Shown: positions 1 to 54,811 of the stretch, one piece after another
Position numbering within the stretch: position 1 is the first letter of the stretch
How the letters are laid out: every line of letters begins with the position of its first letter
NCBI GenBank assembly: GCA_036389075.1
Contig: DASVQO010000546.1
Location: 1-54,811, forward strand
Reading direction: 5' to 3'
From: Chloroflexia bacterium
GTDB taxonomy: Bacteria > Chloroflexota > Chloroflexia > QHBQ01 > JADMIH01
Length of the DNA: 54,811 nucleotides
The notes under the pieces: generated by a model
The model's input: only the letters and a program-made list of their open reading frames with translations
The model's database searches: none
Told to the model about the DNA's origin: nothing
Translations under genes and position numbers: made by a program

Positions 1-100
1 CTAACTACCTCCCCGCCCTCGCCGTAGCCCCCGCCATAGTATGGGTCCTGCAACACTGGCCGTTCTAAGCACGTATGTGGGTAGAGGGCGAGAGCTACGC

Positions 101-121
101 GTAATTCGTAATTCGTAATTT
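101..121. repeat. Tandem heptamer array (GTAATTC)x3
   Basis: gtaattcgtaattcgtaattt read directly. The unit is related to the GYAATTC array at 21033-21068. No inverted partner lies inside the window. Confidence 0.6.
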
Positions 122-134
122 CAAAAGGACTACC

Positions 135-416
135 ATGTTGGGGAAAGAGACGCTAATTCCGATTGCTGCCGTGCTGGTGTTTGTGGTGGCAGTTGTGGGG
201 CTGTTGTTTGGCGAGCGGCTGGGGTGGATGGATATGCTCAGGCAGATACCGCCGGTTGCTATATTCGCGATAGTTGCCTTCGCGTTGCTGGGTGGCTGGA
301 GGATCAGGCCGGGCCGCAGTATAGGCAGCGTGGGGCGCAACATCTGGCTGGCCCTGTTCATCTTTTCCGTGCTCGTCCTCATCTGGCAGGTCGTCTCCTA
401 TTTCCAGGCCCGGTAA
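135..416 (+). CDS. Small hypothetical membrane protein (93 aa, about 3 TM helices)
   Basis: Has hydrophobic helices (IPIAAVLVFVVAVVGLLF, VAIFAIVAFALLGGW, IWLALFIFSVLVLIW). AAGGA lies upstream of the ATG. No family recognised. Confidence 0.45.
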   Translation: MLGKETLIPIAAVLVFVVAVVGLLFGERLGWMDMLRQIPPVAIFAIVAFALLGGWRIRPGRSIGSVGRNIWLALFIFSVLVLIWQVVSYFQAR

Positions 417-894
417 CCATCGCTGGCACGCCCTGCCACTGAAGCCGTCACGACGCCAGCCGGGGTAATTGGCCCACCGCAACCCCCGGCTGGCGTGGGA
501 ACCATATCCTCCCCGGCTGGCCGTTGAGACACGTAAGCCCCATGCCAGCCGCGCCCACTCCCTTGTATCGGGTTGCATAGTACCCCCGCTAACAGACACA
601 TGTCCCCAGCCCGCCGGGACCATCCACCGGCCCCAGCGGGACCACGGACGCCCCCAACCAGGGAGTTGACATCGCGCATATAAGGACCTAAGCATCTTAT
701 CCGCGCGCCCCGCGCGGCCCTATAATCCCCTCGTACGCCAAAGCGAATCATCTGTCGGCCCCGGTGCACTCTATAGCACGGGGTAGAGAGGCGTCTGCAG
801 GGCCTGTCTTTACACTGGTGATGCACGAGGCGTAGCCCGCCGGGGCCTACCGGCAAACCTTATTCCAATATTCTTCAATAGGAGTTATCCAACA

Positions 895-1455
895 ATGTTC
901 AAGAAGCGCTTCAAGGTAAGCATGGCCGCCCTGTGCGTCATGGCTGCCCTCGTCCCCATGTCGGCTTTCGCCGCCGACACCACCGTGACCGTCAACGGCG
1001 GCGCGCTCAGCATCTCGGCCCCCACCGTCGCTACCTTCACCGCCGTGAACATGGACGGCACAGCCAAAGAGACCAACGCCGCAGTGAGCACCTTCAGCGT
1101 CACCGACGCGCGAGGCAACGGCAACGGCTGGCACGTTACCGCCTCGGCAAGCCAGTTCGCTGAATGGAGCGGCGGCGCATACGTTACCGACGGCAAGACC
1201 CTGGCTGCAGGCTCGCTAGAGCTGTCTGAGCCGAGCGCTACCGCCAACGGCACTGACTCGCCCGCCCCCACCGTCGAGTCCGGCCCCTACACCGTCGATG
1301 ACGGCTCCGGCGTGACCCTGGCGAGCGCCGCCGTGGACGAGGGTATGGGCAAGTACGACTTCGGGGCCACCAGCCTCACCCTGAGCATACCCGCCGACGC
1401 CTACGCAAGGACCTACAAGAGCACCGTCACCATCAGCGTCACCACCGCACCCTGA
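895..1455 (+). CDS. Secreted WxL-domain-like cell-surface protein
   Basis: Signal peptide MFKKRFKVSMAALCVMAALVPMSAFA. Motif TDARGNGNGWHVTASASQF resembles the proximal WxL-family motif (D.RG..GW.l). The C-terminus YKSTVTISVTTAP resembles the distal Y..tltWtL.dAP motif but with W replaced. The next gene is DUF916-like, as in WxL loci. Confidence 0.65.
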   Translation: MFKKRFKVSMAALCVMAALVPMSAFAADTTVTVNGGALSISAPTVATFTAVNMDGTAKETNAAVSTFSVTDARGNGNGWHVTASASQFAEWSGGAYVTDGKTLAAGSLELSEPSATANGTDSPAPTVESGPYTVDDGSGVTLASAAVDEGMGKYDFGATSLTLSIPADAYARTYKSTVTISVTTAP

Positions 1456-1472
1456 CCGGGCCGCTCGCGCAC

Positions 1473-1503
1473 GGGGGCTGCCGTTCGGTAGCCCCCTGTT
1501 CCG
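1473..1503 (+). terminator. Possible intra-operon attenuator or partial terminator hairpin
   Basis: gggggct (1473-1479) pairs with agccccc (1490-1496) around a 10-nt loop. It is followed by a weak T-containing tract, between the WxL-like gene and the DUF916-like gene. Confidence 0.35.
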
Positions 1504-1532
1504 TCCAAACAGCCGGGGAGAAGAAGAGAGAC

Positions 1533-2639
1533 ATGAGAGTACGTAACATCATCGCCGCCGCTGCCCTGCTGGCCTGCCTGCACTCGGCCCGGGCGTTACC
1601 CGCCTCGGCCCAGGAAGGCGCAGAGGTCAGCGATTTTTCGCTTACAGCGGTCAGCGACACGCAACAGCCCCTCGTCACCGACAAAGGTTACTTCATCTAC
1701 CAGCTAGCCCCCGGCAGCACGAGCACGGGCAGTCTGCTGGTCAAGAACAGCGGCGATAAGCCCCTGGAAGTGCAGCTTGCAGTCGTGCCCGCCATGACCG
1801 CCCAGAACGGTGGCAGCACCTTCGGCGCGCCCGGCAGCGGCAGCCAGGGTCCTGCCGGTTGGGTAACGCTCGACCGCCCCAGCGTCAGCCTGGAAGCGGG
1901 CGCGTCAAGCTCGGTTAGGTTCGCCGTGAGAGTGCCCGGCGCCACCAGGCCGGGGCAGTACCTCGCGGGCATCGCCGCTTACAAACCCAGCGCCCAAGTC
2001 ACACGCCAGGTAAGCAACGGCCAGAACCAGGCCAGCGCCATACTCGACGTGCAGATGCGCTACGTGGTAGCCGTGCAGGTAGACGTGCCGGGCGCGTGGC
2101 AGGCCGCCATGTCCATCCCCGAGGTGAGCCTCATGGAGCAGCCATCCGGCCCGGTCCTCGGCCTGCGCATCAAGAACAGCGGCGACACGCTCCTGCGGCC
2201 CACAGGCACGGTGAAGGTGGTAGATGAGAGCGGCAACACGGTAGTGGAGCGGGCCGTCAACATGGGCACGTTCGTCGCGGGCACCGAGGTACGCTACCCC
2301 GTGCCCTGGCCGTCTATCCCCAGGCCCGGCGGCTATAACGTGCGCGTGGTGTTGAACTACGGCGAGGGCAAGACCGCCACCTACGACCACGCCATGCAGA
2401 TAGAAGCACGGCAGGACGCAGCGCCTGCGCTTCCCAAAACCAACGGCCAGGACGTCCCGGCCCCCGAAGCACCGGACGTCGCTACCACCAATGCGGCACA
2501 GGCACGGGGCGCGGGCGTGGTGCTGATGGCTATCGAACCCTGGATGCTGTACGGCTTCGGCTTCGCCCTGCTGGCAATCCTGGTGCTACTAGCCCTCAAC
2601 CTGGCCGCCGGGCGCAAGCGGCAGTCCGGATCGGACTAG
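1533..2639 (+). CDS. DUF916/DUF3324-like (WxL-interacting) surface protein with C-terminal membrane anchor
   Basis: Has a signal peptide. GYFIYQLAPGSTSTGSLLVKNSGDKPLEVQLAVVPAMTAQNGG matches the DUF916 pattern (pG...v.v.N.s...v....a.t..nG). There is a second Ig-like half (LGLRIKNSGDTLLRPTGTV). The C-terminal TM helix is followed by GRKRQ. Confidence 0.65.
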   Translation: MRVRNIIAAAALLACLHSARALPASAQEGAEVSDFSLTAVSDTQQPLVTDKGYFIYQLAPGSTSTGSLLVKNSGDKPLEVQLAVVPAMTAQNGGSTFGAPGSGSQGPAGWVTLDRPSVSLEAGASSSVRFAVRVPGATRPGQYLAGIAAYKPSAQVTRQVSNGQNQASAILDVQMRYVVAVQVDVPGAWQAAMSIPEVSLMEQPSGPVLGLRIKNSGDTLLRPTGTVKVVDESGNTVVERAVNMGTFVAGTEVRYPVPWPSIPRPGGYNVRVVLNYGEGKTATYDHAMQIEARQDAAPALPKTNGQDVPAPEAPDVATTNAAQARGAGVVLMAIEPWMLYGFGFALLAILVLLALNLAAGRKRQSGSD

Positions 2640-2690
2640 TACCGCGCGCTCCACGAGACGGTCAGGCCACAGCTAAATATAACAACCGGG

Positions 2691-2723
2691 AAGGTGGGTC
2701 TGCGGACCCACCTTTCTTTTTGT
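2691..2723 (+). terminator. Rho-independent terminator
   Basis: aaggtgggtc-tgcg-gacccacctt forms a perfect 10-bp stem, followed by tctttttgt. Confidence 0.75.
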
Positions 2724-2802
2724 AATTCCGCTCAAATTGCTGTCGAAATCAGCCCTCCGAGCCGGAATAACCATTAGACCACCCTTCCCGCACGGACCGG
2801 TA

Positions 2803-3891
2803 ATGCACCCACAAACACCCTACTACATAGCCCTGAGCAAAGTGCCCGGCGTGGGCGTGGCCAGGGTGCGGCGGCTGCTCGACCATTTCGGCAGCGTCGA
2901 GACGGCCTGGCATGCTACTCTGGGCGACCTGCTGGCCTCCGGCCTTGACGCCAGGTCGGCCTTGTCGTTGGTGGAGACGCGCCGCACCGCCAGCCTGGAG
3001 TCGGACCTGGAACGGCTGGCGAAGCTCGGGGGCCGGGCCTTATCCTGGGAGGACGACGAGTACCCCCAGCGCCTCAAGGAGACGGGCAGCATGCCCCCGG
3101 TGCTTTACGTGCTGGGGGAGATAACGCCGCAGGACGCCTGGGCGGTGGGCATAGTGGGCACCAGGCGCGCCACCCACTACGGCAGGGAGGCGGCCCAACG
3201 CATCACTGCGGGCCTGGTGGAGGCGGGGGTGAGCGTGGTGTCCGGCCTGGCGCGCGGCATAGACACGGTGGCGCACAGGGCCGCGCTGGAGGCGGGCGGC
3301 AGGACGCTGGCGGTGCTCGGCTCCGGCCTCGACGTGATTTACCCGCCCGAGAACCGCAACCTCGCCAGGCAGATAGCAGAGGAGGGCCTGGGCGCGGTCC
3401 TCACCGAGTACCCCCTTGGTACCCAGCCCGACGCGGTCAACTTCCCCCCACGCAACAGGATCATCAGCGGCCTGTCACTGGGCGTGCTCGTGGTGGAGGC
3501 CGCCGAGAAGAGCGGAGCGCTCATCACGGTGGAGTTCGCGCTGGAGCAGGGCCGGGACGTGTTCGCCGTGCCCGGCCCTCTCACCAGCCGCCTGAGCGAA
3601 GGCACCAACAGCCTCATCAAGAAGGGCGCGAAGTGTGTCACCCACGCCGCTGACATACTGGAAGAGCTACACCTCAACATGGTCACCGAGCACGTAGCGG
3701 CGGTACGCGCCCTCCCCGCCGACCCCACCGAGCGCATGCTCCTCGAACACCTCCAGGACGACCCCCAGCACATCGACCACCTCACCAACCTCAGCGGCCT
3801 CCCCGCCTCCACCGTCAGCGCCGTGCTCACGATGATGGAGCTGAAGGGGCTGGTGCGGTGTATTGGCGGGATGCAGTATGCCGCGAGGTAG
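2803..3891 (+). CDS. dprA: DNA-processing protein DprA (Smf)
   Basis: GIVGTRRATHYG, LARGIDTVAHRAALEAGGRTLAVLGSGLDVIYPPENRNLA, PRNRIISGLS and GALITVEFALEQGRDVFAVPG are classic DprA Rossmann-domain motifs. The start was moved to ATG 2803 (MHPQTPYYIAL) inside ORF 2737..3891. Confidence 0.9.
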   Translation: MHPQTPYYIALSKVPGVGVARVRRLLDHFGSVETAWHATLGDLLASGLDARSALSLVETRRTASLESDLERLAKLGGRALSWEDDEYPQRLKETGSMPPVLYVLGEITPQDAWAVGIVGTRRATHYGREAAQRITAGLVEAGVSVVSGLARGIDTVAHRAALEAGGRTLAVLGSGLDVIYPPENRNLARQIAEEGLGAVLTEYPLGTQPDAVNFPPRNRIISGLSLGVLVVEAAEKSGALITVEFALEQGRDVFAVPGPLTSRLSEGTNSLIKKGAKCVTHAADILEELHLNMVTEHVAAVRALPADPTERMLLEHLQDDPQHIDHLTNLSGLPASTVSAVLTMMELKGLVRCIGGMQYAAR

Positions 3892-4076
3892 GGTTTTGCC
3901 TATAGCGTGTGGCACGCTAAACAAGTAACACTAACAAGACCAAGGTAGGAGCAGGTACGAGTGTATATTCGCACACACTAGAGCAGATTGCGAATGGATC
4001 TCTTGCATGGGGATAACCCTCGCTGACGCGCTCGCCTCCTGTTATACTGGCATGGCTAAAATACGCAGATAAGCGT

Positions 4077-5747
4077 ATGGATGAGGGACTACTCTTAGTG
4101 AAGCCTATAGCAACGCACCAAAAGCTTAGAGGGGGATACTACACCCCAAAGCGAATAGCTGACTTCCTCGCACAGTGGGCTATCCAGTCACCAACGCAAG
4201 AAGTTTTAGAACCAAGCTGTGGCGATGGAGCGATATTGCTGTCAGCCGTTAACAGGGTCCTGGAGCTCAACAACCATCAAGGACCCACCAGCCAAGTACT
4301 TGTCCACGGCGTCGAGTTTGATCCAATTGAGGCGACAAAAGCGGAGAGTCAAGTACAAGCTATTCTGGGCGCGCATCCATTTGCTCGGGTCTATCGAGGT
4401 GATTTCTTTGCATTTTGCCAACGGTGTTTACAGGAGGAGCGCCTGTTTGACACGGTAGTAGGAAATCCCCCATTCATACGGTATCAGAACTTCCTTGAGG
4501 AGCATCGGACAGCAGCATTCGAGGTCATGCACCAAGCTGGGCTCCACCCGAATAGGCTTACAAATGCCTGGCTTCCATTCCTTGTGGCATCTACATTGTT
4601 GTTGAGGAAACGTGGCCGTATTGCTATGGTTATACCAGCGGAGCTTCTTCAAGTGGACTATGCCGCAGAACTGCGGTCGTTCCTCAGCCAACAATACAGT
4701 AAGATAACACTTGTCACCTTTAAGCGCCTGGTGTTCGAGGGCATTCAGCAAGAAGTTGTACTGCTGTTAGGTGAGCGGAATGGTGACGCACATACTGGCA
4801 TCAGAACAATTGAACTTGATGGGTTAGATGATCTCACCTTATTTGAACATACAGACTTCTCGGCAAATCAACTCAAGCCTCTGGATCACTCCAAAGAGAA
4901 GTGGACCAGATACTTCCTAGAGCCGGAGGAACTTGGGTTATTGCGAGAACTTGAACTGCACCCCAAGCTAATATCCGCTAGCAACATCATTGATGTTGAC
5001 GTAGGAATCGTTACCGGCCTGAACGAGTTTTTTGTATTAACTCAGGAACAGGTTGTAACTCACTCTCTAGAACCCTACACCCACCGCATTGTGGGACGCT
5101 CAGGTCATCTGCCAGGTGTTCTGTTTAGTGAGTTGGATTGGAAAGCAAACGCCGCAAATAACCATCCTGCCTTTCTGCTTAGGTTACCGGACGTGCCATT
5201 CGAGGCGCTACCCGGTCCAGCCCAGAAGTACGTTACTATGGGAGAGGAAAAGGAGATAAATAAGGGGTACAAGTGCAGGATACGCAAGCACTGGTACACT
5301 GTTCCATCTGTCTGGACACCCCAGGCTTTCATGTTGCGGCAGGTACATGCTTACCCCAAGTTGGTTGTTAACGCAGCCGAGGCTACCTGCACCGATACTA
5401 TACACAGGGTGAAGCTCCTAAACGGCGTTGCTGCGCCTACTATAGCTGCTGCCTTCTTGAACTCGCTTACATTTGCCTTCACCGAAGTTTTAGGGCGGAG
5501 TTATGGCGGTGGTGTCCTTGAACTTGAACCCAGAGAAGCAGAGAAGTTACCGCTGCCACTACTTGGAGCTGAAGCATTAGACCTGAACAAAATCAACGAC
5601 CTATTACTTGCGGGTAAAATTATTGAGGTCTTGGATATGACCGACAAACAGCTCTTGCAGGATGGCCTTGGCTTGACCGCGAGTGACAGCAAGACGCTTC
5701 GGAGTATTTGGGAGAAGCTTAGAGATCGACGTATAAACAGGAAGTAA
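4077..5747 (+). CDS. Gamma-class N6-adenine DNA methyltransferase (Eco57I/TaqI-like, with C-terminal target-recognition domain)
   Basis: SAM motif I is LEPSCGDGAIL. Catalytic motif IV is VVGNPPFIRYQNF (NPPF). The N-terminus has YYTP. There is a long C-terminal TRD-like region. G+C is lower than the flanks by eye. Confidence 0.85.
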   Translation: MDEGLLLVKPIATHQKLRGGYYTPKRIADFLAQWAIQSPTQEVLEPSCGDGAILLSAVNRVLELNNHQGPTSQVLVHGVEFDPIEATKAESQVQAILGAHPFARVYRGDFFAFCQRCLQEERLFDTVVGNPPFIRYQNFLEEHRTAAFEVMHQAGLHPNRLTNAWLPFLVASTLLLRKRGRIAMVIPAELLQVDYAAELRSFLSQQYSKITLVTFKRLVFEGIQQEVVLLLGERNGDAHTGIRTIELDGLDDLTLFEHTDFSANQLKPLDHSKEKWTRYFLEPEELGLLRELELHPKLISASNIIDVDVGIVTGLNEFFVLTQEQVVTHSLEPYTHRIVGRSGHLPGVLFSELDWKANAANNHPAFLLRLPDVPFEALPGPAQKYVTMGEEKEINKGYKCRIRKHWYTVPSVWTPQAFMLRQVHAYPKLVVNAAEATCTDTIHRVKLLNGVAAPTIAAAFLNSLTFAFTEVLGRSYGGGVLELEPREAEKLPLPLLGAEALDLNKINDLLLAGKIIEVLDMTDKQLLQDGLGLTASDSKTLRSIWEKLRDRRINRK

Positions 5748-5753
5748 GAAGAT

Positions 5754-6506
5754 ATGCCCTCTCCAACACGGCCTCGATTGGCGCGCGTGCCCAAGTATAC
5801 GCTGGGGACCATGCCTGCAATTGACGTCTCTCAGGCCACCCTGGCAGAATTTGGGAAGGTATGGCTTGCCAATAAGCAGAGTTTAAGCCGGACTCCACCC
5901 TATTCATCTAACGAGTTGGGTGGGCTGTTCGACATGGCTGTAGGTAAAGCGCTTGCAGTATTGTTAGGGGATGTTCCTATAGAGGTTCCAAGCTCTACAG
6001 CCCTGACACCCACATTGCCTAATTGTGTGGAGGTCGGTCCAGTTCGGATTATAGGAGGTGTACGTCCGCAGAACTTTGACGTGGGATATCGGCCTGATGG
6101 CGTGCGATTTGCCTTCGATAGTAAGACCCTCAATGATAAGAAGAGCATTGGTAAGAACTGGCAGAACATGATTAATGATCTGGCGACAGAAGCGACAACT
6201 GTGCACACCAGGTTTCCCCATGCAGTCGTTGCCTTCATGCTGATCGTGCCACAGCCTGTACTTTCAGCTCCACGCGAGAGGGCAATAATAGGCACTTTAG
6301 AGCGTCTTGCGCGCCGTGTGAACGTGGATGACCCCAACCACCTGGCTGAGGCTATCTCCTTTGTGCTCTGGAATCCTGCTGATGGCAGCATCGATCCCAA
6401 CGTGCCGGACCCGGCTTCTCCTTTGCGCATTCAGAACTTCTCTGTGCAAGTACAGGCGGCTTACGTCAATCGTTATAAAGGTCTCCCACCCCATGCCGCC
6501 GAGTAG
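5754..6506 (+). CDS. Candidate type II restriction endonuclease (PD-(D/E)xK-like) partnered with the methyltransferase
   Basis: Starts 7 nt after the MTase stop, with AGGAAG upstream. QNFDVGYRPDGVRFAFDSKTL fits D...(D/E)xK geometry. It has the same low-G+C character. No family recognised by eye. Confidence 0.5.
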   Translation: MPSPTRPRLARVPKYTLGTMPAIDVSQATLAEFGKVWLANKQSLSRTPPYSSNELGGLFDMAVGKALAVLLGDVPIEVPSSTALTPTLPNCVEVGPVRIIGGVRPQNFDVGYRPDGVRFAFDSKTLNDKKSIGKNWQNMINDLATEATTVHTRFPHAVVAFMLIVPQPVLSAPRERAIIGTLERLARRVNVDDPNHLAEAISFVLWNPADGSIDPNVPDPASPLRIQNFSVQVQAAYVNRYKGLPPHAAE

Positions 6507-6720
6507 CCTGACGTTCCTGCGGCAGTTACGAAAGTCTCAAATCCCGAATTTCCGTAGTCAGCCGCACAGGCAGGCTTAACAGCGCCGCATCTAGTGCACG
6601 CCAGCGACAGCCCATACAGGGTCCGCAGGCGGATTTACTCTCCCTCTCATGCCCCTGGCTGCAAACCCCCTCATGCCGCATAATGGTACACTATGGCGTG
6701 CGTGCAAGGGAGGACCTAAC

Positions 6721-7572
6721 TTGACAATCGGGGCTGAGGCGCTGGCCGTCGTCTATGGCCTGGCGTCGGCGCTCACCTGGGGCGCGGGCGATTTCACTGG
6801 AGGGCTGGCGACGCGCCGGGCCAGCCCCTACGCCGTGGTGGCGATATCCCAGTGCGTTGGCTTGCTGCTCCTGTTGGCCCTCGCGCTCCTCCTGGGCGAG
6901 CCGCTACCCCCGCCGGTAGACCTCGTATGGGGCGCGCTTGCCGGCCTCATGGGCGCGATAGCGGTGCTGCTGCTCTACCGCGCGCTCGCCATGGGCCAGA
7001 TGGGCATAGCGGCCCCCATCACGGCGGTGCTCGCCGCCATCGCGCCCGTCATCTTCAGTGCGTTCACGGAAGGTGCCCCCAGCACCGTGCAGCTTGCGGG
7101 CTTCGCAGTCGCCGTCATGGGCGTGTGGCTGCTATCGAGGCCCAGCGGCCCCGTTGGCAAGCCCCAGGGTATAGGCGTGGCCGTGCTGGCGGGCCTGGCT
7201 ATCGGGGCCTTCCTCATACTGCTGCAACAGGCGGGCACCACGGCCCTCTACTGGCCCCTGGTGTCGGCACGCATCGCCGCCCTCGCCCTGATGGTCCCGC
7301 TCGCGCTGCTCAATCGCGGGGCCGGTGGGTTCCCCGAACGCCGCGTCCTGCCGCTACCTGTAATGTCGGGCGTGATGGACGCAGCGGGTAACGCCTTCTT
7401 CGTGCTAGCCGCCCAGGTCGGCCGCCTCGACGTGGCGACGGTGATGTCCTCCCTCTACCCCGCCAGCACCATCCTGCTGGCCGCCGTCGTGTTGAAGGAG
7501 CGGGTCACGCGCATGCAGGTGGCCGGTATCGTGGCCGCCTTGGCAGCTATCGCCCTCATCGCCTCCTCATAG
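6721..7572 (+). CDS. EamA/DMT-family transporter (10 TM)
   Basis: Two homologous 5-TM halves (LASALTWGAGDF..., VMSSLYPASTILLAAVVLKERVT) are typical of EamA. The start is proposed at TTG 6721, which follows GGGAGG, inside ORF 6649..7572. Confidence 0.8.
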   Translation: MTIGAEALAVVYGLASALTWGAGDFTGGLATRRASPYAVVAISQCVGLLLLLALALLLGEPLPPPVDLVWGALAGLMGAIAVLLLYRALAMGQMGIAAPITAVLAAIAPVIFSAFTEGAPSTVQLAGFAVAVMGVWLLSRPSGPVGKPQGIGVAVLAGLAIGAFLILLQQAGTTALYWPLVSARIAALALMVPLALLNRGAGGFPERRVLPLPVMSGVMDAAGNAFFVLAAQVGRLDVATVMSSLYPASTILLAAVVLKERVTRMQVAGIVAALAAIALIASS

Positions 7573-7624
7573 CACGCGCACACCCCAAGTCCCTGAGCAT
7601 CGCGGCAACACCAACAAAGAGACG

Positions 7625-7822
7625 GAAACGCCAAGACGCCAAGACGCCAAGAACCACGCCAAGATTATGGATGGTGTGCTTAGCAAGGGGACCAGGGTAC
7701 GTAATGTCAATCGCTGGCCCTCCTTGTCCTCGCTAAACCTCACTTATCGTTGCGCGTTCTTTGCGTCTTTGCGTTTTCGTACTCTTGGCGTGGTCCTTGG
7801 CGTCTTGACGTCTTGGCGTTTC
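7625..7822. repeat. ACGCCAAG-octamer inverted-repeat element, copy 1
   Basis: Left arm is gaa(acgccaag)x3 aaccacgccaagat (7625-7665). Right arm is cttggcgtggtccttggcgtcttgacgtcttggcgtttc (7784-7822). The interior holds a CAGGGTAC-type hairpin and a degenerate CTTTGCGT array (7749-7780). Confidence 0.75.
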
Positions 7823-7841
7823 AATGCTCAAGCGTCCTGTA

Positions 7842-7850
7842 TGGTATAAT
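7842..7850 (+). promoter_or_regulatory. Extended -10 promoter element upstream of fabF
   Basis: tggtataat (TGnTATAAT) lies about 40 nt upstream of the fabF ATG. There is no good -35. Confidence 0.4.
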
Positions 7851-7890
7851 CGAAGGGAGCCTATCGCTAAAGAGTGGAGGATAATACAGC

Positions 7891-9141
7891 ATGGAAAACG
7901 GGCGGCGGAGGGTGGTCATTACGGGCATGGGAGCGGTGTCGCCCCTCGGTAACGACGTGGAAAGCTCCTGGCGCGGGGCCATCGAGGGCCGCTCCGGCGT
8001 GACGACGATCACCCGGTTCGACACCACCCAGTACGAAACGCGCATCGCGGCTGAGGTCAAGGACTTCAACACCGACGAATATATAGCCCCCAAAGAGCAG
8101 CGGCGCATGGACCGCTTCATCCACTACGCCATCGCCGTCTGCAAGCAGGCCGCGGCCCAGGCCAGGCTGGAGATCACCCCCGACAACGCCGAGGAGATAG
8201 GCGTGCTCATGGGCTCCGGCATCGGCGGCATAGAGACCCTCACTAACGCCGTGCTGACCATCCACGAAAAAGGCCCCAGCCGCGTCAGCCCCTTCACCAT
8301 ACCCATGCTCCTCACCGACCTCGCCGCCGGGCAGGTCTCCATCCAGATGGGCCTCAAGGGGCCTAACTTCGCCGTCGTATCCGCCTGCTCCTCCGGCGCG
8401 CACGCGATAGGGGAAGCCGCCGAACTGATCAAGCGCGGCCAGGCCAGGGCCATGTTCGCGGGCGGCTCGGAGGCCACCGTGTGCGAGGTCGGCGTGGCTA
8501 CCTTCGGCGCGATGAAGGCCCTCTCCACCCGCAACGACGACCCGGCCGGCGCTTCCCGCCCCTTCGACAAGCTGCGCGACGGCTTCGTGCTCGCCGAGGG
8601 CGCCGCCGCCGTGCTGCTCGAAGACCTCGAATACGCGAAGGCCCGGGGCGCTACTATCATAGCCGAGGTGGTCGGCTACGGCTCGACCTCCGACGCCAGC
8701 CACGTCACCGCCCCAGCCGAGGGTGGCGAGGGCGCAGCCCGTGCCATGCGCATGGCCCTGCGGAGCGCGGGGCTGAAGCCCCAGGACATTAGCTACATCA
8801 ACGCCCACGGCACCGGCACCCAACTCAACGAGAAGTACGAGACGCTGGCTATCAAGGGCGCTTTGGGCGAGCATGCCTACCGCGTGCCTATCTCCTCCAC
8901 CAAGAGCATGACCGGCCACATGCTCGGCGCGGCGGGCAGCATGGAGGCCATCTTCTGCATCAAGGCCCTCCATGAGGGCATCGTCCCGCCCACCATCAAC
9001 CAGGAAGTGCCCGATCCCGACTGCGACCTCGACTACATCCCCAACGAGGCCCGCCACGTCAACGTGCGCTACGCTATGTCCAACAGCATGGGCTTCGGAG
9101 GCCACAACGCCGTGCTCATCCTCACGCGCTACGAGGACTAG
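7891..9141 (+). CDS. fabF: Beta-ketoacyl-ACP synthase II
   Basis: RVVITGMGAVSPLGN; active-site region VVSACSSGAHAIGEA; NAHGTGTQLND-like INAHGTGTQLNEKYE; C-terminal NSMGFGGHNAVL. GGAGG RBS is present. Confidence 0.95.
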   Translation: MENGRRRVVITGMGAVSPLGNDVESSWRGAIEGRSGVTTITRFDTTQYETRIAAEVKDFNTDEYIAPKEQRRMDRFIHYAIAVCKQAAAQARLEITPDNAEEIGVLMGSGIGGIETLTNAVLTIHEKGPSRVSPFTIPMLLTDLAAGQVSIQMGLKGPNFAVVSACSSGAHAIGEAAELIKRGQARAMFAGGSEATVCEVGVATFGAMKALSTRNDDPAGASRPFDKLRDGFVLAEGAAAVLLEDLEYAKARGATIIAEVVGYGSTSDASHVTAPAEGGEGAARAMRMALRSAGLKPQDISYINAHGTGTQLNEKYETLAIKGALGEHAYRVPISSTKSMTGHMLGAAGSMEAIFCIKALHEGIVPPTINQEVPDPDCDLDYIPNEARHVNVRYAMSNSMGFGGHNAVLILTRYED

Positions 9142-9176
9142 ATCACTCTGCCTGCATCTAAATAGGACCGGAGTTT

Positions 9177-9206
9177 GAGGACCGTCATGCGGTCCTCATT
9201 TGCTTT
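9177..9206 (+). terminator. Rho-independent terminator after fabF
   Basis: gaggaccg-tcatg-cggtcctc followed by atttgcttt. Confidence 0.65.
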
Positions 9207-9333
9207 AAAGCCAAATATACCTGCCTCTATGCCCCCAAAGTACTACAACTTATGTCAGGTGCGCAGACCCTGGTGTGGTACCATTGACCCGGCGGTACAT
9301 TAACTTTGTCTACACACCGCCAGGAGCATACTT

Positions 9334-12300
9334 GTGTCTAAGAAAAGTACATCCTACCTCGTAGCGGGCCTGCTGGGCCTGCTGCTCCTCCTCGTTGCTA
9401 CCTGGACCACCGCCGCGAGGGCGGCCGCGCCCCCCAAGCAAGGGGTTAATACCCTGGCCCAACCCACTCAGGACACCTCTGTCCGCGCCGCCGCCACAAT
9501 AACCGGCTGCGACCTCATATGGCAGCAAGTTGCCAGCCGCAACACTGACGGGCTTGCAAGCGTGCTGCTCGATATCGATGCTATTGCCGGCAACGATATA
9601 TGGGCTGTCGGCAACAACCAGGAGGGCACGCATGCAAGTTTTGTTATCCAGCACTGGGACGGCACGCAGTGGGACTTCTCCGGGCAGGACGTAGCGAAAG
9701 GCATACCCGGTGAGCTCCAGGCCGTGGCCGCTGTAGCCTCCGACGATGTTTGGGCTGCCGGTACGCTCTACTACAGCGGTTATACTACCGGCAGCAATCA
9801 TGTCGCGCTTCTCCTCCATTGGGACGGAACTGAATGGAACACGGTGCAAGCCCCAATGCCCGCAGGCTCCAGTTCTTCCGGTATCCTCGACATTGTTGCC
9901 GCTGCTCCTGACAATATCTGGGCGGTGGGGTACGTGCATGTGAATAGGGTGCCTCAGGCGCTTACTCTGCACTGGAACGGCGTTGAATGGAGCGCGGTAC
10001 AGGTAGCCGGGGGCCAGAATACGATACTCAATGCCGTGTCCGTGAGAGCGCAAGACGATGTGTGGGCTGTGGGCATTAACTACCCCGGCGCACAGGCCAT
10101 CACCATGCACTGGGATGGGGTGAAATGGGCAACCGTGCCCGTACCAGGCATAGGTCTGTCGGGAAGCACGCTGGAAGGGGTCATCGCTCTAGCGCCGGAC
10201 GATGCCTGGGCGGTGGGCTCTCTCCGTACTTACTCGGGAAGCGGTGGCGGTTCAAAAGCCTGGATGCTTCATTGGGACGGCCAGGCATGGCATGATGCCA
10301 GCCCGACGCAAGAGGTTGTGTATGCCGGCCTGTCAGATGTAGTGGCGCTGTCGCCCAACAATATCTGGGCCGCGGGCTCAAATTCAGCCTATGCTCCTGA
10401 AGGCCCTGTCCTCATGCACTGGGACGGTACGGGCTGGACGCGGGTGCGGGAGCCTGACTTCAGCGATAAGAACGAAGGGATCTGGTCGCTTGCCGTCGTC
10501 TCGGCACGGGAGATATGGGGCGCCGGGTGGCTCACAACAGTGTCAACGGGCCAAAATGAAACCTTTGTGGTGCGTGGTATGCCCGGCGCTGCCTGCAATC
10601 TGCCCACACAGACCCCGCTGCCGGCCGCCACTCCCAGCAGCACCCCCGAGGCCGGCCCGTGCGCGCCGACCCTGCAACAGCTGGATAGCCCCAATAACCT
10701 GCCCCTGGAAAACATCTTCTATGACGTGGAGCCACTCGCTCACGACGATGTTTGGGCCGCTGGCCATGCGTTCTCCAGATATGGCATGGGCGGCGACAGA
10801 TCGCGAATCGAGCGGTTCGATGGCTCTCAGTGGAGCGTCCTGTACGAGTCCCCGCCGACATATTCTCGCACGGTGATCCACGCGATAGAGGTCCTGGCCC
10901 CCGATGATGTCTGGGCCGCAGGGGTCCGCGTTGGCGATAGGGGCTATCCCCTCATGCACTGGGATGGCCAAACCTGGAGCGAACACTCATACGCAAGCTG
11001 GATCGCCGGGGACGTGCTACACGCTTTATACGCCGTATCCACCAACGACATCTGGGCCGCGGGTGGGCGGGCCAACAAGGCACTAACCCTCCACTGGGAC
11101 GGCACTGCCTGGACTGAAGTGCCTGTGCCTGAGATTCCTGGCACCCTGCACAGCTACAACCCCTTATTTGGATTGTCCGGCACGGCTACCGATGATGTCT
11201 GGGCTGTCGGTGACATGTCAAGGGAGGACGTGAACAATACCTGGTACACAGACGTACTGATAGCTCACTGGGATGGCGACGCCTGGTCTGTAACTGGTCT
11301 GCCACCCGTCGAAGGTGAGGACCCTAAGTACGCCAGGTTGACCTCCGTATCCGCCCTGTCACGAGACGATGTGTGGGTCGCCGGGCTATACGACACTCAC
11401 TTTGGCGCGGTTAAGCCGATAATAATGCACTGGGACGGGCTGGCCTGGACCAGCCAGGCGGTGCCAAAGCCGCCATACGCGGACATGTCGTTGCTGTCGG
11501 ACGTGGCGGCGCTCGCCGAAGATGACGTATGGGCCGCAGGCACGTCTAACGGTGGCAAGTCTATCCAGGATGAGCAAGCATACGCTGTACATTGGGATGG
11601 AGCCGAATGGGAGCTACTCCCAACCCATAGACCTCAAAACGAGCAAAGCAACCTTAACTCGATAGCCGCAGTGAGAGGCGTGCCAGGTGAAATCTGGATG
11701 GTTGGGGACCGAGATACTGCTACCGCCCCTGAGACGCTGGCCCTACGCTTCAGCAGGTCCTGCGAGGCCGCGACTGCCACTCCCACTGCCAGCCCTAGTC
11801 CCCGCCCCACGCATACCAGCACCGCCACACGCACGCCAACTATCACAGCCACAGCCATGTCTACGTCTACAGCCACACCGGAGGATACAACCACAGCTAC
11901 AGCTTCAGCCAACGGCACCACCGGCACTCCCACCGCACCCACGAACACGGCCACGCCTGTGGTTACGCCCCTCGTCGAACAATCAACGGGTACCCCCACC
12001 ACGCCAACCGCTACCGCCACAACCGCCGCCACACACGCGGCTACGGCCACAACCACCGTGTGCGGTCTACAGTTCGCTGACCTGCCGCCTGGTAGCACCT
12101 TCCAGCCGTTCGCCCTCTGCCTCGCCTGCAAGGGTATCTTATCCGGCTACGACTGCGGCGGCCAGGGCGAGCCTTGCAACGAGCAGAATAGCCCCTACTT
12201 CAGGCCCGGCAAGCTGGTAACCAGGGGGCAAGTAGCCAAGATCGTCGCCAATGCCCTGGGCCTGGCGGGCGAACCAGGCGAGCAGCTATTCGAGGACGTG

Positions 12301-12714
12301 CCGCCCGGCTCCACCTTCTACAGCTACGTCAACCGGCTCGCGTCCCTCGGCGTCATGGGCGGCTACCCCTGCGGGACCGCGGGCGAGCCTTGCCACGAGG
12401 GTAACCTGCCCTACTTCCGCCCCGACGCCAACGCCACTCGCGGCCAGATAGCCAAGATCGTCTCCAATGCCGCAGGCTATGCAGAAGAGCACACCGGCCA
12501 GACCTTCGAGGACGTCCCCGGCACGCACACTTTCTACCTGCCGGTGGAACGGCTGGCCTCGCGGGCGGCCATGAGCGGCTACGACTGCAACGGCCCCGGC
12601 GAGCCGTGCGGCCCCGCCAACCTGCCCTACTTCCGCCCCAACGACAGCGCCATTCGCGGCCACGTCGCCAAGATCGTAGCCAACACCTTCTTCGAGGAGT
12701 GCGCCGCCCCTTGA
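9334..12714 (+). CDS. Secreted surface protein: two six-bladed HWDG beta-propeller-like modules, a P/T-rich linker and three SLH-like domains
   Basis: Has a signal peptide. There are 12 repeats of DD(V/I)WA(V/A)G...(L/M)HWDGxxW, interrupted after the sixth by a P/T linker. A PT-rich tract spans 11770-12057. Three C-terminal units of the form F.D(V/L)PPGSTF..Y(V/I)..LA..G..GY.CG..GEPC....YFRP....TRGQ.AKIV fit SLH with an insertion. Confidence 0.85.
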   Translation: MSKKSTSYLVAGLLGLLLLLVATWTTAARAAAPPKQGVNTLAQPTQDTSVRAAATITGCDLIWQQVASRNTDGLASVLLDIDAIAGNDIWAVGNNQEGTHASFVIQHWDGTQWDFSGQDVAKGIPGELQAVAAVASDDVWAAGTLYYSGYTTGSNHVALLLHWDGTEWNTVQAPMPAGSSSSGILDIVAAAPDNIWAVGYVHVNRVPQALTLHWNGVEWSAVQVAGGQNTILNAVSVRAQDDVWAVGINYPGAQAITMHWDGVKWATVPVPGIGLSGSTLEGVIALAPDDAWAVGSLRTYSGSGGGSKAWMLHWDGQAWHDASPTQEVVYAGLSDVVALSPNNIWAAGSNSAYAPEGPVLMHWDGTGWTRVREPDFSDKNEGIWSLAVVSAREIWGAGWLTTVSTGQNETFVVRGMPGAACNLPTQTPLPAATPSSTPEAGPCAPTLQQLDSPNNLPLENIFYDVEPLAHDDVWAAGHAFSRYGMGGDRSRIERFDGSQWSVLYESPPTYSRTVIHAIEVLAPDDVWAAGVRVGDRGYPLMHWDGQTWSEHSYASWIAGDVLHALYAVSTNDIWAAGGRANKALTLHWDGTAWTEVPVPEIPGTLHSYNPLFGLSGTATDDVWAVGDMSREDVNNTWYTDVLIAHWDGDAWSVTGLPPVEGEDPKYARLTSVSALSRDDVWVAGLYDTHFGAVKPIIMHWDGLAWTSQAVPKPPYADMSLLSDVAALAEDDVWAAGTSNGGKSIQDEQAYAVHWDGAEWELLPTHRPQNEQSNLNSIAAVRGVPGEIWMVGDRDTATAPETLALRFSRSCEAATATPTASPSPRPTHTSTATRTPTITATAMSTSTATPEDTTTATASANGTTGTPTAPTNTATPVVTPLVEQSTGTPTTPTATATTAATHAATATTTVCGLQFADLPPGSTFQPFALCLACKGILSGYDCGGQGEPCNEQNSPYFRPGKLVTRGQVAKIVANALGLAGEPGEQLFEDVPPGSTFYSYVNRLASLGVMGGYPCGTAGEPCHEGNLPYFRPDANATRGQIAKIVSNAAGYAEEHTGQTFEDVPGTHTFYLPVERLASRAAMSGYDCNGPGEPCGPANLPYFRPNDSAIRGHVAKIVANTFFEECAAP

Positions 12715-12745
12715 CCTACAATCCAACATCCCAGCACCGGTGGCA

Positions 12746-12973
12746 GGGTAACTAAACGCCAAGACGCCAAGACGCCAAGGACCACGCCAAGATAGTTATT
12801 GTTTTTTCACCGCAGAGACACAGAGAGCGCAGAGGACGCGCTGAGAATAATATGGTCTGCTAAGCAAAAAGGGCCAGTGTACGACGTGTGTACACTGGCC
12901 CTCTTGTACTCTCAAAACCTTCATTAACTTGGCGTGGTCCTTGGCGTCTTGGCGTCTTGGCGTTTAGTTACCC
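12746..12973. repeat. ACGCCAAG-octamer inverted-repeat element, copy 2 (near-perfect arms of about 46 bp)
   Basis: gggtaactaa(acgccaag)x3 gaccacgccaag (12746-12791) is the reverse complement of cttggcgtggtccttggcgtcttggcgtcttggcgtttagttaccc (12929-12973). Confidence 0.85.
12871..12901. terminator. Bidirectional terminator hairpin inside repeat copy 2, between convergent genes
   Basis: gggccagtgtac-gacgtgt-gtacactggccc forms a 12-bp stem. It is flanked by aaaaa upstream and tcttgt downstream. Confidence 0.7.
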
Positions 12974-12979
12974 CGCCCC

Positions 12980-14095
12980 TTACGGTTGCTGGTCGGGCCA
13001 GAGTACGTCGAAGCTGACTTCGTAGCGGCCTCCTGTGGAGACGCCGAGGGCGCGGTATGCCTCTTCTCCCAGGTCGATCACGATGCCCTTCTCGCGCACG
13101 TAGGGTATGTCGGGCCAGTTCATCACGTCGATGAACTGCACGAATATAGAGCGGTTGCCCCTCGTGACCCTGGCCCACCTGCCGTAGAGGTGCAGGTCGG
13201 CAGGAGCGGCGGCGTACAGGCCGCGCCCCACGAAATCGTCGGGCAGGTTGCCCCAGCCCTTGTTGAGGCTAATCACGCGCTCCCAGTTGGCCTTGAACCA
13301 TGTCGCCTGCCCTCGGAAGGTCATCTCGAAGCCGGGCCGTGCAAGGGGCCGTGCCCACTCCGCGTCGAACCCTGCCGCTTTGTGCTTCTCCAGCAACTCG
13401 GCACCCACGCGGCCAAGCTGCACCCTGCCCTGCTGCGCAAGCTCGAACCGTGCCCGCTCGAAGTACTGCACCGTCCTGCCGTTCTCCACCAGCTCCTCCG
13501 AGATAGGCTGGCCGAAGATGGGCGTGCCGCCGCTGGCCTCCCAGAACTGCTTGAACGCCCCGCCCAGGTTGTGCCCGGTACCCTCGAAATAGCTGGCGCC
13601 ATTCTTCGGCGTGGCCCTGGCGAACTCCCGGCCGCTAGCCAGTTCGCTGCCCGCGAGCGACAGGTCCACCTTCCAGGGGCGATTGCTGGCCGGGTTGTAC
13701 TCGAACCGCGCGCGCTCGAAGTACTGCACCGTCTTGCCGCCGTAGTCCTTCTCCTCGGTGATGGGGTAGCCGTAAAGGGCGGTGCCGCCGTTCATCAGCC
13801 AGTAGTTGAGGAAGGCGTCTCGAACGTAGTGCCCGGTCTGCCTGAAGTAGACCAGGTTGAACGTACGTGTAGCCACGGGGGCGGCTTCGGCCACGTTGGC
13901 ATCGAAAGCCGCGATGGGCGCGGGGAGCGAGTGGTCGGTAGCCAGGTACCCACGTACCGGCTGCTGGGACGACCCCGGCACGATGGATGCAGGCGTGAAG
14001 CAGGCCGCGAGGGCGGCGGCCAAAAGCGAGAAGGCAAGACACGCGCGTCTGGCTCTTGCTGCTATCAAAAAGGGGTTTCCTCCGGTCGGGCACAA
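12980..14095 (-). CDS. Secreted or lipoprotein with two VQYFERARFE (LGFP-like) repeats and a C-terminal RlpA/DPBB-like domain
   Basis: Signal/lipobox-like LLAAALAAC. Two ~70-aa repeats (TGH..F..(Y/F)W...GG....G(Y/Q)PI(T/S)EE....G(K/R)TVQYFERARFE). The C-terminus YGRWARVTRGNRSIFVQFIDV...GIVIDLGEEAYRALG resembles the double-psi beta-barrel of RlpA/expansin-like proteins. The antisense ORF 12986..14098 was rejected. Confidence 0.75.
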   Translation of the reverse strand: MCPTGGNPFLIAARARRACLAFSLLAAALAACFTPASIVPGSSQQPVRGYLATDHSLPAPIAAFDANVAEAAPVATRTFNLVYFRQTGHYVRDAFLNYWLMNGGTALYGYPITEEKDYGGKTVQYFERARFEYNPASNRPWKVDLSLAGSELASGREFARATPKNGASYFEGTGHNLGGAFKQFWEASGGTPIFGQPISEELVENGRTVQYFERARFELAQQGRVQLGRVGAELLEKHKAAGFDAEWARPLARPGFEMTFRGQATWFKANWERVISLNKGWGNLPDDFVGRGLYAAAPADLHLYGRWARVTRGNRSIFVQFIDVMNWPDIPYVREKGIVIDLGEEAYRALGVSTGGRYEVSFDVLWPDQQP

Positions 14096-14330
14096 TAAGG
14101 TACGTCACGCATGCACGCCGGCAAGGCCGTTGCACACATGTCGCGGTCTGTTGCGGATTTTAGCCCACGCCTGAGCGGCTTGTCAATAGACAAAGCAACT
14201 TTATAGAGCTTGTAGCTGCCCGCCCGCGAAAGAATACGTAAAACACATTATGAAAAGTGCCCACTCGTGCCACGCTGCCACGCGCCACACTATCCCGTGC
14301 TCCGTGTACCTCTCTGCCCGACATCGAAAA

Positions 14331-14497
14331 CCAAGCCCCATCTTTGTCATTCTGAGCGCAGCAAAGAATCTCGTCCTCCACCGTGATGTTCCCCTTTTCT
14401 TGTGGTAGACAGCTACCCTGCCCAGGAGAAAGGCGCCGCTTGGGTGCTGGAGGACGAGATTCTTTGCTGCGCTCAGAATGACAAAGGCGGGGCCTGG
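14331..14497. mobile_element. MITE-like element, subfamily 1 (GTCATTCTGAGCGCAGC type), copy A
   Basis: Terminal inverted repeats of about 50 bp: ccaagccccatctttgtcattctgagcgcagcaaagaatctcgtcctcca (14331-14380) against its near-perfect reverse complement (14448-14497). The core resembles copy B. Confidence 0.75.
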
Positions 14498-14628
14498 TAC
14501 TGCAACCTGGAGCAGAGCGACTACACGGGGCACCACAGCGCATGCTGCTACTCACATCCAAACCATAATCTTCTTTGCGCGTCCTTTGCGTCCTTTGCGC
14601 CTTTGCGTTTTCGTCTCTTCCCACTACC

Positions 14629-15549
14629 CTATTTGCCCCCATGCTTGACTATGGACAGCCTGGGCGCGCTCGCCTGCCTGGGAGAAGCCGCCAGGGAAGC
14701 GAAGCCGTAATCGAGCAGGGCCGTGCTGTCCTCCACCCACTTGGGAGCGTTGAGCACCACGGCGATCACTCGCTTGCCGTTGCGCGTGGCCGAGGAGACT
14801 AAGCACAGGCCCGCCCGCCCCGTATAGCCGGTCTTTACGCCGTCCGCGCCCGGGTACTCCTCCAGCATCTTGTTGAGGTTCTTCAGCGTGTGTCCGGGGG
14901 CCTCGTAGTTGGGCTGGCGCACGATCTGGTTGAACAGGTCGTAGTGCATGGCGTGCCAGGTCAGGCTCGCCAGGTCGTACGCGGACGAATAGTGGCCCTT
15001 GCCGTCCAGCCCGTGGGGGTTGACGAAGTGCGTGTCCCGCAAGCCAAGCTCCGCCGCGCGTGCGTTCATCATGCTGGCGAAGCGGTTGACCGGCTCCTTG
15101 CCCGCGGCCCACGACCCTGCTTTGGCGTCCAGGTAGCGGGCTATCGTCATGGCTGCGTCGTTACCCGAGGGCAGCATCAAGCCGTACAGCAGGTTGCGTA
15201 GCGTCTGCCGCTCGCCGCCCCGTAGGCCCATCTTGCTGCCACGCACTATATCCTTTGCCGAAACGGTTACTTCCTCGTCCAGCCTGCCGTACTCCAGCGC
15301 CATGATGGCGGTCAACAGCTTGGTGGTGCTGGCGGGGGCCAGGCGGGCGTGCGAGTTTTTCTGGTAGAGGATGCGCCCCGACGGGTACTCCACCACGATG
15401 GCGGAGCGGGCAGTAATCTCCGGCGGCTGGGGCCCGCTCTGCCGCAGGGAGGCCGCTTGCGAACCCCCGAACGGCCACAAAGACACAAAGAGGACCAGCC
15501 CGCTCAATAGGCGAAGGCCCAGACGAAAGCTATAACCGCGCATGACCAA
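14629..15549 (-). CDS. D-alanyl-D-alanine carboxypeptidase (S11 serine peptidase, PBP5/6-like)
   Basis: Has a signal peptide. SxxK motif is PASTTKLLTA. SGN motif is LPSGNDAA. KTG motif is GVKTGYT. Confidence 0.9.
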   Translation of the reverse strand: MVMRGYSFRLGLRLLSGLVLFVSLWPFGGSQAASLRQSGPQPPEITARSAIVVEYPSGRILYQKNSHARLAPASTTKLLTAIMALEYGRLDEEVTVSAKDIVRGSKMGLRGGERQTLRNLLYGLMLPSGNDAAMTIARYLDAKAGSWAAGKEPVNRFASMMNARAAELGLRDTHFVNPHGLDGKGHYSSAYDLASLTWHAMHYDLFNQIVRQPNYEAPGHTLKNLNKMLEEYPGADGVKTGYTGRAGLCLVSSATRNGKRVIAVVLNAPKWVEDSTALLDYGFASLAASPRQASAPRLSIVKHGGK

Positions 15550-15716
15550 CTTCCCTTCTGCAAGACGACCGCGTGCTACAAAGCAAGGGAACGAGACTCT
15601 TATCCGCGACTAAACTATACCAGAAGTCACCGTCCGCTCTGAAGGGAACACCCGCGACATTGGCGACGTTCTTACCGGAATTACGTAATAAGAAGTAGAA
15701 ACCCCGGCTTACGACC

Positions 15717-16130
15717 TTATACGCGGCCCCTGCCGGACCGCACCTCACTGGAGGACCGGAAGCGCCCCGCCGACCACGTATCGTCTATAGACACGTGCGC
15801 GATGTTCTCCCAACCCGCCCCCGTGAGGCTGTCCCAGCCTACGTCCCGGTTGATGTCCGTCTTGACTTTAGAGAGCTTCTTCGGATACGCGAACCAGAGC
15901 ATCCCGCCCGGCCGCACGGCCTCCAAAGCCCGGCGAGCGCAGCCATCTATGTCCTCCTTGCTGCGCACGAACACCTGCACCACCTCGAACGTCCCTCCTC
16001 CCGACGTGGCTACCCCCACCCCCTCCGGCAGCGGGCCGAGCGCCTGTAGATAGCCGTCCGGAGCGTTCAAAACCAGCACTTTGTGTCCCGGCTTGATTCC
16101 AAGCTTCTTTGCCAAAGGAGCCTCCGCCAT
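15717..16130 (-). CDS. DUF3052-like protein
   Basis: PLAKKLGIKPGHKVLVLNAPDGY...LPEGV...GGMLWFAYPKK...TDINRD...IDDTWSAGRFR matches the DUF3052 pattern as I recall it. Confidence 0.65.
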   Translation of the reverse strand: MAEAPLAKKLGIKPGHKVLVLNAPDGYLQALGPLPEGVGVATSGGGTFEVVQVFVRSKEDIDGCARRALEAVRPGGMLWFAYPKKLSKVKTDINRDVGWDSLTGAGWENIAHVSIDDTWSAGRFRSSSEVRSGRGRV

Positions 16131-16213
16131 ACTAACCCTCCACCTTTAGAGCAGCATACGTTCGCGCCTTCGATTGTAGCAGTTGCGGGCACCAGGCGCC
16201 AATTCTACCCTCG

Positions 16214-16260
16214 AAAAGTAAAGTTCCCACTTAAGGAATACTCATGGGAACTTTACTTTT
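16214..16260. repeat. Perfect 16-bp inverted repeat (terminator-shaped) in a divergent intergenic region
   Basis: aaaagtaaagttccca (16214-16229), a 15-nt loop, then tgggaactttactttt (16245-16260). Confidence 0.8.
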
Positions 16261-16376
16261 GGTTCGCGAAACAGGTCTCACGCGGGCACAGGCAGGTACC
16301 ATTCTTGCAACGTGCCAGGTAGCTTCTGGTAAAATGAGGCATGAGGCATCGCGTCCCAAAGAAAGGAACCTTCAAT

Positions 16377-18644
16377 ATGGAGACCCGGCGTTACAGCTTT
16401 CGCACTTTGACGATACTCGGCATACTCGTGCCGCTACTGATTGCCGCTACCTTTGCCCTCGCCTCACGCTTCACTGCCACCGCGCAGGCCGCGCCGGGCC
16501 AGCCCCTCAGCCCCGACGCCCTATCGGAGCCGCTGCCCGCCGGAGTGTCCGTAGAGACCGTGCTGCCCAATATGAACCAGCCCATAGCTATGGCCTTTGA
16601 TCCTTCCGGCCGCTTGTTCTACACCGAAAAAGGGTCGGGTAAGGTGCGTCTGTTCCAAAACGGGACGCTGGAAGCCACTGCCGTTTATACGTTTGCTGTA
16701 AACGCGGCCGGTGAGCAGGGTCTGTTGGGTATCGCGCTGGACCCTGCCTTCAGCACAAATCATTACATTTATGTCTATTACACTTGCGGTGATTGCGCAA
16801 CCCCCGAGAACCGGGTAGTGCGCATTACAGAAAATGCGGGAGTAGGGTCCAACCCCCAGTTGCTCCTTTCGATACCCAACGATACCCAGTGCAACAATCA
16901 CAACGGTGGGAACATCCACTTCGGCCCGGATGGCAAGCTGTATGTAAGTGTCGGTGACGATGGCTGTACGCCCGCAAAGTCGCAAGATATGAGCCTCATG
17001 AACGGCAAGATACTTCGTATCGAGCCATCTAACGGCGCTGCCCCATCCGACAACCCCTTCTCAGGCGACCAGACCGTATCCGAGAAGCGCATTTACGCCC
17101 GTGGGCTGCGCAATCCCTTCGACTTCACGTTCGATAGCGTGGTGTCGGGCCGCATCTTCGGCAGCGAGAACGGGCCTAATTGCGACGACGAGATGAACCG
17201 TATCGAAGCAGGCTTCAACTACGGCTGGCGTGCCGTACAATGTGAGGACAGCAATCCCGACCCCCAGTACAACACAATCAGGCCCCTCTGGTATCTTGGT
17301 AGTGGCTCTCCTGACACCACGACCTGTTGCATAGCGCCCACCGGCATCGAGGTCTACCGCAGCGCTGCCATCCTACAGTGGACCAACCACCTGTTCATGT
17401 GCGCCTACCGCAACGGTAACGGTGCCCTGTATCATTTCTACCTCAACCAGGACCGCACTGACCTCACAAGCTCGTCGGCGTTCGCGACCGTTTCGGGCGT
17501 AAATTGTAGCATGGACGTCGAGACAGGCCCGGATGGCGCGCTGTACTATATTGAAGGAGGCGGTTACGGCCCTGGCACGCTGAAGCGAGTAAGGGCCACC
17601 GGCCCGCAGGTGACCAACACCCCCGCCCCCAGCAGCACCTCCACCGGCAGCACCACCCCCACCCGCACCGGCACGGCCACGCCTACCCGCACCGCGACAC
17701 GCACCGCCACCGCCTCGCCTACCGCCATCTGCGATGTATCCTTCCAGGACGTAGCGGTTGACAACACCTTCTACCCCTACATCAGTTGTCTTGCCTGCAA
17801 GGGCATCGTGAGCGGCTACCCGTGCGGCGGGCCGGGCGAACCGTGCGGCGGCACCGGCGACCCGTACTACAGGCCGGGGGCCAACATCACGCGAGGCCAG
17901 ATCTCGAAGATAGTGTCCGAGGCGGCGGGCTTCACAGAAGACCCCGGCGCGCAGGTATACCAGGACGTAGCGCCCGGCAGTCCCTTCTACGAGTGGATCA
18001 ACCGCCTATCGCACAGGGGCTACATGAGCGGCTACAAATGCGGCGGGCCGGGCGAACCCTGCCAGGCGGGGAGCAGGCCCTACTTCCGCCCCGGCAGCTA
18101 CACCACCAGGGGCCAGCTATCCAAGATCGTAGCCAATGCCGCCGAGCTAGACGCCCCCGTATCAGGCCAGACCTACGCCGACGTGCCGGAGAGCACCGAC
18201 CCCAGCTCATTCTACCCCTACATCGAACGCCTCTCGGCCCGCAACGTCATGGGTGGCTACCCCTGCGGCACCGGCGGCCCCAACAGCGGCCCCTGCGACG
18301 ACCAGAGCCGCCCCTACTTCCGTCCCGCCAACAACGTCACACGAGGCCAGGCAGCCAAGATCGTAGCCAACACCTTCTATCCCGGCTGCCGGCGCGCCGT
18401 GGACATCCGCAACTTCGCCTACAGGCCGGCCGAGGTCACCGTCAAAGCGGGCACCACCGTCCGCTGGACCAACTACGACCTCGACTACCACACCGTCACC
18501 TCCGCGGACCCCGGCGGCCCCCTCGACAGCCCGCCCATCCAGCGCGACGAGACCTACACCTACACCTTCGCCTCCCCGGGCGAGTACCAGTACTACTGCG
18601 TCCCTCACCCCTACATGCAGGGCAAGGTGATAGTCACACCGTAA
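16377..18644 (+). CDS. PQQ-dependent sugar (glucose/sorbosone) dehydrogenase fused to three SLH-like domains and a C-terminal amicyanin-like cupredoxin
   Basis: Signal/TM is ILGILVPLLIAATFALA. GSDH motifs are SGRLFYTEKGSGKVRLF and GEQGLLGIALDPAFSTNHYIYVYYT. The P/T linker spans 17611-17720. There are three SLH-like units. The C-terminus has YHTVTS...YQYYCVPHPYMQGKVIV (H...C-x2-H-x2-M type-1 copper ligands). The start was moved to ATG 16377. Confidence 0.85.
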   Translation: METRRYSFRTLTILGILVPLLIAATFALASRFTATAQAAPGQPLSPDALSEPLPAGVSVETVLPNMNQPIAMAFDPSGRLFYTEKGSGKVRLFQNGTLEATAVYTFAVNAAGEQGLLGIALDPAFSTNHYIYVYYTCGDCATPENRVVRITENAGVGSNPQLLLSIPNDTQCNNHNGGNIHFGPDGKLYVSVGDDGCTPAKSQDMSLMNGKILRIEPSNGAAPSDNPFSGDQTVSEKRIYARGLRNPFDFTFDSVVSGRIFGSENGPNCDDEMNRIEAGFNYGWRAVQCEDSNPDPQYNTIRPLWYLGSGSPDTTTCCIAPTGIEVYRSAAILQWTNHLFMCAYRNGNGALYHFYLNQDRTDLTSSSAFATVSGVNCSMDVETGPDGALYYIEGGGYGPGTLKRVRATGPQVTNTPAPSSTSTGSTTPTRTGTATPTRTATRTATASPTAICDVSFQDVAVDNTFYPYISCLACKGIVSGYPCGGPGEPCGGTGDPYYRPGANITRGQISKIVSEAAGFTEDPGAQVYQDVAPGSPFYEWINRLSHRGYMSGYKCGGPGEPCQAGSRPYFRPGSYTTRGQLSKIVANAAELDAPVSGQTYADVPESTDPSSFYPYIERLSARNVMGGYPCGTGGPNSGPCDDQSRPYFRPANNVTRGQAAKIVANTFYPGCRRAVDIRNFAYRPAEVTVKAGTTVRWTNYDLDYHTVTSADPGGPLDSPPIQRDETYTYTFASPGEYQYYCVPHPYMQGKVIVTP

Positions 18645-18649
18645 AGCCC

Positions 18650-18683
18650 AATAGAAGGGTCCGTCCCCACCGGCCCTTCTATT
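18650..18683 (+). terminator. Terminator-like hairpin after the dehydrogenase gene
   Basis: aatagaaggg (18650-18659) pairs with cccttctatt (18674-18683). The T tract is weak. Confidence 0.45.
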
Positions 18684-18747
18684 CGTAAGGGCACGATGCA
18701 TCTCCCCGGCGGCCAACGAGAGTATTCAAAACCTGAGGACCAACTCC

Positions 18748-18899
18748 CGCCTTTGTCATTTCGAGCGCAGCGAGAAATCTCGTCCTACACCTGGATGTTC
18801 CCCCTTTCTTGCAGAAGGCGGCTGGTATAGCAGGAGAAAGGCGTTGTTTGGACGGTGAGGGACGAGATTTCTCGCTGCGCTCGAAATGACAAAGCCGCG
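18748..18899. mobile_element. MITE-like element, subfamily 1, copy B
   Basis: TIRs are ccgcctttgtcatttcgagcgcagcgagaaatctcgtcct (18748-18787) and agggacgagatttctcgctgcgctcgaaatgacaaagccgcg (18858-18899). The core (cacctggatgttcccc...aggagaaaggcg) is shared with copy A. Confidence 0.75.
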
Positions 18900-18969
18900 C
18901 GAGATCCCAGCGATTGAACATCGGGGTGCCCCTACGAACATGAGGGGCCTCCCGGGCACACTCAAGTGT

Positions 18970-18998
18970 TTGACATTTATCTGCCGCCTCACTATACT
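18970..18998 (+). promoter_or_regulatory. Sigma70-type promoter upstream of the ArsA-family gene
   Basis: TTGACA (18970-18975), a 17-nt spacer, then TATACT (18993-18998). This implies a leader of about 145 nt. Confidence 0.55.
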
Positions 18999-19148
18999 TC
19001 TACTTGTTGCAACTGGTAGCTGCTACAACAAGCAGCATGCTCGTAGGAGGTGGCGCCGACAACCTGGCGGCACCCGGCAACCACACCCCTGGCCCCGTTA
19101 TGCGGGGGGTGCGAGTAGTGTATCTGCTAGCTTCGGAAAGAGCCGGTT

Positions 19149-20315
19149 ATGCGTATCATCCTCTACACGGGCAAAGGCGGCGTTGGCAAGACAAGCGTCT
19201 CGGCGGCCACGGCGTTGCGCCTCGCCAAGATGGGCCACCGCACCCTCGTAATGAGCACTGACGCGGCCCACTCCCTGGCCGACTCGTACGACGTGCCCCT
19301 GGGCCACGAACCCGTGGAGGTCGCACCTAACCTGTGGGCGCAGGAGGTCTCCGTCCTGCACGAGGTGGACAAGTCCTGGGTCACCCTCCAGAAGTACATG
19401 AGCGCCCTCCTTTCGTGGCGCGGCATGGAGGACGTGGTGGCCGAGGAGATGACCGTGCTGCCCGGCGCGGAGGAGCTTGCCGGGTTGGTGCGCATCGTCA
19501 AGCACTACGACTCCGGCCTGTACGACTCCATCGTGGTGGACTGCGCGCCCACCGGCGACACCCTGCGCCTCCTCTCCTTCCCCGAGATCGCCAAGTGGTG
19601 GCTAGACAAGCTCTTCCCGATCCAGCGCCAGGCCGCCAAGATAATACGCCCCATAGCCCGCCGCGTCACCGACATGCCGATGCCCGAGGACGACGTGTTC
19701 GAGTCGATCAAGGTGCTCCTCACCCAGCTGGACCGCATCCACAACCTGCTGTCCGACCAGCAGATGACCTCCGTGCGCATCGTGCTCAACGCCGAGAAAA
19801 TGGTGGTCAAAGAGGCCCAGCGCGTGTATACCTACCTGTCGCTGTTCGGCTACTCTACCGACATGGTGGTGTGCAACCGCCTGTTTCCCGCCTCGATGGA
19901 AAGCCCCGCCATGCACAACTGGCGCGAGCTACAGAAGCGCAACCACGAGCTTATAGAACAGTGCTTCTCGCCCATCCCGATTTTCGACGTGCCGTTCTTC
20001 GACACCGAGGTGGTGGGCCTCGACATGCTCGACAAGATGGGCGACGCCGTGTTCGATGATGCCGACCCCGCGACCGTCTTCTTCAAGGGCAAGGTGCAGA
20101 CGATAGAGCCACAGGGCACCGGCTTCACGCTCAAGCTGCCCCTGCCCTTCGCCACCAAAGAGCAGGTTGACCTGCTGCAAACGGGCGACGAGCTTGTGGT
20201 GCAGGTGGGCGACTACAAGCGCAACCTGATCCTGCCCCGCGCCCTGGCGACTTTGCAGGTGGCGGGGGCCAAGCTGGACAACGGCGAGCTAAGGATCAAC
20301 TTCGCGAAGGTGTAG
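19149..20315 (+). CDS. ArsA/Get3-family anion-transporting-type ATPase
   Basis: P-loop is YTGKGGVGKTSVSAATA. STDAAHSLAD and DCAPTGDTLRLLSFPE are typical of ArsA/TRC40. Confidence 0.9.
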   Translation: MRIILYTGKGGVGKTSVSAATALRLAKMGHRTLVMSTDAAHSLADSYDVPLGHEPVEVAPNLWAQEVSVLHEVDKSWVTLQKYMSALLSWRGMEDVVAEEMTVLPGAEELAGLVRIVKHYDSGLYDSIVVDCAPTGDTLRLLSFPEIAKWWLDKLFPIQRQAAKIIRPIARRVTDMPMPEDDVFESIKVLLTQLDRIHNLLSDQQMTSVRIVLNAEKMVVKEAQRVYTYLSLFGYSTDMVVCNRLFPASMESPAMHNWRELQKRNHELIEQCFSPIPIFDVPFFDTEVVGLDMLDKMGDAVFDDADPATVFFKGKVQTIEPQGTGFTLKLPLPFATKEQVDLLQTGDELVVQVGDYKRNLILPRALATLQVAGAKLDNGELRINFAKV

Positions 20316-20405
20316 GGTTTAGGTTGCGCCACCGCACTGGCCGCGAGAATTCGCACGCCCACCGCTACGATGAGGCTAATGGCACAGGACCACGGCGACC
20401 CTGCT

Positions 20406-20559
20406 CCCCTTGTCATCCTGAGCGTAGCGAAGGATCAGGTGGGTAGGCGAGAGTCTGCAACGAGCAGGATGCTGGCGGCTAACGAAACATTGGTGCCTAA
20501 GAAGCAAGAGTCAAACACGGGCCACTGATCCTTCGCTACGCTCAGGATGACAAGGAGGA
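20406..20559. mobile_element. MITE-like element, subfamily 2 (GTCATCCTGAGCGTAGCGAAGGATC type), intact copy
   Basis: TIRs are ccccttgtcatcctgagcgtagcgaaggatcag (20406-20437) and ctgatccttcgctacgctcaggatgacaaggagg (20526-20559). The core motif gcaagagtcaaacacgg is shared with the outer element at 35119-35416. Confidence 0.75.
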
Positions 20560-20622
20560 GCGTTGTACTGTTATTCCTCAGCGTGTGATAGTCCTACCGG
20601 GTTTGACCGGCAGCGGTTTTCC

Positions 20623-20651
20623 TTGCAATGTGACATTGACGGTGGTATAGT
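20623..20651 (+). promoter_or_regulatory. Sigma70-type promoter upstream of the small ORF and rpoD
   Basis: TTGCAA (20623-20628), a 17-nt spacer ending in TGG, then TATAGT (20646-20651). Confidence 0.5.
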
Positions 20652-20745
20652 TGGGTACCTGGAGGAAGGGTGACTGAAGGCCCCCGTGCGGCACGCGTGA
20701 GAGGGGGCACCAGACGAGCCACCGGCCCCAGCGAGAGGGAGACAA

Positions 20746-21009
20746 ATGGAGGAAACGGTAGCGCCAGGGACCCGGCCCGCGCCACCCTATACGGACCAGG
20801 CAAGGCCCGCCTCGCCGGAGCCTGCCGCTCTTACGTTGCAGGACCTCCTCGACCAGGCCAGGCAGCTACTGCCCGAGGAAACCTACCGGCACCTCCAAAA
20901 CGCCACCCGCGAGACCCTGCTGGCCGGCTACAGCCTTTGGCAGCACCTCAATAAGTCCATGTCCGCCAACTCCGGCAAGAAGGTCCGCAAACGCATCGAC
21001 GTGGAGTAA
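20746..21009 (+). CDS. Small hypothetical protein (87 aa) immediately upstream of rpoD
   Basis: GGGAG lies before the ATG. The C-terminal half looks helical and protein-like (LTLQDLLDQARQLLPEETYRHLQNATRETLLAGYSLWQHL). The overlapping ORF 20670..20954 looks like an off-frame artefact. Confidence 0.45.
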   Translation: MEETVAPGTRPAPPYTDQARPASPEPAALTLQDLLDQARQLLPEETYRHLQNATRETLLAGYSLWQHLNKSMSANSGKKVRKRIDVE

Positions 21010-21068
21010 TTGCGAATTACGCGTGTCAAAATGTAATTCGCAATTCGCAATTCGCAATTCGCAATTCG
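21008..21068. repeat. Heptamer array (GCAATTC)x5 with a hairpin-forming inverted partner
   Basis: aattgcgaattac (21008-21020) pairs with gtaattcgcaatt (21033-21045). The array gtaattc(gcaattc)x4 gcaattcg runs to 21068, 15 nt before the rpoD ATG. Confidence 0.75.
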
Positions 21069-21083
21069 GAGAACCCGCTACAC

Positions 21084-22643
21084 ATGGCCGATGCCACCCA
21101 CCACGACGACAACCCCATAAAAGGCCAGGGAAAGCGCAAACGCCCGGCTGCCGAGGGTAGCGCGAACGGCACTCCCCAGTCTTCGCGCACCAAGCGCAAG
21201 GCCGCGGCGGCCAACCTGCCCCCCTTCATCATCGTTGACGATGTGGCCTACCTCGACCCCGATGAGGAGAACCTCGCCGCGTCCAAGGAGAAGATCGACA
21301 TCTCCTCTATGGATGACCTCGACGTGGCCGAGCGGTTCGACCTGGGCGACACATTGTCCCGCTCGGGTGGCGCGCGCGGCGACAGCCTCGTAGATTTGCT
21401 GGACGAGGCGTTCGATACGCTGGCCCTCGATGAGGCGGACGGCGATAGCCGCCCCACGAAGGTAGAGCGCACCATAACGCGCACCAGCACCTCCATCAGC
21501 GCCGTAGACGCCAACGGCGTCGTGGGCCGCGTGGAGATTGACGAAATCGCCATCACGGAGCCTACCGCCGAGACCGAGTTCGAGGAAGAAGGCGAGCCGG
21601 ACCTGGACGAGCTTGTGAAAGTGGACGCGGCCGTCGAGGTGGACAAGCCGGAGGAGCTGGAACGGTTCATCGACCGCGCCCTCACGATGGAAGGCGTGTC
21701 GGTGGACGACTCGGTGCGTATCTACCTGCGCGAGATAGGCCGCACCGCCCTCCTCAAATCGCCCGATGAAAGCGCCCTCGCCGAGCGCATGACCCAGGGG
21801 CGCAACGCCGTAGCCGAGATGGAGATGCTCAAGGAGAGCCTCAACGACGGCAGCCTCGACCCCGCCGTGCTGGAGGCCCGCATGCGCGAGCTTGAGGCCC
21901 TCAAGCGGTCGGGCGACCAGGCCAAGCAGATACTCGTGCAGGCCAACCTGCGCCTCGTGGTGAGCATCGCCCGCCGCTACATAGGCCGCGGCCTCTCGCT
22001 GCTCGACCTCGTGCAGGAAGGTAACATCGGCCTGATGAAGGCGGCGGACAAGTTCGACCACCGCAAGGGCTTCAAGTTCTCCACTTACGCCACGTGGTGG
22101 ATACGCCAGGCCATCACCCGCGCCATCTCGGACCAGAGCCGCACGATTCGCCTCCCCGTGCACGTCACCGAGATGGTCACCAAGCTGCGCCGGGCCGCCC
22201 ACGAGCTTCAGCAGCAGCTCCTGCGCGAGCCGACCGAGGAGGAGCTTGGCAAGGAGCTTGGCATGCCCGCCGAGAGGGTGCGCCGCATACTCGATATGGC
22301 CCGCCACCCCGCCTCCCTCGACGCGCCCATGGAAGAGGGGGAAGACAGCTTCTTGGGCGACTTCATCGAGGACGAGAGCACGGGCGCGCCGGAGGAAGAG
22401 GCCAGCCGCCAGATGCTCAAGGAGCAGGTCGAGGACATCCTGAGCAAGCTGACCGAGCGCGAGCGCAAGATACTTGAGATGCGCTACGGCCTCGCCGACG
22501 ACCGCCCCCGCACGCTTGAGGAAGTGGCCCGCGAGTTCAACATCACCCGCGAGCGCATCCGCCAGATCGAGACCCGCATCCTCCGCAAGCTGCGCTACGC
22601 CCGCTACGGCGCGAGCAAGCTCAAGGGCTACCTGGACTACTAG
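21084..22643 (+). CDS. rpoD: Primary RNA polymerase sigma factor (sigma-70 family, RpoD/SigA)
   Basis: Region 1.2/2 has [24 protein letters not shown] and [17 protein letters not shown]-like [40 protein letters not shown]. Region 4 has [20 protein letters not shown]. The N-terminal region is acidic. Confidence 0.95.
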
Positions 22644-22687
22644 CAAGGCTTAACGCGGCGGTGATGTGGCGAGAGGCCGCCCTGCAT

Positions 22688-22812
22688 GGCGCCCTGTGGC
22701 TAAAGCCACGGGCTGACAAGCAGCGAAGTCTCCTTCGGAGACTACCCTCACGTTGCTTAGTCCCCGCAGGGGACTTTGCCACTTCTCAGCCCGTGGCTTT
22801 AGCCACAGGGCG
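22688..22812. repeat. Multi-hairpin palindromic element, copy 1 (27-bp perfect terminal inverted repeats)
   Basis: cgccctgtggctaaagccacgggctga (22690-22716) is the reverse complement of 22786-22812. Internal hairpins are agtctcc-ttc-ggagact and agtcccc-gca-ggggact. Confidence 0.7.
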
Positions 22813-22923
22813 TCCCCCCCTCTTGTGTTTTGTGCCCTACTTCAAAGCACAGGTTGCGCTTTACCCTCTCAACGCGACGGCCACTCCCCGAAACTTCTAT
22901 CCCATTAGAAACAGACAAGGAAC

Positions 22924-24990
22924 ATGGAAAGATCAAGACGACGATCAAGATCCCGGCGGCCCCTGCTTTGGCTCTCTATATTGCTGGTCCTCGGGGGCCT
23001 GGTGTACGGTATCTATAATCTAACCGGGCAATATTTCGACGCCTCCCGCGCCGGTGGCACTACCCCGTCACCCGCTATAGACGAATGGCCCGCCTACATG
23101 CAAAACGGGGCGCGCACCGGCTTCAACGCGGGCGAGACGCGCCTCTCCCCCGCCAACGCCGCCAACCTCAAGCTGCTCTGGAAGGCCCAGCTTGGCAACG
23201 TGCTAGCCGCCCAGCCTATCGTCAAAGACGGCGTGGTGTACGCAGGCTCCTGGAACGGCTTCCTGTACGCCTTCAATACGAAGGACGGCTCCCAGCTCTG
23301 GAAGAAAGACCTGGGACGCACCACCTCCAAACGTTGCGTGCCCGACACCGCCGGGATTAGCTCGGCACCCGCCGTCACGGACGACGCCCTCTACATAGGC
23401 GGCGGCGACGAGTACTTCTACGCCCTCAACCCCAAAACCGGCGTGGAGCTTTGGAAGTTCAAGACCGGCGACAACAGCGAGGCGGGCGGCGCGTACAACT
23501 GGGCCTCCCCTATCGTGCATGAGGGCCGGGTCTACACCGGCATCGCCTCCTTCTGCGATAGGCCGTTCGCCCACGGCGTGATGTGGGGCCTCAATACCAG
23601 AACGGGCGTGGTCGAGCAGCAGGTGAGCTTCGTGCCGCAGGACCAGCGAGGCGGCGGCATCTGGACCTCGCCCGCTGTAGACGCCGCTACCGGCAGCTTC
23701 TACGTAACCACCGGCTCCGGCGACTACTACATCCAGCACAGCTACAGCCTGGCCCGCCTCAACCCCGGCACCCTGGCCGTGGAGGACGCCTGGCAGATAC
23801 CCATCGACACGCAGGTGTTCGACGGCGACTGGGGCACCACCCCCACCCTATTCAGGCACCGCGACGGCAGGCTGATGTCGGGCGCGATGGCGAAGAACGG
23901 CTATTATTACGCCTTCGACACCGACAACATGCGCAAAGGCCCGGCCTGGAGCATGAAGATAGGCGATGGCGGCTCCTGCCCCCAGTGCGGCGACTCGATG
24001 ATCTCCTCCAGCGCTTACGCCTACGACACGGTGTTCGCCGCCAGTGGCTACATCTCGCTGGGCCAGGCGCAGAAGTTCGCGGGCATGGTGTACGCCCTCG
24101 ACCCCTCCACCGGCGGCGTCCGGTGGTCGCACCCCACGCAAGGCTCTGTCTTCGCGGCCCTGGCGGTGGCAAACGGGCTCATCGTCGCCGCCCCCGACGA
24201 CACGGTGGAGGTGCTGGACGCCGCAACCGGCAAGCTGCTGTGGGAGCACGCTACCGGCGGGGTGCTCTACGCCGCGCCTACGATAGCGGGCGGCACTCTC
24301 TATGTCGCTTCCACCGATGGCTACCTCTACGCCTTCAGCGCGGGACCGTACGGCGAGGCCACACAGCCGTATAAGGTCGAGACGGTAGGCAGCAACCCGC
24401 CCGGTTTCACCCCCTTCCGCACCCCCGTAGCGGCCCCCAGGCTACAGGGTGAGGAGCAGTGCTTCCAGGACACAGGTCACTGCGTGCGCGGGGGCTTCCT
24501 CGGTTTCTGGCGTGACAACGGCGGGCTTGACCGGCTTGGCCCCGCCGTGACGGATGAACTGAGCGAGGCCGGGCGCACCGTGCAGTACTTCCGCAACGCC
24601 GTGCTGGAGATAGGCCCCGACCTGGACGGCAGCGGCCCCCGCGTAAGGCTCGGCAGGCTCGATTTCCGCCTCTTTTACTACACACCCACCAGCAAAGCGT
24701 TCGACCCGGCGGAGCATACCGTCGATGCCACGTACGTGCCCGAGACGCACCACAACCTGTCCGAGCCGTTCCTTTCTTACTGGCGCGCTCATGGCGAGGT
24801 GCTGGGCCTGGGCTACCCGGTCAGCGAGCCGTTCGATGAGTACAGCGTGCTGGACGACACGGTGCGCCGGGTGCAGTACTTCGAGCGAGCGCGGCTGGAA
24901 CTGGTGGAGGGGCCGGGCGGCGCGAAGCAGGTAGTCATGGGCGCGCTCGGCCTGCAAAGGTACAAGCAGCGGTACGGCACGCTGCCCTAG
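22924..24990 (+). CDS. Membrane-anchored PQQ-like (BamB-type) beta-propeller protein with two C-terminal VQYFERARFE-type repeats
   Basis: N-terminal Arg-rich segment plus a TM helix (LLWLSILLVLGGLVYGI). Repeated motifs GVVYAGSWNGFLYAFNTKDGSQLWK, ALYIGGGDEYFYALNPKTGVELWKF and TLYVASTDGYLYAF. The C-terminus has TGHCVRGGFLGFW...GRTVQYFRNAVLE and HHNLSEPFLSYW...VRRVQYFERARLE. Confidence 0.8.
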   Translation: MERSRRRSRSRRPLLWLSILLVLGGLVYGIYNLTGQYFDASRAGGTTPSPAIDEWPAYMQNGARTGFNAGETRLSPANAANLKLLWKAQLGNVLAAQPIVKDGVVYAGSWNGFLYAFNTKDGSQLWKKDLGRTTSKRCVPDTAGISSAPAVTDDALYIGGGDEYFYALNPKTGVELWKFKTGDNSEAGGAYNWASPIVHEGRVYTGIASFCDRPFAHGVMWGLNTRTGVVEQQVSFVPQDQRGGGIWTSPAVDAATGSFYVTTGSGDYYIQHSYSLARLNPGTLAVEDAWQIPIDTQVFDGDWGTTPTLFRHRDGRLMSGAMAKNGYYYAFDTDNMRKGPAWSMKIGDGGSCPQCGDSMISSSAYAYDTVFAASGYISLGQAQKFAGMVYALDPSTGGVRWSHPTQGSVFAALAVANGLIVAAPDDTVEVLDAATGKLLWEHATGGVLYAAPTIAGGTLYVASTDGYLYAFSAGPYGEATQPYKVETVGSNPPGFTPFRTPVAAPRLQGEEQCFQDTGHCVRGGFLGFWRDNGGLDRLGPAVTDELSEAGRTVQYFRNAVLEIGPDLDGSGPRVRLGRLDFRLFYYTPTSKAFDPAEHTVDATYVPETHHNLSEPFLSYWRAHGEVLGLGYPVSEPFDEYSVLDDTVRRVQYFERARLELVEGPGGAKQVVMGALGLQRYKQRYGTLP

Positions 24991-25064
24991 CTGGCTTCAG
25001 GACGGCCCCCTAGCTTCGCGGCACACAGCAACGCTGTTCGTAATGCTGTAGAGAGGTAATCCAC

Positions 25065-25967
25065 TTGCCATTACACACCACGGAAGGGCATATTAAGCCC
25101 CACCCACCCTTCGACTTTGACAAGTCGAAAGAGTTCCTGGCAGGCTTCGCACCCACGCAAAGGGACAACAAATCCGCTGGGGCGTCGTTCGCCAGGGCGC
25201 TCTCCATGGAAGGGCAAGTCGTGGCCTTTAAGCTAACCTCCACCGGCAGCGTTGAGAAGCCGGAGCTGCATTACAGGCTCCTGTCCGAGCAACCGCTGGA
25301 TGGCGGCACGCAGCGCAGGGCGCTGGACCGCGTCGCCCTATATCTCAGCCTGCACGACGACCTGGGGCCGTTCTACAGCCTCGGTCGCCAGGACCCCCTA
25401 TTCGCCCCGGTCGTGGAGCGGCTGTACGGCTACCACCAGGTGAAGTTCCTGTCGCCCTTCGAGGCGGGCTGCTGGGCCGTGCTGACCCAGCGCAACGCCA
25501 TGTCCGAGGCCCGCAAGATGCGCACCGTGCTGGCGAAGCGCTACGGTAGCAGCATAGAGGTCGAGGGCGCGACCCATTGGGCCTTCCCCGAACCCGCCCA
25601 ACTGGCGATAGCCGACCCCTCGGACCTGGGGGCTATCGCTGACAACGAGCGCAAGGGCGAGTACATGCAAGCCCTCGCCCGCGCCTTCGAGCAGGTAAGC
25701 GACGAGTTCCTGCTATCCGCCCCCTACACCGAGGTAGAATCCTGGCTGCGCGGCATCAAGGGCGTGGGCGAGTGGTCGGCGGCCTTCATCTTGTTGCGCG
25801 GCCTGGGGCGTCCCGACCGCGTACCTATGGAGAAGAACACGCTGAGGGCGATTTCGCGGGTGTACGGCGGTGGTAAAGCGTTGAGCGAGGGGGAGGCGAA
25901 TGAGATCGCGGAGAGGTACGGGGCGTGGCAGGGGTACTGGGCGCATTACCTCCGGGCAGCCACGTAA
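25065..25967 (+). CDS. HhH-GPD superfamily DNA glycosylase (AlkA / 3-methyladenine glycosylase II-like)
   Basis: The helix-hairpin-helix region is LRGIKGVGEWSAAFILLRGLGRPDRVP. Size and layout fit AlkA-like proteins. Confidence 0.75.
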   Translation: MPLHTTEGHIKPHPPFDFDKSKEFLAGFAPTQRDNKSAGASFARALSMEGQVVAFKLTSTGSVEKPELHYRLLSEQPLDGGTQRRALDRVALYLSLHDDLGPFYSLGRQDPLFAPVVERLYGYHQVKFLSPFEAGCWAVLTQRNAMSEARKMRTVLAKRYGSSIEVEGATHWAFPEPAQLAIADPSDLGAIADNERKGEYMQALARAFEQVSDEFLLSAPYTEVESWLRGIKGVGEWSAAFILLRGLGRPDRVPMEKNTLRAISRVYGGGKALSEGEANEIAERYGAWQGYWAHYLRAAT

Positions 25968-26023
25968 GCAGAACATAATTGGGTACCCGGCAGCAATTCA
26001 CACGAGGCACATGGTTGGTGCCT

Positions 26024-26908
26024 TCAATCTTTATCTGGTATGTCAACCGTATTATTTGCGTGGAGACCTACATAGGGCAATAGAGCCATATGACGTGCGC
26101 GCTTGATTGCCACTCTCAGGCCCCGTTGATGACGAGCGCAGATTCCGGTCTTGCGTCGTGACTCAAGCTTATTGCGCTCAGAGAGGTAGCGACGCAATCC
26201 CGCTACATCCTTGTAATCGATCTCCTCGACGCGATCTACACAGAAGGGGCACGCTTTGCGGTGAGGTACATAGCGATCGCCACGGCCGTGAGGAAGACCT
26301 AAATTGCGCGCTTGAGTACCCCCAGGGCTGCTTGCAAATCGGGACAGCTTGGCGGCGAACTTGGACAGCTTGGCAGCATCTTTGGTAGGTGCGGCGGGTA
26401 ACTTAGACGGCCTACCGCCGACGAATGAAAAAGGGAGGGCAGCAGGGCGGTGTTCAGCAGGCTGTTGCAGATTTTCAGTTTCCCTATCGGATGTCAAGCC
26501 CGGCTCCCAAAATTCTACCTGCTCATAAGGCCAGGGAACGCTAATCGGTTCGCGGCCTTCACGTTGGGCGGCTTGCCATTCATCTTCCCATGATACCCGT
26601 ATTACCTTCTGGGGGGTACCGGCTCGATTCTCTATTTCCTCTATGTCTGACACCGCGCGCAGCCCAACGCGCCACGATCCGTCTTCAATACGCACCTGCA
26701 CAGTGTCCCCCGCGTGGAACTGGGGCTGGAGTTCTCCAAAGAGAGTCAAAGATGGAGTAGCCTGTTGCTCACGCACGGCACCGGCAGCTCTTAGCAAGCT
26801 CTCTACCGCATCACCGCGCTGCTTGGCCCACTTTCTATTCTTACTCGCTCGATTATGCTTGTCCCCTGTGTCGTTCATCTTGCTATTCGCCTTTGCCATA
26901 GTGGACAT
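26024..26908 (-). CDS. Fusion protein: ~200-aa N-terminal region of unknown family plus a C-terminal ribosomal protein bS18 domain
   Basis: C-terminal [65 protein letters not shown] aligns by eye with E. coli and B. subtilis S18 (RK.C.F....EIDYKD..L..(Y/F).(S/T)E.GK....R.TG..AK.QR.L..AIKRAR..(A/S)LLPY). The frame stays open across about 200 upstream codons in DNA that is not G+C-rich. The linker has an AAKLS(K/R)F tandem. The start could also be ATG 26899 or 26878. Confidence 0.75.
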
Positions 26909-27458
26909 TCTTCTCTCTAAGAATTACATGTCCTCGGCTATAAGTCAAGGTCGCACCCAAGGCTTGTGTAACAGCTAAAACCTGATTGACAAGCCGCCCA
27001 TCAGGGTCTGCTATTTCTATGGTATCACTTGCCAAGAGCCTGGCTCCTGCAAAGCCATGCTCGACAAGCACGTCCATCACAACATCTCTCTCCTGCCCAG
27101 CAAGTAACTTGATTCGATAGATGAACCCCTCGCTTTCATCATCTGGTGCGAACAAGAGGACGGCAGATTGGTTGTACCGGGCACCCAATTCATCAGCCAG
27201 GTCGATTATATGCTCTAAATCACCGGTGAGCCAGATTGATGCTGCTGGTTCGGGCACACCTCCCCACACGCCTTCAGTTCGCTCAGAATAGGTTACCCTT
27301 ATTCCACGTTTCTCCGCTGCTCTCTTCAGATAGTTCTCAAAGCCCTTGTAACGTGTAGTCCGAAAATAGTCTTGTCCTGCACTAGTTCGACTGCCACGAT
27401 AAGGCGTAATGCCCATGTTCACAAGTTGGTGCTTGAGTCCATCCTCTTCGCTACTCAC
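26883..27458 (-). CDS. Hypothetical protein (191 aa), first gene of the S18-fusion cassette
   Basis: Uninterrupted ORF in lower-G+C DNA. It overlaps or abuts the downstream S18-fusion gene. It has a GTG start with a weak AAGG upstream. No family recognised. Confidence 0.5.
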
Positions 27459-27695
27459 ACGGGCAACCTTACCAACTCCGCCTTGAGTCGAGCTAAATTG
27501 CTGTAGAACAATCGCCGGATATTCCCTGCTTACATTTTACAAGATAGTCCAACTCTACATACCCACCTATTTTTGGTCCTCAAGTCACTCATTTCAACTT
27601 AGGCTAGAAGCTTGTGCTTGATAAATGGTCGGTTGATCGAGTACTCGGCTCTCCTCCACATGCAGAACAAATTTTAACATTCCGTGCCTAAACCA

Positions 27696-27724
27696 TTGAC
27701 AAATTAGAACAAATTTGCTATAAT
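27696..27724 (+). promoter_or_regulatory. Perfect sigma70 consensus promoter driving the annealase and HTH genes
   Basis: TTGACA (27696-27701), an exact 17-nt spacer, then TATAAT (27719-27724). The spacer contains the inverted repeat caaatt/aatttg (27700-27705 / 27712-27717). AGGAGG RBS lies at 27832-27837 before GTG 27846. Confidence 0.7.
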
Positions 27725-27845
27725 TTACTTGCAGGTGAGACAAGGGCCCGCTGCTGAGAAGGCCCGAAGCGCACCCGCGAAACACAGCGCGATAATCGAG
27801 TAGAGAGCTTGGATGAAGAGTTTTAGAGCTTAGGAGGCAACAGTA

Positions 27846-28766
27846 GTGAGTGCTAAGAAGATTGAGCAAGAAGAGTTTCTAGCGGAAGTTCCGGCTGAGG
27901 TTGCGGGGGCGGCTATTATGCCCGCGTCGTTGCTCGCCGACACCCCCACCCAGGCGGAAGCACCTGAGGCCGGCAGCGGCGCCAGGGCCAAGAACGGCGC
28001 GAAGGGCCAGGGCCGCACCCCCTTCGATCCCACCCAGTACCTCAGCAACTTCGACGGCCGCGAGTACCTGGAAGTCAAGTGGCGGCTCCTGTGGCTGCGT
28101 AGCGAGCACCCCGATGCCCGCATGGCCACCGAGATCGTCCAGCACAACGAAGAAGGCGGCTTCGCCCTCTTCCGCGCCGAGGTCGAGATACCCGGCGGCG
28201 GCAAGGCCACCGGCTGGGGTTCCGAGACGGTCCGCGACTTCCACGATTACATCGAGGCAGCCGAGACCAAGGCGCTGGGCCGCGCACTCGCAGCCCTCGG
28301 CTACGGCACCCAGTTCTGCCAGGACTTCGACTTCTCCGCTAACGCCCGCCCCGGCACCAGCCAGGTGGTGGACGCGCCCGTGAACCTGGCCGACCGCCGC
28401 AACAACGGCTATGCCGCCAGGAGCAACGGTAACAGCGGCAGCGGCAGCGGCAGTGGCAACGCGGGCAAGAGCGGCGGTTTCGCCAACAGCGGCTTCAGGA
28501 CCGCACCCGCCAACGATGGTGGCCGCATGCCCGCAGAGGACGATGAGTTCGACCGCCTGCCTGCCGCCGAGATCTCTCCCAGCGGCTCCGCGGCCACCGA
28601 GAAGCAGATCAAGGCTATCTACGCTATCGGCCGGGCCAGCAAGCGCCTCTCCGAGAGCCAGGTAGACGACCGGGCAGTGGAGATCTTTGGCGTCCGCCCG
28701 CAGGAGCTAACCAAGGCCGAGGCTTCGCAACTGATCGACATGCTCAAGGGCGACACGGCGGCCTAA
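27846..28766 (+). CDS. Rad52/Sak-like single-strand annealing protein with Gly/Ser-rich linker and C-terminal helical domain
   Basis: GGGKATGWGSETVRDFHDYIEAAETKALGRALAALGYGTQF resembles the Rad52/Sak signature (G.G.........A.TDA.KRA....G.G). There is a low-complexity NGNSGSGSGSGNAGKSGGF linker. The C-terminus is TEKQIKAIYAIG...LTKAEASQLIDMLKG. Confidence 0.6.
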   Translation: MSAKKIEQEEFLAEVPAEVAGAAIMPASLLADTPTQAEAPEAGSGARAKNGAKGQGRTPFDPTQYLSNFDGREYLEVKWRLLWLRSEHPDARMATEIVQHNEEGGFALFRAEVEIPGGGKATGWGSETVRDFHDYIEAAETKALGRALAALGYGTQFCQDFDFSANARPGTSQVVDAPVNLADRRNNGYAARSNGNSGSGSGSGNAGKSGGFANSGFRTAPANDGGRMPAEDDEFDRLPAAEISPSGSAATEKQIKAIYAIGRASKRLSESQVDDRAVEIFGVRPQELTKAEASQLIDMLKGDTAA

Positions 28767-28783
28767 CAAGCAGGAAATAGCGA

Positions 28784-28840
28784 GTACCAAGTACCAAGTA
28801 CCAAGGGCCGAGAGGTTTGAATCTGCTCGGCCCTTGGTAC
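28784..28840. repeat. Heptamer array (GTACCAA)x3 merging into a 15-bp-stem hairpin
   Basis: gtaccaagtaccaagtaccaagggccgag (28784-28812), a 13-nt loop, then ctcggcccttggtac (28826-28840). It lies between the annealase stop and the HTH gene. Confidence 0.7.
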
Positions 28841-28863
28841 CCGGAACTATTGGGAGAACGGCG

Positions 28864-29136
28864 ATGACAGACGAGATGTACACTACAAAGCAGGCGGCGA
28901 TCTACCTTGGGCTCACCGAGGCGGACGTGCGGCTGGCGATACGCGAGGGCAAACTGCGGGCCTGGACCATGCCAATGAGCCGCAACTTGCTGGTGCGCCG
29001 CAGCGACTTGATGCACATGCGCGAGTCGGGCGCTCACGCCACCCTTACCCGCCAGCTGCCTCTGTTCGCCGCCGACAGCTACGGCACGCGCAAGAAGCGT
29101 CAAGAGGAAAAGGCCGCAGAGTCGGACGTTGCGTAG
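28864..29136 (+). CDS. Excisionase-family (MerR-like) helix-turn-helix DNA-binding protein
   Basis: YTTKQAAIYLGLTEADVRLAIREGKLRAW matches the excisionase-family HTH pattern. GGGAGA lies before ATG 28864 (inside ORF 28834..29136). Confidence 0.7.
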   Translation: MTDEMYTTKQAAIYLGLTEADVRLAIREGKLRAWTMPMSRNLLVRRSDLMHMRESGAHATLTRQLPLFAADSYGTRKKRQEEKAAESDVA

Positions 29137-29289
29137 TGGTTAGTGCTTAGTGGTTAGTTGACGAAGCGGACAGGTTAGTTCGCTTGGATCGTTGAGCCGG
29201 GTAGCTCCAGTGTGAGCCCCGGCTTTGTTGTGCGCGGCGAGGCCAACCGTGCTCCTCTTCCCTAACCACTAGCCACTAGCCACTAGCCA
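29134..29289. repeat. Inverted heptamer arms (TAGTGGT/TAGTGCT versus ACCACTA/GCCACTA) around a terminator hairpin
   Basis: Left arm is tagtggttagtgcttagtggttagt (29134-29158). Right arm is ctaaccactagccactagccactagcca (29262-29289). The inner hairpin is agccggg (29195-29201) / cccggct (29218-29224), followed by ttgttgtg. Confidence 0.6.
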
Positions 29290-29341
29290 TGCGTGCTTGC
29301 AAAACGACAGCCTCGTGCAGCATGGTTGCGTCCCCCATTCC

Positions 29342-31183
29342 TCATTTAGCCGGAGGCTGCGATCTCGTGGGTATTTCGCAACCAGGCATGAGAGAACCCA
29401 CCACAATCTTGGCCGTCTGGCCTCGTGTGATGTTGCTGCCGGGCCTGAAATACACGCCGGGGCAAGGTTCAACTTCCCCGGTGCCGGGGTTGGTGCTGCC
29501 ACAAGCGTAGCCGGAGATGACGTTGTGCGCGGCCGCGCGCTCGATAAAGACGTAGAAGGGGTCGCCCGGTGACACGTCACGGAAGGTCTGGCCGGTGGGC
29601 GTCTCGTTGTAGCCCGCGACGTTGGCCGCGATCTTGGCAAGCTGGCCGCGAGTCAGATAAGCGCCCGGCCGGTAGTAAGCGCCGGGGCACGGCTCGCCTT
29701 CCATGCCACACGCATAGCCGCTGATCGCCCCGTGCGCGTACACTCTTTCGATATAGAGCCAGAACGGGCTGTCGGGCGGCACGTCCTCGAACGTCTGGCG
29801 GCTCTCTGGTATATCGTCGCTGTAGCCCGCGGCGTTGGAGACGATCTTGGCGACCTGGCCCCGTGTCACGCGCTCGTTGGGCCTGAAAGATGCGTCCGTA
29901 TAGCCGCTCACCAGGCCCTGGCAGGCAAGGCAGCGCACGTATGAATAGAAGGGGTTGTTTTTCGGCACGTCCCAGAACGGGTCGCTCGAATAATGCAGAA
30001 CTACATCCGCACCGACCGCCCACACATCTTCCGGACCTACAACGTCCACGGAGGTCAGGTCTCCCGGCGGCCTTCCCCTGGGCGGTGCGGGCACCTGGCT
30101 CCAGGCGCTACCATCCCAGTGCAGAGTGTCAAATTCTCCCACAGCCCATATATCATTAGTCGCCACCGCTGATATAGCGTGGAGCACGCCGACATCCGGG
30201 CTAGGTACGTACGACCACTGCGAACCATCGTAATGGGCCGTTGCCGACCGGGGTGTGTTGTTATCGAAGTAAGATCCCACGGCCCAGACGTCCTCGGGGG
30301 CGATCACCTCAACGTCCGACAGGTGCCATGTATTGCCACTGCCCGGCCCTTTCCCTGGGCTGCTCGTTGTCCACTCAGTGCCCGTCCAATGGAACAACGT
30401 CGTTACGATGTATACGCCGGTCGCCCAGACGTGACCGCCCGGTATGCCCGAAACCGAGCTCATCCAGTTGCCCTGGGTGCCCGAGCCTGGGCTGGGAGCC
30501 ACAGTCCACGCCTCGCCGTCCCAGTGTATCGCGTACGTGGACTCCCGGTAGTCCGAGCTAGGCCACTGAATACCCACAAGCCACACGTCGTCGGCTGATA
30601 TAGCTGCTATGTCGTAGTACCAACCGCGCTCGGGCTTCACAGGGGTGTCATATTCGAGACTCCAGGCGGTACCATCCCAGTGGATGACGTCGGAACCGTT
30701 GGTCGCCCAGACATCATCGTGGTCCACAGCAGAAATATTCCTGAGGCCCCTTACCCCCGCCGTGGGTACGCGGGACCAGGTAGCGCCGTCCCAGTGTACG
30801 GCACCCTCGGAGTACGTGGTGCCACTGCCACCCACAATCCACACGTCATCAGGGGAAATGGCAGCTACATCCGCGAAGCCCGGCCGCAAGTCACCCAGGC
30901 CGGGCACGGGCACGGGCCTCCACCCGGCTTCGCACGGCTCCAGGGGCACGGCTGTTTGCAGGGGCGTGGCTGTCGCGGTAGGCGAACCGGTTGCAACAGT
31001 GGTCTGGGTGGCTAAGGGTTGCTGCTGTGCCCTGATTTCCGTTGCCGGCATGGAGACAACCAGGAGAAGCGCAAAAGTCAGCATGGCTACGAACAAAAAT
31101 ACACCAAGCAGTGTCCAGCGGTCAGAGTGTTTGCGACGAGGCATAACGCGATTCCTCCGATATGGCGGGCAGTTCAACCCCAC
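29342..31183 (-). CDS. Secreted or membrane-anchored six-bladed HWDG propeller protein with three C-terminal SLH domains (paralog of 9334..12714)
   Basis: N-terminal TM/signal is WTLLGVFLFVAMLTFALLLVV. There are six (V/I)HWDGxxW repeats with DDVW(A/I)VG. The first SLH unit has classical length (SGYTDASFRPNERVTRGQVAKIV). The second and third carry a GYACG..GEPC insertion. Confidence 0.85.
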   Translation of the reverse strand: MGLNCPPYRRNRVMPRRKHSDRWTLLGVFLFVAMLTFALLLVVSMPATEIRAQQQPLATQTTVATGSPTATATPLQTAVPLEPCEAGWRPVPVPGLGDLRPGFADVAAISPDDVWIVGGSGTTYSEGAVHWDGATWSRVPTAGVRGLRNISAVDHDDVWATNGSDVIHWDGTAWSLEYDTPVKPERGWYYDIAAISADDVWLVGIQWPSSDYRESTYAIHWDGEAWTVAPSPGSGTQGNWMSSVSGIPGGHVWATGVYIVTTLFHWTGTEWTTSSPGKGPGSGNTWHLSDVEVIAPEDVWAVGSYFDNNTPRSATAHYDGSQWSYVPSPDVGVLHAISAVATNDIWAVGEFDTLHWDGSAWSQVPAPPRGRPPGDLTSVDVVGPEDVWAVGADVVLHYSSDPFWDVPKNNPFYSYVRCLACQGLVSGYTDASFRPNERVTRGQVAKIVSNAAGYSDDIPESRQTFEDVPPDSPFWLYIERVYAHGAISGYACGMEGEPCPGAYYRPGAYLTRGQLAKIAANVAGYNETPTGQTFRDVSPGDPFYVFIERAAAHNVISGYACGSTNPGTGEVEPCPGVYFRPGSNITRGQTAKIVVGSLMPGCEIPTRSQPPAK

Positions 31184-31444
31184 GAGAATGTGAGGTGCAC
31201 AACAAGGCTAGATCGACAAAAATACGCTCTACTATAGCAGGAGAGCTTGAAAGTAGCCATCCGAATAGAGTACACGCCCAATGAATTATACCCGATGCAC
31301 GCTCACGGGCGCTACAGCTGAGATAGCGCGTATCTTGACTTGAGGACAGTGCCACGCGAACGATCTCAAAGTGTCTTGAAAGCCACTATTTAGTACATTA
31401 GTCCCACAAAAGTCCCAAAAGTATTGCAGGGCAAATCTCACCTC

Positions 31445-31472
31445 TTGTAAGATGCTGCTATATCGTTATAAT
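31445..31472 (+). promoter_or_regulatory. Candidate promoter of the TPR gene
   Basis: TTGTAA (31445-31450), a 16-nt spacer, then TATAAT (31467-31472). Confidence 0.4.
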
Positions 31473-31524
31473 CTATTCGTCAGTGTCGCATATGCGCCCG
31501 GTGACCGATGAGGTGAGATAACAG

Positions 31525-32391
31525 ATGAGGAAGAGTATCAGCGAGATTCTGGCTGAGAAACGCACAGCAGGCAGCGAAAGCGGGGGTAGCATGCAGGAGA
31601 TGATGCAACGGGGCATAGCCGCCTCCGAAGCGGGAGATAAGCAGACCGCCAACGAGATATTCAGGCAGGTCGCCCAGCAGTACCCCGATAACGTGGAAGT
31701 GTGGGTGTGGCTAGGCTGGTCTAGCTCCAACATGGACGAGGCAGAAGGGGCCTTTACGCGCGCCGCCGAGCTGGACCCCAGCAACGAAGAGGTGTCCCTT
31801 GGCCTGCGTTGGGTCATGTCGCAGCGCGCCGCCGAGCCACGACCGCCCGAAAGAGATACCCCTGCCCCCGAACCGGTGCAGCAGACATGGCAGCAAGAGC
31901 AGCCTGCGGCCCAGAGCGCTCCCGCAGCACCCGTCGCCACTGCCACCACTCCGCGGTTCGACCTATCCCCATCGGCTCCACCCCAACTGGAGGACGACCT
32001 GCCGCCCCGGCCCATACCCACCCGAAGCGTGAGCGAGATGCTCCAACAGGCGATTAAGACAGTGCAGAGCGGCGACAAGGCCACGGCCTACAGGATGTTC
32101 GAGCACATACTATCCGTGCGAGCGGGCGACCCCGACATCTGGGTGTGGCTCGGCGGCACGAGCAGCAGCCTGGAGGACGCCGAGTCAGCCTTCCGCCGCG
32201 CCCGCGAGATCGACCCCTTCAACGAGAAGGCCACGCTCGGCCTGCGCTGGGTCTCCCTCCGCAGGCAGGTAGCCTACGCCTCGGCAATACCTTCCACCCC
32301 CGCGTCAAGCCCCGAACCCTCGAACGAACCCGCTCCCCGCAAAGAAAACGTCTTCAGCAGGTTCTTCAAACGGTTCACCCGCTCCTCGTAG
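31525..32391 (+). CDS. TPR-like repeat protein with internal duplication
   Basis: Two homologous blocks (GDKQTANEIFRQVAQQYPDNVEVWVWLGWSSSNMDEAEGAFTRAAELDPSNEEVSLGLRWV and GDKATAYRMFEHILSVRAGDPDIWVWLGGTSSSLEDAESAFRRAREIDPFNEKATLGLRWV) are separated by a Pro-rich linker. Confidence 0.7.
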   Translation: MRKSISEILAEKRTAGSESGGSMQEMMQRGIAASEAGDKQTANEIFRQVAQQYPDNVEVWVWLGWSSSNMDEAEGAFTRAAELDPSNEEVSLGLRWVMSQRAAEPRPPERDTPAPEPVQQTWQQEQPAAQSAPAAPVATATTPRFDLSPSAPPQLEDDLPPRPIPTRSVSEMLQQAIKTVQSGDKATAYRMFEHILSVRAGDPDIWVWLGGTSSSLEDAESAFRRAREIDPFNEKATLGLRWVSLRRQVAYASAIPSTPASSPEPSNEPAPRKENVFSRFFKRFTRSS

Positions 32392-32454
32392 CCTGGCGCA
32401 GTTTAGAGACGACAAGGCAAAAACGCAACGAGAAGAAGGGCTGGAGAGTACAGA

Positions 32455-32496
32455 GAGGACCAGGGGTACGTATGCCGTGCCCTGGTCCTCTTGCTT
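32455..32496 (+). terminator. Rho-independent terminator after the TPR gene
   Basis: gaggaccaggg (32455-32465) pairs with ccctggtcctc (32480-32490), followed by ttgctt. It is flanked by degenerate ACGCCAAG-like arms (aacgcaacgag / cctggcgtggtccctcgcgtt). Confidence 0.65.
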
Positions 32497-32570
32497 AGAT
32501 TTGACCTGGCGTGGTCCCTCGCGTTCCTGGGGGCTACCTCCCTTACTCACGCGTCATGTAGAATGCACGT

Positions 32571-33524
32571 ATGACTGAACCAGGTGCACCCGCCACACAG
32601 GCGCCAACTACGATCTCTCCTGAGATCGTGGCCGCCATTCTCGCCAGGCATGGCCTCCAGGAGCGTGCGGTTGTTCCGCTGGCGAATTTGAGCGCCGGGA
32701 ATAGCGTCTACCTGCTGGGCGAGGACCTGGTGCTCCGGGTCCCGCACGGGACGACTGGTGACGGCTACGCACTGAAGACGGCGCGCATTGCTATCACGGC
32801 GGCAAGGGCCGCGGGTGTACGCACTCCTGAGATCCTGGTATACGATGACACTCGGGAGCTACTTCCAATGCCTTATGCGCTCCTGCAACGGGTGCCGGGA
32901 GAGCCTCTAAGCAAGCAGGAGTTTGAGCCGGGTGAAATTCCTCAAGTGTGGAGGGAGTTGGGTCACGACCTGGCTCTGCTGCACCACGGAGTGCCCAGAC
33001 ACGGGCCCGCGGGCCAATTGAAGCCCGGTGACGTGCAGGTAGACCCGCGCCCCTGGTTGGAGGAGCTGGCTATTCAAGGGCTGCTCTCGCCCGTTGAGGC
33101 CGAGTGGCTGCGCAGGTGGCTTGACGAACTCCAGCCGCTCGTCAACACAGGCGAACAGGTGGCTTTTTGCCACGGCGACGTGAACGCCGATAACGTCCTT
33201 GTTCGCCCTGTTGCACTCGAGTATCTCGCGCTCCTCGACTGGGATGGGGCCGGGTGGATGGACCCTGCCTGGGACTTTGTGCCTCTGCCTCTACGCGCGG
33301 TGCCGTGGGTATTGCAAGGGTACAGGGAGGTCGCGGAGGTGCCCGGGGAGAGCACGGCGGAAGCCCGCATTCTATGGCACCACATACAATACACCCTGTT
33401 CATCTGGTGGAACAAGCGGCACCACAGACGTGGCACAATCGACCGGGGCTTTCAACGACTCCGGTTCGGCATCAGAGAAATGCTCGAACTGCCGGGTGCG
33501 AGATGGATGGCGCACCTCGGCTGA
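32571..33524 (+). CDS. Aminoglycoside/choline-kinase-type phosphotransferase (APH family)
   Basis: Catalytic loop is FCHGDVNADNVLV (HGD.N..N). The downstream LLDWDGAG is DFG-like. Confidence 0.8.
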   Translation: MTEPGAPATQAPTTISPEIVAAILARHGLQERAVVPLANLSAGNSVYLLGEDLVLRVPHGTTGDGYALKTARIAITAARAAGVRTPEILVYDDTRELLPMPYALLQRVPGEPLSKQEFEPGEIPQVWRELGHDLALLHHGVPRHGPAGQLKPGDVQVDPRPWLEELAIQGLLSPVEAEWLRRWLDELQPLVNTGEQVAFCHGDVNADNVLVRPVALEYLALLDWDGAGWMDPAWDFVPLPLRAVPWVLQGYREVAEVPGESTAEARILWHHIQYTLFIWWNKRHHRRGTIDRGFQRLRFGIREMLELPGARWMAHLG

Positions 33525-33602
33525 CTCCGTCGGCGCTGCTCGGTTTGGAAGTGAGTCCCAGGGCCCCAACGTTGCAACTACAGCCGGCCCGCGTTCGCCT
33601 CG

Positions 33603-33631
33603 TTGCAAAAGGGCATGGGCGTCGTTATAAT
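33603..33631 (+). promoter_or_regulatory. Sigma70-type promoter upstream of rsfS
   Basis: TTGCAA (33603-33608), a 17-nt spacer, then TATAAT (33626-33631). Confidence 0.6.
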
Positions 33632-33706
33632 TGATAGAGAGTGGATAACTACCACTCAGGCGCAGAGTAGAGGTACACTGGAGGTAGGACACTGGAAGCA
33701 AACGCA

Positions 33707-34036
33707 TTGGCAAGGCAGGTCGTGGAAATCGCCTCGGACCGCAAGGCAGAGGATATCGTGATGATGGACATCGGCAAGGTGTCGATTATCGCGGACTACT
33801 TCGTGATATGTACCGGCACAAGCGACCGCCACGTGCGGGCTATAGCCAGGGAGATAGACGAGAAACTGGGCGACCAGGAGATCAACCCGCTCAACGTCGA
33901 GGGGCTAAACGAGGCCAAATGGGTGCTGATGGACTACGGCCCCGTGCTGGTCCACATATTCGACAGCACCACCCGTGACTTCTATCGCCTGGAGCAACTC
34001 TGGACCGGCGCTCAGACAGTGCTGGTCGTCCAATAA
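33707..34036 (+). CDS. rsfS: Ribosomal silencing factor RsfS (iojap-like)
   Basis: DRKAEDIVMMDIGKVSIIADYFVICTGTSDRHVRAIA...WVLMDYGPVLVHIF...R.FYRLEQLW. The exact start is uncertain: TTG 33707, or an upstream non-ATG codon nearer the GGAGG at 33680. Confidence 0.9.
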   Translation: MARQVVEIASDRKAEDIVMMDIGKVSIIADYFVICTGTSDRHVRAIAREIDEKLGDQEINPLNVEGLNEAKWVLMDYGPVLVHIFDSTTRDFYRLEQLWTGAQTVLVVQ

Positions 34037-34074
34037 CATAGGTGGGGCGCGCTCAATACATCAAGGAAGATGCA

Positions 34075-34347
34075 ATGCAGCTCAGGACCGAAAATAGCGT
34101 ACTCAAGATCGGCAACGTGGGCAACAGCGGCCAGCCCGCTATCAGCCTGGCTATATCCCCCAGGGCCAAGACCAGCCATCTTATGACGGGCCTTGTTTTA
34201 GGCGCACTGCTCGGGTTCGTGGCCGGCTCGGTCGCCACCTTACTCGTAGGAGAGAAGAGCCTGCTCCTGGTGCAACACCTGTGGAACCGCGTCACCGGCG
34301 TAAACGAGAGCGGGGAGAAGGTGCATTTCGAGCTGCTGTTGCAGTGA
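34075..34347 (+). CDS. Small hypothetical single-pass membrane protein
   Basis: AAGGAAG RBS lies before ATG 34075. The TM helix is LMTGLVLGALLGFVAGSVATLLVG. It follows rsfS closely. No family recognised. Confidence 0.45.
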   Translation: MQLRTENSVLKIGNVGNSGQPAISLAISPRAKTSHLMTGLVLGALLGFVAGSVATLLVGEKSLLLVQHLWNRVTGVNESGEKVHFELLLQ

Positions 34348-34350
34348 CGA

Positions 34351-34524
34351 GTCGTCAGTAGTCAGTAGTCAGTAGTCAGTAGTCAGTTGTCAGAAGAGCG
34401 TAAACTAGCGTAAACTGTGGTAAGCAATAAAGCGGCTCTGGGGGACAGTGTCCCTTGAGCCGCTTTATGCGTCACTAACCACTAACCACTAACCACTAAC
34501 CACTGACCACTGACCACTGACTAC
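34351..34524. repeat. Inverted heptamer arms ((AGTCAGT)x5 versus (CCACTAA)x4(CCACTGA)x3) around a bidirectional terminator
   Basis: Left array spans 34351-34393 and right array 34472-34524. The arms are complementary with about one mismatch per unit. A direct repeat agcgtaaact x2 lies at 34398-34417. Confidence 0.75.
34429..34466. terminator. Bidirectional terminator between convergent genes
   Basis: aaagcggctc (34429-34438) pairs with gagccgcttt (34457-34466). An inner gggac/gtccc stem is present, with A/T flanks on both sides. Confidence 0.7.
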
Positions 34525-34985
34525 TCGTCGTCCGAGAGGCCATCGTCCCCGTCCCCCGCTGCGAAGGCCTCCGGGTCGTAGTCTTCCATGACGCGTTCGG
34601 GGTCTTCGCCTGCCTCGATGCGGGTGAGGGCCTGGTCGAACTCGGGCCCAAGATCAACCTCTTCGCCCAGACTTTCCTTCATCTGCCGCGCCCAGCGCGC
34701 TACCTCGCGAGGGTCGTCCTGGTTGATACCCGACAAGAGGTCGTCATCCAGCGCGCCCATGCCGTTCTCGCCCAGGTCCGCCCCCATCTCGCCGTCGTAT
34801 GCGCCTCCCTTGCTGCCTGCGCGTACGGCACGAGCGCGGGACATCACCCGGGTTAGCTCGGGGCTGCCGCACCGGGGGCAGCGGTTCTCGCCCGCCTCCG
34901 CCCGGCTCTCGGCCACGCTGAAACTCGTGAAAAACAGGCTCACTTTGCGGCCACACCCGCCGCACCTGTACTCGTAAATCGGCAT
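34521..34985 (-). CDS. FmdB-family zinc-ribbon protein
   Basis: MPIYEYRCGGCG...CPRCGS (CxxC...CxxC) with an acidic C-terminal tail. Confidence 0.85.
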   Translation of the reverse strand: MPIYEYRCGGCGRKVSLFFTSFSVAESRAEAGENRCPRCGSPELTRVMSRARAVRAGSKGGAYDGEMGADLGENGMGALDDDLLSGINQDDPREVARWARQMKESLGEEVDLGPEFDQALTRIEAGEDPERVMEDYDPEAFAAGDGDDGLSDDE

Positions 34986-35118
34986 CGTTTGCTAATCCTT
35001 TGTGAGTTATTCTAACTCCGAATTGTAGTACAGAGCGCCGTCCGATGCAAGGTCACGGCAAGCGATGCGCGGCTGCCTCAAAGCAGTGCCTTGTACCAAC
35101 CACGGCCACCCTATACTG

Positions 35119-35416
35119 CCCTGTCATCCTGAGCGTAGCGAAGGATCAGCCACCCCAGTTTGATGGACCCATTTGAAGGACCAAGCCTCGTCCTTGTCAT
35201 TTCGAACGTAGTGAGAAATCTCGTCCTCTAGCACCCAACTCGCAGCTTTCCCGCGGTATAAAAACAACAGGCTCCAGGCATGATGCAAAAGGGCCACATC
35301 CCGGTGAAGGACGAGATTTCTCGCTGCGCTCGAAATGACAGGGGCGGGGCTTGGTTCTGAATAGGCAAGAGTCAAACACGGGAGGCTGAGCCTTCGCTAA
35401 GCTCAGGATGACAGGG
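35119..35416. mobile_element. Nested MITE-like elements: a subfamily 1 copy (35181-35355) inserted inside a subfamily 2 copy
   Basis: Outer TIRs are ccctgtcatcctgagcgtagcgaaggatcagcc (35119-35151) and ggctgagccttcgctaagctcaggatgacaggg (35384-35416). Inner TIRs are ccaagcctcgtccttgtcatttcgaacgtagtgagaaatctcgtcct (35181-35227) and aaggacgagatttctcgctgcgctcgaaatgacaggggcggggcttgg (35308-35355). The outer core motif gcaagagtcaaacacgg matches the intact copy at 20406-20559. Confidence 0.75.
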
Positions 35417-35479
35417 CGGTATAGGATCGCCGCCCGTTGCGCTTGGACCTTGCGCCGCCCCGGTCCTGTGCCGTGCCTA

Positions 35480-35488
35480 TGGTATAAT
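35480..35488 (+). promoter_or_regulatory. Extended -10 element only about 10 nt upstream of the ICMT-family ORF start
   Basis: tggtataat (TGnTATAAT), the same 9-mer as upstream of fabF. Confidence 0.35.
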
Positions 35489-35498
35489 ATCCACCACC

Positions 35499-36134
35499 TT
35501 GGACCTGCCCGCCACACTGGATAGGCTGCTCATATCACTGCGCGACGTGCCGTCCCGCGAGTGGGCCTGGACCTTCGCACTGTTGGTGCTGCTGTGGACG
35601 CTCTCGGAAGTGTTCGTTGGGAGGCTGGGGCTGCACGCGGTATCGCTTGAAAGCGACCGGGGTTCCGCATTGGCCGTGCTGGCGAGCGCCGCCGTATCGT
35701 GGGCCCTGGCTATGGGAGCAAGCGTAGTGCGTCAGCTGCCTATCGGTGCCGACTGGGTGCGCTGGGCCGGGTTGGGGGTCATGGCCGCCGGACTAGGGTT
35801 GAGGGTGTTCGCCATCCTGTGGCTCGGCCCGATGTTCACCCGCCTCGTGCAGATACTGCCCGGCCACCGCCTCGTGACCAGCGGCCCCTACCGCTTCGTG
35901 CGCCACCCCTCCTACAGCGGCCTGCTGCTATTTTTTATAGGCGTGGGTATCGCATCCGGCGACTGGGTGGCAGTGGCAATCATGGCAGTGGTGCCCACGC
36001 TGGGCGTGGTCTACCGCATCAGGGTGGAGGAAAGGGCGTTGTTAGAAGCGTTCGGAGAGGAGTACCGGGCGTACATGGACAGGGTGGGCAGTCTGCTCCC
36101 ACTGCCTAAAACGCGTACTGAAATGAAGCGCTAG
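35499..36134 (+). CDS. Isoprenylcysteine carboxyl methyltransferase (ICMT)-family membrane methyltransferase
   Basis: LVTSGPYRFVRHPSYSGLLLFFIGVGIASG...RVEERALLEAFGEEYRAYMDRV. The start codon is uncertain (TTG 35499). Confidence 0.85.
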   Translation: MDLPATLDRLLISLRDVPSREWAWTFALLVLLWTLSEVFVGRLGLHAVSLESDRGSALAVLASAAVSWALAMGASVVRQLPIGADWVRWAGLGVMAAGLGLRVFAILWLGPMFTRLVQILPGHRLVTSGPYRFVRHPSYSGLLLFFIGVGIASGDWVAVAIMAVVPTLGVVYRIRVEERALLEAFGEEYRAYMDRVGSLLPLPKTRTEMKR

Positions 36135-36240
36135 AATGGCAATCGGAGGCCAACACGATTAAATACCTGGGTATTTCTGCAAACTACCCAGTAATGAGCT
36201 ATGAGCAAAGGTCGAAAACGTGGATCATGGAAGATAAGCA

Positions 36241-36624
36241 GTGAGTAGCAGCATGTTGACGCTGGGTGAATTCACGGCCCTCCTGGCAAATCAGCCGGCC
36301 ATGACAGATTGCCTTCAGGAGTGCTATAACGCAATCACGCTGAGTCTTTCCGGTCCGGTGAGAGAGTATGGCTGCGCCCACGTACGTGCACATACAGCCC
36401 TTGGTATTTGGAGAATTCGGCACCGCACGACACGTCAGGGTAATATACCCACGCTGGGCTTTGACGACACGTTAGAGCATCTGGCTGTGCGTTCAGCGGA
36501 TGAGAAGTTGCTACATTGTGGCTTCGCAACTTCGGACAGGGTGTTTACTATCTTCGTTGCCGAACCTACTCGTGAAGTGATCGGCTGCATTCGGGTTATG
36601 CACCCTTCAGACCGTGGGGATTAG
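36241..36624 (+). CDS. Orphan hypothetical protein in a short lower-G+C segment
   Basis: 127-codon ORF with no recognisable motif. Its composition differs from both flanking genes. Confidence 0.3.
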   Translation: MSSSMLTLGEFTALLANQPAMTDCLQECYNAITLSLSGPVREYGCAHVRAHTALGIWRIRHRTTRQGNIPTLGFDDTLEHLAVRSADEKLLHCGFATSDRVFTIFVAEPTREVIGCIRVMHPSDRGD

Positions 36625-36736
36625 CGCAGGTACACCGTAGGCTCCGAAGAAGAGTATGCCCGTGCTCAGCCCGCGAATTCGTGGGCCGAGCCGCACCCGG
36701 CCTAAACACTTTCAACACAAAGAAGGGACCGTATCC

Positions 36737-39556
36737 TTGGCCGAAACCCCTCTCCGCCAGCAATACCTCAACATCAAGAAGCAGTACCCCGACACCATCC
36801 TCTTCTTCCGCCTGGGCGACTTCTACGAGACGTTCGACGGCGACGCCGCCATTGTCTCGCAGGTGTGCGACGTGGTGCTCACCGCCCGCCCCACCTCCAA
36901 GGCCCAGCGCATACCGATGGCGGGCGTGCCCTACCACTCCGCAGAGGGCTACATCGCCAAGCTGGTGCAGGCGGGCTACAAAGTGGCCGTGGCCGAGCAG
37001 CTCACCGCCCCCACCGTGGACCAGGCCACCGCCGATCGCCGCATCCGCCTCGGCAAGAAAGAGTCGGCCATCACCGCCAACTGGGCCGAGTCGGGCGTGC
37101 CCACCCACCAGGTAGGTAAGGGCCGCGAGCTTGTAGAGCGCGACGTGGTGCGCGTCATCACCCCCGGCACCGTGACCGAGCCCGGCATGCTCGACGCCCG
37201 CCGCAACAACTACATCGCCGCCGTCGTCTCGGACGGACAGGCCGCCGGTATCGCCTACGCCGACATCACCACGGGCGAGTTCGCCACCACCGAAATCCGC
37301 AAGCCCTCGGGGGAGCTATCTATCGCCGTGCAGCAGGAGATAGACCGCCTCCAACCCGCCGAGTTGCTCGTGCCCGGCGACGATATGGAGGGACCGCCCG
37401 GCAGCATGGCTGCGTACCGGCTGTGGGCCAAAGCGGGCGATGAAGGCGGCGCAAAGAAGGACGGCCACAACGGCGCGAACGGCCATAATCGCAACCACGG
37501 CCCCACCCTGCCCCACCAGACCGAGACCGACCCCCACAACTGGGCCACCGACCCCGCCCGGCAGCGGCTGCTCAAGCACTTCTCCGCCTCGTCCCTCGAG
37601 CCGTTCGGGTGCGCCAGGCTGCCGCTCGCGATTAGGGCCGCCGGGGCGTTACTGGCTTACATAGGCGACACCAACCGCTCGGCCCTGCACCAGCTTACCC
37701 GCCTAGTCACGTATTCCACCGAGCAGTACATGAACCTCGACCCGCAGACCCGGCGCAACCTGGAGATAGCCGACAGCCCCGGCGGGCGCAGGCACTCCCT
37801 CCTCGCCGTGCTGGACGAGACCCGTACGCCGATGGGTTCGCGCCTGCTCGCCCGGTGGCTCAACCAGCCCCTGCTCGACATCGCGAGGCTGAGGGCGCGC
37901 CAGGACGCGGTAGAGGCTTTCTTCGACAACGGCACCCTGCGCATGGAAGCCCGCTCCCTGCTCAACAACCTGCCCGACCTGGAGCGCCTGTGCACCCGCG
38001 CCGTGCAGGGCACCGCAGGCCCCCGCGACATGGTCGCCATCAAGACGGCCCTCGACCGCCTGCCCGACATCCACGCCACGCTGGCGCAGGTCACAGGCCC
38101 CTACGCAAAGGTGCTGACCCACCTCTCCAACCGCATACAGCCCTGCGAGGACCTGTCGGAGCTGATTGGCCGGGCCATAGCCGACGACCCGCCCGCCGTC
38201 GTGGGCAACGGCGACGCGATACGGCCGGGCTTCAACCCGGAGCTTGATAGGATACGGGCCATGTCGCGCGACGCCAAAGGCTGGATAGCGGGTCTGGAAG
38301 CGCAGGAGCGGGAGCGCACCGGCATCAAGAGCCTCAAGGTGGGCTACAATAAGGTGTTCGGCTACTACATCGAGATATCGAACGCCAACTCCGTAGCCGT
38401 GCCGCCGGAGTACATACGCAAGCAAACGCTGGTGGGCGCGGAACGGTACATGACGCCGGAGCTGAAGGACTACGAGAGCCAGATACTCAACGCCCAGGAG
38501 CGTCTCAGCGAGCTTGAGAGGGCCGCGTTCAGTGAGGTGCTGGGCAACGTAGCCGCCTCGGCCCCCAGGCTGCTACAGGTGGCCGAGGCGCTGGCCCTGC
38601 TCGACGTGTTCAGCGACCTCGCGGAAGTCGCCGTGCGCTACTCCTACACCCGCCCCCACCTGGACGACGGCACCGGCCTGCACATTCGCGAGGGCCGCCA
38701 CCCGGTGGTCGAACGCACCCTGCGCGACGACCTCTTCGTGCCCAACGATACGCACCTGGACAGCAAGGAAGCCCAGATAGTGCTGCTCACCGGGCCGAAT
38801 ATGGCGGGCAAGAGCGTGTACATCAAGCAGGTGGCGATCATCGTGCTCATGTCGCAGACCGGCTCGTTCGTGCCCGCCGAGGAGGTGCGACTTGGGCTGG
38901 TGGACCGTATATTCACCCGCGTGGGCGCCCAGGACGACATAGCCACCGGCCGCTCGACCTTCATGGTGGAGATGGAGGAGACGGCCTACATCCTCAACCA
39001 CGCCACCGACCGCTCGCTCGTCATCCTGGACGAGATAGGGCGCGGCACCTCCACCTACGACGGCCTGGCAATCGCCCGCGCCGTGGTGGAGTACATACAC
39101 AACTCACCGCGTCTGGGGGCCAAGACGCTCTTCGCCACCCATTACCACGAGCTGACCGAGCTTGAGAAGATCCTGCCCAGGGTGCGCAACTACAACGTGG
39201 CGGTGAGCGAGGACAGCGACAAAGGGGTGGTCTTCCTGCACAAGATCGTGGAGGGCGGGGCCGATCGCTCCTACGGCATCCACGTCGCCCGCCTGGCGGG
39301 GCTGCCCCGCGCCATCCTGCGCCGCGCCGAGGACGTGCTGCAAGACCTCGAAGCGGGCGGCACCAGGGAGTCGCGCCGCAAGACGATGCAGAAGACCCCC
39401 GAAGCCCTGCAAATCCAGATGGCCTTCGACTCCGCCCCGGGCTCCGCACCCGACCCCCTCCGCGAGCAGCTACGCGAGCTACGCCCCGACGAGATGTCGC
39501 CCATCGAGGCGCTGGGGATGCTGTACGAGTTGCACAAGAGGGCTAAGGAAGGCTAG
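36737..39556 (+). CDS. mutS: DNA mismatch repair protein MutS
   Basis: N-terminal TPLRQQYLNIKKQYPDTILFFRLGDFYETF. Walker A is LLTGPNMAGKSVYIKQVA. Also STFMVEMEETAYILN, LVILDEIGRGTSTYDGLAIA and FATHYHELT. The start is proposed at TTG 36737 inside ORF 36656..39556. Confidence 0.93.
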   Translation: MAETPLRQQYLNIKKQYPDTILFFRLGDFYETFDGDAAIVSQVCDVVLTARPTSKAQRIPMAGVPYHSAEGYIAKLVQAGYKVAVAEQLTAPTVDQATADRRIRLGKKESAITANWAESGVPTHQVGKGRELVERDVVRVITPGTVTEPGMLDARRNNYIAAVVSDGQAAGIAYADITTGEFATTEIRKPSGELSIAVQQEIDRLQPAELLVPGDDMEGPPGSMAAYRLWAKAGDEGGAKKDGHNGANGHNRNHGPTLPHQTETDPHNWATDPARQRLLKHFSASSLEPFGCARLPLAIRAAGALLAYIGDTNRSALHQLTRLVTYSTEQYMNLDPQTRRNLEIADSPGGRRHSLLAVLDETRTPMGSRLLARWLNQPLLDIARLRARQDAVEAFFDNGTLRMEARSLLNNLPDLERLCTRAVQGTAGPRDMVAIKTALDRLPDIHATLAQVTGPYAKVLTHLSNRIQPCEDLSELIGRAIADDPPAVVGNGDAIRPGFNPELDRIRAMSRDAKGWIAGLEAQERERTGIKSLKVGYNKVFGYYIEISNANSVAVPPEYIRKQTLVGAERYMTPELKDYESQILNAQERLSELERAAFSEVLGNVAASAPRLLQVAEALALLDVFSDLAEVAVRYSYTRPHLDDGTGLHIREGRHPVVERTLRDDLFVPNDTHLDSKEAQIVLLTGPNMAGKSVYIKQVAIIVLMSQTGSFVPAEEVRLGLVDRIFTRVGAQDDIATGRSTFMVEMEETAYILNHATDRSLVILDEIGRGTSTYDGLAIARAVVEYIHNSPRLGAKTLFATHYHELTELEKILPRVRNYNVAVSEDSDKGVVFLHKIVEGGADRSYGIHVARLAGLPRAILRRAEDVLQDLEAGGTRESRRKTMQKTPEALQIQMAFDSAPGSAPDPLREQLRELRPDEMSPIEALGMLYELHKRAKEG

Positions 39557-39565
39557 GAGCATGTA

Positions 39566-40087
39566 GTGACCAACTCCACACCAGGCTCGGCTGGCAAGGC
39601 CGCTTCAACAGGCGGGGTCCAACTGCGGGAGATAACAGAGGCGGACCTCCCCATCCTCTTCGAGCACCAGCGCGACCCCCACGCGAACCACATGGCCGCC
39701 TTTACTGCCAGAGAGCCCTCCGACAGAGACGTCTTTATGGCTCACTGGGCCAAAATCCTTGCGGACGACACCATAATCAAGAGGACGATCATCTACGAAG
39801 GGCAGGTAGCAGGCAACATCGTGTGCTTTGGCTGGCAGGGCAAACGAGAGGTCGGCTACTGGCTCGGGAGGGAACACTGGGGCAAGGGAATTGCCACGGC
39901 GGCGCTGGGGGAGTTCCTGGGCGTGGTGACTGAGCGACCCCTTTATGCTGCCGCCGCCAAAGACAACGCCGCGTCCATCCGCGTGTTGGAGAAATGCGGT
40001 TTTGTGATTACCGGCCACGACAGGGGCTTCTCCAACGCACGTGGCGAGGAGATAGAGGAAGTGATGCTGGAACTGAATAACTATTGA
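39566..40087 (+). CDS. GNAT-family N-acetyltransferase (RimJ/RimL-like)
   Basis: GYWLGREHWGKGIATAALGEFL and NAASIRVLEKCGF are typical GNAT motifs A and B. Confidence 0.8.
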   Translation: MTNSTPGSAGKAASTGGVQLREITEADLPILFEHQRDPHANHMAAFTAREPSDRDVFMAHWAKILADDTIIKRTIIYEGQVAGNIVCFGWQGKREVGYWLGREHWGKGIATAALGEFLGVVTERPLYAAAAKDNAASIRVLEKCGFVITGHDRGFSNARGEEIEEVMLELNNY

Positions 40088-41427
40088 CTGCCTTGCTGCG
40101 CCTCGGCAAGTAGCTGCTGCACCATCAGCTCCTTCTTGTCGTAGTTGCCCTCGCCTATGTAGGTGGCACGCAGGTGCCCCTTCGCATCGATGAAGTAGAG
40201 GGCGGGCCAGTAGCCGTTCTGGTAGGCCCGCCAGGTCTTGAAGTCGGGGTCTAACGCGATGGGCCAGTTTACGTGCTGCTCGGCGGCGGCCTTCTCGATG
40301 TTCTCCGGTACCCGCTCGTATGCGAACTCCGGCGTGTGCACCCCGATGATCTCTAATCCCTCGGCGTGGTACTTGTCGTACAGGTCGCGCAAGTAGGGCC
40401 GGACGTTGCGGCAATTGTAGCAGCCGAACGTCCAAAAATCTATCAGCACCACCTTACCCCGCAACCCCTCCAGCGATAGCGGCTCGTTGCCCGGCGTGTT
40501 GAACCAGCCCGTAATGCCGGCCAGCTCGGGAGCAGCGCCCTGGTCGGGCATGGCGAGGACAGGCTGCGGCGTGGAGGTGGGCACCGGCTGAGGCGTCCGG
40601 GTAGGCACCGGGCTTGTAGGTGCGCCGGTGGGTACCACAGCCATCGCTGGCATTCCTTCCCGGGACGAGAAATTGGCGTCGAGGCCCCGCAGTTCGCTAT
40701 CCACCTTTGCTCCCTTTTCAACTCCCTGCAAGAGGGCGCTGTATTCCGGCGGCAGGCCCTGCCGGGTGAGGTCCTGCAAGCGTGCGTCGATACCGAAGAA
40801 GATCGCCAGTGCCGCCAACACGGTGAGACCGCCCAGCACTACGCGCGGTCCAGCCGAATGAGGGGCCATACGCCTCATCTTCCTCACTACGTTGCGCGTC
40901 CCGTACGCCACGACCAGCATGGGCAGCGTGGCCCCAAGCGCGTAAGCGAAGGTGAGGGCACCTGCCTGCCAGGATAGCCCGAACGTAGCCGTCAGCCCGA
41001 TGACCGAGCCCACGATAGGCCCGACGCAAGGCGCCCAGAGCAGCCCTAACCCGGAGCCTATGACCAGCCCCCCACCGAACCCCGAAGGCTGAACGCCACT
41101 CCCGCGCGGCATGCGAGCGAGCGGAGATAACAGCCGCTCGAATGCGTGCCCGAGACGCGGTAGCATAAGCGATAGCCCGTACAGCCCCAGGAGCATTATC
41201 GACAGCGTGCGCAGCCAAATCACCGGCACCGCCAGCGCACCCGCGGCGGCAACCACCAGCAAAGTAGCCGCCGTGAAGCTGCCCGCCAGCCCCAGCGCGA
41301 TACCTAAGGGCCGCCACCTTCCACCTCCCGCCGACGTAGAAAGCAGCATCGGCAGCACAGGCAGCACGCAGGGCGAGGCCACGGTGAGCACCCCTGCCAG
41401 GAACGAGACAACCACGAGTAGTAGCAT
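40081..41427 (-). CDS. CcdA/DsbD-type thiol-disulfide transporter fused to a TlpA/ResA-like thioredoxin domain (DipZ-like)
   Basis: N-terminal FLAGVLTVASPCVLPVLP and LWAPCVGP are CcdA motifs. A P/T linker follows. The C-terminal VVLIDFWTFGCYNCRNVRPYL is a CxxC thioredoxin fold. Confidence 0.85.
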   Translation of the reverse strand: MLLLVVVSFLAGVLTVASPCVLPVLPMLLSTSAGGGRWRPLGIALGLAGSFTAATLLVVAAAGALAVPVIWLRTLSIMLLGLYGLSLMLPRLGHAFERLLSPLARMPRGSGVQPSGFGGGLVIGSGLGLLWAPCVGPIVGSVIGLTATFGLSWQAGALTFAYALGATLPMLVVAYGTRNVVRKMRRMAPHSAGPRVVLGGLTVLAALAIFFGIDARLQDLTRQGLPPEYSALLQGVEKGAKVDSELRGLDANFSSREGMPAMAVVPTGAPTSPVPTRTPQPVPTSTPQPVLAMPDQGAAPELAGITGWFNTPGNEPLSLEGLRGKVVLIDFWTFGCYNCRNVRPYLRDLYDKYHAEGLEIIGVHTPEFAYERVPENIEKAAAEQHVNWPIALDPDFKTWRAYQNGYWPALYFIDAKGHLRATYIGEGNYDKKELMVQQLLAEAQQGSQ

Positions 41428-41483
41428 GCTTAAAGTCTACCAACTCGATGTGAAGAAAAAAGGACGGAAAGCTTACAAGAATC

Positions 41484-42164
41484 TTACGAATCGCGCTTCC
41501 TGATCTCCACCCGCTTTATCGGTATGCCGTGCTGCTCCCAGTAAAGCTGGTAGCGCGACTTGACGCCCGGCTCGAAGCCAACGTAACGCTCGGCGTGCGT
41601 CTTCTCGAAGCGGCGGTCCGCCTCCACAAGCCCCAGCAGCCCCTCGAAAAGCTCGGCGTTGTCGGTAACGAAGCTGAGCGTGCCGCCCGGTACGAGCGCC
41701 CGGTGAAGTTGGTCCATGAGCGTCCGGTTGAGCAACTGGCGCTTGCGGTACTTGGGATGCAGGCTGGGGTCGGGGAAGTGCACGTACACCGCTTCCAGCG
41801 ACTCGGGCAGCATGAGCGGGTAGAGCCACTGCATGGGGGCCTTGATGAAGCGCACGTTCTCCAGCGACTGCGCGGCGGCGTGGCCCGTCGCCACGATGAG
41901 CGACTTCAGGTTGATGTCCACGCCCACGAACAACCTGTCAGGGTGCTGGCGCGCCAGGCTGCACAGGTACTCCCCCGTGCTGCACCCAATCTCCAGCGAC
42001 AGCAGGCCGGGTCGCCCAAAGAGGTCACGCGCCCCCAGCCTGGGGAACTCGTCGGGCCTCGCGTAGAGGTCGCCGGTACGCCACTGAAGCAGGTACTTCT
42101 CCAGGTTGCCCGCGTCCGGCGGGTGCGCGCGTATGTGGCGAATGAGAAATGAACGTCGAGGCAT
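41484..42164 (-). CDS. trmB: tRNA (guanine-N7)-methyltransferase
   Basis: LEIGCSTGEYL, VGVDI and VHFPDPSLHPKYRKRQLL are TrmB hallmarks. Confidence 0.9.
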   Translation of the reverse strand: MPRRSFLIRHIRAHPPDAGNLEKYLLQWRTGDLYARPDEFPRLGARDLFGRPGLLSLEIGCSTGEYLCSLARQHPDRLFVGVDINLKSLIVATGHAAAQSLENVRFIKAPMQWLYPLMLPESLEAVYVHFPDPSLHPKYRKRQLLNRTLMDQLHRALVPGGTLSFVTDNAELFEGLLGLVEADRRFEKTHAERYVGFEPGVKSRYQLYWEQHGIPIKRVEIRKRDS

Positions 42165-42243
42165 GAATCTATTTTACAGGACGGTGCATAGAAGAGACGG
42201 GGCCGCCGGGCTGGCCCCGTCTCTTGAGTTGCGACCGCCACTC

Positions 42244-42927
42244 CTAAGCCCTGGGTGCGGCTCCCATCAGGTCGTTGTATTTCTTCAGTATGTCGTCCAG
42301 CGCTTCACGCAGTATGCCTGCCTCGTTACGTTTAAGCGCTTTGGCAAGTTGAGCGAGACGCTCAAGCTGTGTGGAGGTGTAGTGACTCGTCTTGGTGACC
42401 ATTCGGCTGTCGCCTAGAGGCAGGGACACCTTGTTGCGCCCGGTAGACTTGGCGATGTAGAGCGCCTGGTCGGCATCGCGCACCAGTTCAGCATCGCCAC
42501 CACCGCGCTGGTACGCGGCGAGACCTACAGAGCAGGTCAGCCGCAAGTCGGACCAATCCGGCCAGGACAAGCCCACAACGCGGCGGCGAAATTCTTCTAC
42601 CAACATGAAGGCATCATCCAATCGGGTGTCGGGCAGAGCACCTGCAAACTCATCTCCGCTATAGCGGGCAAGTATTGCCCGTTCCGGCATGCTCTCTTGC
42701 AGTGCTTGTGCCACACTTACAAGCACCTGGTCACCCGCCGCACGACCGTAGTCCACGTTTATGGCGTGGAATTCATCAATATCAACCAGAAACAAGCTGA
42801 CTGGTTCTTCACTCTTTTCTGCTGCGGGCAGCACCTCCTCCCGGAGCAGGTTCCGAAAATAGGCTGAAGACAAAAGACCTGAAAGCTGGTCAAGTGTCGG
42901 CAACTCAAACGTAGCTGGGTACTTCAT
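42244..42927 (-). CDS. GGDEF-domain (SGDEF variant) diguanylate cyclase-like protein fused to a C-terminal ribbon-helix-helix domain
   Basis: FLVDIDEFHAINVDYGRAAGDQVL and RYSGDEFAGAL. The C-terminus MVTKTSHYTSTQLERLAQLAKALKRNEAGILREALDDILKKY fits a beta-alpha-alpha RHH (CopG/Arc-like). The start was set at ATG 42927 (GGAG RBS) rather than at the AT-rich upstream extension to 43119. Confidence 0.8.
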   Translation of the reverse strand: MKYPATFELPTLDQLSGLLSSAYFRNLLREEVLPAAEKSEEPVSLFLVDIDEFHAINVDYGRAAGDQVLVSVAQALQESMPERAILARYSGDEFAGALPDTRLDDAFMLVEEFRRRVVGLSWPDWSDLRLTCSVGLAAYQRGGGDAELVRDADQALYIAKSTGRNKVSLPLGDSRMVTKTSHYTSTQLERLAQLAKALKRNEAGILREALDDILKKYNDLMGAAPRA

Positions 42928-42993
42928 GATAACCACTCCTTGTAAAACATGATACATATGGCTTATGATATACATATGTATGCTTCTAGCCAT

Positions 42994-43022
42994 ATTGTAA
43001 GTCGCCATCAGAAAGTTGTCAA
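42994..43022 (-). promoter_or_regulatory. Sigma70-type promoter of the GGDEF-RHH gene
   Basis: On the minus strand: TTGACA (43022-43017), a 17-nt spacer, then TACAAT (42999-42994). The leader contains two TACATATG boxes (42953-42960, 42971-42978). Confidence 0.6.
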
Positions 43023-43073
43023 TGGGAAGAAAGTACTTCCGAACGGGTAAGGGTCCGCACCAAACGAACACAC

Positions 43074-43103
43074 AAAAAAAGTGGCCCTGAGATGGAAGCC
43101 ACT
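43074..43103 (-). terminator. Rho-independent terminator downstream of the CPBP protease gene
   Basis: The minus strand reads agtggc-ttccatctcagg-gccact followed by ttttttt. Confidence 0.5.
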
Positions 43104-43284
43104 CCTGTGATATTCCCAATGCTGGAAGGAATTGGAAGCTACCTCACGAACAATATTGTGCGATAGCTTCTAGCTTCAAATACCAGCCGACACGCCCCAA
43201 CCATCAGCTACTTGGCGAGTCCTTTTCGTTCTTTGCACCTTTGCCTTTTCATCTCAGTCCTCAGGACTTGCCACTGGTCACTCG

Positions 43285-43992
43285 TCACGTCTCGTAGCTA
43301 TCGAGCCAGGCGCGCTTGTCCCGGGCTTTGAAGAGTTGGAGGAGGTTGATAACGTAATGGGCGGTGAGGGGGAGAAGGAGACCGCCCGACCAGACGAATA
43401 GGAGGCTGAGCCACAGGCCCATCGCGCCAGTGAGCACTACGCCGAGCGTGCCCTGGGGCGAGTGCATCAGCCCGAATATGGCCGCGAAGCCCACCAGGAG
43501 GATGGGCAGGGGCACCGTGGCGCTCAGACCCCCGATGAGTAAGGAGCGGAACAACACCTCTTCCAGCACGACCGCCACGAAGAGCGCGGCGGGCACCAGC
43601 AGCCACTCGACGCGGGTGCGGGGCATGATGTTCTTCATCACGACGGGGGAGTATATATCCTTGCCCCACTTGCGTATCGCCAGCAGCGTCAGCGCGTTCA
43701 CCAGGAACTGCGACAGCATGCCCACCACGATACCCAGGCCCGCATCGCGCAGGGCGTTGTCGAAGTTCCAGCCAAGCTGCGCGTCCGGCAGGCCGCTCAC
43801 GAAGCCCAGGCCCACGCAGATGACCACCAGCACGACCTTGACGACGTTCTCCACGGGGGCGAGCAGCAGGTTCTCGGTCACGGGCACGGAGCGCAACAAC
43901 CGCCCGCTCTGATAGGTCGCCCACGCCAGCGCGATGGTCACTCCTAACGCTCCGAGAACAAAGAGGGGATACATGCTATAGATATGGTACAA
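43285..43992 (-). CDS. CPBP-family (CAAX/Abi) intramembrane glutamic endopeptidase
   Basis: LEEVLFRSLL (EExxxR) and FGLMH motifs in a polytopic membrane protein. Confidence 0.8.
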   Translation of the reverse strand: MYHIYSMYPLFVLGALGVTIALAWATYQSGRLLRSVPVTENLLLAPVENVVKVVLVVICVGLGFVSGLPDAQLGWNFDNALRDAGLGIVVGMLSQFLVNALTLLAIRKWGKDIYSPVVMKNIMPRTRVEWLLVPAALFVAVVLEEVLFRSLLIGGLSATVPLPILLVGFAAIFGLMHSPQGTLGVVLTGAMGLWLSLLFVWSGGLLLPLTAHYVINLLQLFKARDKRAWLDSYET

Positions 43993-44238
43993 AGTGGTTC
44001 AAGATGTGTCAAGCGGCTGAGGCACGAACGGCGTGCGAGGATTGCTTGACGGCTTGCGCTCAGCGGCACGAATGCTCTATACCGAACGCAAAATTGAACC
44101 ATTCACAGTGCTCAAACTGTACGTTTAAGCACAAGGCACTACATCAGGATAACGGCGATGGAGGAACGAGCAGTCTCGCCTCCAGCGCACGGCTACAGAA
44201 GCTGATACACGCGCACCTCCATCCGCCCCACAGGAGGT

Positions 44239-46721
44239 GTGAAATTGCAAGCTTCTTCTTCTCTTCGCCTCGGCACTATAGGACCCCTCAACGTCAGGCT
44301 CCACTATACATGGCTGCTCGCCGCCGTGCTCGGTCTGTGGTGGCTCGCGCTGCTCTGGCTGCCGGACAACTACCCTGGTTGGCCGGGTGCGTTCTACTGG
44401 CTCGTGTCGGCGGCCGTGCTCGCCCTCTTCTTCCTCAGCGTCGTGGCGCACGAGCTAGTCCACTCGGCCACTGCGCGCAGCGGCAGGCGCACGGTATTCC
44501 TGTTTCCCTTTGGGGCCGCCCAGCCCTTCCGCCTGCAAGAAATGGAGCCTGCGCGCGCCGTAACGTCCTCTCTCGCGGGGCCGGTATTCAACCTCGTGTT
44601 GGGCGGTCTGCTCCTGGCGGCGGGAGGGCTGATTGGTGACACGGTGGGCATACCTGGCGGCATCAAGGGGCTAACGCACGCGCTCGGCCTGCTCAATATC
44701 GCGTTCGGCATTATCAACCTTATACCGGGCGTACCCTTTGACGGGGGTTGGGTGCTCGCTTCGGCTATAACGTGGTTTGGGATGGACAGCGAGTCGGCGT
44801 TACGCGTGGGCAGCACCAGGGCAGGCTCGCGGCGCTTGCCCTGGTGCTGCTGGGTGCCTGGCAGGGCCTCACCACCGACCGGTGGATAATAGCCCTGTCG
44901 CTGGTGCTCGTCGGTTGGGCCGCCCGCGAGGCGGGCGCTATAGGGCAACAGCGGGGCCTCCTGCTGGGCGTGTTCGAGCAGATGAACGCCCGCGAGCTCA
45001 TGGAGCGCGCCCGGCCCATCGACGTAGTAAGCGCGAGCGATAGCGTGGCCGACATGGTGCGCTCCCACCCGCGCTACGACCCCGCGACCCCTCTGCCCGT
45101 GTTGAACGAAGCGGGCGCGCTGGTGGGTATTGTCTCTATCGGGGCCGCCGAGCAACTGCTGCAAGGCACGTGGTCCAGCACCCCCGTTACCGCTCTGATG
45201 AAGCAGACCTCCGGCGCGCAGGCAGTCAATGGCAGTACCACTTTGACCAGGGTGCTGGAGATTGTAGAAGCAAGACGGGGCAATCCCCTGGAGGAGGAGC
45301 ACATCCCGGTAATTGAAGGTGGCATGCTGGTAGGCAGCATCGACCCGGCCCGCCTGCTCCCGTTCACCCAGGTGGAGGACGAGTTCGGCATCAACAACGT
45401 GGAACGAAGCGCGGCCCCGTCGGGCTTCTTCCGCAGCCTGGGAGCGGTCTTGCCCGCAGCGATAGTCATAGCGGCGATGGCGATACTGGGTAACCTGGCC
45501 CTGCGCACCGACCCCGCCGAATTGCGCGACCTCACAGATGCCAGCACCGGGGCAAACGTCACCTTCAGCAATATGCGCCCCCCCGAAGGGGCTTTCCTGG
45601 GCGTGGGCAGCACCCAGGTCAGCATCGACCTGGAAAGCGCGCGGCCTATCTCCGATGTGACTATACTGCTCGACGGCTCGCCCCTGGAAACTATCTTCAC
45701 CGGCACCGACCCCATCACCCGGACCACTGCCACCGCCCATGTGCCCAGCCTGCTGCTTGGCCCGCACACCGTGAGCGTCACGGCCACGACCCTGAGCGGC
45801 AGGACCAGGACAACCTCCTGGAGCTTCAGGGCCAGTTCCAGCGTGCAAGCCGGGGGAGAGAGCGACGGGCCGGGAGCACCTGAAACGGTGGGCCTTGAAG
45901 TGCTCAACTACCGGCCCGCTCTTGGCCGCCGACTCCTGGCAGGTTCCACCGACGTGCCGGTGAGCATAGACATACAGAGCCGTGGAGTGCTCTCTAACGT
46001 GCGGTTAATGGTGGATGGGCAAGACTTGCCGGCGGAAATCTCGCCTATTGAGGGCGCAGAGGGCCACTACCGGGTTAGCGGCACGCTACCCACCGCCCTT
46101 GAGGGCACACACCGGGTAAAGGCCCGGGTGCAAGGCGAGGACGGCAACATTATCTCGGAATGGACCTTCTCATCGCTCACCCCCAACGACGACCTGGCGT
46201 ACTTCGAGGCGACCGGGCACTTCGTGGGCCAGCCGTTCCTCGATTACTGGCAGCAGAACGGAGGGCTGGCTATCTTCGGCTACCCCATCTCCGAGCGGCT
46301 GAGAGAAACCGATGAAGCCACAGGCGAGACGTATACCACCATCTACTTCGAGCGCGCACGCTTCGAGTTGCACCCCGACCTCGGTAACCAGGTGGTACTT
46401 GGCCGGTTGGGTGCGCTCCTCCACGAGCCTGAGCCTGCCGCCCAGCCCATCGAGGGCGCGCAGTTCTTCCCCGAGACGGGCCACAACCTGTCGGGTAAGT
46501 TCCTGGACTACTGGAACAGCAGCGGCGGCCTTGCCCTCTTCGGCTACCCCATCAGCGAGGAGCGCGTGGAGGTGAATCCCATCGACGGCAAGGAATACAC
46601 GGTGCAGTACTTCGAGCGCAACCGCTTCGAGTTACACCCGGAGGAGGCAGACACCCAGTTCCAGATCCAGTTAGGCCAGCTAGGCACGGAACTTTACCGG
46701 CAGAAGTACGGGACGCAATAG
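44239..46721 (+). pseudogene. Site-2 (M50) metalloprotease-CBS pair-two Ig-like domains-two VQYFERARFE-type repeats, interrupted by a frameshift near 44815-44830
   Basis: ORF 44239..44889 carries HELVH and NLIPGVPFDGGWVL (M50). The expected continuation (GRLAALALVLLGAWQGL..., the CBS pair ARELMERARPIDVV.../LPVLNEAGALVGIVS, then the C-terminal repeats) is in ORF 44748..46721, one frame away. The frames overlap by about 140 nt. Confidence 0.65.
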
Positions 46722-46871
46722 GGAAGTCAGCGCTCGTAAGACTGCGGTCCACGACAAACGCCAGAACGTGCTCTGCGGTCTCGTCCTTACCTCCACTGCT
46801 CTTGAGGGCAAGTCTGGTATGCTACAATATAGGCATCATGGAATGAAGATGTTACGGAGGACAGCGCAACT

Positions 46872-47645
46872 ATGGCACAAGAGGAACGGGTACGTAACCT
46901 GGCTTGGGACGCCTGCTACAATGCTCGCGAGGTGGGCGGCTACCCCGCCGCCGACGGGAGGCAGACGCGCTGGCAAACCCTCGTGCGCGCCGACAACTTG
47001 CACCGCCTCACCCCCGAAGGGCAAGCAGCCTTGCGAGATTACGGCGTGCGCACCATCATCGACTTGCGCATGGCACACGAGTTGGAGAGGCACCCTAACC
47101 CCTTCGCCGCCTCTCAGGGTGCTGACAATAGGCCCCGTTACCTGCACCTGCCACTCATGGATCTCGAAACTGACGCTGCCTACGAAGCCGCGGTACCAAC
47201 CCAGGGCGAGTACATAGCGATAGTGGAGAGAGGCAAGGAACTTATCGCCACTGTCATCAAAGCCGTGGCGGCCAGCCTCGAAGAAGGCGGGGTGCTCGTG
47301 CACTGTCACGGCGGCAAAGACCGCACGGGCATCGTGGTCGCGCTCCTGCTATCGCTGGCGGGGGTGCCGCGCGAAACCATAGCGGAAGACTACGCGATGA
47401 GCGAGGCCCGGCTGGAGCCTGCCAACTCCGCCTGGCTGGACGAGCAAGCCCGCATCCACGGCCATCCCATAGAGAGGCCCCACTGGATGTACTCGCGGCC
47501 CGAGAAAATGGCGAGCCTACTCGCCTACCTCGACCAGCACTACGGCGGCGTGGAAGGCTACCTTGCCGCCTGCGGGGTGACCCGGGCCGAAATGGCCCAG
47601 GTCCGCGAACACCTCCTGGCCCCCGCCCTCGATACCACGGATTGA
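46872..47645 (+). CDS. Protein-tyrosine phosphatase (Y_phosphatase3-like)
   Basis: The CX5R active site is HCHGGKDRTG. ACGGAGG RBS is present. A possible extended -10 tgctacaat lies at 46820-46828. Confidence 0.85.
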   Translation: MAQEERVRNLAWDACYNAREVGGYPAADGRQTRWQTLVRADNLHRLTPEGQAALRDYGVRTIIDLRMAHELERHPNPFAASQGADNRPRYLHLPLMDLETDAAYEAAVPTQGEYIAIVERGKELIATVIKAVAASLEEGGVLVHCHGGKDRTGIVVALLLSLAGVPRETIAEDYAMSEARLEPANSAWLDEQARIHGHPIERPHWMYSRPEKMASLLAYLDQHYGGVEGYLAACGVTRAEMAQVREHLLAPALDTTD

Positions 47646-47669
47646 TGCACAACCAACTCCATAAGAAAA

Positions 47670-47843
47670 GGAAACGCCAAGACGCCAAGACGCCAAGACG
47701 CCAAGGACCACGCCAAGATTAAGCATGGTGTTCTAAGTAAGAGAAGCAGGGTACATGATATCGTACCCTGCTCCTTTTTGTACCCTCTAAACCTTTACTA
47801 ACTTGGCGCGTTCTTGGCGTCTTGGCGTCTTGGCGTTTCCGTC
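47670..47843. repeat. ACGCCAAG-octamer inverted-repeat element, copy 3
   Basis: Left arm is ggaa(acgccaag)x4 gaccacgccaagat (47670-47719). Right arm is cttggcgcgttcttggcgtcttggcgtcttggcgtttcc (47802-47840). Confidence 0.85.
47745..47781 (+). terminator. Rho-independent terminator inside repeat copy 3
   Basis: agcagggtac-atgatatc-gtaccctgct followed by cctttttgt. Confidence 0.75.
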
Positions 47844-47854
47844 CATTACACCCG

Positions 47855-49657
47855 CTAAAGGGCAAGTCGCTCCAGGCGGTCGATGAAGCCTTCCAGGATG
47901 TCGAAGGCGCGCTCCACGGGTTCGGGGGTGGACATGTCTACGCCCGCCATCTTGAGGACATCCAGCGGGTAGGTGGAGCTTCCGGCCTTGAGGAACCGCT
48001 TGTAGTCCTCGGCGGCGCTTTCCCCCTTCTCCAGCACGTTGGCGGCCAGGGCGTTGGCGGCCGAGATGCCCGTGGAGTACTGGTAGACATAGAAGTTGAG
48101 GTACATGTGGATCGGGAACTGCGCCCACGTGATGCCCACGCGCGGCCTGTCCACCTCCACCTCCGGCCCGTAGCCCTCCGCGAACATGTCGGCCATCAGC
48201 TCGATCAGCCCGTCCGCCGTGAGCGCCTGCCCGTTCTCCACGCGAGTGTGAATCTCAAGCTCGAAGCGGGCCAGTATCGGCATGATGAAGAAGTAGCGGT
48301 GGAAGTTGTACATCGCCTCTTCTATCACCGAAATCTGGAACTGCGGGTCGTCGTTCTTCTTGAGCAGGTGGGCGCGCACCATCGCCTGGTTGAAGTTCGA
48401 AGCCGTTTCGGCCACGAACATGCCATAGCGGGCGTACACCATCGGCTGGTTGGCCCTCGTCAGGTACGAGTGCATAGAGTGCCCAAGCTCGTGGGCCAGG
48501 GTGCTCATCGACTCCAGGTCGTTGGCGTAGCTCATCAGGATGAAGGGGTTGGTGCCGTAGGAGCCGCCGGAGTACGCGCCGCTCCGCTTGCCCACGTTCG
48601 GGTAAACGTCCACCCAGCGCTGCTCCAGTAGCCCTTTACGCATCGGGTCGCAGTAGTCGCCCCCCAGCGGCCCCATGCCCTCGCAAATCATGTCCACCGC
48701 CTCTTCGAAGGCCAGCCTGGGCTGCGCTTTCGAGAGAGGCGCGAACACGTCGTAAGGGTGGAGCATATCCAGCCCCAGGATTCGGCGGCGCACCGACCAG
48801 TAGCGGTGCCACACCGGGAGCTTGCGCCGGGCCGTGTTGAGCATGTTGTCGTACACTTCGCGCGGAATGAAGTTCTGCGCCAGGGCCGCTTCCACCGCGG
48901 TGCCGTAGTTGTGGGCGCGGGCCAGGAAGACGTCCTTCTTCACGCCGCCCGCAAGCAACGTCGCGAAGGTGTTCTTCACCGACAGGAAACCATCGGCGTG
49001 CTGCTCCCAGGCTTTGCGGCGCACCTCGATATCGGGGTTGCGAAGCAGCGACTGGATAGTGCCGCCCGTCACCGGCAAGTCGCTCTCGCCCGTATTGACG
49101 CTACCGTAATCGAGGTCCGAGTCGGCCAGGGTGCCGTGGGCGCTACGAGGCGTATCGAGCACGTCGGAGGCCATCGCCAGCACCTGCTCGACTTCGGACG
49201 AGCGCACGTGCTCGGCCCTGCGGCGCAGCATGTCGAAGTAGTGCCTGTAGACCTGTAGCTCCGGCTCCTCCTCCATGAAGCGGTCTATCGTCTCCTGCGA
49301 TACGGTGAGCAGTTCCGGCTCGGCAAAGGACAAAGTGGCCGCCACGGAGGCGAACATGCCGCGCGCCTGGTCGCGCAGGGCGGCGGTCTCCTGGTTGGTG
49401 GTATCGCTGTCGTGCATCATGTTGGCGTACACGAACAGTTGCATCATGGGGACGTTGATGCGCTCGGCCAGCTTGAAGTAGCCGAGCAACTGCTGGGCCG
49501 AGTCGCCCAGGTGGCCCTTGTACTGGTCAAGCTCCGGCAGCATGGCGCGGACCTCCGCCGCCTTTGCCTCCCACTTCTCGTTATCGGGGAAGATGCTCCC
49601 CAGGTCCCAGGTATATTTCGCGTCAAGCTCGCTACGCTTGGGTAAAGCTACTGCCAT
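47855..49657 (-). CDS. pepF: Oligoendopeptidase F (M3B family)
   Basis: Zinc site is HELGHSMH. N-terminal KYTWDL, the length and the overall pattern are typical of PepF. Confidence 0.93.
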   Translation of the reverse strand: MAVALPKRSELDAKYTWDLGSIFPDNEKWEAKAAEVRAMLPELDQYKGHLGDSAQQLLGYFKLAERINVPMMQLFVYANMMHDSDTTNQETAALRDQARGMFASVAATLSFAEPELLTVSQETIDRFMEEEPELQVYRHYFDMLRRRAEHVRSSEVEQVLAMASDVLDTPRSAHGTLADSDLDYGSVNTGESDLPVTGGTIQSLLRNPDIEVRRKAWEQHADGFLSVKNTFATLLAGGVKKDVFLARAHNYGTAVEAALAQNFIPREVYDNMLNTARRKLPVWHRYWSVRRRILGLDMLHPYDVFAPLSKAQPRLAFEEAVDMICEGMGPLGGDYCDPMRKGLLEQRWVDVYPNVGKRSGAYSGGSYGTNPFILMSYANDLESMSTLAHELGHSMHSYLTRANQPMVYARYGMFVAETASNFNQAMVRAHLLKKNDDPQFQISVIEEAMYNFHRYFFIMPILARFELEIHTRVENGQALTADGLIELMADMFAEGYGPEVEVDRPRVGITWAQFPIHMYLNFYVYQYSTGISAANALAANVLEKGESAAEDYKRFLKAGSSTYPLDVLKMAGVDMSTPEPVERAFDILEGFIDRLERLAL

Positions 49658-49737
49658 ACTCGTTTTGCTCCTCTCGCTGAATAGTATAGATATTTATCTA
49701 CAATATCGGGTTAGAATGTCAAGGAAAGTCGGGTATT

Positions 49738-49795
49738 AGAAATGCGGATTTCGGATTCGTGGAAGCAATCCCACAAATCCGAAATCCGCATTTCT
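49738..49795. repeat. 20-bp perfect inverted repeat built from CGGATTT heptamers
   Basis: agaaatgcggatttcggatt (49738-49757), an 18-nt loop, then aatccgaaatccgcatttct (49776-49795). It lies between the 3' end of 49816..50703 and the pepF start. Confidence 0.8.
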
Positions 49796-49815
49796 ACTTT
49801 CTAATTACCGTACTG

Positions 49816-50703
49816 TTAGCGTCCGGTGGTCTTTGCGCGACGCGCCAGCACGCCGATGCCCAGCAGGCCCAGCGCCGCCAGCAGCATTGTGAGCAGCATT
49901 GGCGTCTCGGACTGGCCTGTGGTAGGCATGCCGGGGAGCGCGCCACTGTCGGGCGTGGCTACAGGCATTACCTCGGTGGGGATCGCTTCGGTAGTAGCGG
50001 TCTCAACCGGCAGGACAGGGGCCGAGGTGCTGGTGGGCACCGCCGCGCCGGTCGTGGCCGTAGCGGGGACCGCCGTGTCGGAAGCGCCGGTGGTCGGGCT
50101 GACCGCCGGGGCCGTGGTAGCCACTGCCGTGGCAGCAGTGGTGGCCGTAGCGGGGACAGCGGTGGCCGGTGCGGTCGTAGCGGTAGCGGGGACCGCCGTG
50201 GGCGGGACTGCCGTGGGCGGGACTGCCGTAGGCGGGACCGCTGTAGCCGTTGCGGGCTGCGCGACCTGGGTGGCCTGCTCAGTAGTAAGCAGACAGAAGT
50301 AGATCACAGCCGTGTTGTTGCTCGAGGCACCCTGGATGGTGATCGCCCACTTGCCGGGAGCAAAGTCCACGAACTCCTCGGGTACGGTCAGGCGAATGCC
50401 CACGGAGCCGTCGGGGGCCGCGCCACCCTCGATCGGGTTAGCCGTGCCGAACACTTCCTGTGTGGGCGTGGTAAACCAGAAAGAGACGTCTTCGCGAGGC
50501 GTGAACCCGGTGCCCCGGAAGATTATGGTGGAATTGACCGTGCCGTAGGTCGGGGTCGCCGTGCCGTTCACTGTGCCGGTGGTATCGCAAGCCGACGAAG
50601 ACTGGGCGCTCGCCCTGCCCGCCGCTCCCACCGAAAGCACCAGTGCCAGCAGGACCGCCGCCACCATCGTAAATATGCGTGTGTTCCTAAACATAGCCCT
50701 CAC
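49816..50703 (-). CDS. Secreted protein with Ig-like N-domain, P/T/A-rich stalk and an LPXTG-like C-terminal sorting signal
   Basis: Has a signal peptide. The stalk has AVPPTAVPPTAVPPTAVP. The C-terminus LPGMPTTG plus hydrophobic LLTMLLAALGLLGIGVL plus RRAKTTGR has the tripartite sortase-substrate layout. Confidence 0.7.
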   Translation of the reverse strand: MRAMFRNTRIFTMVAAVLLALVLSVGAAGRASAQSSSACDTTGTVNGTATPTYGTVNSTIIFRGTGFTPREDVSFWFTTPTQEVFGTANPIEGGAAPDGSVGIRLTVPEEFVDFAPGKWAITIQGASSNNTAVIYFCLLTTEQATQVAQPATATAVPPTAVPPTAVPPTAVPATATTAPATAVPATATTAATAVATTAPAVSPTTGASDTAVPATATTGAAVPTSTSAPVLPVETATTEAIPTEVMPVATPDSGALPGMPTTGQSETPMLLTMLLAALGLLGIGVLARRAKTTGR

Positions 50704-50996
50704 TTCCTCCTTAACTGTATCGCAATAATAGAAAAGAGTCGCGTCCGCAGCAACCTGAATAATGAAGTCTGCAATAACAATGCCACCATTTGTATACGGC
50801 CGCTAACTTACATGTGAATCCGCATCTAATATGCATGCCCCCTGTATGCACAACAGGACGATTTATAAGCACAGCCGGTATATGCTCCCGACGCGGCGGT
50901 AAGCACAGCCTCCGCGCCGCATAAGGTACAATAGGATCAAGTGCGGCGACCTTGACGAGCGACAAACCCTAATCCCCTCACCCGTGAGATACCCAT

Positions 50997-51431
50997 ATGT
51001 TCGCGGACCCTCCAGGCCCAGACAAAACACAAGCGCCCCCCCGCCCCTGCCCCGTGTGCGCCAGCAGCCGGGTGGCCTCGTCCACGTACAGGCACGACAC
51101 CAGGCGCGGGGTTACGGTTGGCGCGCCCGGCAAGTCGCCCGGCTTCTGGGGGCTGCTCACCTGGGTGTTGAGCACCTTTCTGCTGAACGGTGCGCTGCCT
51201 TATTTCTTAGGCGGCCCGTTCGGCATGGCGGGTGCGGTGCCCTTCTGGGTGCCTGTGGGCCTGGCGGCGGGCGTGATGCTGGCCGTCAGCGTGGTGCAGG
51301 AATGGCGGCAGGCTAACGCCGTGCGCGTGGACAGCTACACCTGCCGGGCCTGCGGGCACGAGTGGAAGCTCAGGGACGGCAGGCCCGTGCGCGAGGGCGT
51401 GCCCGTTCCTAGACGGCCCACTGAAGAGTAG
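50997..51431 (+). CDS. Hypothetical membrane protein with split zinc-ribbon (CPVC ... CRAC)
   Basis: CPVCASSRV at the N-terminus, two TM helices, then CRACGHEW near the C-terminus. No family recognised. Confidence 0.5.
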   Translation: MFADPPGPDKTQAPPRPCPVCASSRVASSTYRHDTRRGVTVGAPGKSPGFWGLLTWVLSTFLLNGALPYFLGGPFGMAGAVPFWVPVGLAAGVMLAVSVVQEWRQANAVRVDSYTCRACGHEWKLRDGRPVREGVPVPRRPTEE

Positions 51432-52670
51432 CTAAGGCGCTACCGTGGGCGACGTTGTGGGCAAAGCGGTATTTCCGGTGCCGCCCTGCCCTTCGGTGCT
51501 GTGTAGCACGTTGCCGGTGGACGCGTCCACGATGAAGCTCAGTTCCGTCTTGAACTCCGGGGAACGATATCCAACTTCCCAGATGAGAGGTACACCGAAC
51601 TGTTCCTGGCAATTGCACTCCAGGTAGGTGCGTAAGGACGGTTGTAAGGTTAGACCTTTGCTCTGGGCGAAACGTTCAGCAGCCGGTGCCGTCAGTTGGT
51701 AGACTTGCCTGGGGCCAAGTTTCAGGCTTGCCTCGAGCGTCTCGGGAAGGCTTAGCCGCTCCGGTGTCAGGGCCGCGAGGTTGTAGTCGAGGTTAGTGAT
51801 ACGCCTCAGACGGGGCGGGTCGGTATCCAGCACCTCAACGAGGATAATCTCACCTGAGGGCGCGAGGAAGCGGAAGTCCACACTCATAGGCGTCCTGTCC
51901 GGGCTGTACGGCCCAGGGGCATCGTACATGATGCCCGCCGACACCGAATTCAGAATCACGGCGTTGTCTACCCGGCTCGCCTGCTTCTTCGCGAACTCGA
52001 ACAATTGCGGCTGTGAAGCCGCGGGGCCGGTAGTGAGGTACCGGTAAGCCTTCAAGCCGAGGAACCAGGAAAGGCCCGCCACCAGAATAAACAACCCGAG
52101 GCCAAAGATCACACGTACAACCGGCCTAGCGAGCCAACGCGCGAAGGCAGTCGCCCGGACCGGGGGAGACGATAGAAGGGCAACTACGCCAATACAAAGA
52201 AAGGCTGCTACGGAAAACCCCAGGCTAAGGTCAACCGCGTAATCGTTCCTGAGAACCCCAAAAATCATGTACGTACCGGCGAAAAGAGCCATAGCCATAC
52301 CAGTAGAGAGCAAGAATCCCGTGGGGAACATGATCTCCCTGTACGTAAGTGTGTTCCGCCCCGTACGGGCAATAGTAGACCCGTATTCGGACCCACGTTG
52401 CATCGACTTCTGCATCACCCTGGCCTTGTCTATAGACAAGGCCAGCAGGCAAAGCCAGCCGATTACCAGGAATATACCTACAGGCAATCCGAGGTCGGGA
52501 TAGACGGGCACGTACCATGCACCTACAGAAGCGACCCCCAGCACAAGTGTCATCACAGGCAGTAGCTTATGCCACGAACCCAGGCCCATCGTGCCAGCTG
52601 CGACCTTAGCCTCGGCTTCGTTATCATCGTCAGCGACTGAATAGCGCATCAGGTTACTCCGCTTTAACAC
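51432..52670 (-). CDS. Polytopic membrane protein with extracytoplasmic PepSY-like C-terminal region
   Basis: About 6 TM helices in the N-terminal half. The C-terminus has VPLIWEVGYRSPEFKTELSFIVDASTGNVL (PepSY-like W.V......v.vDa.tG.vl). The family assignment is tentative. Confidence 0.55.
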   Translation of the reverse strand: MLKRSNLMRYSVADDDNEAEAKVAAGTMGLGSWHKLLPVMTLVLGVASVGAWYVPVYPDLGLPVGIFLVIGWLCLLALSIDKARVMQKSMQRGSEYGSTIARTGRNTLTYREIMFPTGFLLSTGMAMALFAGTYMIFGVLRNDYAVDLSLGFSVAAFLCIGVVALLSSPPVRATAFARWLARPVVRVIFGLGLFILVAGLSWFLGLKAYRYLTTGPAASQPQLFEFAKKQASRVDNAVILNSVSAGIMYDAPGPYSPDRTPMSVDFRFLAPSGEIILVEVLDTDPPRLRRITNLDYNLAALTPERLSLPETLEASLKLGPRQVYQLTAPAAERFAQSKGLTLQPSLRTYLECNCQEQFGVPLIWEVGYRSPEFKTELSFIVDASTGNVLHSTEGQGGTGNTALPTTSPTVAP

Positions 52671-52852
52671 TACTACACAGCAGTATCAGCTAAGTGTCCG
52701 GTCCCCACGGACCAGGCGGGCTACACATCTTGCTACACACCCATTGTACGGCATGGCATTTCCGGTGGGCAAAAGTCGTGAGGTCGGAAGTCCGCAGGAC
52801 TTACTCAGTCCCGGCAAGGAAGGCAGGTTGCCTCGCCGTGGTGCCCTGTGGG

Positions 52853-52977
52853 GGTGCCCTGCCAATAAATTGGCGGGCTTACAAGAAGCGAAGTCTCCTA
52901 CGGAGACTACATGAGGTTCCTCAGTCTCCGAAGGAGACTTTGCCCCTTGTCAGCCCGTGGCTTTAGCCACAGGGCGC
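52853..52977. repeat. Multi-hairpin palindromic element, copy 2
   Basis: The right arm ccttgtcagcccgtggctttagccacagggcgcc matches copy 1. The left arm is a variant (ccctgccaataaattggcgggcttacaag). Internal hairpins are agtctcc-tac-ggagact and agtctcc-gaa-ggagact. A further agtcc-gca-ggact hairpin lies upstream at about 52788-52800. Confidence 0.65.
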
Positions 52978-53047
52978 CATGCGGGGCAACCCCCTGCCGC
53001 CCTCCTGCCACAAATGAGCAAGTCCTGCGGAAATCCTTCCCTCTGCT

Positions 53048-53076
53048 TTGCAGGCTTTATGCGCCCGTGCTATAAT
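53048..53076 (+). promoter_or_regulatory. Sigma70-type promoter upstream of gatB
   Basis: TTGCAG (53048-53053), a 17-nt spacer ending in TGC, then TATAAT (53071-53076). Confidence 0.55.
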
Positions 53077-53112
53077 ACAAAGCTTGTCTGTTTTAGGAGC
53101 GGTTACTAAACA

Positions 53113-54657
53113 ATGGTCAGCACACACCACTCAACAGAGGCCGGTACTTCCTTGTCCGACGCCACGCACGGCAGCCCCGGCACCCAATACACGACCACCA
53201 TCGGCCTGGAAGTGCACGCGCAACTGCTCACCGAGAGCAAGATGTACTGCGGGTGCAGCGCCGACATAGCTTACGCTCCCCCCAACTCGCACGTCTGCCC
53301 CGTCTGCATGGGCATGCCCGGCACCCTGCCCGTCATCAACTCCCAGGCCGTGCGCAAGCTCGTGCTCACCGGGCTGGCCCTCAACTGCTCGGTCCCACCT
53401 TTCTCCAAGTTCGACCGCAAGAACTACCCCTACCCAGACCTGATGAAGGGCTACCAGATTTCCCAGTACGACCTGCCCCTCTGCGTAGAGGGCCACATCG
53501 AGGTGGACGTGCCCGACGACCGGGGCAACCCAGCCACCACCTTCCGCGTGGGCATACGCCGCGTGCACCTCGAGGAGGACACCGCCCGCCTGCTGCACCG
53601 CACCGGGCCGGACGGCCCCTATACCCTCATGGACGTGAACCGCGCCGGCGTGCCCCTCATGGAGATCGTGTCGGACCCCGACATCACCTCTCCCGAACAG
53701 GCGCAACTCTTCGCGATGAAGCTGCGCCACCTCCTGCGCTGGCTCGGCGTGTCCACGGGCAACATGGAGGAAGGGGCCTTGCGAGTGGACGCCAACGTGT
53801 CGGTGCGCCCCGTGGGCCAGGCCGAGTTCGGCACCAAAGTCGAAGTGAAGAACATGAACTCGTTCAAGGCGCTACGTGCAGCGCTTGAGTACGAGGTAGA
53901 GCGGCAGACCGGCGTGCTGCGGAGCGGCGGGCGTGTGGTGCAGGAAACGCGCGGCTGGGTCGAGGGGCGCAACGTCACCGTGTCGCAACGCTCCAAGGAA
54001 GAGGCCCACGACTACCGCTACTTCCCCGAACCCGACCTGCCGCCCCTCACCTTCACTGATGCGGACATTGAGGAGTTCCGCGCCCAGCTACCGGAGCTAC
54101 CCGACGCCCGCCGCGAGCGCCTGGTGCGCGACTACGCCCTCTCGGCATACGATGCCGCGCAACTCACCACCTCGCCCGCGATTGCTGACTACTACGAGGA
54201 AGCCGTCAAGGGGCTTGGCGCGGAAGGCGCCAGGGCAGCAGCAGGTTTCGTGGTGAACGACCTCGCCAGGCTGACGTCCGAGGCGGGCACAGCGGTCGAG
54301 GAGAGCAAGCTCACCCCCGCAGCCCTGCGCGAGCTGGTGGAGCTACTCACCGGCGGCACCATCAACCGCAACATCGCCAGGGACTTGCTGCCCGAGCTAT
54401 TCAACGGCGGCGCGTCCCCCGCCCGCCTGGTGAGCGAGCGCGGCCTCGGCATTATGCGCGACGACGCGGCCCTCGAAAACGCGGTGGACGAAGCAATCAC
54501 GGCCAACCCCAAGGCCGTGGCGGACTACCTGGGGGGCAAGGAGAGCGCCATCGCCGCTTTCCTCGGCCCCATCATGCGAGCAACCAGGGGCCAGGCCGAC
54601 GCCAACGCGGTCCGAGAGTTGCTGAAACACAAGTTGGAGGCATTGCGTAACTCGTAA
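53113..54657 (+). CDS. gatB: Asp-tRNA(Asn)/Glu-tRNA(Gln) amidotransferase subunit B
   Basis: IGLEVHAQL, CPVCMGMPGTLPV, FDRKNYPYPDLMKGYQISQ, VHLEEDTARL and DVNRAGVPLMEIVS, plus a C-terminal YqeY-like tail. Confidence 0.95.
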   Translation: MVSTHHSTEAGTSLSDATHGSPGTQYTTTIGLEVHAQLLTESKMYCGCSADIAYAPPNSHVCPVCMGMPGTLPVINSQAVRKLVLTGLALNCSVPPFSKFDRKNYPYPDLMKGYQISQYDLPLCVEGHIEVDVPDDRGNPATTFRVGIRRVHLEEDTARLLHRTGPDGPYTLMDVNRAGVPLMEIVSDPDITSPEQAQLFAMKLRHLLRWLGVSTGNMEEGALRVDANVSVRPVGQAEFGTKVEVKNMNSFKALRAALEYEVERQTGVLRSGGRVVQETRGWVEGRNVTVSQRSKEEAHDYRYFPEPDLPPLTFTDADIEEFRAQLPELPDARRERLVRDYALSAYDAAQLTTSPAIADYYEEAVKGLGAEGARAAAGFVVNDLARLTSEAGTAVEESKLTPAALRELVELLTGGTINRNIARDLLPELFNGGASPARLVSERGLGIMRDDAALENAVDEAITANPKAVADYLGGKESAIAAFLGPIMRATRGQADANAVRELLKHKLEALRNS

Positions 54658-54731
54658 CACACTAAGCGTTATAAGTTACATGAGCTATCAAAGTCGATAA
54701 TCCATCTAGACTCAATGAGGAGGCTAACTAA

Positions 54732-54811
54732 TGGCGGAAACGGCCAGCAAACCCAACCCGTACCAGATAGCGGTCGAGCAGTTCATGCAGGCTGCCGACA
54801 GGCTGCACCTG
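54732..54811 (+). CDS. 5' fragment of a probable Glu/Leu/Phe/Val dehydrogenase-family gene (runs off the window)
   Basis: GAGGAGG RBS lies before the ATG. MAETASKPNPYQIAVEQFMQAADRLHL resembles the N-termini of glutamate dehydrogenases. Only 26 codons are visible. Confidence 0.35.

Follow-up and report, generated by a model that had tools for sequence, protein, structure and literature searches.

A putatively captured ribosomal protein bS18 domain as one of several exchangeable C-terminal modules in a rare two-gene cassette of Chloroflexi

Why does a ribosomal protein S18 domain lie at the end of a long open reading frame, outside its usual operon and within DNA of foreign composition? This question is raised by a two-gene cassette of about 1.9 kb in a Chloroflexia contig, the whole 54,811-nt stretch of which was analysed and is referred to below as the window. 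Both genes of the cassette are on the minus strand. Gene A (191 aa; 26883..27458), the constant first gene, begins with a GTG at 27458, and gene B-S18 (294 aa; 26024..26908), a fusion of the B core, a linker and bS18, begins with an ATG. According to the ORF list, which agrees in coordinates, strand and lengths with the pair proposed in a first-pass annotation made from the sequence alone, the two genes overlap by 26 nt. Codons 1, 4 and 11 are candidate starts of gene B, and the JGI gene call for A begins at Met15, giving a product of 177 aa. At least 12 contigs, assembled from separate JGI, ENA and Logan samples, carry an identical gene B; thus, an assembly artefact can be dismissed as the source of the fusion.

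The cassette is distinguished from its surroundings by composition, as had been claimed. The G+C content is 0.51-0.55 in the bins of 26-28 kb versus approximately 0.63 in the rest of the window, and the GC3 values of A (0.46) and B (0.51-0.53) are below those of six neighboring genes (0.72-0.89) and of the host genes in general (~0.84). A second low-GC island of the window codes for an Eco57I-like restriction-modification methyltransferase. Upstream of A, an AT-rich divergent intergenic region (27459..27845, G+C 0.45) contains a weak promoter-like site for A (27597->27569, minus strand) and a perfect sigma70-type promoter for the neighboring 306-aa gene (27696-27724, plus strand). At the other end, a terminator-like hairpin (26004..26024, plus strand), which is a consensus match only, separates gene B from the HhH-GPD gene that converges on it. 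The Rfam scan over 25500-29300 gave no match, either upstream of A or elsewhere, and no riboswitch, the SAM riboswitch included.

The S18 domain is real and intact, and represents a complete zinc-type bS18. It occupies codons 206-284 of gene B (26058..26293, minus strand), and its presence at the C-terminus, as first recognized from the sequence alone, was confirmed by two profiles well above their cut-offs. In detail, Pfam Ribosomal_S18 (PF01084) matches residues 227-277 (1.8e-20, 73.2 bits vs a cut-off of 21), and NCBIfam TIGR00165 matches residues 216-280 (26069-26263, minus strand; 3.6e-26, 91.2 bits vs a cut-off of 38.75) over positions 4-68 of the 70 of the model. With phmmer, 70 bS18 chains of the PDB match over positions 3-74 of a 75-aa S18. 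The ligands of the CxxC...C...H pattern (C220, C223, C257, and H260) are kept as in the canonical proteins of the clade, and the zinc-type cysteines pointed out earlier are accompanied by nearly all the invariant residues of 120 close canonical S18 proteins: at positions conserved in these by at least 90%, the only deviations are V219A, I248L, T256I, and R285N. The domain is followed by a C-terminal tail of 11 residues with the stop codon (26024..26057, minus strand), in place of the canonical ...PHAR end. This tail is also present in the second fusion ortholog (P0002, ...PDKD).

The closest relatives of the domain are canonical S18 proteins of Chloroflexia (P0020, P0021, and P0025), with 85-88% amino acid identity, and the respective identity to the canonical rpsR genes of three loci (L009, L010, and L019) is 79-82% at the nucleotide level. 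These nearest canonical copies are placed in rpsF-ssb-rpsR operons, and neither S6 nor SSB nor a second S18 is encoded within the 54,811 nt of the window, in agreement with the earlier remark that the domain lies outside the usual operon. As a member of bS18, the domain agrees in profile score and conserved residues and departs in operon context and in codon usage, which is not host-like. Judging from these identities, the S18 domain is a putative extra copy, captured from the host lineage's own rpsR. The canonical S18, which had been taken to be 75-90 aa long, is 137-160 aa in this clade and carries a disordered, Gly/Pro-rich N-terminal extension of 60-85 aa.

Between the B core (codons 30-140; 26489..26821, minus strand) and the S18 domain, a linker is located at codons 141-205 (26294..26488, minus strand). 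It is predicted to be disordered, with a pLDDT below 50 in the AlphaFold model of full-length B, and contains the AAKLS(K/R)F tandem noted before. An origin of the linker from the Gly-rich extension of canonical S18 was considered and rejected, as the two show no significant similarity. The length of the linker (~65-70 aa) matches that of the canonical extension, and a cargo tethered at the N-terminus of S18 would thus be sterically plausible.

Comparison with the second S18-fusion ortholog (L008) shows that both the S18 domain and the B core are under purifying selection, with dN/dS of 0.135 and 0.17, respectively, whereas codons 141-212 of the linker region are near neutral (0.74). The two fusion lineages have diverged to a dS of approximately 0.7, and the sole indel between the two genes is 9 nt long. 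Start-type codons are found near the junction of core and linker in both genes (a TTG at codon 138 in the window gene and an ATG at residue 132 of the L008 gene), so that a free S18 of 156-157 aa could also be made. The TTG is preceded by GGGAG in the window; this motif corresponds to conserved Trp-Glu codons of the B core and is also found in homologs without S18. No stop occurs between core and S18 in either ortholog, and therefore a ribosome starting at B must make the fusion. As a neutral simulation left the linker frame open in 12.6% of the descendants, the stop-free linker is in itself weak evidence.

The N-terminal two thirds of the protein, which had seemed to resemble nothing, proved to be a conserved modular core that is found alone or fused to other domains. 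The B core, defined as the constant module of the B family through alignments and profile search, comprises about 110 aa, in which two helices and four short strands are predicted (one helix before the strands, one after them), and has a PWPYEQVEF motif; the model is of low confidence (pLDDT 45 for the full 294-aa B with an alignment of eight sequences). An exhaustive search with the B profile retrieved 137 cluster representatives, six of them close. The C-terminus on the constant core is absent, TIR, sigma70-like or S18. For instance, TIR_2 scores in relatives of B range from 6e-17 to 6e-27, and the sigma-like relative matches phrog_1740 (8e-7) and Sigma70_r2 (0.0075). Since the core occurs alone or with TIR or sigma-like domains, S18 is one of several interchangeable C-terminal modules. 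Cassettes without a module amount to about half of the total, being about as frequent as those with one, and the S18 fusion is represented by two protein clusters among 5.8 billion proteins.

With A and the B core, two uncharacterized protein families are defined. The B core has no match in Pfam, and for both proteins the scans of Pfam, NCBIfam, PHROGs and PADLOC returned no family apart from phrog_37576 (of unknown function), which matches eight distant B-like proteins. No toxin or antitoxin family of Pfam, NCBIfam or PHROGs matches either A or B. In PADLOC-DB 2.0, A, B-S18, the sigma-like fusion and P0018, an A-family member, are unmatched, and only the TIR part of P0003, the TIR-carrying B protein of the sister locus, matches TIR models (TIR_2, 6.2e-17). 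Against PDB sequences, profiles of A and of the B family likewise retrieved nothing of use.

The exchange of modules is directly visible at the sister locus (L005/L006), which is syntenic with the window: the flanks are ~82% identical at the nucleotide level and the 306-aa protein is 89% identical. The blastn similarity extends from 28765 to 26486 and from 25959 to 25284 of the window, and the segment in between (25960..26485, minus strand) is without counterpart. Where the window has the linker and S18, the sister locus has a TIR_2-coding segment. The C-terminal module has therefore been exchanged in situ between the syntenic loci.

Gene A, the equally unrecognizable partner of the first-pass annotation, is modeled by AlphaFold with confidence (pLDDT 87.8) as two ferredoxin-like lobes. 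By Foldseek against BFVD, A best matches domains within phage polyvalent proteins of more than 1000 aa (E 2.5e-9 to 1e-5, TMq 0.58-0.67); phage SAM hydrolases/lyases come next (TMt 0.54-0.63). In the PDB, the T3 SAM lyase is matched (8bb1_E, E 3e-4, TMt 0.61), as are 6zm9 and 7ock. At the sequence level, PF23780 weakly matches eight of the 11 members of the A family, with a best E of 1.5e-4 and, for P0018, 15.9 bits vs a cut-off of 28; all are under the Pfam gathering score, and the A protein of the window has no PF23780 match. The residues G63-x-W65, E70, and Q97 are invariant in the A family, together with many other polar residues. In a sequence alignment to which hhalign, run against the single T3 SAMase sequence, assigns a probability of 4%, they are collinear with G55-x-Y57, E68, and Q94 of T3, with an E-to-Q spacing of 27 in A as compared with 26 in T3. 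A conserved substrate-binding Glu/Gln pair is described in Svi3-3 (E69/Q104), in T3 (E68/Q94) and in SAM-AMP lyase (E71/Q108), and the G-x-aromatic motif likewise belongs to the positions reported as conserved in these lyases (PMC7877911, PMC12255297). Based on the models, A is probably a distant relative of the phage SAM/SAM-AMP lyases and of the polyvalent-protein domain, with a putative lyase activity. In one locus (L018), a phage polyvalent protein of 1617 aa, encoded beside a MuF-like gene, ends in an A-like domain, and in another (L011) the A-like gene is flanked by giant ORFs.

It had been suggested that the partner of S18 could be an S6-like interactor. The ferredoxin-like fold stands, and S6 is one of the many ferredoxin-fold PDB matches of A. 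However, A is closer to the phage domains and pairs with B proteins that have no S18; thus, a role as S6 mimic is not specifically supported and was kept only as a lead.

The pair is a rare, compositionally foreign and conserved two-gene cassette. In Chloroflexi contigs, homologs of A (35-76% identity) are always directly upstream of a B gene, and the tight coupling claimed for the window is seen in six contexts in all, the two genes overlapping by 17-38 nt or lying 10-15 nt apart. In five neighborhoods, the GC3 of A-B is 0.38-0.65 (0.38-0.54 in four of the five) compared with 0.60-0.83 in the flanking genes, and the value of A is always under that of its flanks. The neighborhoods include those of EF-G and an ABC transporter, of the 306-aa gene and HhH-GPD, of TetR and a hydrolase, and of the rpsF operon. 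The family amounts to 8-11 clusters among 5.8 billion proteins, and a scan of 185,579 species genomes with the A profile detected two loci, both in distant MAGs.

The view that the cassette is borne by a mobile element is not supported by its surroundings. No integrase, prophage or other mobile-element gene is found nearby, and the flanking genes are of ordinary chromosomal kinds (RpoD-type sigma, PQQ-repeat, HhH-GPD, SLH-domain, MutS and similar). The cassette lies outside prophages, neither IMG/VR nor the GenBank phages contain a close A or B, and tblastn of A against GenBank phages gave no match. Similarly, the proposed link to a Rad52-like annealase and excisionase-HTH module is not supported: the annealase label of the 306-aa neighbor was not confirmed, and both this neighbor and the HTH_17 gene are host-like in GC3 and missing from the other contexts of the cassette.

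What could such a cassette do with an S18 domain? The reading that we tentatively prefer, with somewhat less than even confidence, is a conflict-type module in which the captured S18 directs A and the B core to the 30S platform. A and the B core, presumably in interaction, would form the constant working unit, and the C-terminal module would set where or how this unit acts. The S18 module would still bind the native partners of bS18, namely S6 and the central domain of 16S rRNA, and consequently the fusion would take up, or compete for, the place of bS18 on the platform of the 30S subunit. The B core and A would in this manner be tethered near the mRNA exit and the anti-Shine-Dalgarno region, and may mark, modify or disable a subset of ribosomes in a genetic conflict. 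An addiction or abortive-infection type module, or the remnant of a mobile-element takeover module, would be possible forms of this function. Docking of the fusion on the 30S is still the most parsimonious view; like the contact between A and B, the enzymatic activity of A and the role in conflict, it is inferred. Several points count against this reading. About half of the cassettes are module-less, so that the constant unit must work without any address, and TIR is usually an effector and not an address. The link of A to SAM lyases falls short of the Pfam gathering score, PADLOC and the known toxin and antitoxin families match neither A nor the B core, integrase and phage genes are missing from the vicinity, and the start-type codons near the junction would also allow a free S18.

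With rather low probability, the cassette would be a conflict module of a kind not recognized before, in which the B core is an adaptor with captured subunits of core machines as address tags: bS18 for the ribosome and the sigma-like domain for RNA polymerase. Such an adaptor would deliver the SAM-lyase-like partner or its regulatory action straight to these machines, and a tagged sub-population of 30S would result.

The roles of the two parts are reversed if the C-terminal module is the weapon and the A + B core a sensor or safety catch. Following the logic of abortive infection, TIR would deplete NAD+, the sigma-like domain would sequester RNA polymerase, and a bulky S18 fusion would act as a dominant-negative effector, poisoning the assembly or the platform of the 30S. 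This explanation, which we consider unlikely, draws on the fact that TIR, a hallmark effector, occupies the position of S18, and that in one TIR relative (P0006) the W..E motif, which is catalytic in AbTIR and PdTIR, is retained. The cassette is also mobile and rare, like defence islands, and the methyltransferase island indicates that such islands exist in this genome. On the other hand, the module-less cassettes would have no weapon, the TIR of the sister locus (P0003) lacks both W and E of the catalytic motif, and strong purifying selection on native S18 residues fits normal binding as well as poisoning.

In many immune systems, the variable part is the sensor. Accordingly, the modules could be integrated decoys that copy the host targets (bS18, sigma, and TIR) of effectors from phages or plasmids, and an attack on the bait would free A from inhibition by the B core and lead to cell arrest. 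The S18 copy mimics the host protein faithfully, and A is constant and enzyme-like, with invariant polar residues that include the Glu and Gln of the lyase family. The toxicity of T3 SAMase at high expression (PMC7877911) is also in favor of a harmful A. We nevertheless hold this explanation to be quite improbable: another trigger would be needed in the module-less cassettes, the link of A to lyases stays below the Pfam gathering score and at 4% in hhalign, and PADLOC gave no match. Moreover, we know of no phage effector that targets bS18.

A specialized ribosomal paralog, that is, a lineage-specific alternative bS18 that gives a sub-population of ribosomes an extra N-terminal domain for a housekeeping or stress function unrelated to conflict, is very unlikely. 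In its favor, the S18 domain is intact and under purifying selection, the S18 proteins of the clade usually have long N-terminal extensions, and paralogs of bS18 exist in other bacteria (bS18A/bS18B and 'S18 C-' among the PDB names). However, TIR or sigma-like domains are found on the same core elsewhere, TIR even at the same locus, and only two clusters among the 5.8 billion proteins have the S18 fusion. A GC3 of 0.51 against ~0.84 in the genome speaks against a well-adapted ribosomal gene, and the domain is C+ like the canonical copy and thus not a zinc-sparing C- paralog. Finally, it is highly improbable that only an internally initiated S18 of ~157 aa is made behind an incidental upstream frame, or that the gene is a non-functional product of recombination, as the start-type codons near the junction of both fusion genes, the GGGAG before one of them and the weakly significant open linker are outweighed by the stop-free passage from core to S18 in both orthologs, by the Trp-Glu codons that account for GGGAG, by purifying selection on both core and S18 since a dS of ~0.7, and by the lone 9-nt indel and the identical gene in at least 12 independent assemblies.

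In conclusion, even the most conservative reading implies that foreign DNA has recently taken up the domain of an essential ribosomal protein and kept it under selection. If the fusion enters the 30S as proposed in the preferred reading, it would be the first mobile module to use a captured bS18 for putting cargo on the ribosomal platform. TIR, sigma-like and S18 modules on one core would offer a natural domain-swap series for the choice of target by small conflict modules, and the A and B-core families connect cassettes of cells with phage polyvalent-protein domains and with the fold of the SAM lyases.

In comparison with known systems, the C-terminal 80 residues of B-S18 form a full-length bS18 domain with the zinc ligands of the canonical protein. 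Unlike the rpsR product, they are encoded outside rpsF-ssb-rpsR behind a foreign core of 140 aa and a linker, with foreign codon usage, another C-terminal tail and a TIR instead at the syntenic locus. Viral ribosomal proteins such as bS21 and bL12 of phages (PMC6375957) are similar in that an extra host ribosomal protein is found on horizontally moving DNA, plausibly replacing or competing with the cellular version; S18 does not appear in the text of this survey, which deals with 14 ribosomal proteins of viruses (Mizuno et al. 2019), and here it is fused to an adaptor in a solitary chromosomal cassette and not in a viral genome. With the SAM and SAM-AMP lyases (T3 gp0.3, Svi3-3, and C. botulinum; PF23780), A shares the ferredoxin/PII-like fold and weak HMM matches, but it has a second lobe, scores below the Pfam threshold and, in the cassettes of Chloroflexi, always has a coupled B gene. 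Polyvalent proteins (Iyer et al. 2017, PMC5512222) contain the best structural matches of A as internal domains, whereas A is a free-standing protein of 191 aa in a cellular chromosome; the text of that paper does not describe an A-like domain. Toxin-antitoxin and abortive-infection modules resemble the cassette in organization, being two small, translationally coupled genes that are patchy and foreign, with a swapped C-terminus that includes TIR. They differ in that A and the B core match no known toxin, antitoxin or defence family, and in that the swapped parts of the cassette include non-enzymatic subunits of the core machinery, that is, S18 and the sigma-like domain.

Both genes of the cassette are on the minus strand in the six-frame ORF list, gene A (191 aa, GTG start) at 26883..27458 and gene B (294 aa, ATG start) at 26024..26908, and they share 26 nt. 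The lower G+C and odd codon usage which the first-pass annotation had noted for the pair are confirmed, with G+C of 0.51–0.55 in the 26–28 kb bins against ~0.63 in the rest of the window, and GC3 of 0.46 for A and 0.53 for B against 0.72–0.89 for six neighbors. The bS18 domain which it had placed at the C-terminus of B is recognized by Pfam Ribosomal_S18 (residues 227–277, 1.8e-20, 73 bits, cut-off 21) and NCBIfam TIGR00165 (residues 216–280, 3.6e-26, 91 bits, cut-off 38.75). With phmmer against PDB sequences, 70 bS18 chains match B, spanning positions 3–74 of the 75-aa S18, and the first 210 residues have no match. The fusion gene is found, identical, on at least 12 contigs from independent JGI, ENA, and Logan assemblies, and therefore it is not a chimeric assembly.

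Eight clusters match B residues 1–213 among 5.8 billion proteins. All of them contain residues ~30–140 (the B core), with invariant positions including GD.V.VR..GSW..GLR and PWPY.QVE. Thus, the N-terminal two-thirds of B, described earlier as unrecognizable, are indeed covered by no Pfam model but include a conserved module. Four of the eight clusters stop soon past the core (152–208 aa), two bear a TIR_2 domain (6e-17 and 6e-27), and two bear S18, that is, the window protein and a second fusion, P0002 (66% overall identity). Exhaustive profile searching across 1.84 billion representatives added P0140, in which the core is followed by ~190 sigma70-like residues (phrog_1740 “RNA polymerase sigma factor,” 8e-7; Sigma70_r2, 0.0075, sub-threshold), and ~130 distant small proteins (65–160 aa) have the beta domain only. 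The P0140 gene (L014:6497-7504), whose added domain is sigma70/ECF-like (Sigma70_r4_2 0.042), is in a cassette with GC3 of 0.38–0.48, the lowest among the cassettes. A short B-like protein is also present on an IMG/VR viral contig. In the TIR of P0003 (L005:1997-2827), Arg and Lys replace the Trp and catalytic Glu of P0006 (the other TIR-bearing B), AbTIR, and PdTIR, so it is probably not an NADase; the TIR of P0006 could be one.

Two contigs of a related organism, L005 and L006, are syntenic with the window, with a 306-aa protein next to the cassette being 89% identical. The DNA similarity (~82%) runs from 28765 to 26486 and resumes from 25959 to 25284. The segment between them, 26485..25960, encodes the linker and S18 and has no counterpart in either contig; in its place, L005 has a TIR-coding segment. 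The C-terminal module of B was swapped in situ. Contig L008, which encodes P0002 and an HhH-GPD protein 90% identical to that of the window, aligns with the window end to end (81%), S18 part included. The S18 fusion is therefore older than the split of the two lineages (dS ~0.7).

In all readable Chloroflexi contigs, a homolog of A (35–76% identical) is located directly upstream of B, with an overlap of 17–38 nt or a gap of 10–15 nt; the tight coupling proposed for the window pair is therefore kept elsewhere. The neighborhoods are all different (EF-G and an ABC transporter; TetR and a hydrolase; the rpsF operon; the 306-aa gene and HhH-GPD). The GC3 of A is markedly below that of its flanks at each locus and that of B usually likewise (A–B 0.38–0.65 vs. 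flanks 0.60–0.83). Among 185,579 species genomes only two loci were found, one in a Chloroflexi MAG and the other, where the copy is split, in a Solirubrobacterales MAG. A–B is therefore a two-gene cassette that is rare and moves horizontally.

The view that the pair is borne by a mobile element is upheld in part. Foreign GC3, varied neighborhoods, and rarity agree with it, but no integrase or phage genes were found in the window around the cassette, where the genes are ordinary chromosomal ones (RpoD-type sigma factor, PQQ-repeat protein, HhH-GPD, SLH-domain proteins, MutS, and others). A Rad52-like annealase and an excisionase-HTH gene had been read as a module alongside the pair. The supposed annealase is the 306-aa protein (27846-28766, plus strand), which has a Gly/Ser/Asn-rich middle, matches just phrog_27776 (unknown function) and no PDB sequence, and is labeled PF27148 Slr1353_N in the precomputed annotation of its L005 ortholog. 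The adjoining gene (28834-29136, plus strand) does encode a 100-aa HTH_17/excisionase-type protein, but both genes have host-like GC3, and the cassette moves without them. A sigma70 promoter with a 12/12 consensus match (27696-27724, plus strand; TTGACA, 17 nt, TATAAT, upstream TG) points at the 306-aa gene, in an AT-rich divergent intergenic region common to gene A.

Some other loci are worth recording. In Chloroflexi MAG GL140_3 (JANXYP010000202.1; L012:2898-6430), a cassette without C-terminal module is oriented divergently to the rpsF-ssb-rpsR operon, at a distance of ~950 bp. This proximity may be a coincidence or a hint of the route of rpsR capture; the gene orientation rules out fusion through simple deletion. 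In the Solirubrobacterales MAG (SHVA01000040.1; L017:5614-6592), the A-like gene is split over two ORFs, the first with a lipoprotein-like N-terminus and the second with the C-terminal lobe, and no B follows, which suggests a frameshifted or decaying copy. A second low-G+C island of the window (4077-6506, plus strand, G+C 0.49–0.50) contains an Eco57I-like N6 DNA methyltransferase (556 aa, M_Eco57I_C 3e-43) and then a 250-aa ORF without Pfam match, possibly making up a restriction-modification pair of type II.

The AlphaFold model of A (11-sequence alignment, pLDDT 87.8, pTM 0.82) has two lobes, the first beta-alpha-beta-beta-alpha-beta and including a long hairpin, the second alpha/beta. In PDB it matches tandem ACT-type regulatory subunits and T3 SAM lyase (8bb1_E, E 3e-4, TMt 0.61). 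Ribosomal protein S6 matches as well (TMt 0.65–0.69, ~100 columns). Among viral models, by far the best matches are domains lying inside phage “large polyvalent proteins” (>1000 aa; E 2.5e-9 to 1e-5, TMq 0.58–0.67), followed by phage SAM hydrolases/lyases. Pfam S-AdoMet_lyase matches eight of the 11 family members weakly (best 1.5e-4, below gathering), and hhalign pairs YNQSAVLLF of A with WEQDCVLVY of T3 SAMase at low probability. The invariant residues G63-x-W65, E70, and Q97 are collinear with T3 G55-x-Y57, E68, and Q94. The Gly, Glu, and Gln are reported to be strictly conserved among SAM lyases (PMC7877911), and the Glu and Gln are the sole structurally conserved residues in common with SAM-AMP lyase (PMC12255297); the collinear residues of A would be the counterparts of all three, with the aromatic position conservatively substituted. 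On viral contig L018, an A-like domain closes a 1617-aa polyvalent protein with internal repeats (L018:1744-6597) encoded after an adjoining MuF-like gene. On L011 (1-12975), a 324-aa A homolog lies between two giant ORFs (2793 and ≥1894 aa), with a DNMK kinase gene alongside. Based on the polyvalent-protein and SAM-lyase matches and the collinear residues, A is best regarded as a stand-alone form of a domain found in polyvalent proteins, with a predicted SAM-lyase fold and putative enzyme activity. Its proposed role as an S6-like interactor is not specifically supported, because the shared fold is generic and A pairs equally with B proteins without S18.

The closest relatives of the S18 domain are canonical Chloroflexia-type S18 proteins (85% identity to P0020 and P0021, 88% to P0025), whose genes sit in rpsF-ssb-rpsR-rotamase operons. 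In this clade canonical S18 is not 75–90 aa long, as had been assumed, but 137–160 aa, due to a Gly/Pro-rich N-terminal extension. The extension (P0020–P0028; genes at L009:8001-8483, L010:703-1164, and L019:~610-1106, the last cut to 67 aa by the gene caller) has 60–85 aa and is tandem repetitive, with GGGGGG(Y/F)RSGPRPGG twice. Nucleotide similarity of B to canonical rpsR genes (79–82%) extends from codon ~206 to codon ~284, and the linker (~65–70 aa) is not significantly similar to the extension of canonical S18. Compared with positions at least 90% conserved among 120 close canonical proteins, the window S18 departs only at V219A, I248L, T256I, and R285N. All Cys/His ligands are present, and a C− zinc-sparing paralog was rejected on this ground.

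Between the window and L008 genes, whose alignment has a single indel of 9 nt, dN/dS is 0.135 for S18, 0.17 for the B core, and 0.74 for the linker; both folded parts are thus kept by selection. The stretch from core to S18 is stop-free in both genes, so a ribosome initiating at B produces the fusion. The open linker is weak evidence, since 12.6% of neutral simulations also stay open. A start-type codon is close to the core/linker junction (TTG codon 138 in the window, ATG residue 132 in L008), and internal initiation may give an additional S18 of 156–157 aa; the GGGAG preceding TTG138 consists of conserved Trp-Glu codons of the core.

No second rpsR was found within the 54.8-kb window. The genome very probably has a canonical copy as well, because the sister genome with TIR at this locus must encode S18 at another place, P0025 (of all canonical S18 proteins in the database, the nearest to the fusion) is encoded on an ssb-rpsR contig of the ENA sample series (ERZ272531xx) that also contains the fusion gene, and the GC3 of the fusion is 0.51 against ~0.84 for the host.

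In sum, A and the B core form a constant unit with an exchangeable C-terminal module, which can be TIR, a classic immune domain, or one of two core-machine subunits, bS18 and sigma-like. The unit also has foreign composition, rarity, and relatives among phage weaponry. The S18 copy is faithful and under purifying selection, and the flexible tether in front of it is as long as the natural S18 extension of the clade. The likeliest explanation, still tentative, is that the S18 module would go on binding S6 and 16S rRNA as native S18 does and would bring the A/B-core unit to the 30S platform, or let it compete there, in a conflict-type function. Action as a dominant-negative effector is unlikely, and an integrated decoy controlling a toxic A is less likely again. 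A specialized housekeeping paralog is improbable, and an ordinary S18 or a dead chimera is scarcely credible. Every model that relies on the C-terminal module has the same main weakness: roughly half of the cassettes lack such a module. Judged by sequence the domain belongs to bS18, yet it departs from the housekeeping gene in context and architecture. Neither A nor the B core is matched by any PADLOC, toxin, or antitoxin model.

Virus-encoded ribosomal proteins are known, and the window S18 differs from them in not being in a virus. S18 is absent from the text of a survey of 14 viral ribosomal proteins (PMC6375957), and literature searches for an S18 fusion or the A–B cassette gave no description of either. 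That the cassette is a categorically new thing, machine-addressed conflict modules, is doubtful; A-B-S18 varies on two kinds already known, accessory copies of ribosomal proteins carried by foreign DNA and two-gene modules with domain swapping.
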